This document shows, piece by piece, positions 1 through 64,000 of a stretch of DNA of 64,000 nt. The DNA is from Ferruginibacter sp. (lineage in GTDB: Bacteria > Bacteroidota > Bacteroidia > Chitinophagales > Chitinophagaceae). Below the pieces are notes generated by a model. That model was given only the letters and a program-made list of their open reading frames with translations. It had not been told where the DNA came from and made no database searches. The DNA is taken from assembly GCA_043757165.1 (NCBI GenBank), contig JAYVPT010000040.1:60786-124785 (forward strand). The letters are read 5' to 3'. Within the stretch, counting starts at the first letter, position 1. The number at the start of each line of letters is the position of its first letter. Made by a program: the position numbers and the translations under genes.

Positions 1-83
1 AATGAGGTACCGCTCATTAAACCTATAACTTTTCTTACCCTTTTTTTTGAAATAGTGTACAATTTTTCCAGGTCAGCATTCAT
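1..83 (-). CDS. anmK: Anhydro-N-acetylmuramic acid kinase, N-terminal fragment (runs off the left edge; not in the ORF track)
   Basis: ATG at 83 gives MNADLEKLYTISKKRVRKVIGLMSGTS; IGLMSGTS(xDG) is the AnmK N-terminal phosphate-binding motif. Only 27 codons are visible. Confidence 0.8.
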   Translation of the reverse strand, partial: MNADLEKLYTISKKRVRKVIGLMSGTS

Positions 84-240
84 AACAGTAAATATAGTTG
101 TTGTTCCTGATTTTAATTTTGATTAACTTTTGCAACCAAAAGTTGCGTATTAATGCAACATTAATAAAAAAACACTGCAATATTTTGCATGTTTCAGTAT
201 TTTTTATATCTTGCCAACCAGTTTTACCCCAAGGACTATC

Positions 241-987
241 ATGCTTAAAAAAGAACGCCAGGCTTTTATTCTGCATAATGTAAACTTACACAACCGTGTT
301 TTAAGTAGCGATTTAAGTATAGCCATAAATGTTTCGGAAGATACCATCAGAAGGGATTTGCAGGAATTATCAGAGCATAACAAACTAATAAAAGTACATG
401 GTGGAGCTTTATCCAAATCTTTTCACAGCTCCTTTAATTCATCCAAAGTTTATGCAATAGAGAATAAGAAAAAGATAGCTCAAAAAGCTGCTAATCTTAT
501 AAAAGACGGCATGTTTGTACTCACCACCGGAGGTACAACTATTATTGAGTTAGCTAAAGCATTGCCGGAAAATCTGCATGCAACTTTTATTACCGGAAGC
601 TTGCCTTCTGCCATAGAGTATATGCATCATCCCAATATAGATGTGATAATTATTGGCGATAAGCTGTCGAAAAATTCGCAGATAACAGTAGGTGGAGAAG
701 CTATCGCAAAAATAAAGCAGATAAAAGCTGACATATGTTTTGTAGGCACTAATGCATTGAGCCTGGAACATGGCTTAACTGATAATGACTGGGAAGTTGT
801 ACAGGTTAAAAAAGCCATGATAGAAGCATCGGCAAAAGTGGTATCACTTACCATTTCCGAAAAACTAAATTCAACCCAACCGATACGGATTTGCGAAACA
901 AAAGAAATTGATATTTTAATTACAGAGTTAAATGCCGATGACAAAATATTAAAGCCTTATAAAAAAAGTGGATTAACAATTATCTAA
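241..987 (+). CDS. DeoR/GlpR-family transcriptional regulator
   Basis: HTH with SEDTIRRDL and KVHGGA, then DeoRC sensor domain. Start moved to ATG 241 (MLKKERQ), the typical family N-terminus. Confidence 0.92.
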   Translation: MLKKERQAFILHNVNLHNRVLSSDLSIAINVSEDTIRRDLQELSEHNKLIKVHGGALSKSFHSSFNSSKVYAIENKKKIAQKAANLIKDGMFVLTTGGTTIIELAKALPENLHATFITGSLPSAIEYMHHPNIDVIIIGDKLSKNSQITVGGEAIAKIKQIKADICFVGTNALSLEHGLTDNDWEVVQVKKAMIEASAKVVSLTISEKLNSTQPIRICETKEIDILITELNADDKILKPYKKSGLTII

Positions 988-1017
988 AACAATTTTTTAA
1001 AACCCAAAAAATGCGAC

Positions 1018-4000
1018 ATGAGAAACTTTATTTCAAAAAAACTAATTAAACAGAAATGGCTTTGCCTGTTTCTGCTAACAAATCTGTTTGTCTTTGCAAT
1101 AAAGGCACAGGTAAAAATATCCGGTAAGGTTACCGATAGCAAAGGGGAAGCTGTAGCCGGAGTTTCTGTTTCTGTAAAAAATGATAATGCAGGTACCTCT
1201 ACGAATGCAGATGGATCATATCAGTTTATGGCCAATCTTAAAAAAGGAAAACACATATTGCTATTTTCAGGAGTGGGATTTAAAAGCATGGAGCAAACTA
1301 TTACTGTAAATGATAATGCAGAAATAACTGCCATTGCAACTTTACAAAACGATGCGATGGGAATGGATGAAGTTATTGTAACTGGTACTTCAACAGGTAC
1401 CACCCGCAGGCAATTAGGCAGCTATATCAGTACGGTAAAAGCAGATCAGCTTACCAAAGGTGCTACAGCAAATGTTCTGGCTGCATTACAAGGCAAAACT
1501 GCGGGAGCACAGATAACACAGAATAGTGGAGATCCTTCTGGTGGTATTTCTGTACGGTTACGAGGTATCAGCTCTATTTCCAGTAGCAGCGAACCTTTGT
1601 ATATCGTAGATGGTGTAATTGTAAATAATGCAACTACAAGAGTTACTAATACAAGCGGCAATTATGATGGTCAAAATTTTGTTGGTGCCATCGGGCAAAA
1701 CAGGCTGGCAGATATTAACCCTGCTGATATAGAAAGAATAGAAGTGTTGAACGGTGCTGCGGCAGCGGCAATTTATGGTTCAAGAGCAAATGCAGGCGTT
1801 GTACAAATTTTTACAAAACGTGGTAGCTCAGGAGCACCAGTTGTTAGTTTCTCATCCAGCCTTATGTTTAGTAAACTTAGAAAAAGCGTAGAAGTAAATC
1901 AATCTCCTGTAAAATTTGGTGGCCCTACCGATGGTGTAGGTGCACAAACTCAGGATATATTAACTCCGGCTTTAACTACTACTACAGGCGTAAGACGTTA
2001 TAATTATAATGACTATATTTTTCAAACTGGTGTTGGAACAGATAATAATGTTTCTATTTCCGGCGGAACTGATAAAACAAAATATTATGCTTCAGGTTCT
2101 TATTTTAAAAATGAGGGGATCATAAAAAATACGGATTACAGACGATATAGTTTCAGGGTAAATTTAGATCAGGCTATAGGTAATAAAGTAAATTTTAATA
2201 TTGGATTAAATTACGTAAATAGTTTCAGTAATGAAAAGCCTGACGGTAACTCATTTTTCTCTCCTTTAAATTCAATAAACATTATTGGTAATTTTCACGA
2301 CCTGTTTACAAGAGATGCTTTGGGTAATATTAAAGCCATTGGCGAAAGGGGGCGGGTAAACCCGGTTTCAGTTATTGAAGACATTAAACAAAAAGAGGAA
2401 ACAAACAGGGTAATTGCGGGTATGGGCTTAAAAGTAAGGCCATTTAAAGGGCTAACTTTAGACTATAAATTGGGAATAGATCAATATTCACAAAGAGGAC
2501 AAACTTATATTCCTCCCTTTGCATATAATGTGAGTGATGGATTTTTTGGTGGAGGAGCTGCTCTTGATGCTACACGTAATGGTTATGCAGGAACGGCTTC
2601 TGATAATTTTTTTCAAATAAATAATGAGATAAACGGAACTTACCAGTTTAATATAAACAATGATATAACCTCAACTACACAGGTTGGTTATTCTGTACAA
2701 TATGAAAAAAACAGTTATTCATTATTGCAGGGCCGTGGACTGGCTCCTTTTATTTCAACAGTAAGTGCAGCTAGTACATTGTTACAAGGGGCAGATGAAA
2801 GAAGTGAATTATCGGTATCCGGTTATTATGCACAGCAAAATTTTAAATATAAAAACATTTTATTTTTAACCGGAGCTATAAGAGTGGATGGTTCTTCGGT
2901 TTTTGGTAAAGATCAACGTAACCAAAAATATGCAAAAGCAAGTGCAGGGTATGTAATAAGTGAGCATGGCTTTTGGCAAAATATGGCAATAAGTAAATAC
3001 TGGAATTTTGCAAAGCTAAGAATAGCTTATGGTGAAAGTGGAAATCTTACTGGTATTGGCGCTTATCAACGTTTTAATTCTTATAGCAGTAACTCCTTTA
3101 TTAGCCGTTCTGCTTTAAGTTCCGGCAGCACTTTATCAAATCCTGATGTTAAGCCAGAAAGACAGAAAGAATTGGAGTTTGGTATTGAGTTGGGATTTTT
3201 AGCCAACAGGATAAATTTTACTGCCAATGTTTATAATAAAAAAGTTGATGATTTATTAATCAATCGTTTTATAGCACCAACAAATGGCTTTAGCAGCTAT
3301 TTAAACAATTTTGGAAGTTTAGAAAATAAAGGGTTTGAATTGATGTTGTCAGGAACTCCCGTTCAAACAAAAGATATCAACTGGAGTATTACCGGTATTT
3401 ATAATCATAACAGGAATAAAGCTGTTAAAATCGGACAGGCATTAACTTTATTGAGTACTAACTCGGGAGCTCCGGTTTCAATTATTGAAGGACAACCTAT
3501 CGGCGTTTTCTATGGTGCTTATTTTGCCTTAGATGCCGGTGGTAATCTGGTAAAGAATGCTTTCGGTTTTCCTCAGGGTGAAAGAGGCATTCAGACCGGG
3601 GCATTAGCCTATACCGTAATAAGAGACCCTGCAACAGGATTACCCATAACCACTAATCCATTGGTAAGAACTATTATAGGAGATCCAAATCCTGATTATA
3701 CGGCAACATTAACCAACGAAGTATCTTATAAAAAATTTAGTTTTAGGATACAAATAGATGCTGTAAAAGGCAATGAAGTTTTTAATGCAGACTGGAGAAC
3801 AAGGCAAGGTGTTGGTAATGGTAAAGAAGCTGAAAAAGAACAAACCGGGGTTTATCCACGTGGATATATCAGTAGTTTTTATGGCACTGTTGAACAGTGG
3901 CGTATTGATGATGGTTCCTTTGTTAAACTGCGTGAAATTTCTTTGAGTTATTCTTTAGGTAAAATAAAATGGTTTAAAGATATCACGGCTTCTGTAACCG

Positions 4001-4146
4001 GAAGAAACCTAAAAAGCTGGGATCATTACAAAGGATATGATCCGGAAGTAAATGCAGGCGGCCAAAGTAATATTTTAAGAGGAATAGATTTTGGCGCTAT
4101 TCCTATTCCAAAAACTTTCAGTATTGGGGTTTCTGCTAAATTCTAA
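1018..4146 (+). CDS. SusC/RagA-family TonB-dependent outer-membrane transporter
   Basis: Signal peptide, carboxypeptidase-regulatory-like domain, plug motifs (PLYIVDG; INPADIERIEVLNGAAAAAIYGSRANAGVVQIFTKRG) and C-terminal Phe. Confidence 0.96.
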   Translation: MRNFISKKLIKQKWLCLFLLTNLFVFAIKAQVKISGKVTDSKGEAVAGVSVSVKNDNAGTSTNADGSYQFMANLKKGKHILLFSGVGFKSMEQTITVNDNAEITAIATLQNDAMGMDEVIVTGTSTGTTRRQLGSYISTVKADQLTKGATANVLAALQGKTAGAQITQNSGDPSGGISVRLRGISSISSSSEPLYIVDGVIVNNATTRVTNTSGNYDGQNFVGAIGQNRLADINPADIERIEVLNGAAAAAIYGSRANAGVVQIFTKRGSSGAPVVSFSSSLMFSKLRKSVEVNQSPVKFGGPTDGVGAQTQDILTPALTTTTGVRRYNYNDYIFQTGVGTDNNVSISGGTDKTKYYASGSYFKNEGIIKNTDYRRYSFRVNLDQAIGNKVNFNIGLNYVNSFSNEKPDGNSFFSPLNSINIIGNFHDLFTRDALGNIKAIGERGRVNPVSVIEDIKQKEETNRVIAGMGLKVRPFKGLTLDYKLGIDQYSQRGQTYIPPFAYNVSDGFFGGGAALDATRNGYAGTASDNFFQINNEINGTYQFNINNDITSTTQVGYSVQYEKNSYSLLQGRGLAPFISTVSAASTLLQGADERSELSVSGYYAQQNFKYKNILFLTGAIRVDGSSVFGKDQRNQKYAKASAGYVISEHGFWQNMAISKYWNFAKLRIAYGESGNLTGIGAYQRFNSYSSNSFISRSALSSGSTLSNPDVKPERQKELEFGIELGFLANRINFTANVYNKKVDDLLINRFIAPTNGFSSYLNNFGSLENKGFELMLSGTPVQTKDINWSITGIYNHNRNKAVKIGQALTLLSTNSGAPVSIIEGQPIGVFYGAYFALDAGGNLVKNAFGFPQGERGIQTGALAYTVIRDPATGLPITTNPLVRTIIGDPNPDYTATLTNEVSYKKFSFRIQIDAVKGNEVFNADWRTRQGVGNGKEAEKEQTGVYPRGYISSFYGTVEQWRIDDGSFVKLREISLSYSLGKIKWFKDITASVTGRNLKSWDHYKGYDPEVNAGGQSNILRGIDFGAIPIPKTFSIGVSAKF

Positions 4147-4165
4147 ACCTTTTAAAAAAATAATT

Positions 4166-5467
4166 ATGAAAAATAGAAATAGAAAAATTGTAACAATTGC
4201 AGCATTGCTAGGTGCTACATTTTTACAAATAAGCTGTAAAAAGGATTATACCGATCCGTCAAGAGCTAATGAAGAACAGGCCTTAACTACTCCAAGGGGT
4301 TTAACCGGAGTTGCAGTAGGTTTACAAAGAGTATATACTTTAGGAAGAGGAAGTACTTTGTATAATTTAATTACCATAAATGGATTAACCACCAATGAAC
4401 TTTTTGTAGTTAATGCAGGTAATACTGCTGAGTTACAAATAGGAACCGGAGGAACATCAGTAGATGGGAACAACTCTATGTTAACCACTTACTGGACCAC
4501 TTGTAATAAAGTAATTTATGATGCAGAACTGGTGATTAGTAACTCTAAAAATTTAAGCGATAAAAATTATGCAAGTGGTTTAATTGCGTACGCAAGTATT
4601 TTTAAAGCATTATCTATTGGAGATATGGCACAGTTTTGGGAAAAAGTGCCTGCAGGTATTGGAACTAATGTAACTTTTATTGACAGGGTTGATGGTTTTA
4701 AAAAAGCAATAACAGTTATTGACGATGCATTGGCAGCTGTTGCAGCTAATCCGGTTAGCAGTTCATTTACTACCAGCATACCAGCAGGTATTGATTTGAT
4801 AAATACATTAAATGCTTTAAAAGCAAGGTACTCCTTATATGCAGGGTTATATGCACAAGCTTTGTCTTCAGCTAATTTGGTTATCCTTACTATAAAATCA
4901 ACTTTTAATTTTGATGCACTTTCTTTAAATCCTGTTTTTGAAACAGCTACATCTACAAATAACGTAGTGCAGCCTAAAGATTCTACATTAGGTTTAGTGA
5001 CTGCATTGGCGCCTTCTTTAACGGATGGCAGAGTTCCGTTTTATACTGCTATCAATACCACAATTGCTCCAAGATTTAGAATAAATGGTTTTTGTAATGC
5101 AGCTGCTACAGCTTTCCCGGTGTATCTGCCCGGAGAAATTACTTTGATCAAAGCAGAGTGTTATGCACGTAGTAACGACAGTACTACAAGCAAAATATTT
5201 TTAAATACAGTGATAACTAAAACAGCAGGTGCAGATCCGTTTGGCGTAGGTGCTAATCAGCCAGCAATTGTTTCTGTAGGTTCTTATGCAGCATTGCTGG
5301 ATGAAATATACCGTCAACGTTGTATAGAATTATTTATGAGTGGCCAGAAATTAGAGGATATGAGAAGGTTTAACAGACCAGTTGCCGAACGCAAAAGAAA
5401 TTTAATGCCTTATCCATTGCGTGAAAGGGATAACAACCCTAATACACCGGCTGATCCTCCTTTTTAA
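4166..5467 (+). CDS. SusD/RagB-family lipoprotein
   Basis: Lipobox (QISC), LIKAECYAR and EIYRQRCIELFMSGQKLEDMRRF motifs; lies 19 nt after susC. Start moved to ATG 4166. Confidence 0.92.
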   Translation: MKNRNRKIVTIAALLGATFLQISCKKDYTDPSRANEEQALTTPRGLTGVAVGLQRVYTLGRGSTLYNLITINGLTTNELFVVNAGNTAELQIGTGGTSVDGNNSMLTTYWTTCNKVIYDAELVISNSKNLSDKNYASGLIAYASIFKALSIGDMAQFWEKVPAGIGTNVTFIDRVDGFKKAITVIDDALAAVAANPVSSSFTTSIPAGIDLINTLNALKARYSLYAGLYAQALSSANLVILTIKSTFNFDALSLNPVFETATSTNNVVQPKDSTLGLVTALAPSLTDGRVPFYTAINTTIAPRFRINGFCNAAATAFPVYLPGEITLIKAECYARSNDSTTSKIFLNTVITKTAGADPFGVGANQPAIVSVGSYAALLDEIYRQRCIELFMSGQKLEDMRRFNRPVAERKRNLMPYPLRERDNNPNTPADPPF

Positions 5468-5499
5468 CTTTTTTGTAGCATAGCATGTTCTCATACAGC

Positions 5500-5533
5500 A
5501 ATCCCAATTACAGCAATGTGGTTGGGATTTTTT
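5500..5533. terminator. Intrinsic terminator between convergent susD and queG
   Basis: AATCCCAA...TTGGGATT stem with a GCAA loop, followed by a T-run. Confidence 0.7.
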
Positions 5534-6458
5534 ATGGAGCAATAAATTTAAAATTCCTTTTTATTCCATCAAACTTTGTCCGCTTTAAGGGAGATTGTTT
5601 GAAAATGATTTTAAAAGATTCTTCTGTCAGTTCTTCCCAATCAGTTGTGGTAAAATTTAAAATTTCAGCAATAGGAGTAAAGCTGATTTCATTTGTTGCT
5701 TTGCTAAATCGGTTCCATGGGCAAACATCCTGGCAAACATCGCAACCAAACATCCAGTTATCAAATTTATCTTTCATTGTTTCCGGAATCAATGCATCTT
5801 TTAACTCAATAGTAAAATAAGATATGCATTTACTGCCATCAATTACTTTATCAGGCAAAATAGCTTCGGTAGGGCATTCATCAATACATTTTGTGCAGGT
5901 GCCACAATAATCTTTAGTAACAGCATTATCATACTCCAATTCCAAATCAATAATTAGTGTGGCAATAAAAAAAAATGAACCTGATTGTTTATTAATCATG
6001 TTCCCATTTTTACCAATCCACCCAAGGCCGCTTTTTTGTGCCCATGCTCTTTCCAGCACAGGTGCACTATCCACAAAGCCCCTTCCGTTAACTTCACCAA
6101 TATTTTCTTTTATGTATTTAAGCAGCAGTTTTAATTTACTTCTTATCACTTCATGATAATCATTTCCATAAGCATATTTTGAAATTTTTGGGGCATTGAT
6201 ATTTTGTTGTTGTGATGGATAATAATTGAGCAACAAAGTAATTACAGATTTTGCACCGGGTACTAATTTTGATGGATCAATCCGTAACTCAAAATGATTT
6301 TCCATGTATTGCATAGAGCCGTTATAGCCTTTGTTCAGCCAGCTTTCCAATCTGTGGGCATCTTCATCTAGTCTAACAGCTTTGGCAATACCACAATAAT
6401 CAAAACCCAATTGTTGAATATAATGTTTTATTAGTTGTGTATGGTTCTCTTTATGCAT
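5532..6458 (-). CDS. queG: Epoxyqueuosine reductase
   Basis: [37 protein letters not shown] and [13 protein letters not shown] Fe-S motifs. Confidence 0.95.
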
Positions 6459-6463
6459 ACATA

Positions 6464-6817
6464 CTATTCATCTTCCAGGTTAAGTTTATGAAAAAAACGA
6501 TGCGCTATTGGCGCAATTAAAATACCAATCGTTGAAATAAACATCACCCCGCTGAATAAAGCATAGCATGATGCAAATACTTTGGCAGTGTTTGTTAAAC
6601 ATATATCATTGTCAATCATCGGCCCCATACCACTTAAAATCATGGAAGCATTTAATAAACTATCATACCAGTCAAATTCCGGTACTGTTACTTTGTAACC
6701 CAAAACTCCAATCAGTAAACAAAGCAGCAATACAAATGTGGCCACAAAAAAATTTTTCCAAAGCCTGCGGTAATAAACACTTTTTGGCGCAAGGGGTTGT
6801 TTTTTATGTTCGTACAT
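6464..6817 (-). CDS. Small 2-TM membrane protein with a pore-loop-like segment (ion-channel-like)
   Basis: TM1, then [17 protein letters not shown], then TM2; KcsA-like topology without TVGYG. Confidence 0.65.
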
Positions 6818-6840
6818 TTTTTCTGTTTACATAAAAATAC

Positions 6841-6873
6841 AAAAGCCCTGCAACATGATACAGGGCTTTTTTT
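6841..6873. terminator. Intrinsic terminator
   Basis: AAAAGCCCTG/CAGGGCTTTT 10-bp stem with A/T runs on both sides. Confidence 0.75.
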
Positions 6874-6888
6874 ATTCGGTTTATAAAG

Positions 6889-7686
6889 TCAGAATCTTAT
6901 ATCATAGCCAATAGTACCAATCAATTCAAAATAACCAAAACTATGGTTCACTCTTCCACCACCAGCTGCTAAGGCATTGGTATAATTGGCAAAACCTGTT
7001 TTTGCAGCACCTTCTAAAAACCATTTTTTTGAAAAATAAAACCTGCCTCCACCTTCTGCACCTAAGCAATAACCGGCAATATGAAAACGGTTGTCAACCC
7101 GTTTGCCACTTAATGTTACATCTGTTTTCGGTATAAGAATACCGGCACCAGCCTTCCATATTGCTGTAAACATTGGCCTGGTACCATTTTTTTTCAGCAA
7201 ATATTGCCTTACATAATTGATATGATAAAAATTGGCTCCGTTGGTATGCTCGAAATGTAATTGCGATGAATTAAAAGCTGTGTCTTTATCAAAATACCCT
7301 GTTCCGATAGTGCCTTTGGCATGCAGTAACTGGTTATCGTAAACAATGTATTTAGTATGGTCGTAATTAATTTCGAGAGCTTGTGTATGGCTTTTGGTTA
7401 GATAAAAACCGATGCGGTAATTGTATTGTGGAACACTGATTTGTATTGGTTCTTTGTAAACGGCATCCAGGTCGTTTCTGTCATGCGCCACAGCTTTATA
7501 AATTGTAAAATCGTGCGGTACGCCATTAACCACATCTTTAAAATGAATATTACTTTTAGTATACCATTCCGTATTATATCCCCATTGCAGGTACATACCG
7601 CAAAATAATTTCTTTTTTTCCTTTTCCTGAGAGAAGCCGTGAAATGAAGATACAGATGCCAATAAAATCAATAGATACTTTTTCAT
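6889..7686 (-). CDS. Hypothetical outer-membrane beta-barrel protein
   Basis: Signal peptide MKKYLLILLASVSSFHGFSQ, amphipathic strands and C-terminal GYDIRF. Start moved to ATG 7686. Confidence 0.7.
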   Translation of the reverse strand: MKKYLLILLASVSSFHGFSQEKEKKKLFCGMYLQWGYNTEWYTKSNIHFKDVVNGVPHDFTIYKAVAHDRNDLDAVYKEPIQISVPQYNYRIGFYLTKSHTQALEINYDHTKYIVYDNQLLHAKGTIGTGYFDKDTAFNSSQLHFEHTNGANFYHINYVRQYLLKKNGTRPMFTAIWKAGAGILIPKTDVTLSGKRVDNRFHIAGYCLGAEGGGRFYFSKKWFLEGAAKTGFANYTNALAAGGGRVNHSFGYFELIGTIGYDIRF

Positions 7687-7789
7687 GTGGAATGTTTTCA
7701 AATCAGGGTAAAGCAATTAACTGAAAAAATTAGACGCATATCTCATTTTAAATTGCTGTAAAAATAGTGTAAATATGATAATGTTGGGG

Positions 7790-8941
7790 CTATCTGGTAG
7801 TTAATGCTTCGTCAACCAGCTTTTTCAATTCTTTATAGCGTTCATTTCTGCCTTTATTCTTAAGGTTAAAAGTCATTAAAAAACCGGCATACTTATTTTT
7901 ATTATCCACCCAGGGAAAACTGCCGAATAATCCAGGGCTGCTAACAGCGTTTGATCTTTCAGAGTCTGGAATTCCTCCCCTTTCGGGGGAGGTTAAGAGG
8001 GGGCTATCCATCACCCACTCTCCAAAACCATAACCCCAATTACCTGCTTCTGCCGGTGATGAAATTATAACAGCATCTTTAGTCACACGGTTTTTCTGCA
8101 TTTCAATTACTGATGCCTTACTTAAAATTTGTTTGCCATTAAATTCGCCTTCATGTAAGACCATTTGTAAAAAATTAAGGTAATCTTCTGCGGTGCTCCA
8201 TGCGCCACCTGCTGGTAATGCCACGTTACCTTTTCCAAAATCGCTGTTTTTCATGTTACACGGCCGGGCAATACGTTCTGCAAATAATGTTTCAAAATTT
8301 TTACCACTTATTTTTTCAATAACAGCGCCTGCAATTTGTAAGCTTGTATTACTGTAGTGAAAGGTTTTACCAGGCTCTCCTTCCATGGGTTGTTTGGCAA
8401 TATCATCCATCGCTTCGTCCATGCTTTTCATATCCTTCATGGCATTCAGGCTTTCTTTTAAGCTGCCGGATTTTATGCCTGTTAAGTGACTAAGACATTG
8501 CCATATTTTAATATTGCCTTTCCCATTGGCTGACATTACGGGTAAAAATTTACCCACTGTATCATCTAAACTTAATTTGCCTTCATCTACAAAAGTCATT
8601 ACCATTGCCGCACTCAACCATTTGCTGCAACTGGCAATTCTTTCTCTGGTGGAAATGGTAAAATCCTGCATCATTTCATCTGCATCTTTACCCTGTCTTT
8701 TTGCAATAAATTTTCCAATTCTTTTTTGTCTGCCTGTCAATTCGTTTTCAGCTTTGCTGTATATGAGTTTACCATCTTTATAAATTACTAAGACAGCCCT
8801 GCCGCCAATCTCTTTTAAATTGTTCGAAAGCCAGTCATTTACCTTATTAAAATTATATTGAGAATAACCAGCCTGAAATAACAGCAGAAAACTTATACAG
8901 AGGCTGCTTATGCGGCAGATTGATTGCATCTTATATGACAT
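7790..8941 (-). CDS. Serine hydrolase, beta-lactamase class C/AmpC family
   Basis: SxxK (ASCSKW), YxN (YSN), LxHxxG motif and a signal peptide. Confidence 0.9.
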   Translation of the reverse strand: MSYKMQSICRISSLCISFLLLFQAGYSQYNFNKVNDWLSNNLKEIGGRAVLVIYKDGKLIYSKAENELTGRQKRIGKFIAKRQGKDADEMMQDFTISTRERIASCSKWLSAAMVMTFVDEGKLSLDDTVGKFLPVMSANGKGNIKIWQCLSHLTGIKSGSLKESLNAMKDMKSMDEAMDDIAKQPMEGEPGKTFHYSNTSLQIAGAVIEKISGKNFETLFAERIARPCNMKNSDFGKGNVALPAGGAWSTAEDYLNFLQMVLHEGEFNGKQILSKASVIEMQKNRVTKDAVIISSPAEAGNWGYGFGEWVMDSPLLTSPERGGIPDSERSNAVSSPGLFGSFPWVDNKNKYAGFLMTFNLKNKGRNERYKELKKLVDEALTTR

Positions 8942-8998
8942 ATTTGCTTAGATTTTGCATTGGATTGTAATTTGCCCGATAAGTTTAAAATTAAGATA

Positions 8999-11632
8999 AT
9001 GAGTTTACAAAACTTGACAATAAAATCTCAGGAACTTATTCAACATGCCCAGCAACTGGCATTTAATAACAGCAATGCCAATATTGAAACCGAGCATTTG
9101 CTGAAATCATTATTGGATGATAAAAATTCACCCATTGAATTTTTATTAAAGAAAAATAATGTCAATATCAATTTTGTTGAAACAAAGCTGAACGAAAGCA
9201 TTGGTAAACTGGCAAAAGTATCTGGTGGAGAACCTGCACAAAATGTAAGCAGGGATATGAATAATGTGTTGCTTCGTGCCGGTAATGTATTAAAGCAGTT
9301 TAATGATGAGTTTGTTGCTCCGGAACATTTATTACTTTCTTTATTACAGGGAAATGATAATACAGCTAAACTATTGAAAGACGCTGGCCTTACCGAAAAA
9401 GGATTGATTGCTGCCACTAAAGAATTAAAGAAAGGCTCCACTGTATCTTCCCAAACATCGGAAACACAATTTAATGCATTAAATAAATATGCAAAGAATT
9501 TAATTGAAATGGCAAGGGCTGGAAAATTAGATCCGGTTATTGGGCGTGATGAAGAGATACGCAGAACCTTACATATTTTATCGAGGAGAAGTAAGAACAA
9601 TCCAATTTTGGTAGGTGAACCAGGTGTAGGTAAAACAGCTATTGCCGAAGGCCTGGCCATGCGTATTGTAAATGGTGATGTGCCTGAAAATTTAAAATCA
9701 AAAATTATTTATGCACTGGACATGGGGCAATTAATTGCAGGTGCAAAATATAAAGGCGAGTTTGAAGAACGCTTAAAAAGTGTGGTAAAGGAAGTGAGCA
9801 CAAGCGATGGAGAAATTATTTTATTCATTGACGAAATTCATACTTTAGTAGGTGCAGGCGGTGGCGATGGTGCAATGGATGCTGCCAATATTTTAAAACC
9901 AGCTTTGGCAAGAGGAGAGTTGAGAGCAATAGGTGCAACAACTTTGAACGAGTATCAAAAATTCTTTGAAAAAGATAAGGCGCTGGAACGTCGTTTTCAA
10001 AAAGTATTGATTGACGAACCTACAATTGAAGATGCAGTTTCTATTCTTCGTGGATTAAAAGACCGTTACGAAACCTACCACCATGTTCGTATTAAAGATG
10101 AAGCTATTATTGCTGCAGTGGAATTATCGCATCGTTACATAACCGACCGTTTTTTACCGGATAAAGCCATTGACCTTATTGATGAAAGTGCAGCCAAACT
10201 CCGTTTGGAAATGAACAGCATGCCCGAAGAACTGGATAAATTAGAAAGGCAAATTCGTCAATTGGAAATAGAAAGAGAAGCTATTAAAAGGGAAGATGAT
10301 GAGGTTAAATTGAAACAGTTAAATACTGATATAGCCAATCTTGCTGTAGAAAGAGATACGTATAAAGCCAAATGGCAGCAGGAGAAAGAAATTGTTGAAA
10401 AAATTCAGAATGCCAAAGCTGCAATTGAAGAATTAAAGCAAGCTGCAGAAAAAGCAGAAAGGGAAGGTGATTATGGTAAAGTTGCTGAGATACGCTACGG
10501 AAAAGTAAAAGAACAGCAGGAAATAATTGAGGAATACACCAGGCAACTTGATACATCTACCGAAAAACGCCTGTTAAAGGAAGAAGTAGATGCTGAAGAT
10601 ATTGCAGAAAATGTGGCAAAAGCAACCGGCATACCTGTTGCAAAAATGCTGCAGGGCGAAAGAGAAAAGCTATTAAGCCTGGAAGATGAATTGCATAAAA
10701 GAGTGGTAGGGCAGGACGAAGCTATTGAAGCTGTTTCGGATGCTATCCGCCGGAGCAGGGCTGGTTTGCAGGATCCTAAAAAACCCATCGGCTCATTTAT
10801 TTTCCTTGGTACAACCGGTGTGGGAAAAACAGAACTGGCAAAAGCATTGGCAAACTATCTTTTTGATGACGATAGCATGATGACAAGAATAGATATGAGT
10901 GAATATCAGGAAAAACATTCAGTAAGCAGGTTGGTGGGTGCACCTCCCGGTTATGTGGGTTACGATGAAGGTGGGCAATTAACCGAAGCCGTACGACGTA
11001 AACCTTACTCGGTAGTTTTGCTGGATGAAATTGAAAAAGCACACCCGGATGTATTCAATATTTTGCTGCAGGTGCTTGATGACGGAAGGCTTACTGATAA
11101 TAAAGGCAGGGTGGTTAATTTTAAAAACACTATCATCATTATGACAAGCAATTTGGGCAGCCAGATCATACAGGAAAATTTTGAAAAGGTGACCGAAAAA
11201 AATAAAGAGGAGATAGTAGAGCAAACAAAAATAGAGGTGTTGGCACTGTTAAGACAAACCATACGCCCCGAGTTTTTAAACCGGATTGATGAAACTATTC
11301 TCTTTCAACCTTTGATGAAAAAGGAGATAAAAGGCATAATAAGCATACAATTGGCTGATTTGCAGAAATTAATTGGAAAAAATAACGTAAATTTGCAGTT
11401 CAGTGAGTATATTTTAGACTACCTGGCCGAAAACGGCTATGACCCTCAATTTGGTGCAAGACCCCTTAAACGTTTGATACAAAGAGAAATTGTTAATCAG
11501 TTGAGTAAGAGACTACTGGCAGGGGATATTGATAAAACAAAGCCGGTTTTGGTAGATGTATTTGACGGCACTGTGGTATTTAGAAACGAAGTGCCGGAAA
11601 CTGAAAAAGCTACAGGCGTAAAGATAAAGTAA
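8999..11632 (+). CDS. clpB: ATP-dependent chaperone ClpB
   Basis: Two AAA+ modules (GEPGVGKT; GTTGVGKT) with a coiled-coil middle domain. Start moved to ATG 8999. Confidence 0.97.
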   Translation: MSLQNLTIKSQELIQHAQQLAFNNSNANIETEHLLKSLLDDKNSPIEFLLKKNNVNINFVETKLNESIGKLAKVSGGEPAQNVSRDMNNVLLRAGNVLKQFNDEFVAPEHLLLSLLQGNDNTAKLLKDAGLTEKGLIAATKELKKGSTVSSQTSETQFNALNKYAKNLIEMARAGKLDPVIGRDEEIRRTLHILSRRSKNNPILVGEPGVGKTAIAEGLAMRIVNGDVPENLKSKIIYALDMGQLIAGAKYKGEFEERLKSVVKEVSTSDGEIILFIDEIHTLVGAGGGDGAMDAANILKPALARGELRAIGATTLNEYQKFFEKDKALERRFQKVLIDEPTIEDAVSILRGLKDRYETYHHVRIKDEAIIAAVELSHRYITDRFLPDKAIDLIDESAAKLRLEMNSMPEELDKLERQIRQLEIEREAIKREDDEVKLKQLNTDIANLAVERDTYKAKWQQEKEIVEKIQNAKAAIEELKQAAEKAEREGDYGKVAEIRYGKVKEQQEIIEEYTRQLDTSTEKRLLKEEVDAEDIAENVAKATGIPVAKMLQGEREKLLSLEDELHKRVVGQDEAIEAVSDAIRRSRAGLQDPKKPIGSFIFLGTTGVGKTELAKALANYLFDDDSMMTRIDMSEYQEKHSVSRLVGAPPGYVGYDEGGQLTEAVRRKPYSVVLLDEIEKAHPDVFNILLQVLDDGRLTDNKGRVVNFKNTIIIMTSNLGSQIIQENFEKVTEKNKEEIVEQTKIEVLALLRQTIRPEFLNRIDETILFQPLMKKEIKGIISIQLADLQKLIGKNNVNLQFSEYILDYLAENGYDPQFGARPLKRLIQREIVNQLSKRLLAGDIDKTKPVLVDVFDGTVVFRNEVPETEKATGVKIK

Positions 11633-11691
11633 GTATTTTTAGTATAAATAAACTGTTACAAAACAACAGGAAAAAGATAAAAAGATAAATT

Positions 11692-12264
11692 ATGGCAATG
11701 AAACCAAAAGAGGTTGTAGAGATTATTCCAAGCAAAGACATATTTGTTGGTAATCCAGATGCAGCAGTTACCTTAACAGAATTTGGCGAGTACGAAAGTG
11801 AAGATTGTGCAAAGGCCAATGAAGTAGTAAAACAATTATTGGAAGAATTTGATGGCAGGATAAAATTTCAGTTCCGTCATTTTCCACAAACCAGAATTCA
11901 CCAGCGCTCTATGAAAGCTGCCGAAGCTTCTTTGGCTGCTGCTCAGTTGGGCAAATTTTGGGAGATGCACAACATCTTATTTCAAAACCGCCGTCAATTA
12001 GGTACAACCAGTTTAAAATTATATTCTAAAGAAGCTGGTGTAATTAATAAACACTTTTTAGAACAACTGCTCGACTCAACTTTTGGCTGGCAGGTGCGTA
12101 ACGATTTTGAAGATGGGATTAATAAAGGTGTAAAAGATGTGCCTTCGTTTTTTGTAAATGGCGAACCGGTAACCGGAAAATTATCATTCGATAATTTAAG
12201 CAAGGAAATTGAAGCAGCACTTAAAAAAGTAAAGAAAAAAGCCCCGGTAAAACAAAGGGCATAA
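11692..12264 (+). CDS. DsbA-like thioredoxin-fold protein with SxxC in place of CxxC
   Basis: GNPDAAVTLTEFGEYESEDC, FRHFP and GVKDVPSFFVNG (cis-Pro loop). Confidence 0.85.
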   Translation: MAMKPKEVVEIIPSKDIFVGNPDAAVTLTEFGEYESEDCAKANEVVKQLLEEFDGRIKFQFRHFPQTRIHQRSMKAAEASLAAAQLGKFWEMHNILFQNRRQLGTTSLKLYSKEAGVINKHFLEQLLDSTFGWQVRNDFEDGINKGVKDVPSFFVNGEPVTGKLSFDNLSKEIEAALKKVKKKAPVKQRA

Positions 12265-12271
12265 ATTATAG

Positions 12272-12300
12272 AAACCTCAACCACAAGTTGAGGTTTTTTT
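12272..12300. terminator. Bidirectional terminator
   Basis: AAACCTCAAC/GTTGAGGTTT stem plus T-run, between convergent genes. Confidence 0.75.
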
Positions 12301-12333
12301 ATGAGTATAACTTTACTGATTTATAAAAACTGC

Positions 12334-15003
12334 CTACCTCAATAAAGTAAACATTCCTTTTTTCTGTATTAATGGCTGATTAAAAAACTGGTATTTACAT
12401 ACCCACACAAAACTTCCTGCTGTCGGTTTGCTGCTGCCATTAAAATTGCCATTCCAGGCAGTTTTAGTATTGCCTGTCTTAAATACAATCTGCCCATAGC
12501 GGTTATAAATGGCAAATTCGTACCTGATAACTCTTCCGCCAATAAGGGGTTTATAAGTATCATTAATTCCATCTCCATTTGGCGTAAAGGCATTGGGGAA
12601 GAAAATGTAATCGGGGCATATTTTTGTTTTTATTAAAACGGTATCCTGTAATATGCAACCTTTAGGATACTCTGCACTAATGCTGTAAACAGTAGTTACA
12701 CCGGGGTATAAAGCCCATTGGTTATTTATGCTTAAGCTTGCATAGCTGGCGGGTTGCCAGGTGTAGTTAGTAAAAATTGCCGGCAAATTAATTTTGGCAG
12801 TATCCCAGGAGCATAATTCCTGTGGATAGTTTATAACCAAACCGGCATCTAAAGGCTTAACCAATATGGTATCGCTTAAAATGCGGTTGCAGCTGTCTTT
12901 AACTGTTACATAATATTTACCGGGCTGTGTTACAATAAAACTTTCTGTAGCTGTACCATTCTGCCATTGGTAGCTGTTATAACCATTGCCTGCATGTAAT
13001 GTAATTGTTTTGCCCGGGCAGTGCATAGTATCATTACCCAGTTTTGGTATTACCGGTACAACTGTATTTAATAAAACAGTATCTGCATAAATTCGGCCGC
13101 AACTGTCAACAGCAGTTACATAATATTTACCCGGCTGCATTGTGGTGTAGCTTTCCGTAGTTGTTCCATCCTGCCATAAATAAGTTTTAAAACTATTACC
13201 TGCATGCAGGGTAACGGCTGTGCCGGGGCAAGTGGTAATATCGTTACCCAAATTAAGGCCATTGGCTGGCGGGCTATACACAGTAATGGGTAACGAATCG
13301 GTTAGTGTACAGCCTGCAAAATTTACTTTTATAAAACCAGTATAAGCTTTTAAATACTCAACATATAAACTGGTATCTGTCTGGCTTAGTATTTTTATAG
13401 CACTGCTATCAACCTGCCAGCTTGTTATCCTTTTACATAAGGGGTTACGCACTAATTTAAAACTATCCATGGGGCTACTAAGGCAATGAAAATTATTACC
13501 CAATATTTTTATGGTATCACAAATACTTACCTGTTTGCAAATTTGCTGTTGGGGCATGGCAAAGTTTTGCATAATACCGTCAGGTATTATATCTGTAACG
13601 GTTGCAGAGATAGTTCCGGTATCCTGATAATTAAGCGTTGGTATAATCTGCGAATAAGCTGGTGAATTATAAAAAAATGTGGTATCATAACCTAAACAGG
13701 GGCTTAATGTATTGTAAAATGGTATATGATCATATACCAGTAATGTCATAGGGAAGTTTACTCCAGTAAAGCTTCCGGATTGAAAATTTAATGTACCGTC
13801 TTTTTTGAAGCCAATGGTGGTTTTTGCCGCAGCCCACGGAAAAGCAAAAGGGCTGTAATCTATTTTTCGCTGTGCTGTTATTTGTAAATTATTGTCAACG
13901 GTTATATAACTTAATTTATTTAACTCGAAAACGCCGCTCCTGTATTCCTGAAAAACAAAGGAAGTTTCACTTTTTTTGTTTACGCTTATATAGTTTTCAT
14001 TATTAGAAAAACTGCTTGCAAATACTGCAGAAGAATTTATATAAGCAGTTTTTAATGGAATTAAATTACTGTCTAATTTGCAATAGACTTGTTTAGTTAT
14101 TGCTCCGCCGGGGCTATTTGTAAAATAGGAAACACCTACTAACAAAACCGTGCTAGTGGCATCATCATAATTAAGGTTATTGGGATAAAATTTAAGCATT
14201 TGTGAACCAGCAGTAATAAAACAGCGGAGGGTTTGCTGCTGTATTACTTTGCCAGTATTGCCATTGATTTTTGCAAAATGAACAAAATGTAGCGCAGCCG
14301 GATGATTAGCAGAACCGTCTGGGCTTGTAAAACCGGTATTGCAAACTAATAAATTATTGTTAGGCAGTGCACATATTTTAACACCTGTGTTTGTAAAACC
14401 TGCCGGTGGATTTATGAAACTAAAGTTTTTTGCCCAAAAAACATTGCCCATTGTTGAAAAAGCAGCAATGTCGCCGGCATAGTTATAAAAAAACAAATTA
14501 CCGACGTTTAATACTGGCAGTTCAAACATATTGCCAAATAGATAATTATTACTTGATGAATTGATTTGCTTTATCCATATAAAATTACCGGTGCTATCCA
14601 TTTTTGTAATAGTTGGTTTGCTGGTAACAGCAGGATGAGTGCTGCCTGTAAAATATAAGTCAGCTTTATCATCAATAGCTACCAACTGCCCAAAGTTTTG
14701 AAAATTACTGTTAACAGTTGCCGGTCTATACCATTTTGATGAGACAAGATTATTGTCCTTATTAAATTTAATGATGCTGCTATACCACATGGCGCTTGCT
14801 AGTGGCGAAATCCCATAAGCGCCGCCTAAAAAAATATTATCTGCACTGTCTCTTTGGGCAACTGTATTAATAGTTTCTTTAAAATACTGAAAAAAAGTAG
14901 GGTTGAATTTATTGAATGTAATAGAGTCAATACAGCTATTACGTTGTGCTTTTAAAAAAGAGCTGAAGAAAAGCAGTGTTAATATTGTAAATAATGTTTT
15001 CAT
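12334..15003 (-). CDS. Secreted protein with a T9SS type B (gliding-motility-associated, CHU_C) C-terminal domain
   Basis: Signal peptide, two tandem Ig-like repeats and C-terminal FPNAFTPNGDGIND...YNRYGQ...WNG...GMFTLLR. Confidence 0.9.
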   Translation of the reverse strand: MKTLFTILTLLFFSSFLKAQRNSCIDSITFNKFNPTFFQYFKETINTVAQRDSADNIFLGGAYGISPLASAMWYSSIIKFNKDNNLVSSKWYRPATVNSNFQNFGQLVAIDDKADLYFTGSTHPAVTSKPTITKMDSTGNFIWIKQINSSSNNYLFGNMFELPVLNVGNLFFYNYAGDIAAFSTMGNVFWAKNFSFINPPAGFTNTGVKICALPNNNLLVCNTGFTSPDGSANHPAALHFVHFAKINGNTGKVIQQQTLRCFITAGSQMLKFYPNNLNYDDATSTVLLVGVSYFTNSPGGAITKQVYCKLDSNLIPLKTAYINSSAVFASSFSNNENYISVNKKSETSFVFQEYRSGVFELNKLSYITVDNNLQITAQRKIDYSPFAFPWAAAKTTIGFKKDGTLNFQSGSFTGVNFPMTLLVYDHIPFYNTLSPCLGYDTTFFYNSPAYSQIIPTLNYQDTGTISATVTDIIPDGIMQNFAMPQQQICKQVSICDTIKILGNNFHCLSSPMDSFKLVRNPLCKRITSWQVDSSAIKILSQTDTSLYVEYLKAYTGFIKVNFAGCTLTDSLPITVYSPPANGLNLGNDITTCPGTAVTLHAGNSFKTYLWQDGTTTESYTTMQPGKYYVTAVDSCGRIYADTVLLNTVVPVIPKLGNDTMHCPGKTITLHAGNGYNSYQWQNGTATESFIVTQPGKYYVTVKDSCNRILSDTILVKPLDAGLVINYPQELCSWDTAKINLPAIFTNYTWQPASYASLSINNQWALYPGVTTVYSISAEYPKGCILQDTVLIKTKICPDYIFFPNAFTPNGDGINDTYKPLIGGRVIRYEFAIYNRYGQIVFKTGNTKTAWNGNFNGSSKPTAGSFVWVCKYQFFNQPLIQKKGMFTLLR

Positions 15004-15018
15004 TTATATTGAAAATAT

Positions 15019-15061
15019 AAAAGTACCTGCCTGTTTTTAACCAAAACAGGCAGGTACTTTT
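15019..15061 (-). terminator. 19-bp perfect hairpin (terminator or mRNA stabiliser)
   Basis: AAAAGTACCTGCCTGTTTT-TAACC-AAAACAGGCAGGTACTTTT. Confidence 0.75.
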
Positions 15062-15067
15062 GTTTAA

Positions 15068-16277
15068 TTATTGTATGGTAATGTTTCCGTAGTAATAATA
15101 GGTATAGCCGCTTCCAGTTGTTCCATTTCCACCATTTACACATCCATTTCCTCCTGAAGGAGGAGTAGGAGTAAGAGGTGGAAAATTTGCATACCAATTG
15201 GGGTTTGTGTATTTCCAGTTTCGATAACGGAAAACCAAATTATAATTTCCTGTTGGTAAAGTAGGCCCACTCATGAAGAAGCCAGTTGATGTTGGTGCGT
15301 TATAAGGAATTAATCCAGTTCCACCATTGCCATATCCAGTCATGTTAGAGAGCCATGATAAACCTCCATTAAGTGAATACTGTGCCTCAATAACATCGGG
15401 TGCAATAAATGTGCTGTTATATATACAGGTGTTAATTGATGATGCAACCGTATTAACTGAAACCGAAGCTGCATATGTTGTGCCATTTGTAGCTAAAAGG
15501 CACAAAATCTTTTCATTTCTTTTGCAGGGGTCGTTACCACTTGCGCCTGTAAAGCCAGCTGATGTTACAGCAGCACTGCCCACTAAATAATTGGTGCCAT
15601 TGCTGCAGGTGGTGCTAAATAAAGCAGATGTATACACCGAGTAAGCAGTACCGCCATTTACAATTGGTAAAGAAATTTTAGTTGGGCAGGTAAATACAAC
15701 CCGGTATATATTGTTACCCGTGTTAATCGGGTCTGGGCCTATGTCTGTTACATCTATTTTATTATAATGGCCAATAATTTCATCCACAACCAGCGCATTG
15801 GTAGCTACGTCATAAATTTTTAAATACCCCTTTGTTAGTTTTGTGTAAATAGCATTATCCCACGATAATTGATAGGTAAATTGTAAATAATAGGCTTCAT
15901 TATTAAAGCTTCCGGGGTTGGGGCCGCATTCATAAGCCCTTGCATATTGTACAAGGTTACAGTAAGCAGGGGTTGTAAAATTGCAGGCTGCAGGTGTTCC
16001 GGTGGTACTGCCAGCCGAAAGCGGGTTATTGTTTTCAGTTTTCATCCGCCAAAAATGTCTTTACAGGTATATTTACATCAAATACCTGGGTAGGCATTTT
16101 TTCAATTGCTGGTAATTTTGCTATTTGTGCTTTAATATCAGCCTCAAAACCCTTTAATTCTTCTGTTGTTAATTCGTTATTGTTTAGGGTAGTTTTTTTA
16201 CAGCCAATAAATGTAAGTACTACAATTGCAGCCATTGCCAGTATTATAAGGGATACTTTTTTTAATGTTGTTTTCAT
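15068..16277 (-). pseudogene. Cys-rich lipoprotein split into 80-aa and 325-aa ORFs by a 7-nt tandem duplication
   Basis: Lipobox LTFIGC26 in the upstream ORF. GTTTTCA is duplicated at 16031-16044; removing one copy gives a single 400-aa ORF (...FLADENNNPLSAG...). Confidence 0.75.
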
Positions 16278-16561
16278 TGTTTAATTTTTTGGTGTTGAAC
16301 AAATTCGTGTAGAGTTGTAGATTTTTTACATTTACTGCCCAAACATGAATTTGATTACGGAGGCTTGTACTCAGCCTCTAGCACCAAAAAATTAAATTGC
16401 TGTTTAGTTTTGCCATAAATCCTTATAGCAAAATAACATATATACCTATGGGGGGGATGCGGTACATGATTTGAATTTCTAACTGTAATATATAAAAATT
16501 AATTTATAAATTCATGCATGTGGATAAATAATAATTTAACAGCGATAAAAATAGGAGTGAG

Positions 16562-17530
16562 TTATTCAGTTACTTCAACAGCATAGATCATTAACTCTTT
16601 GCCATTTACCAAAACAGTAACCGGAAAGCTGTCTTCATCTTCAAATTTATAAGAAAAAGAAAGGATGTTATTGCTAAATGCAAAATCCATGTCTTTTATT
16701 TTTTTACTTTTTCCATCACTTATAACAAGTGCTACTTTAGAGATAACAGCATTAGTATTTAGTTGATAACTAAAATAAAGCGGCTTACCTGCTTTTGTTT
16801 TAACAGCACCATCGTTTGGTGTAAATTTTTTTAAACCAAACTCGTAAGCGGCAGATTTAATTATTGGCAGGTTTAAGAAATCGGCCTTGTTTTTAAGCCT
16901 GCCGGGGCCTAAATACCAGGCAATATTATCAGGGTAATGTTGCCAGTTAAAAAGGCCGAGATCTGCAAAAAAATAATCAGGATTAAAGGCTTTTGTAAAA
17001 CTTTTAAAATCAGCATCGGTATAACCGCTGCCCCAGCAGGCATCAACATAATACCAGGCTTCGGGGCTTTGGCCTAATTGCACCACTGCCCAGCTATGAT
17101 TGATCTCTAATTTTTTATAGTTGATTGCTTCAATATTATTTTTTACAAAACCATTTACCGTAAGGCAACGAATGCCGGCACTGCTGCACATATCCTGAAA
17201 AAGACTGGCATAACCAGCGCCTGTTCCTTTTCGGTATAATAATACTTCGGTTGATGTATTTTTTTCGGTTCCACCACTTCTGGCCACTTTATAATCGTAA
17301 CTTATGTTGTAGGCAATCCAGTCAAATATAGCACGAGTCTTATCCGTTTTATCCTCGTAATTTTTCGTTAGCAGGTTACTGATGGTGCCCATGTTCATGC
17401 TATCCAACATGCCCAGTTTTTTTACATATTCATCAACAGCCTTAAAATCCCTGCCAACCTTTTGCCCAAAAGCAGGAATGGTAATGCAGAGCAATATAAA
17501 GGGCAATATCTTTTTTATAAAATAATTCAT
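16562..17530 (-). CDS. Transglutaminase-like domain protein with the catalytic Cys replaced by Gly
   Basis: RAIFDWIAYNISYD, KGTGAGYA, NHSWAVV and YYVDACW motifs; signal peptide. Confidence 0.85.
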   Translation of the reverse strand: MNYFIKKILPFILLCITIPAFGQKVGRDFKAVDEYVKKLGMLDSMNMGTISNLLTKNYEDKTDKTRAIFDWIAYNISYDYKVARSGGTEKNTSTEVLLYRKGTGAGYASLFQDMCSSAGIRCLTVNGFVKNNIEAINYKKLEINHSWAVVQLGQSPEAWYYVDACWGSGYTDADFKSFTKAFNPDYFFADLGLFNWQHYPDNIAWYLGPGRLKNKADFLNLPIIKSAAYEFGLKKFTPNDGAVKTKAGKPLYFSYQLNTNAVISKVALVISDGKSKKIKDMDFAFSNNILSFSYKFEDEDSFPVTVLVNGKELMIYAVEVTE

Positions 17531-17575
17531 TTACTAAAATTAAATATCTAAACGTTAATAATTACCGAAAGTGGT

Positions 17576-18550
17576 TTATTTAAAATCAAAAAGTGTGGCA
17601 GTAAACACCCCTCTTTCCCTTGATTTAAAAATGGCTTTCCAGTTACCTTTATAACGTATTAATGAGGGTACTAGGTATTTGTCAAATTTTGTAAGCTCCA
17701 CTTCCATCTGTACTTTAAAATCGTAAACGCCTGCATTGTAACTAAGGCTGTAATTTCTTGCAAGCACTTCATAGGTTTTATCATTAAACCAGGTGGTCAT
17801 TTCATCAATTACCACATCGCCTTTATTTTCCGGTTTTACAGTTTGTTTAAAAATGTAGCAATTGGTATTATTATGAATATCCATATCAATACTCATGTCG
17901 TATTTATCACCCATATCATCATCGAAAATGGCAGTTTTATTACTGATAAAAGGAATACCATTTATTTTTTTACCTGGATTAAAGAAGAGCTTTTTTAATT
18001 GTTCCTTATGTTTTTCCATACCGCTCTTTCCTGCTGTACTGAATCCCCTTCCCACTACAATATTATCCTCTCCACAAACAGAATCTTTTGTAAAAAAGAG
18101 TGATGCATACATTTGCGCTGTATAATAATTGTAATTGCGGTCATCAGTATAAAAATCACCGGTTACTTTTTCTTCAAGAGTTTGCATGCTGCGGCAATTA
18201 TTACTGCGTAGTTGTTTTGTTTTACTGTACAAGCTGGCTTTGGCTTCACCATCGCTATTATTAATTCTAATATCATTAATGGCGCTGAACTGTAATATGC
18301 GCAGGTTGCGAAAGGCTTTATAAAAACTGGTATCATTCTTTATACGTTCAATAAAGGCAGGGATATTTAATTTATTATTCAATACCACTTCACTCAGGGT
18401 GATAGTCTTTTTACCTATCATTACTGTAGTGTCGTTTTGTTGCTGTGCGGTAATAGCTGCAGCAAACAGCAGATAAAAAATAAAAAGGATAAAGTATTTA
18501 AATCGTATGTGTAGAGATAGCATTTTAAAGGAGAGAAAATAAGAGTACAT
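17576..18550 (-). CDS. Hypothetical secreted protein (start could be 18523)
   Basis: Long ORF with a signal peptide, co-oriented with def; no motif recognised. Confidence 0.7.
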   Translation of the reverse strand: MYSYFLSFKMLSLHIRFKYFILFIFYLLFAAAITAQQQNDTTVMIGKKTITLSEVVLNNKLNIPAFIERIKNDTSFYKAFRNLRILQFSAINDIRINNSDGEAKASLYSKTKQLRSNNCRSMQTLEEKVTGDFYTDDRNYNYYTAQMYASLFFTKDSVCGEDNIVVGRGFSTAGKSGMEKHKEQLKKLFFNPGKKINGIPFISNKTAIFDDDMGDKYDMSIDMDIHNNTNCYIFKQTVKPENKGDVVIDEMTTWFNDKTYEVLARNYSLSYNAGVYDFKVQMEVELTKFDKYLVPSLIRYKGNWKAIFKSRERGVFTATLFDFK

Positions 18551-18604
18551 AAGTCTTTAAATTTAAAAGCTATAATTCTCCGCCAATCGGCGGATCAGGG
18601 GTAT

Positions 18605-19183
18605 TTACTTAGGAAAAACCATCCGGTAATCCACCTTTATTTTCCCTTTGGATATATCGTTGAGTTTTCCCTGTAGTAATTTTCGTTTTAAAGGCTTTAT
18701 ATGATCGATAAATAATTTACCATTAATATGATCGTATTCATGCAGGATAACACGGGCAGTAATACCATTAAAGGTTTTTACATAGTGATTAAATTTTTCA
18801 TCATCATACTCCAGCGTTACTTCTTCTTCCCGGTTTATATCTTCCCTTATTTTTGGAATGCTGAGGCAGCCTTCGTTATAAATCCAGGGTTCTCCATTTA
18901 ATTCTTTAATGTGTGCATTTATAAATACACCTTTATAGCCCGGGTCATCTGGGTAGTTTAATTCTTCATCCTCATCTTTATTGGCAAAGATCTGTTCGCT
19001 GTCCATTACAAATAAACGGATGGCTGCATTAATTTGTGGTGCAGCTAATCCAACGCCATTACTATTGTACATGGTTTCCCACATATCAGCAATCAGCTTT
19101 TCCAAACCGGGATAACCTGCATCAATATCACTGCAAACTTTTCTTAAAACTGGTGCGCCGTAGGCTACTATCGGTAAAATCAT
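18605..19183 (-). CDS. def: Peptide deformylase
   Basis: GVGLAAPQ, EGCLSIP and HEYDH motifs. Confidence 0.97.
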   Translation of the reverse strand: MILPIVAYGAPVLRKVCSDIDAGYPGLEKLIADMWETMYNSNGVGLAAPQINAAIRLFVMDSEQIFANKDEDEELNYPDDPGYKGVFINAHIKELNGEPWIYNEGCLSIPKIREDINREEEVTLEYDDEKFNHYVKTFNGITARVILHEYDHINGKLFIDHIKPLKRKLLQGKLNDISKGKIKVDYRMVFPK

Positions 19184-19251
19184 GAAAATACTTAATTGTT
19201 GTATGCAAAATTAACTGAAATCAACAAAGTAACCATTTAACGGTTGAACAA

Positions 19252-19665
19252 TTATTGTACAGATTGTAAATATTCCTGCAGAATTATGGTGGCGGCAATC
19301 AGGTCAACATTGCTTTTCACCCGCCTGTCTTTTTTCTTCATGCCCATTTCCAGCATGGCATCTTTTGCCATTTTTGAAGTGTACCGTTCATCAACAGTTT
19401 TTAAAGGCATTGCAGGGAATTCTTTTTCTATTTTTTTTATTGCGGCTTTAACTAAAGGTGTTCCGTGTGTATCTGTTTCATCCCAGTTTAAAGGCATGCC
19501 AATAATTATTAATTCTACCTGTTGGGTAGAGAAATATTTTTTTAAAAAAGGAATCAGTTCTTTTGAATCAATAGTAGTTAACCCTGTGGCAATAATCTGC
19601 AATGGATCGGTTACTGCCAACCCGGTTCGTTTACCGCCATAATCAATTGCAAGAATACGTGCCAC
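19252..19665 (-). CDS. ruvX: Holliday junction resolvase-like / pre-16S rRNA nuclease YqgF
   Basis: ILAIDYGGKRTGLAVTDP, VDERYTS and VDLIAATIILQEYL motifs. Confidence 0.95.
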   Translation of the reverse strand: MARILAIDYGGKRTGLAVTDPLQIIATGLTTIDSKELIPFLKKYFSTQQVELIIIGMPLNWDETDTHGTPLVKAAIKKIEKEFPAMPLKTVDERYTSKMAKDAMLEMGMKKKDRRVKSNVDLIAATIILQEYLQSVQ

Positions 19666-19699
19666 TGTAGGTTAATTTGAGTATTATTAATTCGTGTAA

Positions 19700-20596
19700 T
19701 CAACTTAAAAACAGATCCAGTAAAACAAAAACAGCAAATACAACAGATGCAATACCATTGGTAGTAAAGAATGCCATATTTACTTTGCCCAGATCATTTG
19801 GTTTTACTAAGATATGCTGATAGATCAATAAGCCAATAAATACTGCCACACCACACCAGTACCAAAAACCAAAGTGACCATATACACCGGCGTATACAAC
19901 GCAGGATGCAGAAAGCAGGTGCAGTAATTCGGAAATACGAAGGGCTTTTGTTTTGCCAACCGCAGCAGGTATGGAGTGTAACTGGTATTGCTTATCAAAA
20001 TCTTCATCCTGCAAGGCATAAATAATATCAAAGCCACTTACCCAGCATAAAACGGTAATAGAAAAAAGTATGGGCAGCAAACTGAATTGACCTGTTACAG
20101 CAATATATGCACCAATGGGAGCAAGGCTTAATCCCACACCTAAAACCAAATGACATAATGCGGTAAAGCGCTTGGTATAACTGTAAAATAAAATTATAAA
20201 CAGTGCCACTGGTGATAGATAAAAACAAAGACTGTTGATGAAGAAAGTACAGGCGATAAATAAAACACAGTTAACAATGGTAAACAGTAATGCATTGTTT
20301 GATTGTATTACACCAGCCGGTATTTCTCTTACTGCTGTACGTGGATTGAGTGCATCATATTTAGCATCGAGCCAGCGGTTGAAAGCCATTGCGGCTGAAC
20401 GGGCAAATATCATGCAAAGGATAACAAGAGCAAATGTTCTAAGCAAATCTAGTTTTTCTATAAAAGCCACTAATCCTGTAATAGAAGGAGTTGATAGATA
20501 TGTTATTCCTAAAAAAAATCCGATCAATGCAAAAGGCATTGCAAAAATGGTATGTGAAAATTTTACAAGAGAGAGATAGTTTTTAATACGGCTCAT
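19700..20596 (-). CDS. UbiA-family polyprenyltransferase (MqnP-like)
   Basis: VKFSHTIFAMPFA, ARSAAMAFNRWLDAKYDALNPRT and GFDIIYALQDEDFD motifs. Confidence 0.9.
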   Translation of the reverse strand: MSRIKNYLSLVKFSHTIFAMPFALIGFFLGITYLSTPSITGLVAFIEKLDLLRTFALVILCMIFARSAAMAFNRWLDAKYDALNPRTAVREIPAGVIQSNNALLFTIVNCVLFIACTFFINSLCFYLSPVALFIILFYSYTKRFTALCHLVLGVGLSLAPIGAYIAVTGQFSLLPILFSITVLCWVSGFDIIYALQDEDFDKQYQLHSIPAAVGKTKALRISELLHLLSASCVVYAGVYGHFGFWYWCGVAVFIGLLIYQHILVKPNDLGKVNMAFFTTNGIASVVFAVFVLLDLFLS

Positions 20597-20950
20597 GGGT
20601 GCAAAGATATGGTCGCTTTTAAGACTACAGGCAATATAAAAATTCGATTATCGGCTTTTACAAGCAGAAATTGTTGACCAAAAGTAAAGTGATCGTAAAA
20701 TTATTATTACTTAAATTAATTATATTAAAATATACTGTTTTGTAAAATTGATAAAAATAATATTAATAATACTGAAAAGGCCGATGATGCCCATTAAAAT
20801 ATTATCTATATTATTTGTTAATTTCGAATGAAGTTTATAGCTTTGTCATTCCTCGTTATGGATAAAATTCACCAGCAATTGAGGGCAAACTCCCGCTATC
20901 TCTGATTTTTTTAACCATATATTGCATTGCAATAAACAAATCAATAAATA

Positions 20951-22048
20951 ATGAAACAATCTCTACTCTTAATTCTTACCTTATGTACCGCATTTGGCGT
21001 AAGGTCTCAAAATCTTATTGTAAACTCAAATATGAGCGGATGGTCTGGTGATTGGACTGGAGGAGCCTGTACTGCTGAAACTGGCTTTACCGAAGATAAT
21101 TATGGCGGGCCGAGTACTACTAACAAGGTTGCAGAAGTTGACTTTTTGGCCTGTATGCAACAAACTATTGGCATTTCTACAGGAACTGCCTATACCATTA
21201 CTTTTAAGGCTCTCCGTAGAACAAATTGTTTTCCTACTCTTCCTCTTAACCCAGGTATCAATGTTAAAGTAACAGGTGTAACTACAAGTACTGTTTATTC
21301 AAATGTAAACTATCATTATAATAATCCTGATGATCCGGCTCCACCGGCAGGATGGCCAGGATATACTACTCAAAATCAGACCTTTTTTGTTTCAGGTGCT
21401 GATGCTCAGGTAAGGCTTGAAATAACTCCTATTGATAATACTGATGGTTGTGGAATTGTAATGGATGATATAACAATGGTTGCATCAGGGTCTTTACCGG
21501 TAAACCTTGTCTCTTTTAATGCAGCTGCAAAAAATTCTACAGTTGATTTAACCTGGACAACAAACAATGAAACAAATAATGATTATTTTGTGGTTTACCG
21601 TTCAAAAAACGGAGCAGGTTTTGATGAGATAGGAAGAGTTACTGCTACTGGATTTGCCAGTGGTGTCACTTATAATTTAAATGATGCACAACCGGCAAAC
21701 GGGGTTAATTATTACCGTTTAAGGCAGGTGGATAAAAACGGAGCATCGAAATATTCCGGAATAATTAAAGCCAGCCTTGCTTCAAAAAACTTAGATATTT
21801 TTGTTTACCCAACTATAATAGCTGGTGACGTTCTGAATTACGTGGTTGAAAATCCTAAGGCAGAAAAATTAAGTGTGATGGTAAGTGATATAAGTGGTAA
21901 AAGAATCAGCAACAGTATTGTGAATTTTACTGCGGGAACCACACAAAAATCTATTAATGTTAGCAGCCTGGCTTCAGGGGTTTATTTACTTACAGTTTCT
22001 GATGCAAATAATACTTTTAAAAAATCGGTAACGTTTAAAAAGAACTAA
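20951..22048 (+). CDS. Secreted protein with a T9SS type A C-terminal domain and an N-terminal jelly-roll (CBM-like) domain
   Basis: Signal peptide, LPVNLVSFNA Ig-like domain and CTD VYPT...LASGVYLLTV...FKK. Confidence 0.88.
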   Translation: MKQSLLLILTLCTAFGVRSQNLIVNSNMSGWSGDWTGGACTAETGFTEDNYGGPSTTNKVAEVDFLACMQQTIGISTGTAYTITFKALRRTNCFPTLPLNPGINVKVTGVTTSTVYSNVNYHYNNPDDPAPPAGWPGYTTQNQTFFVSGADAQVRLEITPIDNTDGCGIVMDDITMVASGSLPVNLVSFNAAAKNSTVDLTWTTNNETNNDYFVVYRSKNGAGFDEIGRVTATGFASGVTYNLNDAQPANGVNYYRLRQVDKNGASKYSGIIKASLASKNLDIFVYPTIIAGDVLNYVVENPKAEKLSVMVSDISGKRISNSIVNFTAGTTQKSINVSSLASGVYLLTVSDANNTFKKSVTFKKN

Positions 22049-22069
22049 ACATAACCTGTTATATAATTT

Positions 22070-22103
22070 AAACAGCCATAGATTTTTCTATGGCTGTTTT
22101 TTT
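22070..22103. terminator. Bidirectional terminator
   Basis: AAACAGCCATAGA/TCTATGGCTGTTT stem plus T-run. Confidence 0.8.
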
Positions 22104-22127
22104 ATTGGTAGTCAGTTCTATATTTTG

Positions 22128-22676
22128 TTATACGGTTTTTCTTAAACGGGTTCTTACAATTTCCCACAAGACAACTCCGGCCGCAGTGGCAATATTTAAA
22201 GAATGTTTCATACCCAGCTGCGGAATTTCAATACAGCCGTCACATTGTTCAATTGTTGACTGTTCCACCCCGATTACTTCGTTGCCAAAGATGAAAGCTA
22301 CTTTTTCATTAGTATTGGTAGAGAGCTTCTCTAAAGAAATGCTGTTTAACGCCTGCTCAACAGCATATACTTTATAACCGTTTTGTTTTAATATTGAAAT
22401 GGCTTCAGTGGTATTGGCAAAATGTTTCCAGTCCACAGTTTCTTCTGCACCTAAAGCAGTTTTTTTTATTTCTTTATGAGGTGGTATACAGGTGTAGCCT
22501 GTAATGTAAATAGCTTCTAATAAAAAAGCATCTGCGGTACGAAATACGCTGCCCACATTATAAGCACTGCGGATATTTTCCAATACTGCAATTACAGGTG
22601 TTTTTTCAGAACGCTTGAACTCATCTACCGATTTACGGTTAAGTTCGTCCATTGAAAGTTTTATATTTTCTACCAC
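22128..22676 (-). CDS. TrmH/SpoU-family RNA 2'-O-methyltransferase (GTG start; ATG 22652 is an alternative)
   Basis: VLENIRSAYNVGSVFRTADAF, FGNEVIG and HSLNIA motifs. Confidence 0.92.
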   Translation of the reverse strand: MVENIKLSMDELNRKSVDEFKRSEKTPVIAVLENIRSAYNVGSVFRTADAFLLEAIYITGYTCIPPHKEIKKTALGAEETVDWKHFANTTEAISILKQNGYKVYAVEQALNSISLEKLSTNTNEKVAFIFGNEVIGVEQSTIEQCDGCIEIPQLGMKHSLNIATAAGVVLWEIVRTRLRKTV

Positions 22677-22877
22677 AGATTACACGATTAACACGGAAAA
22701 ATACAATCACCGTTTGAATTGCTAAATAGTTTTTGAATTGAAAGCGATGAACAAAGGTATGCCGTACAAGGGAGTGACACAACGATGCTGCTATGAAAAA
22801 CAAATGATTGTCAAATAAAAATGAATTAGTTTGAAAAACTAATTAAAAAAATCTGTGCAAATCTGTGTAATCCGTGG
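22673..22877. repeat. Inverted-repeat-bounded (REP/MITE-like) element
   Basis: Arms 22673-22697 and 22852-22877 match at 21 of 26 aligned columns and are built from CACAGATT-like units. Confidence 0.6.
22752..22795. repeat. Dispersed promoter-bearing repeat, copy A
   Basis: caaaggta-tgccgtacaagggagtgaca-caacgatgctgctatg; 26/32 identical to copy B over the core. Confidence 0.7.
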
Positions 22878-22883
22878 CAAAAC

Positions 22884-24542
<1,659 letters not shown>

Positions 24543-24871
24543 TTATAAAGTAATTAATTAAATTTTATTTTTTTTGGGACGGGCTGCAAAATAAAAATCA
24601 TCATCGTTGCGAACTTTGTTCTGTTCTTATTTTCTTTTAGTACAAGGAAATAAGAATCACACTTGAACTATATTCCGATATTCAACAAAGCGAACCAACA
24701 ATAACAAATAAAATGCTTAAAAAACTGATTGTTTAATCCTATCCTTAAGTGACCAGAGGAAGAAATTTGAAAAGGAACTCCGAGAGGTCGTGTAAAGATA
24801 GGGCGATTATTTGGGAGGAGGAAATTTGAAGGAAAGATTGTGGAAAAATGGTAAAATTGCTTATAATTCAC

Positions 24872-25939
24872 ATGATGAGAACTTTAATTGTAATCCTTTT
24901 ATTTATTCCGGTTATAGCTTTTTCCCAGCATGTAAAGCCTGATGTTACAAATCCGGATGGCCTGCCGGAAAAGAAATTTGATCTTTCGGTTAAAAAAATT
25001 GCCCCGGGAGAAATCAAGTTTCCTTTCTCATCAATTAAAATTATAGATAACCGGTTTGATACCTCAAAACTTGGTTTTGTTCCCGTTTACCAACTTATAG
25101 CCAATAAAAAAACTGTTGGAAGAAAAATGATATTTAAAAATGGCATTGCCCCTGCATTAGAAAAATATTATAATGAATTTTATCAAAATGCATTTACAAG
25201 CGGTGATATTAAACTTTTAATTGTTTTAAAAAAATTTTGGTTCTCAGGAATTGACAATGAGAAGAACAGGGAATTCGACATTTTACAAAATGGAAAGTCC
25301 CGAAGTTTTCTATACTGCAAATGGGAGTATTATTTTATTAAAGGTGATGTATTTATGCCGGTACAACGAATAGATACGGTTATAAATGGAGTAACTTTTG
25401 AATCAGAAATTAATGAAAATAGATTTAGGACTAACAAGAAGATTTTTAAACTAATTTTAAATGGATTACTTGAAGTGTTTGATTTTAATGCTGCATTAAG
25501 TAAAATAGAAAAATTACCTAAAAAGACATGGGCTGATATTCAACAATACAATGCATCTTATTATAATATCCGGGTGTTAAAAGATAGTGTATTGCAGAAA
25601 GGAGTGTATAAGAATTTCAATGAGTTTAAAAATAACACGCCTTCAATTGTAAATTTTAAAGAGGAAAAAATTCGGATCAGGTTAAACCAATATGAAAATT
25701 ATATTGAAGATTATAAAGGAAACCGGATAACAAATTATTGGGGATATTTTACTGGCGTAGCATTGAAGATTGGTAAATATGGAAATGAAAAGGTATACCG
25801 CAAAAACAATACATTTGAATTTTTTATTCAACAACAATACCTTCAGAATAATATTGATTTATTTGGCGGGAATAATTATAAAGAAAAAGAAGTTTGGATT
25901 CCTTACCAAATAGATATGGAAAACGGCTTAATTTATTAA
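24872..25939 (+). CDS. Hypothetical secreted protein (AT-rich)
   Basis: Signal peptide MMRTLIVILLFIPVIAFSQ; overlaps the proC stop by 4 nt (convergent). Confidence 0.7.
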   Translation: MMRTLIVILLFIPVIAFSQHVKPDVTNPDGLPEKKFDLSVKKIAPGEIKFPFSSIKIIDNRFDTSKLGFVPVYQLIANKKTVGRKMIFKNGIAPALEKYYNEFYQNAFTSGDIKLLIVLKKFWFSGIDNEKNREFDILQNGKSRSFLYCKWEYYFIKGDVFMPVQRIDTVINGVTFESEINENRFRTNKKIFKLILNGLLEVFDFNAALSKIEKLPKKTWADIQQYNASYYNIRVLKDSVLQKGVYKNFNEFKNNTPSIVNFKEEKIRIRLNQYENYIEDYKGNRITNYWGYFTGVALKIGKYGNEKVYRKNNTFEFFIQQQYLQNNIDLFGGNNYKEKEVWIPYQIDMENGLIY

Positions 25940-26724
25940 CCCTTCACAATCTTATTATAACTTGTAGCAATTCCTTTTATCAGCGAAGAACTGAATCCCT
26001 GGTGTTCCATTTCATTTAAGCCGGCAATAGTGCAGCCTTTTGGGGTGGTTACTTTATCAATCTCCTGTTCGGGGTGAGTACCTTTTTGTAATAATAATTC
26101 GGCAGCGCCTTTTACAGTTTGTGCAGCAATAAGGCTTGCCGTTAATGCACTAAAACCAATTTCGATACCGCCTTGTATATTGGCACGTATATAACGCATG
26201 GCATAGGCTGTGCCGCATGCACCTAATACAGTTGCGGCATCCATCAGTTTGTCTTCTATCATGGTAACCTTTCCCACAGTTTCAAAAAGCTGCTTAACAA
26301 ATTGTATTTGTGCAGCGGTTGCATTGGTATGACTGATGCAGGTCATACTCTGTTGTATGGCAATGGCTGTGTTGGGCATGGCACGGAAAAGCGGGATTTT
26401 CTTTTTGGTCATTTCTGCAAGATCGGTTAATGATACGCCGGTGATTACTGAAACTAACACATGTTTTGCAGTCAGGTCTTTTCTTAAACCTGCAATTACT
26501 TCTGCCACCTGGAAGGGTTTAACAGCTAATAATACAAGTTCGCTTTTTTTAACCGCTTCATTATTATTGGCAGTAACATGTACGCCTTTATCGCTAAGGT
26601 TTTTTAACGTTGCAATATTTCTTTTGGTAATAGTAATATCTGCTGCTTTACAGAATTTACTGGTTAATAAACCTTCGGCAATGGCAGTGCCTAAATTACC
26701 GCCGCCAATTATTGCTATTTTCAT
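25936..26724 (-). CDS. proC: Pyrroline-5-carboxylate reductase
   Basis: IAIIGGGNLG, RAMPNTA and VTTPKGCTIAGL motifs. Confidence 0.96.
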   Translation of the reverse strand: MKIAIIGGGNLGTAIAEGLLTSKFCKAADITITKRNIATLKNLSDKGVHVTANNNEAVKKSELVLLAVKPFQVAEVIAGLRKDLTAKHVLVSVITGVSLTDLAEMTKKKIPLFRAMPNTAIAIQQSMTCISHTNATAAQIQFVKQLFETVGKVTMIEDKLMDAATVLGACGTAYAMRYIRANIQGGIEIGFSALTASLIAAQTVKGAAELLLQKGTHPEQEIDKVTTPKGCTIAGLNEMEHQGFSSSLIKGIATSYNKIVKG

Positions 26725-26725
26725 G

Positions 26726-27745
26726 TTAGTAGTATAAATTTTTACTTAAATAATGTCGCACATAATCATCCACGCCTTCTTCTAACGAATAAAATTGATG
26801 ATTATACCCGGCGTGATGCAACTTTGTCATTGATGCTTCGGTAAAGTACTGGTATTTATCACGGATGTCTTCGGGCATATCAATAAATTCAATTACAGGC
26901 TCAATATCCAGTCCTGTAAAAGTAGCTTTTACCAGATCATTAAAACTTCTTGCTTTGCCGGTTCCCAAATTATAAATACCATTTGATACTTTCATAAGGC
27001 TGGTGGAAATTTTATTGGTTTCCTGCATCAACCAGTAACAAACACTGATAACATCTTTTACATAAATAAAATCACGTAGTTGTTCACCATCTTTAAATCC
27101 TTCTTTATGCGACTTGAATAATTTTACTTTTCCGTTTTCCTGTATCTGGTTAAAAGAATGAAAGATAACACTGGCCATCCTTGCTTTATGATATTCGTTG
27201 GGACCATACACATTAAAAAACTTAAGGCCTGCCCAAAACGGCGGACAAAAATTTTCATTCTCTGCTTGATGAACAGCCCATTTGTCAAATTCGTTTTTAG
27301 AAATGCCATAAGGGTTTAAAGGCTTCAGGGTTTCAACTACATAATGATTGTCAACATAGCCATATTCTCCTGCGCCATAAGTTGCAGCCGATGAAGCATA
27401 AACCAACGGTATTTTATTAAGGGTGCAATAGTTCCATATCTTTTGCGAATAGGCAACATTTAAATACTGGTGAATGCTGTAATCAAATTCAGCTGTATCT
27501 GTTCTTGCACCAAGATGAAAAACAAAATCAACTTTTATTTTTTCTTTATCGATCCATTCGAAAAAATTTTCCCTTTCCACTCTTGCAAAATATTTTTTAT
27601 GCAGCAGATTTAATTCTTTATCATCTTCGTCAAATTCATCAACCAAAATTAAGTTTTTAAAACCCTGTTGGTTTAGATAACTAACCATACAGCTTCCAAT
27701 GAAGCCTGCGGCGCCTGTAACAATAATTGTAGAATTTGTATCCAT
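26726..27745 (-). CDS. rfaD: ADP-L-glycero-D-manno-heptose 6-epimerase
   Basis: VTGAAGFIGS, YASSAATYG, PLNPYGISK, FFNVYGPNEYHKARMASV and RDFIYVKD motifs. Confidence 0.92.
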   Translation of the reverse strand: MDTNSTIIVTGAAGFIGSCMVSYLNQQGFKNLILVDEFDEDDKELNLLHKKYFARVERENFFEWIDKEKIKVDFVFHLGARTDTAEFDYSIHQYLNVAYSQKIWNYCTLNKIPLVYASSAATYGAGEYGYVDNHYVVETLKPLNPYGISKNEFDKWAVHQAENENFCPPFWAGLKFFNVYGPNEYHKARMASVIFHSFNQIQENGKVKLFKSHKEGFKDGEQLRDFIYVKDVISVCYWLMQETNKISTSLMKVSNGIYNLGTGKARSFNDLVKATFTGLDIEPVIEFIDMPEDIRDKYQYFTEASMTKLHHAGYNHQFYSLEEGVDDYVRHYLSKNLYY

Positions 27746-27751
27746 GTTTTT

Positions 27752-29998
27752 CTATAGAGCAGCTAAAGCATGTTCACTTTCATGCCCTGCTAATAAATTT
27801 CCAATAGCATTATCATATTTATCTTTCCAGTCAGTTACATTACCCCAACTTTCATTATCAATAATTATTTCACCAGCTGTTATATTTCCTAAAAATGTTA
27901 CCTCCAACGGTTCTAATTTTTCTAACAGTTGTACAAAATCGGGGCGTTTTTCTTTTGCTACCGAAACTACTATACGGCTCTGGCTTTCACCAAACCAAAA
28001 AGCATCTTTTCTTATTTCAGTATTCAAATTGGTTACTTTAAAACCTAAGTTATTATTAAAGCAACTTTCCATTAATGTTATAAACAAACCACCTTCACTT
28101 ACATCATGTGCCGATGCTATCAGTTTATGTGTGATCATTTTATGAATGGCTTTTTGCAAATTAAATTCTTCATCAAGGTCAAAATAAGGTGCTGGCGAAT
28201 ATTCCACACCACAAATTTTGTGCAAATATTCAGATGAGTTAATATCATTTCTTGCGATGCCTATTAAATAGATCTCATCATCGGATTCTTTAAAATTCAT
28301 CGTCATTTTATCATCTGCACAATCCAATAAACCTACCATGCCAATTGTAGGCGTTGGATATACTGCACCTTCGGGTCCCTGGTTATAAAAACTTACATTA
28401 CCCCCGGTAACAGGTGTATCAAACTTTACACAGGCTTCTCCCATTCCTTTAATAGCATTTACAAACTGGTAGTATACTTCGGGATCATAAGGGTTGCCAA
28501 AATTAAGACAGTTGGTAACACCTAAAGGCTGTCCGCCACTGCATATAATATTTCTTGCAGCTTCTGCAACAGCAATCATGGCACCTTTATATGGATCGGC
28601 AAAAACATAACGGCTGTTACAATCCGTTGTAAGTGCTAATGCTTTGTTAGTTGGCTTTGCAATTACAATAGCAGCATCACTTGGTGCATTGGTACTTGCA
28701 TTACCAGCACCCACCATACTATCATATTGTACATACACCCATTTTTTACTGGCAATATTTGGTATTTGAATTAACTGCTCTGCTATAGCTTTTAAATTTT
28801 CTGCAACATGAATTGTTGCAATATCAAATGCTTTTATCTTTTCAAAATATTTTGGTTTGGTATATTCCCTGCTGTTTTGAGGAGCGCCACCGCCCAGTAC
28901 TAATTCATAAGCCGGTAACGCTGCTTCTAAAACGCCATTCATATAAAAAAGTAACAAGCCATCGTCTGTTACTTCACCAATCTCACTGCAGGGCAGGTCC
29001 CATTTTTCAAAAACATCCAGCACTGCTTTTTCTTTTCCTTTTTCCACCACCATCAACATCCGTTCCTGGCTTTCGCTTAATAATAATTCCCAGGCCTTCA
29101 TATTTTTTTGGCGTGTGGGTACTTTATCCAGATCAATACGCATGCCCATTTCTCCTTTAGCACTCATTTCGCTGGTGCTGCAAATTATACCTGCAGCTCC
29201 CATATCCTGCATACCAACCACTGCGCCAGTCGTCATCACTTCAAGGCAGGCTTCCAATAATTTTTTTTCCTGGAAGGGATCGCCTACCTGCACTGCAGGA
29301 AGATCTTCTGCACTATCAGCTGTAATATCTGCACTGGCAAAACTTGCACCACCAATACCATCTTTACCTGTTGCACTACCTACAAAAAAAACAGGATTGC
29401 CTTTTACTGTTCCTGATGTTGCAGAAATGGTTTCACCATTTTTTAAAATACCCACACTCATCGCATTTACTAATGGATTGGTATGATAGCAATCTTCAAA
29501 ATACACTTCGCCGCCAACAGTTGGTACACCAAAGCAATTACCATAATGGCCAATGCCATGTACCACACCAGCCAAAAGATGTTGTGTTTTTGCTTCCCTC
29601 AAATTTCCAAAACGCAAACTATTTAATGATGCAATGGGCCTTGCACCCATGGTAAAAATATCCCTGTTAATTCCACCAACACCAGTTGCTGCACCCTGGA
29701 AAGGTTCAATGGCAGAAGGATGATTGTGACTTTCAATTTTAAAAACCACACCGTAGCCGCCACCAATATCCATAAGTCCGGCATTTTCTTCACCGGCTTT
29801 TACCAACATTTTTTTTCCATCACGGGGTAAGGTTTTTAACCATTTAATAGAATTTTTATAACTGCAATGTTCACTCCACATGGCACTGAAACAGCAGAGC
29901 TCTGTAAAGTTGGGAGTACGCCCCAGTTTTTGTTTTATTAATTCAAATTCTTCTGCTGTAATGCGTAATTGTGCTGCAGTCTTTACTGTTATTTCCAT
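27752..29998 (-). CDS. purL: Phosphoribosylformylglycinamidine synthase subunit PurL (small type)
   Basis: MWSEHCSYK, KIESHNHPSAIEPFQGAATGVGG and DMGAAG motifs. Start moved to ATG 29998. Confidence 0.97.
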   Translation of the reverse strand: MEITVKTAAQLRITAEEFELIKQKLGRTPNFTELCCFSAMWSEHCSYKNSIKWLKTLPRDGKKMLVKAGEENAGLMDIGGGYGVVFKIESHNHPSAIEPFQGAATGVGGINRDIFTMGARPIASLNSLRFGNLREAKTQHLLAGVVHGIGHYGNCFGVPTVGGEVYFEDCYHTNPLVNAMSVGILKNGETISATSGTVKGNPVFFVGSATGKDGIGGASFASADITADSAEDLPAVQVGDPFQEKKLLEACLEVMTTGAVVGMQDMGAAGIICSTSEMSAKGEMGMRIDLDKVPTRQKNMKAWELLLSESQERMLMVVEKGKEKAVLDVFEKWDLPCSEIGEVTDDGLLLFYMNGVLEAALPAYELVLGGGAPQNSREYTKPKYFEKIKAFDIATIHVAENLKAIAEQLIQIPNIASKKWVYVQYDSMVGAGNASTNAPSDAAIVIAKPTNKALALTTDCNSRYVFADPYKGAMIAVAEAARNIICSGGQPLGVTNCLNFGNPYDPEVYYQFVNAIKGMGEACVKFDTPVTGGNVSFYNQGPEGAVYPTPTIGMVGLLDCADDKMTMNFKESDDEIYLIGIARNDINSSEYLHKICGVEYSPAPYFDLDEEFNLQKAIHKMITHKLIASAHDVSEGGLFITLMESCFNNNLGFKVTNLNTEIRKDAFWFGESQSRIVVSVAKEKRPDFVQLLEKLEPLEVTFLGNITAGEIIIDNESWGNVTDWKDKYDNAIGNLLAGHESEHALAAL

Positions 29999-30110
29999 AA
30001 AATGAAGTGGCGAAATTGTTTGAAAGTGCAAAGGTAACGCCCTGATACTTTATTACAGTAGATGGAAAGTAAATATTTTAACTATCTTCCCACATCGAAA
30101 ATTTAATGCA

Positions 30111-31379
30111 TTGGATTATATTCTTTTTGTAGTTTACCTGTTGATACTTTGCTGGCTGATCACTAAAGTATCTTTTGTAAAAAACTCCGGGCTTAACAGC
30201 AGGTTGATTGTATTACTTTTTTTATTAAAAATAATAGCAGGGCTGGCTATTGGCTGGATATCTTATAATACCTACAATACTGGAAATGATTACTGGGATG
30301 TAAACCGGGAAGGATGGAAAGAGTACCAGATACTATTAAGCAATCCAAAGGAATATTTCACCAATATTTTTCATTCTCAATATATCAAAGGTTATGGAGG
30401 TTTATTCGATTCATTTCAATCCTTTTGGAACGACCTGAGAAATAATATCATTATTAAGTTTTTATCGATCTGCAATATTTTTAGCCAGGGCAATTATTAC
30501 ATCAACAGCCTGTTCTTTAACTTTTTTTGTTTTTTTGGGCATGTGGCATTTTACAAGGTATTTATACAAATTTATAAAAAGCAGCAGTGGGGTGTTATTG
30601 TTTGTTGTTTTCTGTTGCCATCGATGCTTTATTTTACTTCGGGAGTTCAAAAAGACGGAATTGTTTTTACCACACTTGGCTTTTTATCATATGCGGTATT
30701 TAAATCCTTAGAGGAAAACTATTTTAGTAAAAAAAGATTATTTATAACCGGATTGGCCTTCGTTACATTATTTTTAATAAGAAGCTATGTTTTAATTAAC
30801 CTTTTACCTGCACTTGTTATATGGATACTGGTTAAAAAGTTTAACTGGCCGCCGCTACGGAGTTTTATTGTAGGATATGTAATCTTAGGGGTACTCTTTT
30901 TCAACATCAGCAGTGTTTTTAGTACTGTAAATCCACCTGCAATAGTTGCACAAAAGCAAGCCGATTTTTTTACATTGCCAAAAGCTGTTACACAACTTAA
31001 AACTGATACATTATATCCCTCATTTAATAGTTTTTTGTATAATGCTCCGCAAGCCTATAATCACCTTTTGTTAAGGCCCTATATTTACGAACTGCTAACA
31101 AAAAGCCTGCTGCCTATAATTATTGAAATATTAGTGTACCAGCTGCTTTTTATACTCTTTATTTTTTTTAAAAGAAAAGACGGGGATAACAGATACTGGC
31201 CTTTTATACTTTTCGGAATTTTCTTCACACTCACCATGTTCCTTTTTATTGGTTACATCATGCCAAACCTGGGTTCTCTAATCCGTTACAGGAGTGTTTA
31301 TTTACCCTTTTTGTTAGCCCCGGTAGTTTGCAACATAAATTGGCAACGATTGCGGGCCAGTTTTAAAATTAAAAAATAA
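30111..31379 (+). CDS. Multi-pass membrane protein (possible GT-C / Wzy-like)
   Basis: About 10 TM segments, periplasmic loop GNDYW, KDG motif and C-terminal NLGSLIRYR; TTG start. Confidence 0.7.
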   Translation: MDYILFVVYLLILCWLITKVSFVKNSGLNSRLIVLLFLLKIIAGLAIGWISYNTYNTGNDYWDVNREGWKEYQILLSNPKEYFTNIFHSQYIKGYGGLFDSFQSFWNDLRNNIIIKFLSICNIFSQGNYYINSLFFNFFCFFGHVAFYKVFIQIYKKQQWGVIVCCFLLPSMLYFTSGVQKDGIVFTTLGFLSYAVFKSLEENYFSKKRLFITGLAFVTLFLIRSYVLINLLPALVIWILVKKFNWPPLRSFIVGYVILGVLFFNISSVFSTVNPPAIVAQKQADFFTLPKAVTQLKTDTLYPSFNSFLYNAPQAYNHLLLRPYIYELLTKSLLPIIIEILVYQLLFILFIFFKRKDGDNRYWPFILFGIFFTLTMFLFIGYIMPNLGSLIRYRSVYLPFLLAPVVCNINWQRLRASFKIKK

Positions 31380-31489
31380 AAACATATTTATGTTTTATCC
31401 ACAAACAATCATTTTTTTATAACAAAGGCAATAAAAAACTTGTTTTATAATGAATTTTGACGTTTTTTTGTGGTTCAAAATCAAAAAAT

Positions 31490-33685
31490 ATGCAATCTTT
31501 ACGTTTCAATGCACTGGATAATCTTGCCAGTAATCCTGCGGAAGTTAATGTAACAGGAGTGTCTAAAATTACCGGAATCTTTAATGAAAATGTGTTTACT
31601 CTTAAAGTGGCACGCCAGTTTTTAAGTGATGATGCCTATAAGAGTCTGGCAGCTTCAATTAAAAGCGGGAAAAAAATTGACCGTTCAATGGGCGGACAAA
31701 TTGCTAATGGTGTAAAAGCATGGTCAGAAAGTAAGGGTGTAACGCACTTTACGCACTGGTTTCAACCACTTACAGGGTTATCAGCAGAAAAACATGATTC
31801 ATTTTTTACGTTAAAAGGAGATGGCACACCAATTGAAGAATTTGATGGAGGTGCTTTAATTCAGCAGGAACCCGATGCCTCATCTTTCCCAAGTGGTGGA
31901 TTAAGAGCAACTTTCGAAGCCCGTGGATATACTGCATGGGATCCATCTTCTCCGGCATTTATTATGGAGATTGGCCAGGGAAAAACTTTATGTATACCTA
32001 CTATTTTTGTTTCATATACAGGTGAATCTTTAGATGCTAAAACCCCCTTATTAAAAGCATTGGTGGCAATTGAAAAAGCTGCTGTTGACGTTTGTCAGTA
32101 TTTTGATAAAAACGTAACAAGAGTTACACCAACATTAGGTTGGGAGCAGGAGTATTTTGTAATTGATGCAGGTTTGGCAAATGCACGTCCGGATTTGGTA
32201 TTGACAGGCCGTACAGTATTTGGCCATGCTCCTGCAAAAGGTCAGCAATTAGAAGATCACTATTTTGGAACAATACCGGAAAGGGTATATGCTTTTATGA
32301 GAGATTTTGAATCTGAAGCTTATAAGTTAGGTATTCCGTTACGTACACGTCATAACGAGGTTGCACCTGCACAGTTTGAGTGTGCTCCTATTTATGAAGA
32401 AGTAAATATTGCAGTTGATCATAACCTGTTATTAATGGATATTATGACGAGGGTGGCAAAGCGTCATAATTTAAAAGTATTATTACATGAAAAACCATTT
32501 GCCGGAATTAACGGAAGTGGTAAGCACAATAACTGGAGTATGGCTACTGATACTGGTGTTAATTTATTAGCGCCTGGTAAAACGCCAAAAACCAATTTGA
32601 TGTTCTTAACCTTCTTTGTTAATACTATCAAAGCACTTCATGATTATGCTGATATAGTAAGAGCCTCAATTGCGAGTGCTGGTAATGATCATCGTTTGGG
32701 TGCCAATGAAGCTCCTCCGGCAATTATTTCTGCATTTATCGGTAAATATTTAACGCAGGTATTAGAGCAGGTGGAAACCCGTGTTGGCGGTAAGTTTGAT
32801 GAGCAGGATGAAGCCATGCTTAAACTGGATATTCATAAAAGTATTCCTGAATTAATGCTGGATAATACCGATCGTAACAGAACTTCTCCATTTGCATTTA
32901 CAGGAAATAAATTTGAATTCCGTGCAGTAGGGTCTGCTGCCAACTGTGCCAATAACATGACGGTAATTAATACCATTGTTGCCGAAACGTTGAAAACATT
33001 TAAAAAAGATGTTGATGCATTGATTGACAAAGGAGAGAAGAAAGAAGTGGCCATAATGCAGGTAATTCAAAAATATGTTGTAGAAAGTAAAAAGGTTTTA
33101 TTTGAAGGTGATGGTTACAGTGAAGCATGGGCAAAAGAAGCTGAGAAACGCGGCTTGCCTAATGTAAAAACCACCCCATTGGCTTTAGATGCCTACGTAA
33201 CAGAAAAGGCAAAAAAATTATTTGCAAGCAACGATATTTACAGTCATTCTGAACTTGAAGCAAGGCACGAAATAATGTTGGAAGATTATATTAAAAAAGT
33301 ACAGATTGAAGCAAGGATAATGGGAGAGCTGGCAACAACTTTTATTTTGCCATCTGCAATTAAATATCAAAATACACTGTTAAGCAATATCAATGGTTTA
33401 AAAGCATCAGGCTTGCAGGAAGCTGCTTACTCCAATCAATTGCAGATAGTGGAAAGGATCAGCCATTATGTTCAGCAAATGAGTGATAATGTAGAAAAAA
33501 TGATTGAAGAAAGGAAGATAGCGAATGAACTACCTGATACCAGGGAAAGGGCAATTGCTTATTGCGAAAAAGTAAAAGGGCAATACTTTGACATTATCCG
33601 CTATCATGTAGATAAACTGGAATTGATAGTTGATGATGCTCACTGGTTGTTACCAAAGTACAGAGAAATGCTTTTCTTAAGATAA
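31490..33685 (+). CDS. glnA: Glutamine synthetase type III
   Basis: THFTHWFQPLTG, QQEPDASSFPSGGLR, HNEVAPAQFE, KPFAGINGSGKH and DRNRTSPFAFTGNKFEFR motifs. Start moved to ATG 31490. Confidence 0.96.
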   Translation: MQSLRFNALDNLASNPAEVNVTGVSKITGIFNENVFTLKVARQFLSDDAYKSLAASIKSGKKIDRSMGGQIANGVKAWSESKGVTHFTHWFQPLTGLSAEKHDSFFTLKGDGTPIEEFDGGALIQQEPDASSFPSGGLRATFEARGYTAWDPSSPAFIMEIGQGKTLCIPTIFVSYTGESLDAKTPLLKALVAIEKAAVDVCQYFDKNVTRVTPTLGWEQEYFVIDAGLANARPDLVLTGRTVFGHAPAKGQQLEDHYFGTIPERVYAFMRDFESEAYKLGIPLRTRHNEVAPAQFECAPIYEEVNIAVDHNLLLMDIMTRVAKRHNLKVLLHEKPFAGINGSGKHNNWSMATDTGVNLLAPGKTPKTNLMFLTFFVNTIKALHDYADIVRASIASAGNDHRLGANEAPPAIISAFIGKYLTQVLEQVETRVGGKFDEQDEAMLKLDIHKSIPELMLDNTDRNRTSPFAFTGNKFEFRAVGSAANCANNMTVINTIVAETLKTFKKDVDALIDKGEKKEVAIMQVIQKYVVESKKVLFEGDGYSEAWAKEAEKRGLPNVKTTPLALDAYVTEKAKKLFASNDIYSHSELEARHEIMLEDYIKKVQIEARIMGELATTFILPSAIKYQNTLLSNINGLKASGLQEAAYSNQLQIVERISHYVQQMSDNVEKMIEERKIANELPDTRERAIAYCEKVKGQYFDIIRYHVDKLELIVDDAHWLLPKYREMLFLR

Positions 33686-33737
33686 AAATGCTGGCAAGCA
33701 AATCTGTCATGCTGAAAGGCGTGACGCAATCGTTGTT

Positions 33738-33762
33738 AACCCCGTCTTTATGGCGGGGTTTT
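33738..33762 (+). terminator. Intrinsic terminator after glnA
   Basis: AACCCCG...CGGGGTT stem followed by TT. Confidence 0.7.
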
Positions 33763-33879
33763 CATTTGCTTAGGGTTGCCAAGCTTTTAAAGGTTGGTAA
33801 CCCTGTCTGGTTTTATATTGTAGCAATCAATTAAACTTTGTGGTTAATTTGGTATCTATAAAAAGAAAAATTAAAACAC

Positions 33880-34296
33880 ATGAAAAAAATAAGTATCCTG
33901 CTATTGGCTGTCATAAACGTATCATTATCATTTGCACAGGTACAAAGGACAAAACCAGCCATTAAGCAATCATCAGATTCTCTATCCGCTACAATAGAAA
34001 CAAAACAAACAGGCAAACTTAAGAAAAGGGAAATGATGAGAGAGCTGAATCTTACCAAAGAGCAAAAAGGAAAACTTAAAGAAATAAAACAGGCTAATAA
34101 GGAAAAAACAGAAGAAGTGTTGAATAATGATAAACTAACACAGAAAGAAAAAGATGCCAGATTAAAAACATTACATCAGCAGCAGGCAGAAAAAACCCTT
34201 ACTGTTTTAAATGATGAACAAAAGGCTAAGATAAAAAAAATGAGAACGGAGAAACGGAAAAATAAAAAGGGCGATACAGAAATGGACAATCAATAA
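33880..34296 (+). CDS. Spy/CpxP-like periplasmic protein
   Basis: Signal peptide and LTxxQ-like motifs (LNLTKEQK, LTQKEK, LNDEQK). Confidence 0.7.
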   Translation: MKKISILLLAVINVSLSFAQVQRTKPAIKQSSDSLSATIETKQTGKLKKREMMRELNLTKEQKGKLKEIKQANKEKTEEVLNNDKLTQKEKDARLKTLHQQQAEKTLTVLNDEQKAKIKKMRTEKRKNKKGDTEMDNQ

Positions 34297-34331
34297 ATAA
34301 GTGCATATAAGGAGTAAGATTGAGAAAAACA

Positions 34332-34368
34332 AGAAAGCCGTTCCATAACAGGGCGGCTTTTCTTTTTT
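34332..34368 (+). terminator. Intrinsic terminator
   Basis: AGAAAGCCG...CGGCTTTTCT stem plus T-run. Confidence 0.7.
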
Positions 34369-34387
34369 AAAAACTTATTTTTGCTGC

Positions 34388-35467
34388 ATGGATAATATTT
34401 ATACCTACCCGCAACTCTATTCATTTTGTACGGCAGTTTTTTTAAAGATTGGATGCAGCGAAGCAGATGCAGCAATAGCCAGCAAAGCTTTAATAGCCGC
34501 AGACCTGCGAGGTATCGATAGCCATGGTGTGGCAAGATTAGGCGGTTATGTTCGTTTATGGGAAGCTAAAAGAGTAAATGCAACACCTCAATTAAAAATT
34601 GTACACGAAACACCTTCTACTGCAGTGGTTGATGGTGATGCAGGTTTGGGTTTGGTAGTGGCGCCTTATGCCATGCAGGTGGCTATTGATAAAGCAGCAA
34701 ATGTTGGCACAGGTTGGGTGAGTGTAAAAAACAGTAATCATTTTGGAATTGCAGGTTATCATGCCATGATGGCTTTACCGCATGATATGATTGGCATTGC
34801 TATGACAAATGCCAGTGCATTGGTGGCACCAACATTTTCGGTAGAAAGGATGCTGGGTACAAACCCTATTGCCGTTGCCATACCTGCCGGAACAGAACCC
34901 GCTTTTGTTGCCGACTTTGCAACTACTACAGCTGCTAATGGTAAATTAGAAATATTGCAACGTAAAAATGCTGACGCACCGGTTGGATGGATACAAACCA
35001 AAGATGGTATCAGCAGCACCAATGCCAACGAATTAAAAAATGGCGGCTCACTCTTGCCGTTAGGCAGCGACAGGGAGCACAGCAGTCATAAAGGTTATGC
35101 ATTGGGAGCAATTGTCGATATTTTTTCAGCGGTATTAAGTGGTGCTAATTATGGTCCATGGGTACCGCCTTTTCCAGCCTATGTACCCATGCCGGAAAAT
35201 ATGCCCGGAGAAGGTATTGGCCATTTCTTTGGCGCCATGCGGATTGATGCATTTAGAACACCGGAAGAATTTAAGCAACATATGGATAACTGGATACAGC
35301 GTTTTCGCTCGGCAAAAACAATTGAAGGAGAAGAAAGGGTTATAATACCCGGCGACCCGGAAAGAGAGATGGAAGCAGAACGTATGACCAATGGAATTCC
35401 TTTGGTAGATGCTGTGTTGGAGGATTTAAAAAAAATAGGGGAGAAGTTTTCTCTGTCTTTTCCCTGA
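34388..35467 (+). CDS. Ldh_2-family (malate/L-lactate/ureidoglycolate dehydrogenase-like) oxidoreductase
   Basis: ADLRGIDSHG, NSNHFGIAG, GTNPIAVA and HKGYAL motifs. Confidence 0.92.
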   Translation: MDNIYTYPQLYSFCTAVFLKIGCSEADAAIASKALIAADLRGIDSHGVARLGGYVRLWEAKRVNATPQLKIVHETPSTAVVDGDAGLGLVVAPYAMQVAIDKAANVGTGWVSVKNSNHFGIAGYHAMMALPHDMIGIAMTNASALVAPTFSVERMLGTNPIAVAIPAGTEPAFVADFATTTAANGKLEILQRKNADAPVGWIQTKDGISSTNANELKNGGSLLPLGSDREHSSHKGYALGAIVDIFSAVLSGANYGPWVPPFPAYVPMPENMPGEGIGHFFGAMRIDAFRTPEEFKQHMDNWIQRFRSAKTIEGEERVIIPGDPEREMEAERMTNGIPLVDAVLEDLKKIGEKFSLSFP

Positions 35468-35564
35468 TTCCATTTGGAATAGCACCCTACATGGAATACT
35501 TTTGCAAAAATTTAAAATCATTTATTAATTAAAAAATGCCGCGTCTGCGGCAACCGGGGGGATT

Positions 35565-36884
35565 ATGAAAATAATGAAATTTGGCGGCACCAGCGTTGGT
35601 AAGCCGGAAAGAATGCACCAGGTAAGTCAACTGATAACTGCAGATGATGAAAGTAAAATTGTGGTGTTATCTGCGTTAAGCGGTACTACTAATAACTTAG
35701 TAGAAATTGGTAATGCGATGGCTACCCATAATAAAGCTGAAGCTAAACAGTTGATTGAAAAATTAGAAAATCATTATAAGGATTTTATACAACAGCTTTT
35801 AAAAACAGAAGCCGGGTTGGAACGTGCAGGTAAAGTATTGCAGGAGCATTTTGAATTTTTATACATCATCTTGCGAATATCTTTCAGCGAATCTTTAAAC
35901 AGGGATATATTGGCGCAGGGAGAATTATTAAGCACTAAATTATTTTCTATTTATCTCACAGAAAATAATATTGGCCATGCTTTATTACCTGCATTAGAGT
36001 TTATGACCATTGATGCTTATGATGAGCCGCAGGTTGGCGCTATAAAAGTAAAACTGGCACAACAGCTAAAACAACACAGCGATAAAAAATTGTTTATTAC
36101 ACAGGGATATATTTGCCGTAATGCAAGGGGTGAAGTGGATAATTTAAAAAGAGGAGGAAGCGATTACAGCGCTTCATTAATTGCCGCAGCTATTAACGCC
36201 AGTGTTTGCGAAATATGGACAGATATCGATGGCATGCATAACAATGATCCACGGGTCGTTAATAAAACATTTGCCATTGAGCAATTAAGTTTTGAAGAAG
36301 CTGCTGAGCTGGCATACTTTGGAGCAAAAATTTTACACCCTGCCAGCATTTGGCCGGCGCAATTTTATAATGTACCGGTTAGATTATTAAACACCATGGC
36401 GCCTGCTGCAAAGGGAACTTTAATTGCAGAAAAAGCAGGAAGCGTTGGTGTAAAAGCTGTTGCAGCAAAAGATGGTATTACTGCTATAAGAGTAAAAAGC
36501 AGCCGTATGTTATTGGCTTATGGTTTTTTGCGTAAGGTGTTTGAAGTGTTTGAAAAATACCGCACTTCAATTGATATGATCACCACATCTGAAGTTGCAG
36601 TGTCGGTTACTATTGATAATGATGTAAACCTAAAAGACATTATTAAAGAACTGGAGCCTTTCGGTACTGTAGAAATTGATACCAATCACACCATTGTTTC
36701 TATTGTAGGTAACGAAATTGCCGAAACAAAAGATGTAATGAAAAAACTGTTTGACGCTATTGAACCAATACCCGTGCGGATGGTAAGTTATGGTGGCAGC
36801 AGGCATAATGTTTCTTTATTGATAGACCGGAGTTATAAAGATCAAACCCTGAAACTACTAAACAGTGGATTGTTTGGATTGTAA
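35565..36884 (+). CDS. lysC: Aspartate kinase
   Basis: MKFGGTSVG, LKRGGSDYSA, WTDIDG and YFGAKILHP motifs plus ACT domains. Confidence 0.94.
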   Translation: MKIMKFGGTSVGKPERMHQVSQLITADDESKIVVLSALSGTTNNLVEIGNAMATHNKAEAKQLIEKLENHYKDFIQQLLKTEAGLERAGKVLQEHFEFLYIILRISFSESLNRDILAQGELLSTKLFSIYLTENNIGHALLPALEFMTIDAYDEPQVGAIKVKLAQQLKQHSDKKLFITQGYICRNARGEVDNLKRGGSDYSASLIAAAINASVCEIWTDIDGMHNNDPRVVNKTFAIEQLSFEEAAELAYFGAKILHPASIWPAQFYNVPVRLLNTMAPAAKGTLIAEKAGSVGVKAVAAKDGITAIRVKSSRMLLAYGFLRKVFEVFEKYRTSIDMITTSEVAVSVTIDNDVNLKDIIKELEPFGTVEIDTNHTIVSIVGNEIAETKDVMKKLFDAIEPIPVRMVSYGGSRHNVSLLIDRSYKDQTLKLLNSGLFGL

Positions 36885-36904
36885 AAAATTAAAAAACAAT
36901 AATA

Positions 36905-37357
36905 ATGTCTGAACTATTTGGAAGAATTATTCTGGAGAGAAAAAACCAGTGGATAAACCGCTTAAAAGGCTACAAGGTAGAAATTAACGGAGCAGAGGAG
37001 GATAAGAAAATCAATAATGGTTCAAGCGAAGAATATGAAACGCCTTGTGGAACCAATGTAGTAGTTTGTAAAGTTAACTGGTGCAGCTCCAATTCACTTT
37101 CTTTTGATATAAAACCCGGCGAGACTATTTATTTAAAAGTGGTTTCAGGAATAAAATATTTTTGGGTGGTGTATGGTTTTTTAATGCTGGCACTGTTAGG
37201 GCGTACACTTTTTAAAAAACAAATGACTCCTCAGCTCAATGTTGTAATGGTTAGTGTCTCTATTGTAGTGATGTTATATTTTTTGTACTATCTAACCATT
37301 GGCAGAAAGCAATATCTTAAAATTGAAAAAGATACCAATAATATTTTTGCAAAATAA
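36905..37357 (+). CDS. Hypothetical membrane protein
   Basis: Small beta-rich N-terminal domain followed by two TM helices. Confidence 0.7.
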   Translation: MSELFGRIILERKNQWINRLKGYKVEINGAEEDKKINNGSSEEYETPCGTNVVVCKVNWCSSNSLSFDIKPGETIYLKVVSGIKYFWVVYGFLMLALLGRTLFKKQMTPQLNVVMVSVSIVVMLYFLYYLTIGRKQYLKIEKDTNNIFAK

Positions 37358-37396
37358 TTTCAATCCTGATTAATGCCTCATAAAAGGTAAAGGTTC

Positions 37397-37726
37397 TTAC
37401 CGCTTTTCCAGCTTAGTAATATTTACAAAATTTGCTGAGCATTTTGCAGGATTGTTTGCTGTGTCAACCCTCACCAGAAACGGAAAAGTCTGATTGTCAC
37501 TGATGCCTAAATCAGCGGGGTTATTATTTATTAAAAAGAAAGTACCGGTATAAGGTTTTGTTTCACCATTAAAAGTTATCATTAAACCGCCACAGCAGGG
37601 GCAGCCCCTTGAGTCAAAACCTGTAATAACTGCATTAATTAACACAGTCTTTTCCTTTTTACAAGAAGAATCTGTAAACAAAATTATTGCAGCTAAACCC
37701 AAACAAATTATTAATGTTGATTTCAT
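37397..37726 (-). CDS. Hypothetical lipoprotein
   Basis: Lipobox DSSC and a CPCCGG Cys cluster. Confidence 0.7.
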   Translation of the reverse strand: MKSTLIICLGLAAIILFTDSSCKKEKTVLINAVITGFDSRGCPCCGGLMITFNGETKPYTGTFFLINNNPADLGISDNQTFPFLVRVDTANNPAKCSANFVNITKLEKR

Positions 37727-37792
37727 AGTAATAGTTTTAAAAATGACTATAAAAAATAAAATAGCTTATATAAAATTTACTCAAACCGGGAA

Positions 37793-38257
37793 TTATACCC
37801 CAATTCCTATCTTCTTATAAATAAAACTCAATAACCATGCCGGGCCTATCATTAAAAACTGGATGTCTTTTAAAAAAGATGGTTTTTTACCTTCTACCTT
37901 ATGGCCATAAAACTGGCCTATCCATGCCAATGTAAAAGTTATTAAACAAAATAGCCATAACTGTATCAGCCCCCACTGTTCTATTAAATGGCAAAGCCAT
38001 AAACAAAAAACACCAAACAATATCATCCCAATCCACAAGGTTTTCGACAAAGAAAAATAATAGAAGATCATCAGTAACATTACCACCATTGCCAGGTTAA
38101 TTTGCACTCCTGCAATTGTCCAGGGTAATTTTACGCCATATAATAGCCCAACTACCGAAAAGAAAATAGTGGGCACACAGATCCAGTGAATGGTTTTATT
38201 GGTTTCGTTTTTATGGCTTTCGCCGTACTCTGCAAGCCACTGTTGAATCGATTTCAT
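37793..38257 (-). CDS. DUF962/Mpo1-like membrane protein
   Basis: YGESHKNETNKTIHWICVP and WIGQFYGHKVEGKKPSF motifs. Confidence 0.88.
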   Translation of the reverse strand: MKSIQQWLAEYGESHKNETNKTIHWICVPTIFFSVVGLLYGVKLPWTIAGVQINLAMVVMLLMIFYYFSLSKTLWIGMILFGVFCLWLCHLIEQWGLIQLWLFCLITFTLAWIGQFYGHKVEGKKPSFLKDIQFLMIGPAWLLSFIYKKIGIGV

Positions 38258-38310
38258 AACAAGCGTTTTTACGTTGCTTAAAGTTAAATAAAACTGTTAA
38301 CAATTCATTT

Positions 38311-38337
38311 GCAACTTTTTTATCCTTTTCGGCGTCT
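38311..38337 (+). promoter_or_regulatory. Putative ECF-sigma promoter
   Basis: GCAAC (38311-15), 17-nt spacer, CGTCT (38333-37). Confidence 0.65.
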
Positions 38338-38341
38338 TACA

Positions 38342-38402
38342 AACGGTTTTTCATAGGATATTGGATTTAAAAGGGGCTGGATTTTTATCCTGGCCCTTTT
38401 TT
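38342..38402 (+). ncRNA. Candidate ~60-nt small RNA, copy 1
   Basis: Own promoter, 5' seed GGTTTTTCATAGGATA (38345-60) and terminator hairpin 38369-38402; no co-oriented upstream gene within about 1 kb. Confidence 0.65.
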
Positions 38403-38496
38403 ATTTATACCAGTCCTCAATAATAAAAAGCACTTCTCTCGGCTGATAAAATTTAAAATTATTTTTATACAATCATTTGTTATTGATAGGGCAGAA

Positions 38497-38540
38497 GTGG
38501 CGACGCTCCGTTCAACGGCATATCATTGGGGGACTTTAAT
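38497..38540. repeat. Dispersed promoter-bearing repeat, copy L (inverted relative to copy B)
   Basis: 32/44 ungapped identity to the reverse complement of 39165-39208. Confidence 0.6.
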
Positions 38541-38571
38541 TGCGCCAATGATTATGTTATGCTAGATGATT

Positions 38572-39003
38572 TTAGACCTTAATTAAAATTTGAATTTTAG
38601 GATGTAACCACCAAATTCCTAAAGGGAAGAAAATTAGAAGTACAATATTCCCCAAGTAATCCGGGAAATGGCATTTTTTTTTCAATTCTATTGTAACAAT
38701 AGTTTTAGCAACGAACCTGATTAAATAAATACAGTTCCAGGCTAGAAAGCATTGTCCAATAATTAGTAATGGTAACATCCATTTAGGGTCTTCAATATTT
38801 GGATAAGTCAAGGCGAAATAAATTGATAATGCAATTATATAAATATTGGTTAAGACAAGTTGTACTGTAAATCGCCTAAGCTTAATTACTGGGTCATATG
38901 TGTTTTTTTCGAGAAGTTTTTTTGTAATTGAGTATGTCCAAATAAAAAAAAATGTAAAAACTGCAATATTTATGAAACACCAAAGTTTTATATTACCATA
39001 CAT
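38572..39003 (-). CDS. AT-rich orphan membrane protein, possibly frameshifted (alternative ATG at 39071)
   Basis: Four TM segments. An upstream frame MTPYFSRIPLLTLFFVSI is 1 nt out of register. Confidence 0.6.
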   Translation of the reverse strand: MYGNIKLWCFINIAVFTFFFIWTYSITKKLLEKNTYDPVIKLRRFTVQLVLTNIYIIALSIYFALTYPNIEDPKWMLPLLIIGQCFLAWNCIYLIRFVAKTIVTIELKKKCHFPDYLGNIVLLIFFPLGIWWLHPKIQILIKV

Positions 39004-39156
39004 AAATGGTAGTGTAAGATACTTACAAAGAAGAGAGTTAAAAGTGGTATTCTGGAAAAATAAGGTGTCATAAAGTTCGCCTATAAGATTTAAATATACA
39101 AAACTCCAGTACTTTAACTAATCTAACCCTAAATAAATTTGTGTACCAACATTTCT

Positions 39157-39220
39157 CCGCTTACATAAAAGTTCCCCAATGGTATGTGGTACAAGTGTGC
39201 GACGCAACGATGATGCCATG
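39157..39220. repeat. Dispersed promoter-bearing repeat, copy B
   Basis: 47/58 identical to copy E (61643-61700, opposite strand). Confidence 0.8.
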
Positions 39221-39240
39221 GAAATATAAAGCTGGTACCA

Positions 39241-39271
39241 AAAAAAACTCCCCAAAAATTTGAGGAGTTTT
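39241..39271 (-). terminator. queA terminator
   Basis: AAAACTCC/GGAGTTTT stem with a U-tail on the minus strand. Confidence 0.7.
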
Positions 39272-39293
39272 AAAAAAATCATACAGCAGTATT

Positions 39294-40343
39294 TTATATG
39301 ATCAGCATGGCATCTCCATAGCTGAAAAAGCGGTACTTATCTTTAATGGCTTTTTTATAGGCTTCCATCATTAAATCGTAACCGGCAAAAGCACAGGCCA
39401 TAATTAACAGGCTGGTTTTTGGTAAATGAAAATTAGTTACCAATGAATCGGCAATATTAAAATTGTATGGCGGATGAATGAAATGATTGGTCCACCCTTC
39501 TGAGGGTTTTAATAATTTTTGTGCAGTAAAGGAAGATTCCATCGACCGCATAGTAGTAGTACCAATTGAACATATACGGTTACCGCCCAGTTTTGCTTTA
39601 TTAACAATATTGCAGGCCGTTTCATCAACATGATAATATTCAGCATCCATTTTATGTTTGCTCAAATCTTCCACTTCAATTGGCCTGAAAGTACCCAGGC
39701 CCGTATGCAAAGTTGTTTCTGCAAAGCGGATGCCTTTTATCTCCAAACGTTTAATTAATTCTTTACTGAAATGTAAACCTGCAGTAGGAGCTGCAACTGC
39801 ACCCTCGTGTTTGGCATAAACGGTTTGATAACGCTCTTTATCTTCTTCCTCGGGTTTACGTTTAATGTATTTTGGCAATGGTGTTTCTCCCAATATTTCC
39901 AGCATCTGGCGAAATTCATCATCAGTACCATCCCATAAAAAACGGATGGTACGGCCACGGCTGGTGGTATTGTCAATTACTTCTGCAACCAGTTCATCAC
40001 TCTCTCCAAAATATAATTTATTACCTACACGTATCTTACGGGCAGGGTCAACAATAACATCCCATAATTTATTGGGCTTGTTTAATTCTCTTAAAAGAAA
40101 AACTTCAATCTTGGCACCTGTTTTTTCTTTACGGCCATACATACGGGCAGGAAAAACCTTGGTGTTGTTTACCACAAATACATCTTTATCATCAAAATAA
40201 TCAATTATCTCTTTAAAATGTTTGTTTTCTATTTGCCCTGTTTTACGGTGAATAACCATCAAGCGGCTGTCCTCACGTTTTTTTGTAGGGTTTTGGGCAA
40301 TTAAATTTAGTGGAAGGTCGAAACGGAACTGGGATAATTTCAT
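39294..40343 (-). CDS. queA: SAM:tRNA ribosyltransferase-isomerase
   Basis: [44 protein letters not shown] and [10 protein letters not shown] motifs. Confidence 0.97.
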
Positions 40344-40676
40344 GTAATAATTTTTATTTAAGTTATTACATGCCGTGTACAGAAAGATTTAAGGCGTAGC
40401 CTTTTTGGAGGCACTTATCATGTTACGGCATGATTTGGAGGCGCAAAGATACGGAATAGCAATGGATTTTTTGCATTGAAAAAGATTAGTTACACAGATT
40501 TTTTAAATAAATGTGCATACCTGCGGAGGTTGCAAACACAGGGCAAAACAGAATGGATTTGCTTTTGATAGCTTCGTAATGTTATAGATATGCCAAACAT
40601 TACTGCATCCAATTATGGAATTGCGCCCCTTATTTAATCTTTGTATTATCTTTATTTAAAATAACGGCATTTATAA

Positions 40677-43600
40677 ATGAAATTAATAGCTACCCTTTTA
40701 TCGTTTGTTTTTTTTGTACTTACAGCAAACGGTCAGCCCTTAAAAAAAACAGAGAAAAAATACCCCAGCCTTTTATGGGAAATTAGCGGCAATGGTTTAA
40801 CCAAACCCTCGTACCTGTTTGGCACCATGCATGTAAGTAATAAGCAGGTGTTTCATTTGAGCGATTCTTTTTTTTATGCCATTAAAAGAACCGATGTGGT
40901 GGCGCTGGAGCTAAACTCCGAAACATGGCAAAAAGATATGGTGCAGATGGATAAAGATGGCGAAACCTATCAAAAATTTTATACAGAAAAGAGTTTAACA
41001 GGAAGCTATGTAAATGCAGGCACTTTTAAGGTGGATAAAAATTTTATTACTGATATTAAGTATGCTTTAAAAAGGCAGCCTTACATTATTAATTCCTTAC
41101 TGTACCGTAATAACCAGGGCCAGGATGATTATGAGGAAGATACTTTTCTGGATATGTACATTTATCAAACCGGTAAAAAACTGGGCAAGCGCAGCAGCGG
41201 TGTTGAAAGTTATTATGAGATGCAGATGCTGAGTATGGGGGCAGAAATAGACCGTAGCAATGAAAAAGTAAAAAAGAAGAAGAACTACGATCTTGATTAT
41301 AGTGATAACCCACAGCAAAAAGCCGATGAAGCTTACCGCAAAGGTGATCTTGATCTGCTGGACTCTTTAGAAAAAATGATGCTGGAGTCAGAAGCATTTA
41401 CAGAAAAATTTTTATACAGGCGTAATGAAAAGCAGGCCAATTCTATGGACACCATTATGAAAAAAGGAAATTCGCTTTTTGTTGGCGTAGGTGCTGCTCA
41501 TTTAGCCGGAGAACGTGGGGTGATAGAGTTGCTGCGTAAGAAAGGCTATAAACTAAGGCCCATAAAAATGATTGACAGAGATGCCATGCAACGGGAAAAA
41601 GTTGATCACCTGCATGTGCCGGTAAATTTTATTGATAACATTTCGGATGATGGTTTTTATAAAGTAAGATTGCCGGGTAATTTATATAAACGCAGCGATC
41701 TGTCGGGTGGTATGGGGTGGCAATATGCAGACATGGCCAATGGCGCTTATTATACAGTAACAAGAATTGAAAACCCCGGAGGTTTTACGGGAGTGAATGA
41801 AGCCGAAGCTTTTAGAAAAGTGGACAGCATGTTGTACGATAATATTCCGGGTAAAATTTTAAACCGTACAGTTACCTTTAAAAACGGGTATAAATGTATT
41901 GACCTTATTAATAAAACAAGGCGTGGCGATGTGCAGCGGTACAATATTGTAATTACACCGTTTGAAGTAATAATTTTTAAGATGAGTGCCACCGAAAATT
42001 ATGTACTGGGTAAAGAAGCTGATGAGTTTTTTAAATCAATTACTTTATCACCTTATCATATTAATTCAAACTGGATAAATTATCACCCCGCTGCCGGCGG
42101 CTTTACTCTGCAGCTGCCTTATAAACCTTATGTGCGAAATGAATTTAACGGCGACTGGATATTTGCAGCCAATGATAATACTGTAAATTATCTTGTTTTA
42201 AAAAGAACAATATTTGATGATGAAAAATTATTAAGGGATACATTGAACCTTGGCCTGGCAGAAGAAAGTTTTACCGGAAAGGAAAAAGGATTGAAAACAC
42301 TGGAAAGAAAGTTTGGAGAAAAAGCTAAAGCAGCCACACTTGACGCATTATATCAAACTGCCGATACTTCTTATTTAAAAGTACATTACGTAATAAACGG
42401 GCCATACTATTACTTAATAGCGGCAAAAGGAAAAAATAAAAATGATGTGGTAAATAACAAGGCTGTTGCTTCTTTTAATTTAACTCCTTTTGTTTACAAT
42501 ACGTCTCAAAATTTTACCGATACACTTTTAAATTTTGAAACACAGACACCAATTATACCGGTAATGAACGATTCATTAAAAGCGTTGATGCACCAATACT
42601 CTAAAAGAAGCAGTAATAATTACTACAGAGGTAATGATGATGCGGAATATGAAAAGTATGGCAAAACAAAGTTTATGGTTTTTGCAAATGATACTACCGG
42701 TGAAATAATTACGGTAAGCAGCGGAACCAATGGTAAATATTATTTTGAGAACGACTCATTAAAAAAATACCGTGTTACTGCGGACTCATTGTCAAAAGCT
42801 ATAAAAGATGATGTTGTTTTAACTGTTAAACTCGATTCTCTTTTTAGAAAAGTAAGAGGAGAAAATAATTATTACAATGATATTGACAGCATGTATATCA
42901 TTAAAGAGAAAAAATTTATTTACCGCAATGGTGTTAGTAAATATTATGTAAGGTATACCGATACCGGTTGTTCAAGAATAATTACCCGCTATTTTATGTC
43001 GAAGAATGACAGGCATTATACTGTTAGCACTGTTACGGGAGCCACAGGGGAGCCAAGCAGTTTTTTAATTAACTTTTTCTCGGCATTCAGGCCTTTTAAA
43101 GACATAAGCAGTTATGATGTTTTTACCAATAAAACAGATACTTTTTTTGGTGACTATTACAGTAAAGATACTTCCCTGCGCAAGCTGGCAAGATCGGCTA
43201 TAACTGATGTGAGTTTTGGAAAAAATGATTTAGGAAAAATGCTTGCGGCAATGAACAGCCTTTCTTTAAAAGATAAAGATTATTTTGAAACCAAAGCATC
43301 ATGGATAGAAGCTGTAGGGGATATAAAGGACTCAACGGCAAATACACAGGTAATAGCGGTATTAAAAAATATTTACGAAAGCAGTGCAGATACTTCACTG
43401 TTCCAGGCAAAAGTATTACGGGCATTGGTAGGCAGGCATACAAAAGAAAGCTACAATCTGTTTAAACAATATATTTTACAGGATCCGCCCGTAAGCGATA
43501 ATGAATACTCGTATGAAAATAATTTTTGGGAAAACGAAGATTCATTGAATTTACTTAAAACACTTTTTCCTGATATTCTGCAGCTTACCAATCTTAATGA

Positions 43601-44573
43601 TTATAAAGAAAAAATAACCAACCTGCTGGTAAAACTGGTTGACAGCAACCGGCTTGGCGCAAATGATTACGAAACTTATTTCAGCAAGATTTTATTTGAT
43701 GCCAGGATAGCGCTTAAAAAACAATTGTTAAAAGATGAGAAGAAAGTGCAGGACGAACTTTCGAAAGATGAAGATGAAAAAACTGAGTATAACAAATATG
43801 GTAACAGGGGCGGTAATGACGACCTGGTAGATTATGCGGTATTGCTGTTACCTTTTTATGAAAAGAATGCTGCAGTGCCAAAATACATTGATAAACTATG
43901 GCATGTAAAAGATGACCAGGTAAAGTTTGACCTGATGCTTAAGATGCTTGCAAAAAATAAACCTGTGCCCGATACACTAATAAATTATTTTGCCGGTATT
44001 GAAGAAAGGCGTGGCGCTTTATATTACCGTTTAAATAAATTAAAAAAAGACAGCCTGTTTCCTGCAAAATATAAAGTGCAGGAAGACATGGCCAAAGCTT
44101 TTTTATATACAGAAATTGATGAGGAAGATAAAGCTGAAGATAAAAACACCATACTCTTTGGAAGTAAGAAATTTTTAAGAAAATATCTTTCAACTTTAAA
44201 TTATGGATATAGATACCGTGGCAACTCCGATAACGATAACCGGAACAAAATGGATAGTATTATATTCATTAAAAAACAATTAATAACAACAGATAAGGGC
44301 AGGGGCTATGTTTATTTTTATAAATACCGGGAGAAAAAAGATGATAAATGGAGGATTGCCATCAGCGGCCTGCAACCGGCAGACAGCACAGGATTTTCTT
44401 ATAAAAATATTTATACAAAATTTACTGATGAAAAGATAAAGGATGACGAGCCGCTGGATGAGCAACTGGCCTTTCAACTTAAAAAAATAATTTTTACAAA
44501 CAGAGAGGGAAGCGAAAATTTCTTTTCTGAAAAAAATGATAATTATACGAACTACAGGGATATCAATGAATAA
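40677..44573 (+). CDS. TraB/GumN (TIKI-like) family protein with a ~1000-aa C-terminal extension
   Basis: SLLWEISG, SYLFGTMH, LYRRNE and FVGVGAAHLAGERGVIELLRKKGY motifs; signal peptide. Confidence 0.85.
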   Translation: MKLIATLLSFVFFVLTANGQPLKKTEKKYPSLLWEISGNGLTKPSYLFGTMHVSNKQVFHLSDSFFYAIKRTDVVALELNSETWQKDMVQMDKDGETYQKFYTEKSLTGSYVNAGTFKVDKNFITDIKYALKRQPYIINSLLYRNNQGQDDYEEDTFLDMYIYQTGKKLGKRSSGVESYYEMQMLSMGAEIDRSNEKVKKKKNYDLDYSDNPQQKADEAYRKGDLDLLDSLEKMMLESEAFTEKFLYRRNEKQANSMDTIMKKGNSLFVGVGAAHLAGERGVIELLRKKGYKLRPIKMIDRDAMQREKVDHLHVPVNFIDNISDDGFYKVRLPGNLYKRSDLSGGMGWQYADMANGAYYTVTRIENPGGFTGVNEAEAFRKVDSMLYDNIPGKILNRTVTFKNGYKCIDLINKTRRGDVQRYNIVITPFEVIIFKMSATENYVLGKEADEFFKSITLSPYHINSNWINYHPAAGGFTLQLPYKPYVRNEFNGDWIFAANDNTVNYLVLKRTIFDDEKLLRDTLNLGLAEESFTGKEKGLKTLERKFGEKAKAATLDALYQTADTSYLKVHYVINGPYYYLIAAKGKNKNDVVNNKAVASFNLTPFVYNTSQNFTDTLLNFETQTPIIPVMNDSLKALMHQYSKRSSNNYYRGNDDAEYEKYGKTKFMVFANDTTGEIITVSSGTNGKYYFENDSLKKYRVTADSLSKAIKDDVVLTVKLDSLFRKVRGENNYYNDIDSMYIIKEKKFIYRNGVSKYYVRYTDTGCSRIITRYFMSKNDRHYTVSTVTGATGEPSSFLINFFSAFRPFKDISSYDVFTNKTDTFFGDYYSKDTSLRKLARSAITDVSFGKNDLGKMLAAMNSLSLKDKDYFETKASWIEAVGDIKDSTANTQVIAVLKNIYESSADTSLFQAKVLRALVGRHTKESYNLFKQYILQDPPVSDNEYSYENNFWENEDSLNLLKTLFPDILQLTNLNDYKEKITNLLVKLVDSNRLGANDYETYFSKILFDARIALKKQLLKDEKKVQDELSKDEDEKTEYNKYGNRGGNDDLVDYAVLLLPFYEKNAAVPKYIDKLWHVKDDQVKFDLMLKMLAKNKPVPDTLINYFAGIEERRGALYYRLNKLKKDSLFPAKYKVQEDMAKAFLYTEIDEEDKAEDKNTILFGSKKFLRKYLSTLNYGYRYRGNSDNDNRNKMDSIIFIKKQLITTDKGRGYVYFYKYREKKDDKWRIAISGLQPADSTGFSYKNIYTKFTDEKIKDDEPLDEQLAFQLKKIIFTNREGSENFFSEKNDNYTNYRDINE

Positions 44574-46302
44574 GATTGATATTCCTGCCGGGGATGCTGT
44601 TAATTAAAAGCCGGGTATATTCATTTTGCGGATGATTATATATTTGTTCGGCATCTCCCTGCTCCACAATTTGCCCTTTGTGCATTACTAAAATGCGGTC
44701 GCTAACATAACGCACTACCGAAAGGTCATGCGAAATAAATATCGAAGTAAAACCAAATTCTTTTTTAAGATCATTCAGCAAGTTGAGTACCTGTGCCTGC
44801 ACACTTACATCCAGGGCAGAAACACTTTCATCAAAAATTAAAAAAGAAGGATTTAATGCCAGGGCTCTTGCTATACAAATTCTTTGCCGCTGCCCGCCAC
44901 TGAATTGGTGTGGATACCGGTTAAAATGTTCCGGCTTCAGGCTTACTTTCTCCAACAGTTCTACAACTTTTTCTTTTCGTTCATTTTTATTTTTCAATAC
45001 ACCATGCACCTGTAAAGGCTCAAGAATACTGTTGCCAATTGTAATGCGTGGATTTAAGGAACCATAAGGATCCTGGAAAACAATTTGCAGATATTTACGC
45101 ATGTTGCGTAAAGCGGCAGCTTTAATTTGTGTAATATCTTTTTCTCCTAAATAAATTTTACCCGATGTGGCGGGTATCAATTGCAATATTGTTCTTCCCA
45201 AAGTAGTTTTGCCACAGCCACTTTCTCCAACAAGCCCTAAGGTTTCTCCCTGCCGCACCTCAAAACTTACATCATCCACCGCTTTAAAAAATTGTGTTGC
45301 TTTGCTAAATAGTTTTCTTTTAACAGGAAAATATACTTTCAGGTTTTCAACTTTTAAAACCGTTGGCCGTTGGCCGTAGGCCGTTGCCTGATATTCGGTG
45401 TTAGGTGTTCCCTGTTCATTATTCATTATTTTTTCTTTCTTCACTTCACCACCTGTTGCCAACTCAATAAAATCACCCACCACAGGTAATCGTTCTCCTT
45501 TTGTTTTACTTGCTGGCCGGCAGGCCAGCAAGGCTTTGGTATAAGCATGTTGTGGCGATTGTAATATTGCTGCGGTATCTCCCTGCTCCACAATTTCTCC
45601 TTTGTACATCACTACAATTTTATCTGCAATATCTGCAACCACTCCCAAATCGTGTGTTATTAAAATAACACCCATATCATTTTGTTGCTGCAATTCTTTT
45701 ATCAATTCCAGTATTGTTTTTTGTACAGTTACATCCAAAGCAGTTGTAGGTTCGTCTGCAATAAGTAAAGACGGGTTGCAACTCATGGCCATTGCAATCA
45801 TCACCCGTTGTTTTTGTCCACCACTTAATTGATGAGGGTAACGGTTTATAATGGCCGCCGGATCGGGCAGTTTTACTTTTTCAAAAAGTGCAATTGTTTT
45901 TTTTCTTGCAGTTTTAGTATTCACCTTTTGATGTAATTGTATAGATTCCATTACCTGTTGCCCGCAGGTAAAAACGGGGTTTAAAGAAGTCATCGGTTCC
46001 TGGAAGATCATGGCAATACTTTTGCCACGTATTTCATTTATTGCTGCAGCAGGTAAATTGATAACATCAACAGGTTGTGTTTCTTTTTGAAAGAAAAAAA
46101 CTTTGCCTTTAACAACAGTTTGTTTGGGCAGCAATTGCAGTAACGATAATGCAGTAACAGATTTGCCCGAGCCGCTTTCGCCAACAATGGCAACCAGTTC
46201 GCCTTTTTTTATTTCGATAGAACTGTTTTTAACGGCAATGCTTTTTTCACCCTCATTACTGAATTCTACAGAAAGGTTTCTTATGGAGATAAGCGATGGC
46301 AA
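44563..46302 (-). CDS. ABC transporter ATP-binding protein, fused double NBD (DppD/DppF type)
   Basis: Two GESGxGK Walker A motifs, two SGGQ signatures and two YPHQ motifs; TTG start. Confidence 0.95.
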   Translation of the reverse strand: MPSLISIRNLSVEFSNEGEKSIAVKNSSIEIKKGELVAIVGESGSGKSVTALSLLQLLPKQTVVKGKVFFFQKETQPVDVINLPAAAINEIRGKSIAMIFQEPMTSLNPVFTCGQQVMESIQLHQKVNTKTARKKTIALFEKVKLPDPAAIINRYPHQLSGGQKQRVMIAMAMSCNPSLLIADEPTTALDVTVQKTILELIKELQQQNDMGVILITHDLGVVADIADKIVVMYKGEIVEQGDTAAILQSPQHAYTKALLACRPASKTKGERLPVVGDFIELATGGEVKKEKIMNNEQGTPNTEYQATAYGQRPTVLKVENLKVYFPVKRKLFSKATQFFKAVDDVSFEVRQGETLGLVGESGCGKTTLGRTILQLIPATSGKIYLGEKDITQIKAAALRNMRKYLQIVFQDPYGSLNPRITIGNSILEPLQVHGVLKNKNERKEKVVELLEKVSLKPEHFNRYPHQFSGGQRQRICIARALALNPSFLIFDESVSALDVSVQAQVLNLLNDLKKEFGFTSIFISHDLSVVRYVSDRILVMHKGQIVEQGDAEQIYNHPQNEYTRLLINSIPGRNINLIH

Positions 46303-46344
46303 ATTGTAATTCGTGTAATTAGTGAAATTAGATTAATTAGTGAA

Positions 46345-47115
46345 TTAAAATTTCAAATGTCTTACAGTTAGTCCGTTATTGATCAGTTGTTTTAATGAAT
46401 CAATACCAATTTTTAAATGGCGTTCCACAAAACCTGAAGTAACCTGTTTATCACTGGCCTCTGTTTTAACACCTTCCGGAACCATTGGCTGATCGCTTAC
46501 TAAAAGCAATGCACCTGTAGGAATACGGTTATGAAAACCTACAGAAAAAATAGTAGCTGTTTCCATATCAATGGCATAAGCCCTTACTTTTTCAAGGTAT
46601 GCTTTAAACTCTTCATCATGTTCCCATACACGGCGGTTGGTGGTATATACTGTGCCGGTCCAGTAATCAGTTTCGTAATCACGTATGGTGGTGGAAATTG
46701 CTTTTTGTAAGCTGAAAGAAGGTAAAGCCGGTACAATTGGTGGAAAGTAATCATTACTGGTTCCTTCGCCTCTCATGGCAGCAATGGGTAAAATTAAATC
46801 GCCAATACTATGGCGTTTTTTTAAACCGCCGCATTTACCTAAAAATAATACTGCCTTAGGGTGAATAGCTGTTAGCAGGTCCATTACAGTTGCAGCACCC
46901 GGGCTTCCCATCCCAAAATTTATAATGGTAATATTATCTGCAGTGGCACATTGCATTGGTCTGTCATGGCCAATTACTTCAACTTTATTCCACTCTGCAA
47001 ACATGTCAACATAGTTGCCAAAATTGGTCAATAAAATATACTCACCAAAATTTTCCAAAGCTTCTCCGGTATACCTCGGCAGCCAGTTGTTTACTATCTC
47101 AGCTCTTGTTTTCAT
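46345..47115 (-). CDS. amn: AMP nucleosidase
   Basis: NWLPRYTG, NFGMGSPGAAT, FLGKCGGL, TTNRRVWE and DMETAT motifs. Confidence 0.92.
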   Translation of the reverse strand: MKTRAEIVNNWLPRYTGEALENFGEYILLTNFGNYVDMFAEWNKVEVIGHDRPMQCATADNITIINFGMGSPGAATVMDLLTAIHPKAVLFLGKCGGLKKRHSIGDLILPIAAMRGEGTSNDYFPPIVPALPSFSLQKAISTTIRDYETDYWTGTVYTTNRRVWEHDEEFKAYLEKVRAYAIDMETATIFSVGFHNRIPTGALLLVSDQPMVPEGVKTEASDKQVTSGFVERHLKIGIDSLKQLINNGLTVRHLKF

Positions 47116-47296
47116 CTATGTTATTTTTTTTTGAGACAATCAATATTTCTTTACTCAACATCGTTGTGAACTTGTTCTGTTATTATTTCTTTTTAGTAAA
47201 AAGAAATAAATAACCACACTTCAACCACATACCTTTGTGCGTCAGCGTCGTTAATTTGTTACTTTTTTTAAAATTACAAAATTCCTTTCAGCTTCA

Positions 47297-47725
47297 ATGA
47301 TTAAAATTGAATACCCTCCATATCAACCCAAAATAAAAAAAGAAAATAATAAGGAACTTATTTTTGACGAAGTACGTAAACGTTGGATAATACTTACTCC
47401 TGAAGAATGGGTGCGGCAGAATTTCCTGCAATATATTATGTGTGTAAAAAACTATCCGGCAACCTTAATTGCGGTGGAAAAAGAAATTAAACTCGGCGAT
47501 TTAAAAAAACGTTTTGATATTGTAGTGTACGATAAAAACTCAAAACCCAGGATGATTATTGAATGTAAGGAAATGAATGTAGAATTAAGTAAACCGGTAC
47601 TGGACCAGGTGTTGCGGTATAATATCACCATGCAGGTGCCATACCTGGTTATTACCAATGGCAGCTACTGCATGGCTTTTCAATGCAGCGGTAATAAATT
47701 GACTGAGCTAAACGAAATACCCTAA
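47297..47725 (+). CDS. Stand-alone HsdR N-terminal (HSDR_N-like) nuclease-fold protein
   Basis: FDEVRKRWIILTPEEWVRQ, RFDIVV, IIECK and QVLRYN motifs. Confidence 0.88.
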   Translation: MIKIEYPPYQPKIKKENNKELIFDEVRKRWIILTPEEWVRQNFLQYIMCVKNYPATLIAVEKEIKLGDLKKRFDIVVYDKNSKPRMIIECKEMNVELSKPVLDQVLRYNITMQVPYLVITNGSYCMAFQCSGNKLTELNEIP

Positions 47726-47734
47726 ACCTCTAAA

Positions 47735-48487
47735 CTAATTCACCGACGGACAACCCAGTTTTTGTTTTTTATTATTTTTACCAAACGAATATATTACGCC
47801 AACGCTATGGCTTAAGTAGTGATCATTTTTTCCTGGGTTTGCCGATTTACTAAAGCCATCCAGGTAATCAGTAAAACTTAAACGGTAACTGGTTTCGCCG
47901 GTTAAAGAGAACCTGTCATTCAATGCATAGCGTACACCTGCACCTACGGGCACAACCGGAATGATTCGGGGCAATGTTTTTGCTGCATCAATGGCCAGGC
48001 CCGCCTGTGCATCAGAACCCTCTCCAAATAAGGCAGGGTCAAGGTTACTCCAGTCTCTTTTTATTTTTAAAAAAGAAATACCTGCACCTGCAAAAAGGTA
48101 GGGCGAAAAACGTTGTGACCTTGCCTGTAAAAAATTCCAAACGCCCTGTACAGAAAGTTCAGTTATAGGTGTGGTAAAATTAAAATTCCTTTGTTTACGC
48201 CAGGCCGGATTGGAATACACAGCATCGTTACCGTATAACTTACCCCGGTTTAAATTTAAGCGTACTGAAAATGCCGGGCTTAAAATCCTGTACACATGCA
48301 AAGCAAATTGGGGCTTCATTGTTTTATAAGAGCCCAATGGTTGAGGTGTAAGGTCTCCCTGGTAAATAAACACACCGCCACTTAAACCCACTTCGTATTT
48401 TGAAAGATCGATCTGTGCATTAAGAAAAGGAATAGTACTTAAAATAATTACTGCTGTTAATGCAGTTTTTTTTAATACAGACATCAT
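47735..48487 (-). CDS. Outer-membrane beta-barrel protein (DUF6089/PorT-like)
   Basis: Signal peptide, YQGDL motif, SFTDYLDG and a C-terminal Cys-Pro tail. Confidence 0.75.
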   Translation of the reverse strand: MMSVLKKTALTAVIILSTIPFLNAQIDLSKYEVGLSGGVFIYQGDLTPQPLGSYKTMKPQFALHVYRILSPAFSVRLNLNRGKLYGNDAVYSNPAWRKQRNFNFTTPITELSVQGVWNFLQARSQRFSPYLFAGAGISFLKIKRDWSNLDPALFGEGSDAQAGLAIDAAKTLPRIIPVVPVGAGVRYALNDRFSLTGETSYRLSFTDYLDGFSKSANPGKNDHYLSHSVGVIYSFGKNNKKQKLGCPSVN

Positions 48488-48777
48488 TGGATTTACATTT
48501 ATAGGTGACTAAATTGCTTTAATGTAAAAGTCTGTATTTCGATAAGAGAGATTTTAGTGTTGTTAATTAGCTAACAATGTTTACCATCATTTAGTATGCT
48601 GCTATTGTTTAAGTAATGTTAAACAAAAGTGAATATAAAATATACTTGCACTATTTTATTTTAATCATATGGGTGCTAAAATTGTTCCAATAACAACCAT
48701 ATTGTTATCAGATATATAAATTTTCTGTTAAAGTTTAATTGTGGAAAGTAATAGGCTAAAGCTGCTTAATAAATAAA

Positions 48778-50175
48778 CTATTCTCCAATAGTTTCAACAG
48801 CCTGTTCCAGATCAACATCTTCATTTTTTTTGTATGGCCATTTGTGCAGCAGTTTTGCATAAATAAAATAGACGACCACACCGCTGCCAAATACAATTAA
48901 GAAGGAAGCAATAATAGTTAATCCTGTTGCATAAAAAATAAACAACCACATGGCAATGGCTAAAATAACCGGTAGGGGATACAGGGGCATTTTATAAGGT
49001 AAATGTTTAGTACCGTTTCTTTTTCTTAATAAAATTATACCAACAGCCTGCCCTATAAATTGTATCATAATCCGCATGGCCAGTATGCCATCTATTACAT
49101 GTTTCATCTTAAATAATAAACTAAACACAAATGCAAAGCCCGCCAGTACTAATAATGAAACATAGGGAAAGTTTTTAGTAGGATGCAGTTTACCAAAGAA
49201 TTTAAAAAATGCACCATCAACTGCAGCAGCATAAGGAACTCTTGAGTAACCAAGCATTACTGCAAATAAAGAAGCCAATGCCACCCACAAGATCATAACA
49301 GTGGCAATATTGGCGGCATTACCTCCATAAAGCCTTTCTATAAAAGTGCTCACTACAAAATTATTTTGACCCCTGTCCTGCCAGGCTTTTATTTCCTGCC
49401 AGGGAATTACACTACTTACACTTACATTCATTGCCAGGTACAATACTGCAATGCCAATTACAGAAATAAACATGCTTCGGGGAATATTTTTTCCAGGGTT
49501 TTTTATTTCTCCACCCAAATGGCAAACATTGTAATACCCTAAATAACTGTACATCGATTTTATGCAGGCCTGCCCAAATACAAATGATGCAAGCTGTCCC
49601 CAGCTAAAATCGGTATTGATATCTTTTAATGGTTGTAAAAAATTGCCATGAGCAATGCCGCCAATTATTATCCAGCCTAAAGTAAGCAGTACACCACTCC
49701 ATAAAAACACGCCTATTTTTCCAATGCTGTCAATTTTACGGTACAATAAAAAAGTAACGAATAAAATAACAATTCCCGAAACTGCTTTTTGCTGCCACAC
49801 ATCTAAATGCACTAAATAACCTAAGTATTGCGCAAACCCTATTGCTGCTGAGGCTGCTACCAGCGGCGCCTGAATTACCGTTTGCCATACGTATAAAAAA
49901 CTCATCATCCTGCCCAGGCCATTTTTTCCGTAGGCTTCTTTTAAAAAATTATAACTGCCGCCAGCTAGCGGGTACGCAGCGCCCAGTTCACTCCATATCA
50001 TGGCATCTATCAGCGATAAAATGGCTCCTGCAATCCAGGCGTATAAAAACATGCCGCCCATAAAACCAATAACAATGGGGAGTGTTACAAAGGGGCCAAT
50101 GCCCACCATATCAATCATGTTTAAAACGGTAGATTGAAAAAGTCCAAGGCGGCGTTCGAGTTTTGGTGCCTGCAT
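48778..50175 (-). CDS. APC-family amino acid permease
   Basis: MIDMVGIGPF, WSELGAAYPLAGGSY and GEIKNPGKNIPR motifs; 12 TM. Confidence 0.93.
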   Translation of the reverse strand: MQAPKLERRLGLFQSTVLNMIDMVGIGPFVTLPIVIGFMGGMFLYAWIAGAILSLIDAMIWSELGAAYPLAGGSYNFLKEAYGKNGLGRMMSFLYVWQTVIQAPLVAASAAIGFAQYLGYLVHLDVWQQKAVSGIVILFVTFLLYRKIDSIGKIGVFLWSGVLLTLGWIIIGGIAHGNFLQPLKDINTDFSWGQLASFVFGQACIKSMYSYLGYYNVCHLGGEIKNPGKNIPRSMFISVIGIAVLYLAMNVSVSSVIPWQEIKAWQDRGQNNFVVSTFIERLYGGNAANIATVMILWVALASLFAVMLGYSRVPYAAAVDGAFFKFFGKLHPTKNFPYVSLLVLAGFAFVFSLLFKMKHVIDGILAMRIMIQFIGQAVGIILLRKRNGTKHLPYKMPLYPLPVILAIAMWLFIFYATGLTIIASFLIVFGSGVVVYFIYAKLLHKWPYKKNEDVDLEQAVETIGE

Positions 50176-50228
50176 TTCTTTAATTAATAACGGAAATTAC
50201 AATATACCGCCTAATAAAAAAAGAACAT

Positions 50229-50308
50229 AAAAAACCGGGCCTCTTTGCAGAGTCCCGGCACTAATCAAAAACTATTAACTATTAAACCTTATCCTATGAA
50301 AAACCACT
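50229..50308 (-). ncRNA. Candidate ~80-nt small RNA, copy 2
   Basis: Seed GGTTTTTCATAGGATA (50305-50290) identical to copy 1; terminator GCCGGG...CCCGG plus U-run (50259-50229). Confidence 0.65.
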
Positions 50309-50311
50309 ATT

Positions 50312-50338
50312 AGTAGCTAATCAATAAAGACAGGTTGC
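50312..50338 (-). promoter_or_regulatory. Putative ECF-sigma promoter
   Basis: GCAAC (50338-34), 17-nt spacer, CTACT (50316-12). Confidence 0.55.
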
Positions 50339-50352
50339 ATGGTATAAATATT

Positions 50353-50880
50353 TTACCATTTCGATGTAAACTCTTTCATAAAATCAGGGAAGTTTTTATT
50401 TTTATAAATACCATCACCAAAAAACTTTAGTGGGGCTTCCAGTTCCGAAGGTTTTAAAAATCCTGCTAATGGTGCAGGCTGGGCATCTAAACTTGATAAT
50501 AAAACCGTGGTTGGATAACCCATACGGCCAAACAAAAGATAAACCGCCAGGTCATTGGCTTTATAAGCCGGGTTATAACCATATTTTTTGCCACCCAGCT
50601 CAGCATAATCTTTCGATTCGGCATTGAATTTTACAGCATAATAATTTTCGTTGATATAACTGGCTACGGCATCATTTCCATAGGTTTCTTTATCCATCAC
50701 TTTACACCAGCCACACCAGTTGGTATACACATCAATGATTATAGGCCTGGGCTGCTTATTGTAAGCCACACTTAACTCACTCAGGCTTAACCATTTTACC
50801 TTTTCTTTTTTTGGAGGAGTAAAGGAAAAAATAACTATTGAAAGGGTAAGGAGAACAAAAAAATATTTAACCTTCTGCAT
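50353..50880 (-). CDS. Periplasmic thioredoxin-family protein (DUF255-like)
   Basis: DVYTNWCGWCKVMD and GYPTTV motifs; signal peptide. Confidence 0.9.
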   Translation of the reverse strand: MQKVKYFFVLLTLSIVIFSFTPPKKEKVKWLSLSELSVAYNKQPRPIIIDVYTNWCGWCKVMDKETYGNDAVASYINENYYAVKFNAESKDYAELGGKKYGYNPAYKANDLAVYLLFGRMGYPTTVLLSSLDAQPAPLAGFLKPSELEAPLKFFGDGIYKNKNFPDFMKEFTSKW

Positions 50881-50934
50881 GAAATAATTGTTTTGTAGTT
50901 TTAATTGGGATACGCAAAAAATAAACGAAAATTT

Positions 50935-51492
50935 ATGAATAAAATTGTGATAGCCATTACGGGTGCAAGTGGTTCAATTTATCCAAAATTATTATTGGAT
51001 AAACTAATAAACGTAAAAGAACAGTGGACGGATTTAGCTGTGGTGATGACAGCAAATGCCAAAGAGGTATGGAAAACGGAATTAGATAACGAAGATTATA
51101 AAAACCTTCCGGTGAAAATATATACCCAACAGGATTTTAATGCACCATTTGCATCAGGTTCAGGGCAATTTAATACCATGATAATTATTCCCTGCAGTAT
51201 GGGTACTTTGGGGAGGGTTGCTTCAGGTATTTCAAACGATTTAATTACAAGGGCGGCCGATGTAGTTTTAAAAGAACGTAGAAAACTGATTTGTGTGGCA
51301 AGGGATATGCCTTACAATCTTATTCATATCCGCAATATGGAAACAGTAACATTAGCAGGCGGTATCATTTGTCCTGCCACACCATCTTTTTACAGTAAAC
51401 CAAAAACCATTGAAGATGTTGCTACCACGGTTGTAGACAGGGTGCTTGATCTGGCAGGTATTGATATTAAAACTTTCAGGTGGGGAAAATAA
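50935..51492 (+). CDS. ubiX: Flavin prenyltransferase
   Basis: IAITGASG, ASGS, PCSMGTL, RAADVVLKERRKL and PATPSFY motifs. Start moved to ATG 50935. Confidence 0.94.
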   Translation: MNKIVIAITGASGSIYPKLLLDKLINVKEQWTDLAVVMTANAKEVWKTELDNEDYKNLPVKIYTQQDFNAPFASGSGQFNTMIIIPCSMGTLGRVASGISNDLITRAADVVLKERRKLICVARDMPYNLIHIRNMETVTLAGGIICPATPSFYSKPKTIEDVATTVVDRVLDLAGIDIKTFRWGK

Positions 51493-51564
51493 AAAAGAGA
51501 TTGCTTTATTCAACCTCTTTTTATAAAAATATTTTTTAAGTGCTTCTGGCCTCAGTGGCAAAAA

Positions 51565-52230
51565 TTATCTTAAATCAACTACTTCCACACCAGGATATTT
51601 CTTTGCATCAAAAACAAATTGTGCATCTGCAACAGCGCCTGTGGTATTCATGCTGTTTACCGTATAAGTAAAACGGTTTCCTGTTTTCTCAAATACTTTT
51701 GTAGCACTGATTGTTTTTGATGCCTTGTTTATTGATACCAATACTTTATGAAAGGCTTTTGTTTTATCAATTGGGGTAAGCTCCACTTCCTGTACACCTT
51801 TAACTTCGCCATTAAGTTTATATAAAAAATCCTTATCGTAAAAATTAGTGAATAATTTTTGTGGTGTAATAGTATTGTTGGTAGGGTCTAATTTACTAAT
51901 GGTTACTTCATTGCTGCTTTTGTCGTAGGTCCACACGTTGCTGCCATCACAAAAAATTTCCTGTGGGGTATCGCCGGCAACACTTATCCTGTACTTGGTG
52001 CCTTTCATATAAACAGTACCGCTTTTAGGTTTACCCATATTATTACCGGCACCGGTTTCCATTTTTAATATAAATTTTGCCGTTACACTTTTAAAAGTTT
52101 TAAACTTGGCGCTTACAGCATCCAATACTTTTTTAGCAGCAGGATCGCTTTGGCCCATTCCCTTTGGAACTTGTGCATTGATGGTCATCACACTCAATAC
52201 CATTAATAGCAAACCGTATAATTTCTTCAT
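51565..52230 (-). CDS. lolA: Outer-membrane lipoprotein carrier LolA
   Basis: GTVYMKGTKYR, IFCDGSNVWTYD...NEVTI and FVFDAKKYPGVEVVDLR motifs. Confidence 0.85.
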   Translation of the reverse strand: MKKLYGLLLMVLSVMTINAQVPKGMGQSDPAAKKVLDAVSAKFKTFKSVTAKFILKMETGAGNNMGKPKSGTVYMKGTKYRISVAGDTPQEIFCDGSNVWTYDKSSNEVTISKLDPTNNTITPQKLFTNFYDKDFLYKLNGEVKGVQEVELTPIDKTKAFHKVLVSINKASKTISATKVFEKTGNRFTYTVNSMNTTGAVADAQFVFDAKKYPGVEVVDLR

Positions 52231-52479
52231 TTTTTACAAATGTTATTTTAAATTAATAGCTCTTTTTCAAGGCGTCGCAAAGATATGGTAATAGATGGTT
52301 TTATACAACCATGGTTTAACAGGTACTGTTTAAGGAACTGTTAATGTATGGCCAATGCCAAAATAAACAGAATAACATCCCGTTAATCTGTCAGGAATAA
52401 TTAATTTGCAATCACTCAACTCAACATTTCGGTTTAACTCAACTTTCGATTCTTTTTATTATTCATTTAACTATTTAAA

Positions 52480-53679
52480 ATGACAGAAAGAAATGTTGCC
52501 CTTTCTCAAAGGGAGAGTTATACGCCATCGCAATTCAGCGAATTTTTATGGTGGTTATCTACAGCCGAAAAAGAGATCTTAATTGATTCGGTGGTGGACA
52601 GGAACCGTTACCGCATTATTGGGATGACGGTGCTTGGCACCTGGGCCTTTGCCACATTTACCTGGACGTATTTTTTCAGCACCATTATAGATTCTTTGTT
52701 AATTGCTGTTGCGCTGGGTCTGTTTATGGGCTTTATTATTCTTACTATAGACAGGGCTTTAATAAAAGGCATTACCAAATTCAATAAGAAAAAATTTACG
52801 CCATTACTGTTCCGTGCATTATTGGCCATTACCATCGGCACATTCATGGCACAGCCTGCAGTGTTGTATATGTTTGATAAGGAAATAAAAATGCAGACAT
52901 CGCTGGATAATGAAAAACGCAAAATGGTAAAGCGGCAGGAACTGGACTCTTTATTTAGTAATAGAAAAAATGAACTGTTAAGTCAAAAAGAAAAAATAAA
53001 AACTGAATTAGGAAATAAATATGCTGATGTTAGTAAGGCAAGAGAAAATTTTTTGGGCGAAACTGATGGAAGTGGTGGTACAGGAAAAATTGGTATTGCA
53101 GCTATTGCACTGGCCAAACGGAATGAATATCAAAAACTGGATGGTGAGTACCAGGCGTTATTAAAAACTGAACAGCTTAGACTGGATGTTGCAGAAAAAG
53201 AATTGAATGAAATGGAAGGGAAGATAAAAGTTGAAGAAACCGCTTTTACACAATATCTCAACACTGGTTTTTTAACAAGGGTGGAGGCATTGAATAATTT
53301 ATTAAAAAATAATCCTGCTTTACAATACCGCTATTACCTCATTGTTTTTTTATTGATGCTGATAGAACTGATGCCTGTGATAGCAAAGACTTTATTATCC
53401 AGTGGCAGTTACGACGAAAAAGTAATGCTTAGAGAAGAAATGGAAGTGGAAATTGCCCACAGCAATATCCGCAAAGAGCAGCAGTTAAAAGAAATGTATA
53501 ACCAGATGGCACATGAATATGATGGCGAAGCCATTACTGCATTCTTCCGGCTTACCAAAGATGACAGGAATGAAAAGATGAAAGACTTCAGTAAAAAATG
53601 GAAAGAAGAAAATCACCAAACCTTTGACGGACTTTGGGAAAAGATGAAGAAAGAGATTTTGACCAAGCAGGAGAATTAA
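52480..53679 (+). CDS. DUF4407-like membrane / coiled-coil protein
   Basis: Three N-terminal TMs, IDRAL, GETDGSGGTGKIG, a long coiled coil, an internal TM and a charged tail. Confidence 0.7.
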   Translation: MTERNVALSQRESYTPSQFSEFLWWLSTAEKEILIDSVVDRNRYRIIGMTVLGTWAFATFTWTYFFSTIIDSLLIAVALGLFMGFIILTIDRALIKGITKFNKKKFTPLLFRALLAITIGTFMAQPAVLYMFDKEIKMQTSLDNEKRKMVKRQELDSLFSNRKNELLSQKEKIKTELGNKYADVSKARENFLGETDGSGGTGKIGIAAIALAKRNEYQKLDGEYQALLKTEQLRLDVAEKELNEMEGKIKVEETAFTQYLNTGFLTRVEALNNLLKNNPALQYRYYLIVFLLMLIELMPVIAKTLLSSGSYDEKVMLREEMEVEIAHSNIRKEQQLKEMYNQMAHEYDGEAITAFFRLTKDDRNEKMKDFSKKWKEENHQTFDGLWEKMKKEILTKQEN

Positions 53680-53680
53680 A

Positions 53681-53714
53681 TGAATTGCCCGGGGTTTAAA
53701 CCCCGGGCAATTCA
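53681..53714. repeat. Perfect 34-bp palindrome (terminator/REP-like)
   Basis: TGAATTGCCCGGGGTTT|AAACCCCGGGCAATTCA. Confidence 0.85.
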
Positions 53715-53737
53715 ACAATTCCTTATTTTTGCGCCCT

Positions 53738-56329
53738 ATGGCAAAAGCTACGGCCGAAACTCCCTTAATGCAACAACACAATGCCATAAAGGCAAGATAC
53801 CCTGATGCCATTTTATTGTTCAGGGTAGGGGATTTTTATGAAACTTTTGGGCAGGATGCAGTTAAAGCATCTTCAGTTTTAGGGATAACTCTTACCAAAA
53901 GAAATAATGGTGATGCCAATTCCTCTCAACTGGCAGGTTTTCCCCATCATGCTTTAGATACTTACTTACACAAATTAGTAAAAGCCGGTTACCGCGTTGC
54001 CATTTGCGACCAATTAGAAGATCCTAAGCAAGCCAAAGGAATTGTAAAACGTGGGGTAACAGAACTGGTTACTCCAGGTGTTGCCACCAACGATAAATTA
54101 TTAGAACATAACAGCAATAATTTTTTAGCTGCCCTGCATTTTAATGATGATAAAATTGGTATTGCATTTTTAGACATCAGCACCGGCGAATTTTTTTTAG
54201 CCGAAGGCGATGCTGCCTATGCCGATAAATTATTACAAAGTTTAAAACCTGCCGAAGTAATTTTTCAGCGCAACAGGCAAAAACAATTCAAAGAATTATT
54301 TGGGGTAAAGTTTTTTACTTACACTTTAGATGAATGGATCTTTGCAGAAGCCTACGCCAATGAAAGTTTATTAAAACATTTTGGTACCCACAGCTTAAAA
54401 GGTTTTGGTATTGAAAATTTGCATAACGGTATCATTGCAGCCGGAGCAATTTTACATTATTTAAAAGATACCGAGCATCCAAACCTTGGGCATATTACTT
54501 CCATACAGCGCATAGACAGGGAAGAACATTTATGGATGGACCGTTTTACCATCCGAAATTTAGAATTACTGGGTGGTGATGGCAGTAATACTTTACTACA
54601 GGTAATGGATAATACCGTAAGCGCAATGGGAGCAAGATTACTGAAACGCTGGCTTATAATGCCGCTGAATGATATTGCTAAAATAAACGAACGCTTAAAT
54701 ACAGTAGAGTTTTTTATTAAAGAAGTTGATACAAGAAATAAAATAAGCCAAAATATTAAACTGGCAGGCGATGTGGAAAGATTAGTGAGTAAAGTGCCAC
54801 TTAAAAAAGTAAATCCACGTGAAGTACTGCAAATTGCAAAAGGCCTGCAACAAACAGAAGCCATTAAATCCATTTGCGAAAATACATCGAATGATTATTT
54901 AAAAAGATTGGGAGACTCACTCAATCCCTGTAAATATATTTTAGATAAGATCATTCACGAGCTGAATGAGAACCCACCTGCAGCCGCTGCAAAAGGTAGT
55001 GTAATTGCAAATGGTATTAATGAAGAGCTGGACAGCTTAAGAAAAATTGCCAGCGGTGGAAAAGATTATTTAATAGAGCTGCAACAAAAAGAAGCATTGG
55101 CCACAGGTATCTCTTCTTTAAAAATAAGTTTCAATAATGTTTTCGGCTATTACCTCGAGGTAACACATGTACACAAAACTAAAGTGCCCGAAACATGGAT
55201 ACGTAAACAAACATTAGTAAATGCAGAACGTTACATTACTCCCGAATTAAAAGAATACGAAGAAAAAATTGTTGGGGCAGAGGATAAGATCTTAGCTATA
55301 GAAATGCAGCTCTTCGAAAAATTACTGAACGAATTGCAGGATTATATTGCGCCCATGCAGGTTAACGGGCATGTGATGGCAGTGCTGGATTGCCTGGCAT
55401 GTTTTGCAAACAATGCTTTGCATTTTAATTATAAAAAACCGTTGATGCACAGCGATACGGTGTTGGATATTAAAGAAAGCCGCCACCCGGTAATAGAAAG
55501 AAATTTACCTGTTGGCGAACCTTATATTGCTAATGATATTTTACTCGATCCATCGGCACAACAAATAATTATTTTAACCGGACCGAACATGAGCGGTAAG
55601 AGTGCGATATTACGCCAGACTGCACTCATTACCTTAATGGCGCACATGGGAAGTTTTGTGCCGGCAACTGATGCAAAAATTCCACTAACAGATAAGATAT
55701 TTACCAGGGTAGGGGCCAGCGATAATTTAAGCGGCGGCGAAAGTACATTTATGGTGGAGATGAATGAAACGGCAAGTATCATCAACAATATTACCAACCG
55801 CAGCCTGATATTATTAGATGAGATAGGAAGAGGAACATCTACTTACGATGGTATTTCCATAGCATGGAGCATTGTGGAATTTTTATATAACAGTCCGCAT
55901 GCACCCAAAACATTATTTGCCACACATTACCACGAGTTGAATGAACTGGAGAATAAATTACCCCGTGTAAAAAATTATCATGTTACCAATAAAGAAGTGG
56001 GCAATAAAATAATCTTTCTGCGTAAACTGGCACCCGGTGGCAGTACCCATAGTTTTGGTATTCATGTGGCACGTATGGCAGGCATGCCACCATCGCTTAT
56101 TAACCGGGCCAACGAAATTTTAGTGCAGCTGGAGGAGAGCCGTGAAAGCAGTAAGACAGATGATACTATTAAACAATTAAGTACACCTAAAATGCAACTC
56201 AGCATTTTTGATGCCCACTCTGATACATTTGAGGAGATAAGAAAATTACTGGAAGCTGTTGATATAAACCGCCTGACTCCTGTGGAAGCATTGTTGAAAT
56301 TGCAGGAGATAAAAAGTAAAGTAAAATAA
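53738..56329 (+). CDS. mutS: DNA mismatch repair protein MutS
   Basis: TPLMQQH, FRVGDFYETF, TGPNMSGKS, GESTFMVEM, DEIGRGTS and HSFGIHVA motifs. Confidence 0.98.
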   Translation: MAKATAETPLMQQHNAIKARYPDAILLFRVGDFYETFGQDAVKASSVLGITLTKRNNGDANSSQLAGFPHHALDTYLHKLVKAGYRVAICDQLEDPKQAKGIVKRGVTELVTPGVATNDKLLEHNSNNFLAALHFNDDKIGIAFLDISTGEFFLAEGDAAYADKLLQSLKPAEVIFQRNRQKQFKELFGVKFFTYTLDEWIFAEAYANESLLKHFGTHSLKGFGIENLHNGIIAAGAILHYLKDTEHPNLGHITSIQRIDREEHLWMDRFTIRNLELLGGDGSNTLLQVMDNTVSAMGARLLKRWLIMPLNDIAKINERLNTVEFFIKEVDTRNKISQNIKLAGDVERLVSKVPLKKVNPREVLQIAKGLQQTEAIKSICENTSNDYLKRLGDSLNPCKYILDKIIHELNENPPAAAAKGSVIANGINEELDSLRKIASGGKDYLIELQQKEALATGISSLKISFNNVFGYYLEVTHVHKTKVPETWIRKQTLVNAERYITPELKEYEEKIVGAEDKILAIEMQLFEKLLNELQDYIAPMQVNGHVMAVLDCLACFANNALHFNYKKPLMHSDTVLDIKESRHPVIERNLPVGEPYIANDILLDPSAQQIIILTGPNMSGKSAILRQTALITLMAHMGSFVPATDAKIPLTDKIFTRVGASDNLSGGESTFMVEMNETASIINNITNRSLILLDEIGRGTSTYDGISIAWSIVEFLYNSPHAPKTLFATHYHELNELENKLPRVKNYHVTNKEVGNKIIFLRKLAPGGSTHSFGIHVARMAGMPPSLINRANEILVQLEESRESSKTDDTIKQLSTPKMQLSIFDAHSDTFEEIRKLLEAVDINRLTPVEALLKLQEIKSKVK

Positions 56330-56448
56330 TTTTTTTGCGCCATTTATGTAATTAATAAGCCAGCGGGCATGTTTTACCTGTTAAAAGCTGTTAACATCTG
56401 CAGCGAAACTTCCTTATAAAGCATCTTTATAATACTTTTGTAATACGT

Positions 56449-58515
56449 ATGTTTAAAAAATTACTTTATTTATTAATCATTATAGTTGTTGTAGAAAATA
56501 ATGCAGGTGCGCAAACCTGCAGCCTTCCTGGTATGACGCCGGACCAGGCTATTCCTGTTTGTGGTACAGCAGTATTTCACCAGTCGTTGGTAACAGATTG
56601 TACTGGAGACAATATTGCTCATAGCGGATGCCCCGAAGCAGTAACTTCCAATAAATCTTTTTGGTATAAGTTTACCTGTTTTCAAACCGGTACTTTAGGT
56701 TTTTTGATCAGCGGCATTTCCAATACAGATGATTACGACTGGATACTGGTTGATATAACCGGACATAATCCAACTGATGTATTCACTGATCCTTCATTAC
56801 AGGTTTCTTTAAATTTATATGGCACACTTGGTAACGGATCAGGTGCTCCATATCCTAATTCTCCTACGGGCTGCCGATCATCTGCTGCAGGAGGCGTGCA
56901 TTGCTCCGGCGATGCTGCAGGTAATTCACCATTTAACAGTATGCCTGTTATAACTATGGGGCATGATTATTTGTTAATGGTAACTAACTGGACAAGAGGC
57001 AGCACACAGGGCTACGACCTGTCTTTTACCGGAGGTACCGCAAGTATTACCGATCCCAAAGAACCGCACTTACAAAACTCAAGAGCAATTTGTGATGGTA
57101 CACAGGCTGTAATTAAAACCAATAAGCGTATGAAGTGTGGCTCACTTTCTGCCAATGGTTCAGAATTCACCATTACACCACCTGTAGCAAATGTTATCGC
57201 TGCTTCAGGTTTTGGATGCAGTAATGGATTTGATATGGATTCTGTAATTCTTACACTTGATAATCCATTGCCACCGGGTAATTATACCATCGCTGTAAAA
57301 AATGGTGCCGATGGCAATACTTTAAAAGATAATTGCGACAGAACGATTCCTGTTGGGGAAAGTATTCCTATGGTGGTGTATCCGGTATTTCCAACACCAA
57401 TGGATAGTATTGATAAAGTATTTTGTGCGCCTGACGAACTGCAATTAAATTTTAGTAAACAGCTCAGGCTGATCCGTTGCAATAGTATTGCAGCCGATGG
57501 CAGCGATTTCAGGATAAATATGATTTCGGGTACCTCACCAGTTACCGTAATCGGGGCATCGGGAACCTGTGCTGCTGATGGATTAACTCCGGTTATTAAA
57601 ATTAAATTGTCGGCCCCAATACAAACAAAAGGTGTGTACCAGTTACAATTACAAAAAGGCAGCGACGGTAATACTATTATAAATGAATGCGGACAGGAAA
57701 CTCCAATGCCTGCCACAATAAATTTTTCTACAAAAGATACAGTGAATGCAGATTTTACCTACAATGTTTTACTGGGTTGTAAAACCGATATTGTAAATTA
57801 TTTTCACGATGGCAGAAACGAAGTAAATTTCTGGAAATGGAATTTTGATAATATCCGCAGCAGCGGTTTACAAAATCCTTCCGTTGGCTATGTTGCATTC
57901 GGGCAAAAAACTGCACAGTTAATTGTTTCAAATGGTGTGTGCAGGGATACTTCTGCAATTGCCACCATTTTTTTAGATAATTATTTAAAGGCAGCCTTTG
58001 AAGCGACTGCAGTAGTTTGTCCGGCTGATACCGCTTCATTTAAAGACAACAGCGTAGGTAATATTTTACAATGGCACTGGGATTTTGGAAATGGAAATAT
58101 CAGTTTGCTGCAACAACCTTTGCCGCAGGTTTATCCTTTTTCAAATTTTATACGTGATGTACCGGTGCAGCTGATTGTTACCAACAATATTGGTTGCAGC
58201 GATACGGCAGTGCAGAAAATTACAGTGGTGGGCAACTGTTATATTGCGGTGCCTAATGCATTTACGCCAAACAATGATGGGCTGAATGATTATTTATATC
58301 CTTTAAATGCGTACAAAGCCAAAGACCTTATTTTTAAAGTGTATAACCGTTTTGGGCAGTTAATGTTTTCAACCACCAACTGGACCAATAAATGGGATGG
58401 AACTTTTAAAGGACAGGGTGCCGACCCTGCAACTTATGTATGGATACTGCAATACACCCATACCGATACCGGCAAACGTGTGGAGCAAAAGGGAACAACA
58501 ATTCTTTTACGATAA
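56449..58515 (+). CDS. Secreted Cys-rich protein with PKD/Ig domains and a T9SS type B CTD
   Basis: Signal peptide, WHWDFGNG PKD motif and VPNAFTPNNDGLND...YNRFGQ...WDG...KGTTILLR. Confidence 0.9.
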   Translation: MFKKLLYLLIIIVVVENNAGAQTCSLPGMTPDQAIPVCGTAVFHQSLVTDCTGDNIAHSGCPEAVTSNKSFWYKFTCFQTGTLGFLISGISNTDDYDWILVDITGHNPTDVFTDPSLQVSLNLYGTLGNGSGAPYPNSPTGCRSSAAGGVHCSGDAAGNSPFNSMPVITMGHDYLLMVTNWTRGSTQGYDLSFTGGTASITDPKEPHLQNSRAICDGTQAVIKTNKRMKCGSLSANGSEFTITPPVANVIAASGFGCSNGFDMDSVILTLDNPLPPGNYTIAVKNGADGNTLKDNCDRTIPVGESIPMVVYPVFPTPMDSIDKVFCAPDELQLNFSKQLRLIRCNSIAADGSDFRINMISGTSPVTVIGASGTCAADGLTPVIKIKLSAPIQTKGVYQLQLQKGSDGNTIINECGQETPMPATINFSTKDTVNADFTYNVLLGCKTDIVNYFHDGRNEVNFWKWNFDNIRSSGLQNPSVGYVAFGQKTAQLIVSNGVCRDTSAIATIFLDNYLKAAFEATAVVCPADTASFKDNSVGNILQWHWDFGNGNISLLQQPLPQVYPFSNFIRDVPVQLIVTNNIGCSDTAVQKITVVGNCYIAVPNAFTPNNDGLNDYLYPLNAYKAKDLIFKVYNRFGQLMFSTTNWTNKWDGTFKGQGADPATYVWILQYTHTDTGKRVEQKGTTILLR

Positions 58516-58564
58516 TTTTTTCTTCATACAAAGCAATAAGATTTTTAAAACCTTATAGCTTTAT

Positions 58565-59086
58565 TTACCCCATCAATTTTTTTCTTTCTTCCCTTTCCAA
58601 TCTGAGCATGGCGCCAAAATCCATTTTGTTGAGCATGGTGCGTATTACCAATGCAATGCGTTTTGTCTTGGTGGCATCGGTTTTTGCACTGTCGATCCAT
58701 TTAGTATAATAATTGCGGTGCCCCTGTGGTAAGGAGTTATAATGTTTTACAGCTTCGGGTTCGTCAGCCATACATTCTAATAATTCAGATGGGGGAAGTA
58801 TCGGCGCTTTATCAACCTCCAGTTCAACTTTTAGCGTGGCACCTTTTTGTTTGCGTATACCCTTACGCATGGCCGCATTTATAGCCATAATAAAATCGCC
58901 TTCGCCCATTGGCATCAGCGCTACTTTCTCAATTTTAAAATCATCCAGTTTGCCTTTTACACGGAAAGATTTTTTATTGCCGGGGCTTAACTGCTTTGCA
59001 ATTTTTGCAGGAATGGTGATATAAGTCCATCCGGTCTTTTCGCCCTGCCTGTCGAATTTTAATATGGTGGTGGAAAATTTTATCAT
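58565..59086 (-). CDS. DUF1905 + YdeI/OmpD-associated domain protein
   Basis: KTGWTYITIP, RVKGKLD and YYTKWIDSAKTDATKTKRI motifs. Confidence 0.85.
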   Translation of the reverse strand: MIKFSTTILKFDRQGEKTGWTYITIPAKIAKQLSPGNKKSFRVKGKLDDFKIEKVALMPMGEGDFIMAINAAMRKGIRKQKGATLKVELEVDKAPILPPSELLECMADEPEAVKHYNSLPQGHRNYYTKWIDSAKTDATKTKRIALVIRTMLNKMDFGAMLRLEREERKKLMG

Positions 59087-59452
59087 TGCTCATATAATAT
59101 TACAACTTTTGTTTTTTATCATTTTCTTTTTTCAGGATGATAGTCATAAAGATCCTGATTCGGTTGTTATTGCCAGGTAAATATATAACCGGAAAAATAT
59201 CCCAAACGATTAATTGAATAAGAATTGTGTTATGTTACCTTTTGTTGTTGGTAAAAAACCTGACGACAGCGGAGACTAACGGTGGCTAAAAATTAAAGCA
59301 TATCTACAGCCCAATCTATAGCTTCGTCCATATTGAATCCGGGATCTATTTATGTGCTAATACTTTGCTTGTATAGATGCTCGTTTCCTTCATTAAGTAG
59401 CTTTAAGATTACATCCAACTTGTAGCAATGTAATGTTGGTTGCAGTTTTATT

Positions 59453-60064
59453 TCAACGGATTATTTGTAATCGATTAATTACCGGGGGATTTTTAGTTTT
59501 TCTAATAAAAGCTAAAATTGCAATTGCTAATAAAGAACCAAAAACTAAGACAACATTTTTGACTCCGTAAGAAGCTATAGCCAAAGCAATACCGGTTATG
59601 GAATTGTAATGTCCACTTGAAATTTCATATTGCTTTCCCTCATCATAGCCTATTGCGTAGTATAAAGTATATAAGAAAATAACTAAAACTACTGCCATTG
59701 CAATTAAAGGCTTCTTTCCAGCCTTTAATTTAGAATATTTTTCAATAGAGGATGTAACTTTAGGGATATTGTCTTTAAAATAATTAAAGATTTCAGTTCT
59801 TAAAAGTTCACCTCTGATTTTAAGGTGTTCAGAAGAGTCTTGACCAAATAAAACTTCTATATAGTTCTTACCTTCTTGTAACAAAATTTCTTTTATATAA
59901 GGTGTAGGGATTCTAATATAATTACTAGTTGGAATTATTCCATTTCGTATATCATTTATGCAATGATCAATTTCGCTGTTTTTAGGGTTGCATTTATAAA
60001 TTGTTTGATTAATAAAAGCAATAACCTTGTCATCAGTATTTTCATCGCATCTCCAAACTTTCAT
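59453..60064 (-). CDS. AT-rich orphan membrane protein
   Basis: 203-aa ORF with two C-terminal TMs; composition differs from the flanking housekeeping genes. Confidence 0.7.
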   Translation of the reverse strand: MKVWRCDENTDDKVIAFINQTIYKCNPKNSEIDHCINDIRNGIIPTSNYIRIPTPYIKEILLQEGKNYIEVLFGQDSSEHLKIRGELLRTEIFNYFKDNIPKVTSSIEKYSKLKAGKKPLIAMAVVLVIFLYTLYYAIGYDEGKQYEISSGHYNSITGIALAIASYGVKNVVLVFGSLLAIAILAFIRKTKNPPVINRLQIIR

Positions 60065-60201
60065 AAGTCTTAATTTTCGTGTTTTAATATTAAAAGCTCT
60101 TCATTATAAATTGCAGCTGATGAATTACTTTTATTTGTTGAATAAAAATAATCTTTAATAACTAAAAGCAAAAGATTATTTCTCACTTTGTAAAAGCTCA
60201 G

Positions 60202-60232
60202 CAAAGATATTCTGCACAAGAGTGCGACGCCA
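60202..60232. repeat. Dispersed promoter-bearing repeat, copy D
   Basis: caaagata-ttctgcacaagagtgcgacg-cca; 24/29 identical to copy E. Confidence 0.7.
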
Positions 60233-60267
60233 CCGCAGCCAAATAGTAATTCTAAAGACTGGCTCAT

Positions 60268-60295
60268 AAAAAAAATCCCGTCAATAACGACGGGA
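60268..60295 (-). terminator. sucC terminator
   Basis: TCCCGTC/GACGGGA stem with a U8 tail on the minus strand. Confidence 0.8.
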
Positions 60296-60333
60296 CCTTA
60301 CAATTGTATTAGTAGAAGATTTCTCTGTGATGA

Positions 60334-61545
60334 TTATGCCACCGCTTTATTTACTAACGCTGCAGCTTCGCTCAATAAAATAGCACTCTGTACTTTCAAT
60401 CCGCTTTCGTCAATTAATTTTTTTGCAACATCGGCATTGGTACCTTGTAAACGCACAATAATGGGGATGTTGATATTGCCGATACTTTGGTAAGCATCAA
60501 TAACACCCTGCGCCACACGGTCGCAACGAACAATACCACCAAAAATATTAATCAATATCGCTTTTACTTTCGGGTCTTTTAAAATAATGCGGAAACCGGC
60601 TTCTACTGTTGGTGCATTGGCAGTACCGCCCACATCTAAAAAGTTGGCGGGCTCGCCACCACTTAACTGTATCATATCCATTGTTGCCATGGCAAGGCCT
60701 GCGCCGTTAACCATGCAACCCACGTTGCCATCTAATTTTACAAAGTTCAAATTAAATTTTCCGGCTTCCACTTCGGTAGGATCTTCTTCGCTTATGTCTC
60801 TTAATGCGGCAACATCTGCATGGCGCATTAAAGCATTATCATCAATACTCATTTTACAATCTACCGCAATAATTTTATCGTTGCTGGTTTTAAACAAAGG
60901 ATTTATTTCCAGCATGGCACAATCAAGGCCAACATAAGCCGCATATAAATTGGTTACAAATTTTACGCAGCTTTTAAAAGCATCTCCGCTAAGGCCAAGG
61001 TTAAAAGCGATCTTCCTTGCCTGGAAAGCCTGCAGCAATCCACCGGGGTGTATCCACTCTTTAAATATTTTTTCGGGTGTATCATGTGCCACGTCTTCAA
61101 TGTTCATTCCGCCTTCGGTACTGTACATAATAACGTTCTGGCCTTTTGTACGGTCCAATAAAATTGATAAGTAAAATTCTTTTACAGGGCTGTTGCCTTC
61201 GTAATATACATCCTGTGCCACCAATACTTTGTTTACCAGTTTACCCGCAGGCCCGGTTTGTATGGTAACCAATGTGCCGCCTAAAATATTCTGGGCAATT
61301 TGTTTTACATCTTCTGCATTTTTACCAACAGCCACACCACGTTGTTCGGTACCGGCAATTTTTCCTTTACCACGTCCGCCGGCATGTATTTGCGCCTTTA
61401 CCACGGCAAACCTGCTGCCATATTGGGTATGTATCTGGCGGTACGCTTCTTCTGCTTCGGTGGGTGTATTACAGGGTATGCCTTCCTGCACGGGAACATT
61501 GTATTTTTTTAATAATTCCTTGGCCTGGTATTCATGAAGATTCAT
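60334..61545 (-). CDS. sucC: Succinyl-CoA synthetase beta subunit
   Basis: MNLHEYQAK, KAQIHAGGRGKG, CMVNGAGLAMATMD and NIFGGIVRCD motifs. Confidence 0.98.
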   Translation of the reverse strand: MNLHEYQAKELLKKYNVPVQEGIPCNTPTEAEEAYRQIHTQYGSRFAVVKAQIHAGGRGKGKIAGTEQRGVAVGKNAEDVKQIAQNILGGTLVTIQTGPAGKLVNKVLVAQDVYYEGNSPVKEFYLSILLDRTKGQNVIMYSTEGGMNIEDVAHDTPEKIFKEWIHPGGLLQAFQARKIAFNLGLSGDAFKSCVKFVTNLYAAYVGLDCAMLEINPLFKTSNDKIIAVDCKMSIDDNALMRHADVAALRDISEEDPTEVEAGKFNLNFVKLDGNVGCMVNGAGLAMATMDMIQLSGGEPANFLDVGGTANAPTVEAGFRIILKDPKVKAILINIFGGIVRCDRVAQGVIDAYQSIGNINIPIIVRLQGTNADVAKKLIDESGLKVQSAILLSEAAALVNKAVA

Positions 61546-61578
61546 AATTAAATAAATTTTTGCGAAGATAAGAAAAGA

Positions 61579-61610
61579 GTTTAGAAGTTTAGGGGTTTAG
61601 AAGTTTAGGA
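61579..61610. repeat. Tandem 8-mer repeat GTTTAGRR x4
   Basis: gtttagaa gtttaggg gtttagaa gtttagga. Confidence 0.75.
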
Positions 61611-61642
61611 TTTTTATGTTACGGGCATTTATTTTTCAATTT

Positions 61643-61700
61643 AGCATTCTTGCGTCGCACTCTTGTACTGCATACCATTGCTGAATTTTTATCAAAGCGG
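61643..61700. repeat. Dispersed promoter-bearing repeat, copy E
   Basis: On the + strand: TTG-cgtcgcactcttgtactgca-TACCATTG; 47/58 identical to copy B. Confidence 0.8.
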
Positions 61701-61793
61701 ATTATGCATCTCTAACTTTCAACTGTCTTTTTTACCTCTTTTCTAACACTATCTTATTGTACCTTTGGCGCACCAAAAACAGGCTATCGATTT

Positions 61794-62606
61794 ATGATGC
61801 AAAAAATTAATGAAGCGGTTACTTACATAAAAGAACAATATAATAAACAGCCGCTGGTGGGCATTGTACTGGGCAGCGGGCTGGGTAGTTTTGTAAACGA
61901 GATAAATGTAGAAAAAGAAATTGCATACAACAGCATTCCTGATTTTCCGGTGAGTACAGTGGCAGGACATAGCGGCAAACTGGTATTTGGCCAATTGGGC
62001 GGAAAAACTGTTGTAGCCATGGCAGGGCGCTTTCATTTTTATGAAGGGTACCATCCTGATGAAGTGGTATTCCCTATACGGGTAATGAAGTTATTGGGGA
62101 TAACAACCTTATTGATCAGCAATGCGGCAGGCAGCACCAATACTAATTATAAAGTAGGCGACCTGATGATCATTAAAGACCATATCAGTTTCTTTCAGCC
62201 TAATCCTTTGGTGGGGAAAAATATAACTGAACTTGGTCCACGCTTTCCGGATATGAGTGAGCCATATAACAGGCATTTAATTGCCAAAGCCAAAGCCATT
62301 GCTGCAGCAAAAGATATTAAATTAAGAGAAGGTGTGTATTGCAGTGTAACCGGCCCCACTTTTGAAACAAGGGCAGAATACCAGCTGATACTAGCACTTG
62401 GCGGCGATGCGGTGGGCATGAGTACAGTGCAGGAAGTGATTGCTGCTGCACACATGGGCCTTCCGGTATTTGCAATAAGTGTGATAACCGATATTGGCCT
62501 GCGTGATGATGGTATAATTACAACACATGAAGAAGTGTTGCAGGCTGCAAAAGAAGCTGAACCAAAACTGGCACATATATTTACAGAACTGGTGGCACAA
62601 TTGTAA
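61794..62606 (+). CDS. Purine nucleoside phosphorylase (trimeric, PunA/XapA type)
   Basis: GIVLGSGLG, STVAGHSG, GRFHFYEG, GPTFETRAE and VGMSTV motifs. Confidence 0.95.
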   Translation: MMQKINEAVTYIKEQYNKQPLVGIVLGSGLGSFVNEINVEKEIAYNSIPDFPVSTVAGHSGKLVFGQLGGKTVVAMAGRFHFYEGYHPDEVVFPIRVMKLLGITTLLISNAAGSTNTNYKVGDLMIIKDHISFFQPNPLVGKNITELGPRFPDMSEPYNRHLIAKAKAIAAAKDIKLREGVYCSVTGPTFETRAEYQLILALGGDAVGMSTVQEVIAAAHMGLPVFAISVITDIGLRDDGIITTHEEVLQAAKEAEPKLAHIFTELVAQL

Positions 62607-62700
62607 AAGGATTTTTTCTCAGCGGCCTCAGCTACTCTGCGTGGGAAAAATAAACCAGATTAAATTAAAAATGCTCAACGGTTCTAATAGAAAAAATTAA

Positions 62701-64000
62701 ATGAAAAAAAATCTCTCCCTGTTAATATTGGTTTTTCTTGTTCAGCTTTGCAGGGCACAGGTGCCTGTATTTAAAAAAATCCCCAAATTTGGAGGGGCAA
62801 CATCATCATCGCAAAACAAATCAGATACCAGCAAATCTGACAAAGACAATACCATGGGGTTTGAGCACCGGGATGATAAAAAGGATTCTATTACCATCAC
62901 TTATAAATTCATTGATTCTATAAGGGTAAATCATTTGGATTCTTCTATCAATGATTTTGATAAATATTTTTCCATACCGTCACGGTATCAATATTTAGGT
63001 AATCATGGTGCGGCTGCCTATTCATTAATTTATAAGCCTGATTTAAAACCGGGATGGGATGCCGGCTTTCATGCCTTTGATGTATATAAATTTAAACTGG
63101 AAGAAACAAAGTTTTATAAAACCACCAAACCTTTTACACAATTAAGCTACCAGCTGGCATCGGGTAAAGAGCAGATGATAAAAGTACTGCACACGCAAAA
63201 CCCCAGGCCCAACTGGAATTTTGGTTTTGATTACCGGCTGATAAGTGCGCCGGGATATTTTGTTACCCAGAATACCAATCATAAAAACTACCGCCTGTTC
63301 AGCACTTACCAGGGAAAGCGCAAAAGGTATGCAATGAATTTTGTGCTGGTGGGTAATACTATAAAAAACTCTGAGAATGGCGGCATCACCAACGATAGCT
63401 TATTATCTAACCCCAATAATAAAAAACGTTTTAGCATTCCTGTAAACCTGGGTAATGCATCACTTTTTCAACCCAATCCTTTTAATGCCTCGGTAAACAC
63501 CGGGAATATTAATAAGGACGTTACTTTTTTTGTACGCCAAACCTATGATATTGGTAAAAATGATTCGGTAGCTGTAAATGATTCCACCACCGAATATTTG
63601 TTTTATCCCAAGCTGCGGATACAATACAGTTTTAATTACAGTACCTATAATTATTTGTATATCGATAATAAGGCCGATACCAATATTTATAAAAACTGGT
63701 ACGATACCACTTTAAAAACGCAGCCTGTTGATACTTTTTCGGTGCATGAAAAATGGAAGCTGATCAGTAATGATTTTTCGTTACTGCAATTTCCCGATAC
63801 AAAAAACGCTGCACAATTTTTATTGGCAGGTGCCCGGCTTGAAAATATAAAAGGAGAATTTTACAGGGCTGGCGGTATAGAAACAAAAAATTTTTACAAT
63901 ATTATATTGCATGGCGAATACCGCAATAAAACCCGTAATAAATTATGGGATGTAATTGCCAAGGGAGAATTTTATTTAAATGGCCTTAACAGCGGCGATT
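62701..64000 (+). CDS. Putative porin (Bacteroidota Porin_10-like), 5' part; runs off the right edge and is not in the ORF track
   Basis: Read as open from ATG 62701 (MKKNLSLLILVFLVQLCRAQ) to the window end, with YLGNHG, KPFTQLSYQ and HTQN..PNWNFGFDY motifs. Confidence 0.75.
   Translation, partial: MKKNLSLLILVFLVQLCRAQVPVFKKIPKFGGATSSSQNKSDTSKSDKDNTMGFEHRDDKKDSITITYKFIDSIRVNHLDSSINDFDKYFSIPSRYQYLGNHGAAAYSLIYKPDLKPGWDAGFHAFDVYKFKLEETKFYKTTKPFTQLSYQLASGKEQMIKVLHTQNPRPNWNFGFDYRLISAPGYFVTQNTNHKNYRLFSTYQGKRKRYAMNFVLVGNTIKNSENGGITNDSLLSNPNNKKRFSIPVNLGNASLFQPNPFNASVNTGNINKDVTFFVRQTYDIGKNDSVAVNDSTTEYLFYPKLRIQYSFNYSTYNYLYIDNKADTNIYKNWYDTTLKTQPVDTFSVHEKWKLISNDFSLLQFPDTKNAAQFLLAGARLENIKGEFYRAGGIETKNFYNIILHGEYRNKTRNKLWDVIAKGEFYLNGLNSGD

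What the first reader, a model, noticed from the sequence alone, without database searches (positions are those of the whole stretch)
1..5467. anmK divergent from DeoR-SusC-SusD: candidate peptidoglycan-fragment utilisation locus
Seen: the minus strand at 1-83, which the ORF track misses, encodes MN...KVIGLMSGTS. It shares a 157-bp intergenic region with a DeoR regulator followed directly by susC and susD, and no CAZyme follows susD. Known: AnmK phosphorylates anhydro-MurNAc in cell-wall recycling, DeoR regulators usually sense sugar phosphates, and SusCD pairs import oligomeric substrates. Inference: this SusCD may import muropeptide or anhMurNAc-containing fragments from other cells, under DeoR control, i.e. 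a utilisation locus for bacterial cell wall rather than plant glycan.
Basis: partly seen in the sequence, partly recalled or inferred. Interest (0 to 1): 0.62.

Follow-up and report, generated by a model that had tools for sequence, protein, structure and literature searches.

The report
Cell-wall-fragment importer beside anmK
A small outer-membrane import system (SusC/SusD) with its own DeoR repressor sits back-to-back with the cell-wall-sugar kinase gene anmK, and relatives in at least five families keep it beside cell-wall-sugar genes, so it most likely takes up fragments of bacterial cell wall, a substrate not yet shown for this kind of importer.

Summary
Window 1-83 (minus strand) is the start of a full-length, 400-aa AnmK. 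It is separated by 157 bp from a deoR-susC-susD operon that ends in a terminator-like hairpin and is followed by no enzyme gene.

The genes to the left of the window add nothing: an ABC-2 permease, a toxin-antitoxin pair and folK, but no murQ, nagZ or amidase.

- Orthologous SusCD pairs lie next to anmK and/or murQ in at least nine different gene orders. Examples are SSS-murQ-anmK-deoR-susC-susD, susC-susD-anmK-murQ, susC-susD-murQ and anmK-susC-susD.
- More distant homologues sit in operons with NamZ, GHL10, GH20 and murein-peptide enzymes.
- A phased TGC-N7-TGC operator precedes deoR in 40 of 43 loci, usually as two copies. In Chitinophaga it also precedes the SSS-murQ-anmK operon.
- MurQ is present in 21 of 22 genomes that have this SusD, against 69 of 99 that lack it (p = 0.0075).

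Caveats: only half of the orthologous loci keep anmK nearby. In this genome murK-murQ and the symporter lie elsewhere and have no operator. There is no expression or binding evidence.

Verdict: probably (about 0.68) a DeoR-repressed outer-membrane importer for peptidoglycan-derived, (anhydro)MurNAc-bearing fragments. It is a minimal, enzyme-free form of a widespread but experimentally uncharacterised type of locus.

The parts
1..83 (-). [quoted passage not shown] The full 400-aa gene runs left of the window to C40:59669 (L003 13667-14869).
   Evidence: NF007149 649.8 bits > 616 cut-off; PF03702; PDB AnmK 3cqy, 205 bits. It is the only anmK homologue in the genome.
84..240 (.). 157-bp divergent control region shared by anmK and deoR-susC-susD.
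   Evidence: No Rfam family matches it.
140..160 (+). Operator O2, AAGTTGCGTATTAATGCAACA (TGC at 144-146 and 154-156). It is also part of an inverted repeat, GTTGC-N8-GCAAC.
   Evidence: TGC-N7-TGC motif found upstream of deoR in 40 of 43 orthologous loci, typically at about -95. Background is 0.059 per 200 nt. PWM score 15.3 bits; hairpin listed.
172..192 (+). Operator O1, ACACTGCAATATTTTGCATGT (TGC at 176-178 and 186-188), 32 nt from O2.
   Evidence: Conserved at about -63 from the deoR start in most orthologous loci. PWM score 14.8 bits.
241..987 (+). deoR-family repressor (248 aa), first gene of the operon.
   Evidence: PF08220 and PF00455. Below every NCBIfam equivalog cut-off. Orthologues head the same SusCD pair in 37 of 60 loci. 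A paralogue with 66% identity lies at C57.
1018..4146 (+). SusC/RagA-type TonB-dependent outer-membrane transporter (1042 aa).
   Evidence: TIGR04056 614.6 bits; CarboxypepD_reg and Plug domains. Orthologues are 60-94% identical, while the next paralogue in the genome is only 27%.
4166..5467 (+). Small SusD-like surface lipoprotein (433 aa), the lid or binding partner of SusC.
   Evidence: Lipoprotein signal ending in Cys24. PF07980 E = 1.6e-7. AlphaFold model pLDDT 84, pTM 0.85; Foldseek finds the SusD fold at TM 0.55-0.68.
5500..5529 (+). Terminator-like hairpin with a T run that closes the operon.
   Evidence: 13 pairs. The next gene, queG, is convergent.

Best explanation
The locus is a minimal, enzyme-free utilisation locus for peptidoglycan-derived amino sugars.

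Proposed regulation: a DeoR-family repressor binds two pairs of 10-bp-phased TGC repeats (O1 and O2) in the 157-bp region between anmK and deoR. This holds down its own operon, deoR-susC-susD, and probably anmK as well. A sugar phosphate of the pathway, most plausibly MurNAc-6-phosphate, the product of AnmK, relieves repression.

Proposed pathway:
1. SusC/SusD then carry (anhydro)MurNAc-bearing fragments across the outer membrane. These could be free anhMurNAc or MurNAc, or GlcNAc-anhMurNAc with or without peptide.
2. The MurNAc moiety enters the cytoplasm through a sodium:solute symporter. This genome has no AmpG.
3. AnmK converts anhMurNAc to MurNAc-6-P, and MurK does the same for MurNAc.
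4. MurQ converts MurNAc-6-P to GlcNAc-6-P plus D-lactate.

Shown here: the gene identities, the operon structure, the operator motif and its conservation, and the recurrent linkage of this SusCD clade to anmK, murQ, NamZ and related genes.

Inferred: the substrate, the inducer, repression rather than activation, control of anmK in this genome, and the inner-membrane step.
For: 1. Gene order in Chitinophagaceae. Of 60 orthologous SusCD loci with enough flank, 30 have anmK within 10 kb and 7 also have murQ. The arrangements differ, so adjacency survived repeated rearrangement:
- anmK(-)|deoR susC susD (this locus)
- anmK(-)|susC susD with the operators kept (L006, L019, L021)
- SSS murQ anmK deoR susC susD, all co-directional (Chitinophaga L074-76, L078)
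- murQ anmK(-)|deoR susC susD (L049, L051)
- deoR(-)|susC susD anmK (L031), and deoR susC susD anmK (G052)
- susC susD anmK murQ (G111)
- susC susD murQ (G003)

2. Other families.
- f6: anmK susC(60-62%) susD deoR, beside NagB-PIG-L, GHL10 and HGSNAT genes, in 4 of 4 genomes.
- f5, G203: GH20 murQ susC susD MTase GHL10 SSS epimerase NlpC/P60-SH3.
- f5, G497, G329 and G333: susC susD NamZ.
- f31, G322: susC susD GH18 beta-lactamase-fold SSS | anmK, HGSNAT, NagB-PIG-L.

3. Regulon. TGC-N7-TGC lies upstream of deoR in 40 of 43 loci, usually twice and 32 nt apart, against 0.059 expected per 200 nt. The same motif scores 16-21 bits about 40 nt upstream of the SSS-murQ-anmK operon in four Chitinophaga genomes, and 23-27 bits upstream of susC-susD-murQ in G003.

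4. Phyletic pattern. MurQ is present in 21 of 22 genomes with this SusD and in 69 of 99 without it (Fisher one-sided p = 0.0075).

5. Pathway in this genome. There is a single anmK. A murK-murQ operon is present, whose kinase matches the T. forsythia MurK and K1058 structures at E = 1e-63. There is an SSS orthologue (62% identical) and no AmpG.

6. No rival catabolic theme appears next to this SusCD clade in any of the loci examined.
Against: - Half of the orthologous loci lack anmK within 10 kb, and 20 of 60 lack both anmK and deoR.
- The backbone ABC2-orf163-[anmK]-[deoR]-[susCD]-queG is filled in variably. The closest same-genus genome sampled (G056) and G043 have anmK next to queG with no SusCD. 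The parts are therefore separable, and some of the adjacency is inherited synteny.
- Co-occurrence of this AnmK type with the SusD is weak (6 of 22 against 12 of 99, p = 0.076).
- In this genome no convincing operator lies upstream of murK-murQ, the SSS gene, GH9-CE4, NagB-PIG-L or GHL10.
- In family f6 strong operators precede the second SusC type, and only a degenerate one precedes anmK-susC.
- The SusD model gives no ligand-specific match.
Confidence: 0.68

Rival explanations
1. The adjacency is historical. anmK is a housekeeping cell-wall-recycling gene that happens to lie beside a DeoR-regulated SusCD pair whose substrate is unrelated to peptidoglycan.
For: - The block ABC2-orf163-anmK-deoR-susCD-queG-...-clpB is syntenic as a whole in near relatives, including clearly unrelated genes.
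- anmK alone or susCD alone persists in many genomes.
- The phyletic correlation with this AnmK type is weak (p = 0.076).
- This genome's murKQ and SSS genes have no operator.
Against: - At least nine different architectures keep anmK and/or murQ fused to this SusCD clade. They include co-directional operons with gaps of 59-145 nt and occur in several families.
- The operator is shared with SSS-murQ-anmK.
- NamZ, GHL10, GH20 and murein-peptide enzymes sit in operons with the more distant homologues.
- MurQ is enriched in genomes that carry this SusD (p = 0.0075).
Confidence: 0.15
2. The SusCD imports a different amino-sugar substrate, such as chito-oligosaccharides or GlcNAc glycans, or another 1,6-anhydro sugar. 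On this reading the link to anmK reflects a general amino-sugar regulon, or an AnmK-family kinase with a different specificity.
For: - The kinase scores almost as well against levoglucosan kinase (4zxz, 176 bits, aligned to residue 397) as against AnmK (3cqy, 205 bits).
- Neighbours in some families are general amino-sugar genes: NagB-PIG-L, HGSNAT, GH18, GH20 and GH9-CE4.
Against: - MurQ acts on MurNAc-6-P, and it is fused to the SusCD and/or anmK in Chitinophaga, L049, L051, G111, G003 and G203.
- NamZ, a peptidoglycan-specific exo-muramidase family, follows susD in three genomes.
- The kinase passes the AnmK equivalog cut-off.
Confidence: 0.1
3. The machinery is the same but the purpose differs. 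The SusCD recaptures the cell's own peptidoglycan turnover products that leak out, which the absence of AmpG might favour, rather than foraging on the walls of other bacteria.
For: - This genome has no AmpG-type permease.
- The locus has no surface or secreted lytic enzyme.
- A high-affinity TonB-dependent system suits dilute ligands (established knowledge of TonB-dependent transporters).
Against: - Own turnover products arise in the periplasm, already inside the outer membrane, so an outer-membrane importer is needed only after loss to the medium.
- More distant homologues are combined with NamZ, GHL10 and GH20 enzymes typical of degrading external glycan.

The two purposes are not mutually exclusive.
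Confidence: 0.2

Closest known systems
Tannerella forsythia MurNAc and muropeptide salvage cluster (ampG ... murT-murK-murQ, regulated by GppX; PMC5388701, PMC7670621, PMC10465942)
   Same: Both are Bacteroidota systems for using exogenous MurNAc or peptidoglycan fragments. This genome has a murK-murQ operon whose kinase matches the solved T. forsythia MurK and K1058 structures (E = 1e-63). MurQ is the common downstream enzyme.
   Different: - The T. forsythia operon, as described, holds no SusC/SusD and no outer-membrane step.
- T. forsythia is reported to have no AnmK orthologue (PMC7670621). It uses AmpG, which is absent here.
- Its regulator is a hybrid two-component system, not a DeoR protein.
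- Here the outer-membrane pair, its regulator and anmK form the unit, and murKQ lies elsewhere.
Canonical polysaccharide utilisation loci (the Sus paradigm of Bacteroides thetaiotaomicron)
   Same: A tandem susC-susD pair with an adjacent dedicated regulator, transcribed as one operon. The SusD fold is confirmed.
   Different: - There is no glycoside hydrolase, lyase or surface glycan-binding protein in the locus.
- SusD is small (433 aa).
- The regulator is a cytoplasmic DeoR-type repressor, not SusR, a hybrid two-component system or an ECF sigma/anti-sigma pair.
- The predicted substrate is bacterial cell wall, not plant or host glycan.
NanO/NanU sialic-acid SusCD-like transporter of Bacteroides fragilis and T. 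forsythia (NanU structure 4l7t)
   Same: This is a working analogy only: a SusCD-type pair that serves a small acidic N-acetylated amino sugar and feeds a cytoplasmic catabolic pathway. NanU is among the fold matches (rank 39, TM 0.62).
   Different: Sequence identity is only 10%, and NanU is no closer than dozens of other SusD structures. The substrate here is unproven and may be a disaccharide or a muropeptide.
E. coli MurR / murQP and AnmK recycling (Jaeger 2005 and Uehara 2006, as cited in PMC13046382)
   Same: The same cytoplasmic chemistry: anhMurNAc to MurNAc-6-P (AnmK), then to GlcNAc-6-P (MurQ). Control by a sugar-phosphate-sensing repressor is the model for the inducer proposed here.
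   Different: The E. coli regulator is RpiR-type (own knowledge). Uptake there is by the PTS transporter MurP and by AmpG. No dedicated outer-membrane transporter is known.

Membership tests
[quoted passage not shown] | Full-length match to a curated AnmK equivalog model above its cut-off | tested here: met
   NF007149: 649.8 bits against a cut-off of 616, residues 1-399 of 400. PF03702 E = 8e-92.
[quoted passage not shown] | Specificity for anhMurNAc rather than other 1,6-anhydro sugars (levoglucosan kinase belongs to the same superfamily) | tested here: inconclusive
   PDB matches: AnmK 3cqy 205 bits against levoglucosan kinase 4zxz 176 bits. Operon partnership with murQ in several genomes argues for a MurNAc-6-P product.
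SusC/RagA TonB-dependent transporter | Match to TIGR04056 with an N-terminal CarboxypepD_reg domain, a plug and the barrel | tested here: met
   614.6 bits against a cut-off of 368. PF13715 and PF07715 also match. The SusC signature TIGR04057 scores 42.4 bits, just below its 46.2 cut-off.
SusD/RagB lipoprotein | Lipoprotein signal, gene directly downstream of susC, and the helical TPR-based SusD fold | tested here: met
   Signal ends in ...ISC24 and the gene starts 19 nt after susC. Model pLDDT is 84. The top 50 Foldseek matches are almost all SusD-type lids (SusD, RagB, SGBP-A), TM 0.55-0.68, probability 1.00. Sequence models are weak: PF07980 31.7 bits and no NCBIfam match.
DeoR-family transcription regulator | N-terminal HTH_DeoR domain plus a C-terminal DeoRC sensor domain | tested here: met
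   PF08220 E = 5e-13 and PF00455 E = 2e-41. It is below the cut-off of every named equivalog (GlpR, AgaR, SrlR, UlaR, DeoR), so the effector cannot be read from homology.
Polysaccharide utilisation locus (PUL) in the strict sense | A susC-susD pair together with at least one co-localised carbohydrate-active enzyme | tested here: not met
   No CAZyme lies within the operon or its flanks. queG is convergent on the right. An ABC-2 permease, a RES/Xre pair, folK and a deoxynucleoside kinase lie on the left. More distant homologous loci do carry NamZ, GHL10, GH20 or GH18.
Peptidoglycan-fragment utilisation locus (proposed class) | The SusCD clade is linked across lineages to enzymes specific for MurNAc or peptidoglycan | tested here: met
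   anmK and/or murQ are linked in at least nine architectures. NamZ, GHL10, GH20 and epimerase/YkfC-like genes accompany the more distant homologues.
Peptidoglycan-fragment utilisation locus (proposed class) | Induction by, binding of and transport of peptidoglycan fragments | not testable with these tools
Binding and transport need bench work.
T. forsythia murTKQ-type MurNAc pathway | A MurK-type kinase adjacent to MurQ | tested here: met
   C58 carries a BcrAD_BadFG kinase directly upstream of murQ. The kinase matches 8ow9, 8oqw and 8oqk at E about 1e-63. MurQ scores 313.7 bits on TIGR00274, above the cut-off. This operon is not part of the locus under study.

The most novel reading that the evidence does not exclude
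This SusCD pair belongs to a family of outer-membrane importers, spread across Bacteroidota, that is dedicated to peptidoglycan turnover products. That would supply the missing outer-membrane step of MurNAc and anhMurNAc scavenging. In Chitinophagaceae and at least one neighbouring family it is run by a DeoR-type repressor that reads 10-bp-phased TGC repeats and senses a MurNAc-pathway sugar phosphate. A second SusCD type (SusC2/SusD2 with DUF4397 proteins) under the same kind of operator would then take up another part of the cell wall, for example stem peptides or denuded glycan.
Probability: 0.55. Interest if true: 0.75.

Novelty: new variant of a known kind. Interest (0 to 1): 0.64.

Why it matters
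Peptidoglycan is among the most abundant bacterial polymers. Its fragments also act as signals to hosts and as nutrients for auxotrophs such as Tannerella forsythia.

How such fragments cross the outer membrane of Bacteroidota is not described in the papers I could search. The T. forsythia model names only inner-membrane transporters.

A defined three-gene unit (deoR-susC-susD) with a predicted operator, orthologues in cultivable soil genera (Chitinophaga, Niastella, Segetibacter, Flaviaesturariibacter), and a clear prediction for ligand and inducer would make that question directly testable. It would also extend SusCD substrates from dietary and host glycans to bacterial necromass. That bears on carbon and nitrogen turnover in soil and freshwater, and on cross-feeding in microbiomes.

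Tried and rejected
1. Left flank of the window. I looked for murQ, nagZ, amidases or a permease and found none. anmK is monocistronic and convergent with an unknown 163-aa ORF and an ABC-2 permease.

2. Operator scan of this genome with a 21-nt PWM. A single site is too weak to be specific: 341 hits of at least 12 bits, 47 of them intergenic. The only intergenic place where two sites of at least 12 bits were seen together is this locus; the paralogous deoR2 has one such site plus a weaker TGC-N7-TGC seen by eye. Nothing convincing lies upstream of murK-murQ, SSS, GH9-CE4, GHL10 or NagB-PIG-L.

3. Phyletic profile of the 400-aa AnmK type against the SusD: weak (p = 0.076). Any AnmK against the SusD: not significant (p = 0.16).

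4. Fold search of the SusD model for a ligand-specific neighbour. It returned only the generic SusD fold at 17% identity or less.

5. Rfam search of window 1-6000 for a riboswitch or leader: no hits.

6. The sigma-70 promoter scan is uninformative for Bacteroidota and no better than shuffled sequence.

8. Literature. No paper in the searchable library links SusC/SusD or any TonB-dependent transporter to MurNAc, anhMurNAc or NamZ. The paper that first described MurT (PMC5075041) is not held, so I could not check whether the SSS symporter found here belongs to the MurT family.

9. Proximity of the paralogous DeoR2-SusC2D2 locus to murK-murQ, 5-25 kb apart in eight genomes (four inspected). It looks like conserved macro-synteny with unrelated genes such as ychF in between, so I did not count it as evidence.


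Full report
**What is in the window**

The minus strand of bases 1-83 reads MNADLEKLYTISKKRVRKVIGLMSGTS. The window is C40:60786-124785 of a 4.07-Mb, 75-contig genome, so the sequence to the left could be read (locus L003).

- The ORF continues to 400 aa. It matches the NCBIfam AnmK equivalog NF007149 over its whole length, 649.8 bits against a cut-off of 616, and Pfam PF03702. It is the only anmK homologue in the genome.
- On the plus strand, a DeoR-family regulator (ATG 241 to 987; HTH_DeoR plus DeoRC) is followed after 30 nt by a SusC/RagA transporter (1018-4146; TIGR04056, 614.6 bits).
- After a further 19 nt comes a 433-aa lipoprotein (4166-5467) with only a weak SusD signature (PF07980, E = 1.6e-7).
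- An AlphaFold model built on 19 orthologues (pLDDT 84, pTM 0.85) matches dozens of solved SusD-type lids at TM 0.55-0.68 and 17% identity or less. The fold is SusD, but no characterised relative is close.
- A 13-pair hairpin with a T run at 5500-5529 and the convergent queG gene close the operon.

**The immediate flanks do not help**

Left of anmK lie, in order:
- a convergent 163-aa ORF with no family match
- an ABC-2 permease
- a RES/Xre toxin-antitoxin pair
- folK
- a deoxynucleoside kinase
- an EntS-like MFS exporter
- four tandem DUF418 paralogues

There is no murQ, nagZ, amidase or muropeptide permease. On local evidence alone the link between anmK and the SusCD pair could be an accident.

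**Orthologous loci in the family**

A scan of one genome per species returned 80 loci that encode a SusD 53-94% identical to this one. All are from Chitinophagaceae: Ferruginibacter, Niastella, Chitinophaga, Segetibacter, Flavisolibacter, Ginsengibacter and many MAGs.

I mapped the window's proteins onto these loci and clustered all neighbouring ORFs. Of the 60 loci with at least 3 kb upstream of susC:
- 30 have anmK within 10 kb, and 7 of these also have a 269-aa gene that is MurQ (TIGR00274, 317.6 bits against a cut-off of 302)
- 10 have deoR only
- 20 have neither

Part of this is inherited synteny. In near relatives the whole block ABC2-orf163-anmK-deoR-susC-susD-queG-...-clpB is conserved. 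In some genomes the SusCD cassette is simply missing between anmK and queG, and in others anmK and deoR are missing.

The link nevertheless survives rearrangement. Chitinophaga species have a sodium:solute symporter (SSS), murQ, anmK, deoR, susC and susD all on one strand, with quite different flanks. L049 and L051 have murQ-anmK divergent from deoR-susC-susD. L031 and G052 have anmK behind susD. G111 has susC-susD-anmK-murQ with gaps of 59 and 97 nt. G003 has susC-susD-murQ.

**Beyond the family**

I sampled 401 genomes of the phylum.
- In family f6 (same class, different family), all four genomes with an orthologue (SusC 60-63% identical, SusD 55-60%) have it beside anmK. Three show anmK-susC-susD co-directional with gaps of roughly 25-145 nt, followed by deoR. 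The neighbours are a NagB-PIG-L fusion protein, a GHL10 hydrolase-like gene and an HGSNAT-type membrane acetyltransferase.
- More distant homologues (33-45% identity, still the best match in their genomes) sit in richer loci. G203 has GH20-murQ-susC-susD-methyltransferase-GHL10-SSS-MR/MLE epimerase-NlpC/P60+SH3. Three genomes have susC-susD followed by NamZ, the exo-beta-N-acetylmuramidase family (PF07075 plus PF20732).
- G322 (f31) has susC-susD-GH18-beta-lactamase-fold-SSS divergent from anmK, next to HGSNAT and NagB-PIG-L genes.

From established knowledge: MurQ acts on MurNAc-6-phosphate, NamZ on MurNAc-terminated peptidoglycan fragments, the epimerase/YkfC-type pair on murein peptides, and the GHL10 family includes the E. 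coli denuded-glycan hydrolase DigH.

No competing catabolic theme recurs beside this SusCD clade. The other recurrent neighbours are an ECF sigma cassette, an unknown lipoprotein and a SAM methyltransferase. That methyltransferase also follows susD in G203 (35-42% identity).

**Regulation**

Aligning the regions upstream of deoR showed a motif, TGC-N7-TGC (consensus AATTTGCATTTTTTTGCAGGT), in 40 of 43 loci. It usually occurs twice, near -63 and -95, that is 32 nt apart. The genome-wide frequency gives 0.059 expected per 200 nt.

In the window the two sites are at 172-192 and 140-160. They lie between the two start codons, 49-101 nt from deoR and 57-109 nt from anmK.

- A weight matrix built from these sites finds the motif at 16-21 bits about 40 nt upstream of the SSS-murQ-anmK operon in four Chitinophaga genomes. 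There, all but one of the hits of at least 16 bits in each 21-kb locus fall in the two promoter regions; the exception lies inside anmK in L076.
- It finds 23-27 bits upstream of susC-susD-murQ in G003.
- In loci that have lost deoR, the motif persists between anmK and susC.

This places anmK, murQ and the symporter in the same regulon as the SusCD pair in at least some genera.

There are limits. The matrix is too weak for single-site prediction genome-wide. In this genome nothing convincing lies upstream of murK-murQ, the SSS gene or other amino-sugar genes. In family f6 the strong sites precede a second SusC type, and only a degenerate version precedes anmK.

Repression (rather than activation) and the inducer are inferences from what is known of DeoR-family regulators and of E. 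coli MurR.

**The pathway in this genome**

- murQ lies at C58, directly behind a BcrAD_BadFG kinase that matches the solved T. forsythia MurK and K1058 structures (E about 1e-63).
- The orthologue of the Chitinophaga symporter lies at C63 (62% identical).
- A GH9-CE4 protein, a NamZ-like gene, GHL10, GH20, NagB-PIG-L and an epimerase are scattered over other contigs.
- No AmpG-type permease is detectable, although the same search rings in the Bacteroides thetaiotaomicron control genome.

The cytoplasmic route anhMurNAc to MurNAc-6-P to GlcNAc-6-P therefore exists. Entry through the inner membrane is probably as a monosaccharide.

Across 121 genera of the family, MurQ is present in 21 of 22 genomes with this SusD against 69 of 99 without it (p = 0.0075). 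Correlation with the particular 400-aa AnmK type is weak (p = 0.076). Most of the family carries a different AnmK of about 370 aa that is only about 30% identical.

**Comparison with what is known**

The closest described system is the Tannerella forsythia MurNAc and muropeptide salvage cluster. That operon, as published, has no SusCD and no outer-membrane step. T. forsythia is reported to have no AnmK orthologue, and the cluster is regulated by a hybrid two-component system.

I found no paper that links a SusCD pair or any TonB-dependent transporter to MurNAc, anhMurNAc or NamZ.

Formally the locus fails the strict definition of a PUL because it has no CAZyme. It works like one stripped down to regulator plus transporter. 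As a working analogy only, it resembles the NanO/NanU sialic-acid pair.

Earlier notes of this scan describe similar peptidoglycan-SusCD loci in other Bacteroidota, some with DeoR regulators. I read them after reaching my conclusion and treat them as agreement, not as evidence.

**Verdict**

The most likely reading (about 0.68) is a DeoR-repressed outer-membrane importer for peptidoglycan-derived, (anhydro)MurNAc-bearing fragments that is functionally coupled to AnmK.

Still open: the exact ligand (monosaccharide, disaccharide or muropeptide), the inducer, whether anmK itself is regulated in this genome, and whether the system forages on other cells or recaptures the cell's own fragments.

Noticed in passing
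G000 contig C57:18362-27085 (L087 6363-15086): A paralogous locus: a beta-lactamase-fold gene (D-aminopeptidase/AmpH-like), deoR2 (66% identical to the window's DeoR), susC2, susD2 (545 aa) and two DUF4397 proteins. TGC-N7-TGC sites lie upstream of deoR2. In family f6 one deoR sits between the SusC1D1 and SusC2D2 types, and repeated operator clusters precede two successive SusC2-type genes. The two systems probably belong to one regulon.
   Followed up: partly
Family-wide; window 1-83 and L003 13667-14869: Chitinophagaceae carry two AnmK types. The 400-aa type, present here, is found in 18 of 121 sampled genera and is also common in other Bacteroidota families. A type of about 370 aa, only about 30% identical, is found in most genera. 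One genome has both. Only the 400-aa type was seen next to the SusCD.
   Followed up: partly
L020, L022, L024, L028, L043, L053 (directly after susD) and L167 9038-9763: A SAM-dependent methyltransferase of about 230 aa follows susD in six Chitinophagaceae loci. Its homologue (35-42% identical) follows susD inside the large peptidoglycan locus of G203. Its role is unknown, and it is absent from this genome.
   Followed up: partly
L003 11067-12016 (about 2.8-3.7 kb left of the window start): A RES-domain toxin with an Xre-type antitoxin (NF049844 and NF049845, both above cut-off) sits between folK and the ABC-2 permease. It is present in only some of the syntenic relatives (clusters c15 and c18).
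   Followed up: no
L003 1701-7883 (left of the window): Four tandem paralogues of about 500-515 aa. The two scanned carry DUF418 (YeiB-like) and HGSNAT-like acyltransferase signatures. This is an unusual fourfold array.
   Followed up: no
Contigs C57 and C58, and G084, G115, G047, G095: deoR2-susC2-susD2 and murK-murQ lie 5-25 kb apart within a conserved block in several genera, with ychF and other unrelated genes in between. In this assembly the block appears to be split across contigs C57 and C58.
   Followed up: partly
window 7790-8941 (-): A beta-lactamase-fold serine hydrolase (PF00144; weak matches to PBP4B and AmpH) lies 2.3 kb downstream of susD on the other strand. It is syntenic in some relatives and is not part of the operon.
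   Followed up: no
L151 (G090) and L155 (G018): At the same chromosomal position (anmK-deoR-[susCD]-queG) some genera carry a SusCD pair only 39-44% identical to this one, while DeoR (70%) and AnmK (64%) stay close. This points to replacement, or fast divergence, of the transporter at a fixed site.
   Followed up: no

Follow-up and report, generated by a model that had tools for sequence, protein, structure and literature searches.

A conserved 58-nt small RNA gene in Chitinophagaceae with a 5' end resembling the seed of the Bacteroides FopS and GibS RNAs

The window analysed here is a stretch of 64,000 nucleotides (64 kb) of Ferruginibacter sp. DNA. It contains a putative small RNA (sRNA) gene on the plus strand, including its promoter, at 38311-38402, which we call type A, and a paralogue on the minus strand, which we call type B (Table 1). 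The type A unit lies back to back with a gene for an Mpo1-like membrane protein and is composed of a promoter with two boxes, an open 5' stretch, a short linker and an intrinsic terminator. Each of these parts was found at the place where a first, sequence-only reading of the same DNA had put it. The block GGTTTTTCATAGGATA at 38345-38360 begins 7 nt past CGTCT, which is 5 nt past CGTCTTA. That reading had also described the unit as divergent from its neighbour, then called the DUF962 gene, and as not being a 3' UTR. Both points hold, the Mpo1-like gene being on the minus strand and no plus-strand gene ending near the unit, which excludes a 3' UTR. Folding of a 61-nt RNA left the 5' part open and closed the terminator (-18.1 kcal/mol, z = -2.4), the stretch 38345-38367 being unpaired in the MFE centroid. 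The top of the hairpin is conserved, with an apical GAU-YUYY-AUC. A simple terminator scan did not pick up the hairpin at 38373-38396, presumably because of its bulge.

Table 1. Positions of the type A and type B elements and of the neighbouring gene in the window
Feature	Position	Strand	Remarks
-35 element GCAAC	38311-38315	+	ECF-type promoter; a 17-nt spacer follows
-10 element CGTCTTA	38333-38339	+	CGTCT at 38333-38337; CGT at -12 to -10
Predicted transcription start, first G of the conserved block	38345 +/-1 nt	+	
Single-stranded 5' seed GGUUUUUCAUAGGAUAUUGGAUU	38345-38367	+	Homologue of FopS R1'
A/U-rich linker UAAAA	38368-38372	+	Length and sequence vary among relatives (alignment columns 22-30)
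Terminator hairpin GGGGCTGGAT/TTTT/ATCCTGGCCC	38373-38396	+	10-pair stem, one bulge, UUUU loop
U6 tail of the intrinsic terminator (T6), RNA end	38397-38402	+	Total about 58 nt
Mpo1-like gene (PF06127, formerly DUF962), membrane protein	37793-38257	-	Divergent neighbour; Pfam E = 3e-17
Type B paralogue, about 77 nt	50229-50305	-	5' 16 nt identical to type A
Type B promoter-like region	50310-50339	-	TGCAAC 50339-50334, 17 nt, CTACTAA 50316-50310

Type A and type B are the two seed-bearing genes of the 64-kb window. After its 16-nt 5' end, type B continues with AGGUUUAAUAGUUAAUAGUUUUUGAUUAGUG, a hairpin CCGGGACUCU/GCAA/AGAGGCCCGG and U6, and it scores 22.4 bits under the covariance model built on type A (model R1). 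It is accompanied by a thioredoxin-like gene and a permease gene, an arrangement found again in a related locus (L098). Type B is widespread in metagenomes, in which 22 further distinct copies were found, each with a different hairpin sequence. RNAalifold gave no consensus structure for type B, because MAFFT left the hairpins, unlike in sequence and length, out of register; a GC hairpin of its own with a T-run behind it is present in every type B sequence.

Concerning the conservation of type A, the unit was found upstream of the Mpo1-like gene in 44 of 80 related Chitinophagaceae loci, at a distance of 80-260 nt, and 50 copies were aligned. The exact 20-mer is present again in 43 of the 80 loci, and the 23-mer is unique in the 64-kb window at up to 3 mismatches (expected number 0). 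No change is seen at nt 1-21 in any of the 50 copies, and conservation is still at least 90% at positions 22 and 23, so that the seed on which the earlier proposal depended is indeed kept in relatives. Beside these 21 invariant positions, the linker and the promoter spacer vary freely. Pairing of the stem is preserved in 88.6% of the alignment cells as compared to at most 56% after sliding of the 3' partners; compensatory changes on both sides are present in 5 of the 10 stem pairs, and the covariation score of the stem was matched by none of 500 shuffles. Model R1 assigns 70-84 bits to the sense strand and at most 27 bits to the antisense strand, and a T-run follows the stem on the plus strand only, in nearly all copies. 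The queA gene of relatives is closed by its own terminator, separate from and upstream of the sRNA hairpin, which therefore belongs to the sRNA. Moreover, tandem pairs or triplets of the unit occur in nine loci (L005, L008, L010, L013, L015, L039, L041, L158, L179), the second copies having their own AAC-N16/17-CGTAT promoters and different flanks. The sRNA unit is not a product of chance: it is conserved as a whole, its stem covaries and its strand preference is clear. Judged by conservation pattern, stem covariation and strand asymmetry, 38345-38402 (+) is a real gene for a small RNA of 58 nt, strongly conserved in Chitinophagaceae from soil and freshwater, and an independent small RNA gene is what the sequence-only reading had claimed. 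The Mpo1-like gene is the synteny partner of this sRNA; a role as its target is not proposed.

Two kinds of Bacteroides sRNAs resemble the unit. FopS is a family of paralogous sRNAs of Bacteroides thetaiotaomicron and other Bacteroidaceae, which consist of a single-stranded 5' stretch and a terminator, pair at the start codon of susC-like mRNAs and were shown both in vitro and in vivo to repress their translation (Ruttiger et al., Nat Commun 2025, PMC11697453). Repression by base pairing was demonstrated by in-line probing, in vitro translation and point mutants, and RbpB was identified as an antagonist (PMC11697453). FopS is further induced by bile, and its transfer by phages has been proposed. 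GibS (BTnc035, Rfam RF04182) of Bacteroides base-pairs over the start codons of two mRNAs, BT_0771 and BT_3893, and responds to stationary phase as well as to glycans containing GlcNAc, both of which induce it (Ryan et al., Nat Commun 2020, PMC7366714). Both FopS and GibS have so far been described, by BLAST, within the Bacteroidaceae (PMC11697453).

At the gathering score, Rfam returned zero matches for the whole window, and an E-value scan of 38100-38700 returned chance-level matches only, the best being ar15 at 20 bits. The comparison with Rfam and FopS, already suggested beforehand, came out differently for the two types. Type A has no match to the FopS model (RF04319) at E <= 10. Type B (50225-50307, minus strand) matches the full model with a sub-threshold 32.1 bits (E = 0.0015-0.003; gathering score 56), the type B copy of another locus (L106) with 31.5 bits. 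The FopS model itself was built from 14 B. thetaiotaomicron copies only (PMC11697453). Under the GibS model, type B reaches 21.1 bits with a 47-nt deletion relative to the model. Direct alignment to the published 70% consensus of FopS R1', GTGTTTTTCATAGTATTAGATTTAAGGTTAACAAA, gave 22 of 23 identical positions and a 2-nt insert for type A, with a score of 34 as compared to 12 +/- 2.3 for shuffled sequences, none of which (0 of 2000) reached 34. For type B, 25 of 29 positions are identical with one gap, and again none of 2000 shuffles scored as high. The 5' sequences to be compared are GUGUUUUUCAUAGUAUUAGAUUUAAGGUUAA for FopS, (U)GGUUUUUCAUAGGAUAUUGGAUUUAA for type A and GGUUUUUCAUAGGAUAAGGUUUAAUGGUUAA for type B.

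Like FopS, type A and type B carry the R1/R1' seed at their extreme 5' end. An anti-start-codon CAU at nt 8-10 and an open 5' stretch followed by a terminator, as given for type A by its fold and covarying stem, are also shared with FopS. The presence of more than one copy per genome (two seed genes in this 64-kb window, 12-15 FopS copies in Bacteroides) may be another common trait, and repression of translation at the start codon of susC-like or other outer-membrane protein mRNAs would be a further one. With GibS the unit has in common a conserved, unstructured 5' R1 seed (GUGUUUUUCAUAGUAUUAGAU in GibS, where it pairs across start codons), a promoter of non-housekeeping type (the -10 and -30 elements of GibS are conserved among species) and, for type B, a weak likeness at the level of the covariance model (21 bits). 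There are clear differences as well. In relation to FopS, both types stay below the gathering score (32 vs 56 bits for type B, no match at E <= 10 for type A), and their lengths, 58 nt and about 77 nt, are close to, yet outside, the 65-70-nt clusters of FopS. They are found in environmental Chitinophagia and not in gut Bacteroidia, their promoter is ECF-like whereas that of FopS is canonical sigma-ABfr, and their synteny is fixed (type A with the Mpo1-like gene, type B with the thioredoxin-like gene and the permease) in contrast to 14 dispersed FopS copies. Type A in addition is without the GGUUAA extension of R1', contains the 2-nt insert and has the conserved apical stem motif. GibS, with 145 nt, a second seed R2 and extra stem-loops, reaches 115 bits under its model; an RNA of only 58 nt leaves no room for the R2 seed in type A.

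As far as sequence comparison goes, the family is not new in kind and is to be seen as a distant relative of Bacteroides FopS and GibS. New as compared to these are the class Chitinophagia, the shorter body, the fixed synteny and the conserved ECF-type promoter. The novelty which the sequence-only reading had attached to the element is therefore lower, as it belongs with the very kind of sRNAs that this reading had named for comparison. Its proposal of a single-stranded 5' end acting as seed has gained, since this end is common to the paralogue in the window and homologous to R1/R1' of GibS and FopS.

The promoter was examined in 52 distinct upstream regions. Positions -34 to -30 read (G/A)CAAC, with C in 34, A in 48, A in 46 and C in 42 of the 52; the 17-nt spacer is not conserved, and the -10 element follows with C in 39, G in 47, T in 47, C in 33, T in 47, T in 33 and A in 34. 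An NGT triplet, mostly CGT, begins at -12 in 46 of the 52 regions. Transcription is predicted to start at 38345, 12 nt downstream of the C of CGT, as conservation begins abruptly at this position; the FopS alignment puts the mapped 5' end of FopS (GUG) at -1/+1 of the type A start. Mapped promoters of the sigma-ECF class SM6 of Flavobacterium psychrophilum have CGT at -12 to -10 from the transcription start (PMC9723704, Table S2) and -35 elements such as ACAAC, GTAAC and ACAAT (PMC9723704). With the start taken from conservation, the type A promoter fits this pattern of an AAC -35, a 16-17-nt spacer and CGT at -12 to -10, the SM6 form being (A/G)(C/T)AA(C/T) with a spacer of 16 nt, as compared to 17 nt in type A. 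The sRNAs Rfp11, Rfp31 and Rfp74 of F. psychrophilum belong to the SM6 promoter class (Guerin et al., ISME Commun 2021, PMC9723704), so promoters of this type can drive sRNAs in Bacteroidota. The SM6 regulon also comprises T9SS parts and Band-7 proteins (PMC9723704). Kinship with Rfp11, which is SM6-driven and 109 nt long, was considered and rejected, its sequence being unrelated to the type A RNA.

TAnnTTTG, the canonical -7 element of sigma-ABfr, is absent from type A and from type B of the window, which both have the layout AAC-N17-CG(T/A)C. Six related type B copies (L090, L098, L115, L160, L192, L194) show ATGCAAC-N17-CGACTAA or CGACTAT, and the -10 element of the window copy (CTACTAA) departs from their consensus. 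Perfect TAnnTTTG boxes are present in 13 metagenome type B relatives, in many of them abutting GGTTTTT. As this housekeeping element occurs in many type B relatives and also in FopS of B. thetaiotaomicron, ECF control is lineage-specific at best. Of the ECF promoter proposed earlier, the conserved boxes, the free spacer and the position of CGT as in mapped SM6 promoters stand; ECF control is not common to the family as a whole, given TAnnTTTG in type B relatives.

The same sRNA, with the same seed and action, might be transcribed without an ECF sigma factor, either by sigma-A with an unusual -7 element, by another alternative factor (GibS 'PM2') or under a DNA-binding regulator that also serves the back-to-back promoter of the Mpo1-like gene. 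The region upstream of the -35 element, TGTTAACAATTCATTT, is conserved too and overlaps this divergent promoter, and no ECF sigma gene was found among the tested ORFs of the window. The canonical promoters of the B. thetaiotaomicron FopS genes and the TAnnTTTG boxes of type B relatives point in the same direction, as does the non-canonical -10/-30 motif of GibS. In type A, however, the bases between CGTCTTA and +1 vary and TTTG is not kept; the TTTG within ATTTGCAAC is at a distance of 26 nt from TA, which is too much for a -33/-7 pair. AAC-N17-CGT with CGT at -12 to -10 is moreover the arrangement of the mapped F. psychrophilum sigma-ECF promoters (N16 there), and tandem second copies have retained AAC-N16/17-CGTAT within different flanks. 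We therefore regard transcription by a factor other than an ECF sigma as unlikely.

In enterobacteria and Vibrio, the sigmaE-dependent envelope sRNAs RybB, MicA, MicL and VrrA/MicV repress outer-membrane protein mRNAs through their 5' end. They need Hfq and pair mostly in 5' UTRs or early coding regions of mRNAs that contain Shine-Dalgarno sequences, whereas to our knowledge Bacteroidota have neither Hfq nor Shine-Dalgarno sequences. These sRNAs provide a working analogy only, by virtue of ECF promoter, short RNA and conserved 5' end, and have no sequence or structural homology to type A. A dCas12f-sigmaE guide RNA (PMC13472631) was considered as well because of the ECF link and was discarded, as no dCas12f gene lies nearby and the guide in that system is located at the 3' end of a TnpB-like scaffold.

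Concerning targets, the window holds a DeoR-susC-susD locus. The susD start at 4166, UUAUGAAAAAU, could form 11 pairs with nt 2-12 of the sRNA, two of them G-U, and the susC start at 1018, AUGAGAAACU, could form 10 pairs with nt 1-10, including 2 G-U. The starts at 7686 (-), 33880 (+) and 62701 (+) offer 8-nt matches, AUGAAAAA. The pairings that had been listed earlier at 4166, 7686, 33880 and 62701 are real, but at 8-11 nt they are no better than background. Duplex energies in the window are equal for gene starts and background (-9.0 vs -8.6 kcal/mol); RNAduplex places susC among the better real starts, yet the distribution is that of the background. At least 8 in-register pairs occur at 110 of 479 predicted starts as compared to 34 +/- 29 for shuffled seeds, which puts the real seed in the top ~6%, the starts not being independent of each other. 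The 64 kb and the 80 loci, searched for complementarity both free and in register, yielded no target site that is long or conserved, and the only recurrent 12-nt complementarity in this material is antisense to the queA coding sequence. The Mpo1-like start region was rejected as a target, as only 8 nt pair with the seed. Type B, having the same seed as type A, probably has overlapping targets.

We propose, with a probability of roughly 0.7, that the locus encodes a trans-acting sRNA of about 58 nt, 38345-38402 (+), which is a Chitinophagaceae member of the GibS/FopS 'R1-seed' kind, ECF-driven and start-codon-masking. This reading is based on the gene family, its conservation, structure and strand, the promoter motif and the homology to FopS and GibS; from these we infer that the RNA is transcribed, which kind of sigma factor is responsible, which mRNAs are targeted, whether they are repressed or activated, and which signal induces the RNA. 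A holoenzyme with an ECF-type sigma factor would initiate at the first G of GCAAC-N17-CGTCTTA-N5-G and transcription would stop at the intrinsic terminator, giving an RNA in which an invariant 5' stretch without structure precedes the terminator hairpin. CAU would pair with AUG, the U-run with A-rich codons 2 and 3, and AGGAUA... with the bases upstream. The start codon would thereby be masked and initiation blocked, in a phylum without Shine-Dalgarno sequences. Likely targets would be the leading genes of operons which encode proteins that are exported or located in the outer membrane, for example SusC-like transporters. Induction by envelope stress and a broad repression of signal-peptide genes, as first imagined for this RNA, are conjecture.

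The invariance of 21-23 nt exceeds the usual length of a seed, and GGAU is found at nt 12-15 and 19-22 of the sRNA, GAU once more in the conserved tip of the stem. The invariant 23 nt with their repeated GGAU motifs could thus be a protein-binding site, and the RNA might mainly titrate an RRM-1 protein like RbpB and not pair with mRNA; the 5' portions of FopS and GibS are in fact bound by RbpB (CLIP peaks, EMSA), which antagonises FopS (PMC11697453). We consider titration as the main function improbable, since FopS repression was demonstrated to occur by base pairing with RbpB as the antagonist, and since a motif search detected no RRM or RbpB-type ORF in the window or the fetched loci. Protein binding and mRNA pairing are besides compatible with each other.

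Far less probable still is that there is no functional RNA, the hairpin being a bidirectional terminator for a converging minus-strand gene and the conserved block a DNA-level regulatory site, an Mpo1-like promoter element or, as a variant, an opposite-strand 5-codon ORF (MKNRL): an A-run 5' of the hairpin would permit two-way termination, the linkage between block and Mpo1-like gene is tight and ATGAAAAACC...TAA is in frame in many copies. Against this, queA of relatives has its separate terminator upstream, the long T-run is on the plus strand only and the covariance model favours this strand by >45 bits. The 16 nt of the block are also found in front of another RNA body, both at an unrelated locus and in other lineages, and the block can be aligned with the 5' end of Bacteroides sRNAs that were mapped experimentally. 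In the mini-ORF, codons 1-3 are devoid of synonymous changes, codons 4-5 vary freely, and some copies have a stop as codon 5. On account of the conservation pattern a small ORF was rejected for both strands; a plus-strand frame initiated by UUG extends through the terminator, and indels of the linker disrupt it in relatives.

The sequence of the window was found in sediment DNA metagenomes only; MAGs of this kind are abundant in activated sludge. Contigs with relatives, including type B, in RNA-labelled or metatranscriptome runs also cover the flanks, so neither RNA ends nor expression can be read from these runs. In two runs of unknown type, many Logan contigs span only 38343-38406; these contigs may end where shared sequence broke the assembly.

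Base-pairing sRNAs are rarely recognisable past the family or order. Still, a nearly letter-for-letter FopS 5' seed is present in uncultured Chitinophagaceae from soil, sludge and freshwater. For the start-codon-masking sRNA proposed here, this suggests that masking by a U5-CAU-AGxAU seed may be a deep-rooted form of post-transcriptional control in a phylum devoid of Shine-Dalgarno sequences. More tentatively, and with less than even confidence, the R1 seed could be ancient across the classes of Bacteroidota, dating from the split of Bacteroidia and Chitinophagia, and have been placed under ECF control in Chitinophagaceae as a counterpart of sigmaE-RybB/MicA. If true, synthesis of outer-membrane transporters would be shut down on envelope trouble in bacteria which have neither Hfq nor Shine-Dalgarno sequences. 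The apparent switch of promoter class, ECF-like here and housekeeping elsewhere, would represent a testable rewiring of one regulator to different signals. The Rfam model of FopS is too narrow and could be broadened by the type A and type B loci. About 50 type A copies, at least 23 type B copies and further short variants form a comparative set, with which it can be asked what positions of the seed are important and with what mRNAs they have co-evolved.

The proposal of a small RNA that carries a start-codon seed at its 5' end behind an ECF-like promoter proved right in kind, as judged by conservation, covariation, promoter motif and homology to the FopS and GibS sRNAs of Bacteroides thetaiotaomicron. 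Its physiological part, a role in envelope stress and a broad repression of signal-peptide genes, is conjectural. For the candidate RNA of about 58 nt (type A), promoter boxes, 5' block, linker, hairpin and T-tail were all read in the sequence at the positions first noted. Its placement divergent from a DUF962 gene and outside any 3' UTR is upheld by the Pfam match of the Mpo1-like protein and by the gene layout, since the closest plus-strand gene 5' of the unit stops at 37357 and two minus-strand genes intervene. In a fold of the RNA by itself (-18.1 kcal/mol, z = -2.4), the terminator forms and the 5' part stays open. A 143-aa minus-strand ORF nearby (38572-39003) is hydrophobic and belongs to no Pfam family. 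It is missing in most relatives, as is a 170-nt spacer beside the sRNA; there, queA converges directly on the sRNA. ORF and spacer (within 38403-39003) look like a lineage-specific insertion.

Features of the two small RNA genes, their neighbours and the susC-susD locus
Feature	Position	Strand	Remarks
Type A -35 box GCAAC	38311-38315	+	read in sequence; followed by 17-nt spacer
Type A -10 box CGTCTTA	38333-38339	+	conserved; CGTCT core first noted at 38333-38337
Type A 5' block GGTTTTTCATAGGATA	from 38345	+	followed by A/U linker
Type A hairpin GGGGCTGGAT-TTTT-ATCCTGGCCC	38373-38396	+	one bulged base
Type A T6	38397-38402	+	3' of hairpin
Mpo1-like gene	37793-38257	-	PF06127 (formerly DUF962); divergent from type A
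Type B gene	50305-50229	-	GGTTTTTCATAGGATA (identical 16 nt), 30-nt single-stranded body, hairpin CCGGGACTCT/GCAA/AGAGGCCCGG, T6
Thioredoxin-like (DsbH/DUF255) gene	50353-50880	-	flanks type B
Amino-acid permease gene	48778-50175	-	flanks type B, other side
SusC-like TonB-dependent transporter	1018-4146	+	DeoR-susC-susD locus
SusD-like protein	4166-5467	+	DeoR-susC-susD locus
Perfect TAnnTTTG upstream of type B copies	L087, L093, L097, L100, L106, L109, L121, L123, L142, L149, L154, L163, L168		related loci

Conservation was followed in 80 related loci fetched via the neighbouring Mpo1-like protein (60-84% identity), all Chitinophagales MAGs, mostly Ferruginibacter and Chitinophagaceae. The type A unit lies upstream of the Mpo1-like gene in identical orientation in 44 of them. 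The seed is indeed conserved in relatives: in 50 aligned copies none of the first 21 nt (GGTTTTTCATAGGATATTGGA) differs, the following two are at least 90% conserved, and the linker varies in length. In the lower stem the sequence is free to change and pairing is kept, with 88.6% of stem cells paired; sliding the 3' partners lowers this to 56% or less. Changes on both sides occur in five of the ten stem pairs, and none of 500 shuffles reached the observed covariation score. The stem apex GAU-YUYY-AUC is conserved in sequence itself. Scored with a covariance model of this alignment, the sense strand reached 70-84 bits and the antisense strand at most 27. Converging queA has its own separate terminator in relatives, which makes the hairpin part of the type A unit. 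At the level of sequence, type A is an independent small-RNA gene, with conservation, covariation, strand preference and the separate queA terminator as its signature.

Tandem arrays of two copies, the second one full, occur at seven loci (L005, L008, L010, L013, L015, L039, L041), and further arrays at L158 (two copies) and L179 (three). Every tandem copy has its own promoter-like boxes, CGTATAT replacing CGTCTTA in second copies. In L002 the second copy is degenerate, its seed being mutated (GGTTTTTCACAGAATAATGCATT), and is probably a decaying duplicate. The anti-start-codon is CAC, not CAU, in two copies. In two public sequencing runs of unspecified type (X5, X6) compared with 38200-38500, 21 and 61 contigs match 38343-38406 alone and diverge on both sides, with a summed word depth of up to ~1400; the runs with relatives are assembled contigs whose ends may be graph breaks, and flanking DNA is covered too. 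Contig numbers and depth point to presence of the family in many genomes or copies there.

Concerning the promoter, 52 distinct upstream regions of type A share just three conserved places: (G/A)CAAC at -34 to -30, CGTCTTA at -12 to -6 and T at -1. The 17 nt separating the boxes are unconstrained. Tandem second copies have unrelated flanks, yet AAACC-N16-CGTAT is found again. Mapped starts of the Flavobacterium psychrophilum sigma-ECF motif SM6 (Table S2) show ACAAC/GTAAC/ACAAT, 16 nt, and CGT at exactly -12 to -10 (PMC9723704); transferred to type A, this spacing places +1 at 38345, where the invariant block opens. Type A has not retained TAnnTTTG, the -7 box of housekeeping promoters in Bacteroidota. 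Motif and spacing are hence best read as an ECF-type promoter. Among the window ORFs scanned there was no ECF sigma gene.

A relaxed search of the window for the 5' block revealed a seed-bearing paralogue of about 77 nt (type B), whose body differs from that of type A. It is preceded by TGCAAC-N17-CTACTAA and 4 nt, so that boxes and gene together span 50229-50339 (-); the -10 CTACTAA deviates from CGACTAA in relatives. Type B ends ~50 nt ahead of the permease start and could thus double as a leader of the permease gene. When metagenomes were scanned for the 16-mer with any base except T after it, a pattern that leaves out type A, at least 120 loci matched. Many among the matches listed are chance gene starts on the opposite strand; at least 22 further distinct type B sequences are among them, sharing GGUUUUUCAUAGGAUAAGGUUUAAUGGUUAAUGGU(A/U)UUUGAUUAGUGC, each with an individual GC hairpin and T-run. 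Gene neighbours in L098 are the same as in the window. Other short variants with the type A/B 5' end, tandem arrays included, are found in L084, L146, L158, L179 and L189. Short elements with the same first 16 nt and unrelated bodies (L082, L086, L131, L170, L177, L107, L119, L166; another is GGATAAAGGATACAGGATTAAGGGCG with a hairpin) may, by sequence, be extra subfamilies in other Bacteroidota. L082 and L086 hold two matches, GGATACGGCTTTCAATAG... and, ~75 nt on, GGATATGTCAATG....

Two classes of sequence lie upstream of type B, the window-like ATGCAAC-N17-CGACTAA and a perfect TAnnTTTG. In the latter, the final G of the box coincides with the initial G of GGTTTTTCAT, the RNA's 5' end, and the start should lie 4-6 nt further in, within the U-run, the RNA opening approximately UUCAUAGGAUA. 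The seed is thus constant, and the promoter class was apparently swapped between lineages with the RNA retained. An ECF-like motif (ACAAT or CAAC, 16-17 nt, CGTTT) lies at 50921-50948 (-), ~40 nt ahead of the thioredoxin-like/DsbH gene, and recurs before the homologous gene in L106 and L121 (three genomes in all), a conservation confounded by overlap of the -35 part with the start codon region of a divergent flavoprotein (UbiX-like) gene.

Comparison with known families had a divided outcome. No Rfam family matched at gathering score, and by this threshold the window RNAs fall short of FopS membership, the RF04319 model being derived from 14 copies of a single species. In a permissive scan, the best match of type B was RF04319 'Bacteroidetes FopS' over the full model (32.1 bits, E = 0.0015-0.003), followed by GibS (RF04182, 21 bits); type B from another locus scored 31.5 bits against the FopS model. 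The RF04319 consensus opens GUG-UUUUUCAUgGUAUUAGAUUUAA-GGUUAA. Aligned with the 70% consensus of the published FopS seed R1', GTGTTTTTCATAGTATTAGATTTAAGGTTAACAAA (PMC11697453), type A has one 2-nt insert and 22 of 23 identical positions, type B one gap and 25 of 29; each alignment scores above all 2000 shuffles. Due to the Rfam match of type B and the seed alignment of both types, we take the window sRNAs and the GibS/FopS R1-seed sRNAs to be distantly homologous. The former differ in Bacteroidota class, promoter class and fixed synteny. On sequence grounds, types A and B are a divergent, previously undescribed FopS/GibS branch and not a new kind of element; their interest lies in extending the family to another Bacteroidota class, with a seed near-perfectly conserved across classes.

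For FopS and GibS, pairing of the 5' seed at the translation-initiation region has been demonstrated experimentally (PMC11697453, PMC7366714). GibS pairing spans the start codons of BT_0771 and BT_3893 (PMC7366714). FopS-10 shields the predicted susC (BT_3983) site in in-line probing and stops its translation in vitro, the PUL is de-repressed in fopS mutants, and RbpB, an RRM protein, binds the sRNAs and acts against them (PMC11697453). No RRM protein gene was found in the window and the fetched loci. Given the homology to FopS and GibS, start-codon pairing is the best-supported mode of action proposed for the window sRNAs. In this arrangement CAU of the seed would face AUG, A-rich codons two and three would pair with the U-run, and AGGAUA... 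would pair with bases upstream of the start codon.

The start-codon matches first noted are all present in the sequence: the susD start (4166; UUAUGAAAAAU) could pair with sRNA nt 2-12, and the starts at 7686 (-), 33880 and 62701 read AUGAAAAA. The susC start (GACAUGAGAAACU) could pair with nt 1-10. Special target sites in the window were not borne out, duplex energies at gene starts being equal to background and a long conserved site being absent from the ~0.6 Mb examined. At least eight in-register pairs are possible for the real seed at 110 of 479 predicted starts versus 34 +/- 29 for flank-shuffled seeds (top ~6%; the starts are non-independent, many being orthologues). With energies at background, no long conserved site and a mildly positive seed statistic, the target assignment remains putative. 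The susC and susD genes belong to a polysaccharide-utilisation-type locus (211-5467, +) headed by a DeoR-family regulator (211-987), where an ECF/anti-sigma or hybrid two-component regulator would be usual.

Follow-up and report, generated by a model that had tools for sequence, protein, structure and literature searches.

Introduction

The best described relatives of the small RNAs considered here come from Bacteroides. In B. thetaiotaomicron, FopS comprises 14 paralogs of ~70-80 nt with an unpaired 5′ seed (R1′), a terminator and sigma-A promoters (PMC11697453). They pair at the start codon of susC-like PUL mRNAs, which are thereby repressed; the RRM protein RbpB binds the 5′ part of these RNAs and antagonises them. 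One member is derived from a 3′ UTR (PMC11697453). Conservation of FopS has been reported within Bacteroidaceae, together with one phage copy (PMC11697453). GibS, conserved within Bacteroides, uses the same R1 sequence to pair with translation initiation regions (PMC7366714). Base pairing by both RNAs has been proven with compensatory mutations (PMC11697453, PMC7366714). Small RNA biology of the Bacteroidota is known almost wholly from a few gut Bacteroides species, and no paper tying FopS- or GibS-like RNAs to Chitinophagaceae was found in our literature search.

A second point of comparison is provided by the enterobacterial sigma-E small RNAs MicA, RybB and MicL, which are short, carry a 5′ seed and an ECF-type promoter, and repress the synthesis of outer-membrane proteins by pairing close to start codons. 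They need Hfq, and the Bacteroidota are without Hfq. Their likeness to the RNAs described below is a functional analogy only, with no sequence relationship, and ECF dependence in the present case is a reading of promoter motifs.

Here we describe a small RNA gene (copy 2) on a stretch of DNA of 64 kb from a sediment metagenome. The whole of this stretch is referred to as the window.

Results

Architecture of the minus-strand gene

The 16-mer GGTTTTTCATAGGATA is present twice in the window, at 38345-38360 on the plus strand (copy 1) and at 50290-50305 on the minus strand (copy 2). The original prediction had placed a small RNA gene on the minus strand at the second site, and a check of the sequence located all the elements that it had listed. 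Sequence, fold and profile together predict a type-B gene of ~77 nt at 50229..50305 (minus strand), which has GG at its 5′ end (50305) and the last base of the U-run (50229) at its 3′ end. In the direction of transcription it consists of the 16-mer (50305-50290), the linker AGGTTTAATAGTTAATAGTTTTTGATTAGT (50289-50260), the hairpin GCCGGGACTCTGCAAAGAGGCCCGG (50259-50235) and T6 (50234-50229). The single-stranded 5′ region GGUUUUUCAUAGGAUAAGGUUUAAUAGUUAAUAGUUUUUGAUUAGU (50260..50305, minus strand) is near-invariant among more than 100 type-B loci, and a CAU within it (50298-50296, minus strand) is the complement of AUG. Copy 2 departs from the type-B consensus at two places, at each of which UAAUGG is changed to UAAUAG. 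A putative promoter at 50306..50339 (minus strand) has TGCAAC at 50339-50334, a spacer of 17 nt, CTACT at 50316-50312 and a further 6 nt to +1.

When the RNA was folded, the 3′ hairpin formed as predicted (-19.4 kcal/mol for the whole RNA) and the first 24 nt were unpaired. The intrinsic terminator (50229..50259, minus strand) has a stem of GCCGGG/CCCGG, an inner CUCU/AGAG helix, a GCAA loop and U6. A nearly identical hairpin is present in the closest relative, L206. The terminators of other relatives vary in sequence but retain the hairpin and the U-run.

Comparison of the two copies in the window

Copy 1, a type-A gene of ~58 nt at 38345..38402 (plus strand), was recognised by the type-A covariance model with 82 bits (E 4.7e-20). 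Its 16-mer is followed by a GGGGCTGGAT-TTTT-ATCCTGGCCC hairpin and T6, and it folds as predicted. The putative promoter, TGCAAC-N17-CGTCT at 38310..38337 (plus strand), was assigned by motif match; it ends 7 nt before +1 and is the sole match to TGCAAC-N16-18-CGWCT in the window, where 0.07 are expected. The mpo1/queA surroundings of copy 1 recur in L024 and L070, and the promoter boxes are kept in both.

The two copies had been described as paralogs with an identical 16-nt seed and the same promoter geometry. The geometry is parallel in TGCAAC and in the 17-nt spacer, but the -10-like boxes are unlike (CTACT in copy 2, CGTCT in copy 1) and lie 6 nt and 7 nt, respectively, from the 16-mer. Likewise, the first 16 nt are identical, but the conserved 5′ region goes beyond them in either type, to ~23 nt (A) and ~46 nt (B). 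The type-A covariance model gave two matches in the window, copy 1 with 82 bits and copy 2 with 22 bits. Conversely, R2, a sequence profile made from 40 type-B loci with the window left out, gave copy 2 a score of 57.5 bits (E 5.6e-17), compared with only 9.6 bits for copy 1. The profile scores therefore point to two subfamilies that share the first 16 nt, and not to one duplicated gene.

The identity of the 16-mers is not significant by itself because ~40 repeated 16-mers, many of them palindromes, occur in the window; the original prediction had made the same reservation. That the resemblance is more than chance follows from the hundreds of copies in relatives, the covarying terminators and the scores of 82 and 57.5 bits. 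A third candidate at 38946-38981 (minus strand) reached 12 bits, had no terminator and was taken as a chance match.

A large family in Chitinophagaceae

By its sequence, copy 2 is a member of a large, previously undescribed small RNA family of Chitinophagaceae from soil and sediment. A scan of relatives had been proposed as a check, and one genome per species was scanned for the 16-mer. The exact sequence was found at at least 119 genome loci, nearly all in Chitinophagaceae/Chitinophagales, and the isolates that carry it include Chitinophaga filiformis, C. oryziterrae, Foetidibacter luteolus, Longitalea arenae and Paraflavitalea speifideaquila. Among the matches listed, 127 sites with the 16-mer, the two of the window included, were sorted by type. 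Type A accounts for 107 of these 127 listed sites; here the 16-mer is followed by TTGGATTTTAAAAC and a terminator (median 63 nt), and copy 1 belongs to this type. Type C (8 of the 127), in which TGGTTAAAA... and a terminator follow the 16-mer, was found in Chitinophaga species. Type B, with AGGTTTAATGGTTAATGG...TTGATTAG and a terminator after the 16-mer, is represented by 4 of the 127 and includes copy 2. The other 8 are mostly unrelated chance matches, with one type-A variant (L061) and the two odd arrays of L008 and L023.

Type-A genes are ~58-63 nt long with ~23 nt of conserved 5′ region. A covariance model, also proposed beforehand, was built for this type from 54 distinct genes. Positions 1-20 of the alignment are invariant, and 4 of these lie outside the search word. 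The terminator covaries: one pair has changed from GC to AU in 14 sequences, and double changes are seen in 8/12 pairs.

Type B was followed with the 20-mer TTTCATAGGATAAGGTTTAA taken from copy 2, which was found at at least 120 metagenome loci. Two stretches not covered by this 20-mer, TGGTTAA and TTTGATTAG, show little or no variation. The conserved 5′ region of type B, UUUCAUAGGAUAAGGUUUAAUGGUUAAUGG...UUGAUUAG, covers ~46 nt and is present in copy 2 (57.5 bits). Its first four bases vary, GAAU being the commonest, followed by GGUU, GACU and GUCU. The terminators lie directly 3′ of the conserved region and differ freely in sequence, a layout shared by copy 2. In L032, a tandem paralog has CAAAGG in place of CAUAGG.

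Single loci hold 1-3 tandem genes and the family as a whole occupies hundreds of loci, which bears out the prediction of a multi-copy family; the 64-kb window has two copies, and relatives have up to three in tandem per slot. The 5′ single-stranded part is conserved while promoter spacers and terminators drift. This pattern argues for selection rather than recent duplication, as originally proposed. Copy 2 is conserved in sequence, architecture and genomic position across many species.

Genomic position

Copy 2 lies within a conserved lolA/ubiX/(thioredoxin-like) slot that holds 1-3 genes of the family. Upstream on the same strand is a thioredoxin-like (DUF255/DsbH-type) gene identified by Pfam (50353..50880, minus strand), the stop codon of which is 47 nt from copy 2. 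The anchor of the slot is a gene for a UbiX-family flavin prenyltransferase (50905..51492, plus strand; NCBIfam TIGR00421). An amino-acid permease gene (48778..50175, minus strand; Pfam) starts 54 nt downstream of the copy 2 terminator on the same strand. In tblastn searches with the window proteins, more than 60 loci had UbiX (66-87% identity) beside a family small RNA and ~30 had the thioredoxin-like gene beside one; the latter gene is absent from many ubiX loci. Where it is absent, the small RNA is divergent from ubiX in many cases (e.g. L139, L151, L135, L183). Because such loci have no co-oriented gene upstream, the small RNA needs a promoter of its own there, which argues against an origin from the thioredoxin 3′ UTR.

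Both types A and B are found in the ubiX slot, and one of each occurs together in L155. Type-A sites recur directly downstream of co-oriented genes: 18 sites follow gldN of gldLMN, with a likely gldK ~5 kb upstream, 14 follow a HerA-like ATPase gene, 10 follow the pyruvate dehydrogenase E1-beta gene, and 7 follow a thioredoxin-like gene beside ubiX and lolA, i.e. the surroundings of copy 2 itself.

Promoters of the family

About 120 family sites carry a Bacteroidota sigma-A -7 box (TAnnTTTG) ending at -5, a position which makes the first conserved base +1. A sigma-54-like element, TGGCAY-N5-TTGM at 12-13 nt from +1, was found in 4 type-A sites (~0.005 expected), and several looser matches were seen besides these four. 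TGCAAC starting at -36/-35 was found in 21-22 of 267 non-redundant family sites (~8%; 0.08 expected per position). In this class it is followed 17 nt on by a CGTCT/CGACT/CATCT/CTACT-like box and then by 6-8 nt to +1. Both window copies belong to the TGCAAC-N17-CNWCT class and not to the canonical sigma-A class. The orthologs of copy 2 in L145 (two copies), L164, L206, L230 and L015 have retained both boxes, as TGCAAC(C) and C(G/A)ACT, with unaltered spacing, and their spacer sequences have diverged.

We take TGCAAC-N17-CNWCT to resemble ECF promoters, for example the TGCAAC/TGTAAC-N17-CGTC/CGAC of Bacillus sigma-M/sigma-X. A CG is typical of the -10 boxes of ECF promoters, and the CTACT of copy 2 differs from CGNC; it is without the CG present in its orthologs. 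A check of 29 window ORFs revealed no gene for an ECF sigma factor, and the strict TGCAAC promoter motif was not found upstream of a sigma gene in the fetched loci. ECF control had been predicted for the family. In its favour, TGCAAC is position-specific and is present at both window copies; against it, most relatives have the sigma-A -7 box and a few are sigma-54-like. Since the latter two kinds make up most of the members, ECF-type control would apply at most to a subset that includes this genome.

Transcripts of relatives

Public RNA runs were searched for transcripts of the family. The commonest type-A sequence was found in ~20 runs of RNA type. In run X11, a RIP-seq small-RNA library, a contig of 107 nt consists of the 3′ adaptor, the type-A small RNA and the 5′ adaptor. 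The junction with the 5′ adaptor lies precisely at the first G of GGUUUUUCAU; at its other end the RNA stops after UUUU, which gives a length of ~59 nt. Contigs from X7 and X9 start type A at the same base. The commonest type-B variant was found in 23 runs, including metatranscriptomes of soil, peat, sludge, compost and estuary. The first G of GAAUUUUCAU, a type-B relative of the GAAU kind, directly follows a template-switch oligo (...GTATCAACGCAGAGTACGGG) in run X45; poly(A) begins either within the terminator or where its U-run ends, so that the type-B RNA measures ~76 nt. The adaptor and template-switch sequences in X11 and X45 are presumably those of library kits. In three metatranscriptomes, contigs end within 1-2 nt of the type-B 5′ end seen in X45.

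Close relatives of both types are thus discrete RNAs, and for the type-A and type-B relatives in X11 and X45 the 5′ ends fall at the predicted first base; a triphosphate and a processed 5′ end are both compatible with these data. Copy 2 itself was in none of the public RNA runs searched, and in four metatranscriptomes compared with it only the conserved 46 nt of other variants matched. We infer expression of copy 2 from that of its relatives. Taken together, the conserved 5′ region, the terminator, the profile score and the discrete RNAs of relatives uphold the original claim of a small RNA gene on the minus strand.

Relation to FopS and GibS

At gathering thresholds no Rfam family matched anywhere in the window. 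In a permissive search the best family for copy 2 was FopS (RF04319), with 32.1 bits against a threshold of 56 (E 0.0015) and an alignment that covers the whole model (positions 1-71 of 71). Other type-B and type-C genes scored 26-31 bits against FopS (6/6 tested, from five loci) and type A scored 15.3 bits; the viral variants left FopS unmatched at E up to 10. When the first 33 nt of copy 2 were aligned with the FopS consensus, 26/32 aligned positions were identical, a score reached by 0/5000 shuffles, and the six differing positions were within the R1′ range. The part downstream of CAU alone was still FopS-like (p ~0.01). With GibS (RF04182; threshold 115 bits), copy 2 reached 21.1 bits; the alignment was confined to the 5′ end and the terminator, with 47 model positions skipped. 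On these alignments, copy 2 is a sub-threshold relative of FopS/GibS, the nearest described family.

The original prediction had not noted this kinship. The likeness to FopS lies in the 5′ sequence of copy 2, GUUUUUCAU.G.AU.AG.UUUAA.GUUAAUA, in the several paralogs per genome, in copies on phage contigs and in an Rbp-type RRM gene on a related contig. A fixed transcription start, an unpaired conserved 5′ end, a terminator and multiple copies are features shared with FopS and GibS alike. GibS has in addition a similar R1-like 5′ end, GUGUUUUUCAUAGUAUUAGAU, by which it pairs with translation initiation regions, and a non-canonical promoter. The differences are also clear. The window family is found in the class Chitinophagia in soil and sediment, whereas FopS is found in gut Bacteroidaceae; the conserved region of type B is longer (~46 nt); and the Chitinophagaceae promoters are not uniformly of the sigma-A kind, with a TGCAAC-N17-CNWCT subset and a few that are sigma-54-like. 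GibS, for its part, measures ~145 nt and includes both a structured middle part and a second seed (R2).

The guide RNA of dCas12f was considered as another comparison and rejected; such guides adjoin dCas12f-sigma-E loci and are built differently, and no such locus is near either copy (PMC13472631).

Discussion

Proposed mode of action

Copy 2 is probably the gene of a trans-acting small RNA of ~77 nt, of type B of the Chitinophagaceae family, that works by FopS-like pairing at start regions. Transcription would start at GG (50305) from the TGCAAC-N17-CNWCT promoter common to both copies. The unpaired 5′ region, with its CAU and U-run complementary to AUG-AAA-AA, would then pair at the start-codon regions of mRNAs, the targets probably being mRNAs of exported or outer-membrane proteins, which typically start with MK(K/N). 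Such pairing would cover the landing site of the ribosome (Bacteroidota are mostly without Shine-Dalgarno sequences) and block the initiation of translation, as experiments have demonstrated for FopS and susC-like mRNAs. The longer stretch conserved in type B is probably a binding site for an RRM-type Rbp protein. Translational repression by start-region pairing appears to be the most likely mode of action because the architecture matches that of FopS/GibS.

Target searches were carried out in the window and the fetched loci. Duplex and in-register pairing of the 5′ region with ~4000 ORF starts was no better than that of shuffled small RNAs. A scan of ~1.8 Mb of fetched loci for 12-mer complements gave mostly chance matches or diverged copies, and start codons were not enriched. 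The fetched DNA has only two complete SusC-like ORFs. The starts of the SusC (1018) and SusD (4166) genes in the window pair over 10-11 nt, G-U pairs included, as do ~4% of all starts.

Alternative explanations

The ~46-nt stretch conserved in type B exceeds the needs of a seed and may point to protein binding instead of pairing. The RNA could then be real and act mainly as a protein-binding RNA or decoy, for example by titrating an RRM-type Rbp regulator, with the invariant AGGAUAAGGUUUAAUGGUUAAUGG as the platform. Some viral and other variants keep AGGAUAAGGUUUAAUGG and have lost UUUUCAU, L173 has a gene for an Rbp_regulator RRM protein (NF058537, 122.8 bits) at a distance of 1.2 kb from a type-B gene, and the site of RbpB binding on FopS of B. 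thetaiotaomicron is in the 5′ part (PMC11697453). Yet the sequence shared by types A, B and C with FopS/GibS, UUUUCAUAG, is located right at the 5′ end, in the anti-AUG part, and FopS and GibS do act by base pairing, as the compensatory mutations demonstrate (PMC11697453, PMC7366714). Pairing and protein binding are, moreover, compatible. We consider it unlikely that protein binding is the main function. A cis-acting element appears more improbable still. Copy 2 could be a processed 3′ UTR of the thioredoxin-like gene, or the terminator-containing leader (attenuator) of the permease gene 54 nt downstream, as it begins 47 nt past the thioredoxin-like stop codon and the same-strand permease gene comes after its terminator. 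The order thioredoxin-like gene, small RNA, permease is seen in the window and also in L164, L206, L110, L015 and L108, and the 3′ UTR-derived FopS member of B. thetaiotaomicron offers a precedent (PMC11697453). In L076, L108 and L110 a separate hairpin lies between the thioredoxin-like gene and the small RNA. Such a reading has to contend with members of the family in unrelated places, i.e. after gldN, ATPase and PDH-E1-beta genes, convergent with uvrC or recQ-like genes, or divergent from ubiX without an upstream gene. It also has to contend with promoter boxes at a fixed distance from +1 and with copy 1, which diverges from the gene upstream of it and converges on the ORF downstream.

The plus-strand mini-ORF MKNHY (50296-50313), named in the original prediction as a competing product, was compared among relatives. 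An opposite-strand ORF of 5 codons is present at both copies (MKNHY and MKNRL), and exactly 5 codons are found at 66 of ~270 family sites. The peak at 5 codons arises because the -7 box TTATATTTG creates a TAA. The opposite-strand ORFs vary in length (4 to more than 40 codons) and encode peptides that are unlike beyond MK, whereas it is the small RNA strand that bears the terminator U-run, the promoter boxes and the mapped RNA ends alike. The ORF is not conserved, its length and peptide are variable and the 5-codon excess is a by-product of the -7 box; the mini-ORF, or a leader peptide, as the functional product in place of the minus-strand RNA was thus rejected and has practically no likelihood left.

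Significance and wider relationships

If start-region pairing is the function of the environmental Chitinophagaceae relatives, the anti-start-codon design would be older and more general than its gut representatives indicate, in a phylum without Shine-Dalgarno-led initiation and Hfq. The natural variation in the first four bases and the CAAAGG that replaces CAUAGG could be used to read the rules of target choice. A link to alternative sigma factors would give a testable envelope-stress circuit analogous to that of the sigma-E small RNAs. Annotators gain a model for a gene that is missed at current Rfam thresholds.

A broader proposal is offered tentatively, as one that may well prove wrong. 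The R1 of FopS/GibS could be the tip of an ancient superfamily present in at least two classes of Bacteroidota, the 5′ UUUUCAUAG being tuned to the AUG-AAA-AA of exported-protein mRNAs. In Chitinophagaceae, at least three kinds of promoter (sigma-A, sigma-54-like and ECF-like) would have been placed before a start site that stayed fixed; phages would carry copies in tRNA arrays, and the sites in L008 described below might be sponges or multi-site targets.

Several minor observations were made in the course of the searches. Among the viral contigs of IMG/VR, 18 have the type-B core and 3 the type-A core. In L248 and L253 (both viral) and in the metagenome contig L142, the element lies within a tRNA array and begins 3-7 nt downstream of one of the tRNA genes. 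L008 carries three tandem perfect copies of the 16-mer with a period of 27 nt; on the other strand these give three sites (UAUCCUAUGAAAAACC) in the leader of a secreted-protein gene. In L023, ~10 degenerate copies of the motif lie upstream of a gene whose start region complements the small RNA.

Genomic context and putative promoter elements, mainly of type-A genes

Among the loci fetched for their matches to the small RNA family, the type-A gene is found directly downstream of gldN (gldLMN, type IX secretion/gliding) in 18 sites, at a distance of ~120-260 nt from it. These sites occur in L005, L007, L009, L010, L013, L030, L042, L047 and L048, and further in L058, L064, L073, L075, L081, L089, L098 and L101. 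A lipoprotein ORF of ~430 aa located ~5 kb upstream is the likely gldK, the putative first gene of the operon. Its start reads AUGAAAAACC in several of the gldN-context loci and is complementary to positions 1-10 of the small RNA, a match which may be a coincidence arising from MKN signal peptides.

Type-A genes also carry a sigma-54-like element, TGGCAY-N5-TTGM, placed 12-13 nt ahead of the first base of the RNA. Strict matches were obtained at four loci (L087:7410-7440, L104:1380-1410, L088:4787-4817 and, on the minus strand, L039 upstream of 796), against ~0.005 expected. Looser matches are present in L100, L027, L056, L061 and L020.

At L076, L108 and L110, the interval between the stop codon of a thioredoxin-like gene and the first base of the small RNA contains a short hairpin rich in GC, such as GCUGCAUACGUGCAGUUUC, located ~10-35 nt ahead of that base. 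The hairpin occupies the position held by the promoter boxes at other loci and could act either as a terminator for the gene upstream or as a signal for processing.

Type-B elements adjacent to tRNA genes

The type-B element starts 3-7 nt past a tRNA gene in IMG/VR viral contigs and in one contig from a metagenome. Such elements are located in tRNA arrays at L248:464-671, L253:5129-5290 and L142:145-486, and at L248 the element is followed by a further tRNA downstream. At L244 (minus strand, near 3129), the element begins with AGGAUAAGG immediately past a tRNA-like 3' end, which was recognised by eye from its T-arm plus acceptor sequence, and it is devoid of the UUUUCAU stretch of the small RNA 5' region. 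This arrangement suggests that phages carry the small RNA within tRNA arrays, from which it would be released by tRNA processing.

At another locus, L173, the type-B small RNA gene at ~7463 has a gene for an RRM protein ~1.2 kb upstream of it (5816-6262, plus strand). The protein carries a Gly-rich tail and matches NCBIfam NF058537 (Rbp_regulator) with 122.8 bits, the cutoff being 100.

Candidate pairing and weak matches within the window

The window contains a pair of genes (1018-5467, plus strand), one SusC-like (1042 aa, with CarboxypepD_reg and Plug) and one SusD-like, which was considered in the in-register pairing scan. The start regions of the two genes pair with small RNA positions 1-10 and 2-12, G-U pairs counted, which is no better than the pairing at ~4% of all ORF starts.

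A third match to the type-A model at window positions 38946-38981 (minus strand) is weak (12 bits, E 0.15) and probably a chance occurrence. Its sequence is GGUGUUUCAUAAAUAUUGCAGUUUUUACA followed by U9, no terminator hairpin is found there, and the match is contained in the first part of an ORF of 143 aa that has no Pfam match.

Seed variants, arrays and target-like sites

At L032, a tandem type-A paralog with the seed GGUUUUUCAAAGGAUAUUGGAUUU (~7240-7303, minus strand) adjoins a canonical copy (7428-7443, minus strand). In the paralog CAU is changed to CAA, so that it would complement UUG and not AUG. The same CAAAGG variant is found in the repeat unit of the L023 array, where ~10 degenerate seed-like copies (GGUYUUUCAAAGGAUYUGGAU on the minus strand) span 1432-2030. 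These copies occupy the ~600 nt that precede a gene of 152 aa (start at 2009, plus strand). The start region of this gene reads CCUAUGAAAAG, with AUCCAA before it, and shows complementarity to the small RNA.

The 16-mer common to the 5' ends of both window copies occurs at L008:2051-2125 as three perfect tandem repeats with a period of 27 nt. On the minus strand the array reads as three UAUCCUAUGAAAAACC sites with one AUG each. It lies in a 272-nt spacer flanked by the genes for a T9SS-sorted protein (2269-2784, minus strand) and a 276-aa secreted protein (1167-1997, minus strand). The array could offer the small RNA several target sites or act as a sponge for it.

In L066, a Bacteroidia MAG, the complement of the 16-mer (1702-1717) is positioned precisely at the start of a gene encoding a 2OG-Fe(II) oxygenase of 271 aa. 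The site, UAUCCU-AUG-AAAAACC, is a perfect target-like match over 16 nt, and the complementarity could be due to chance.
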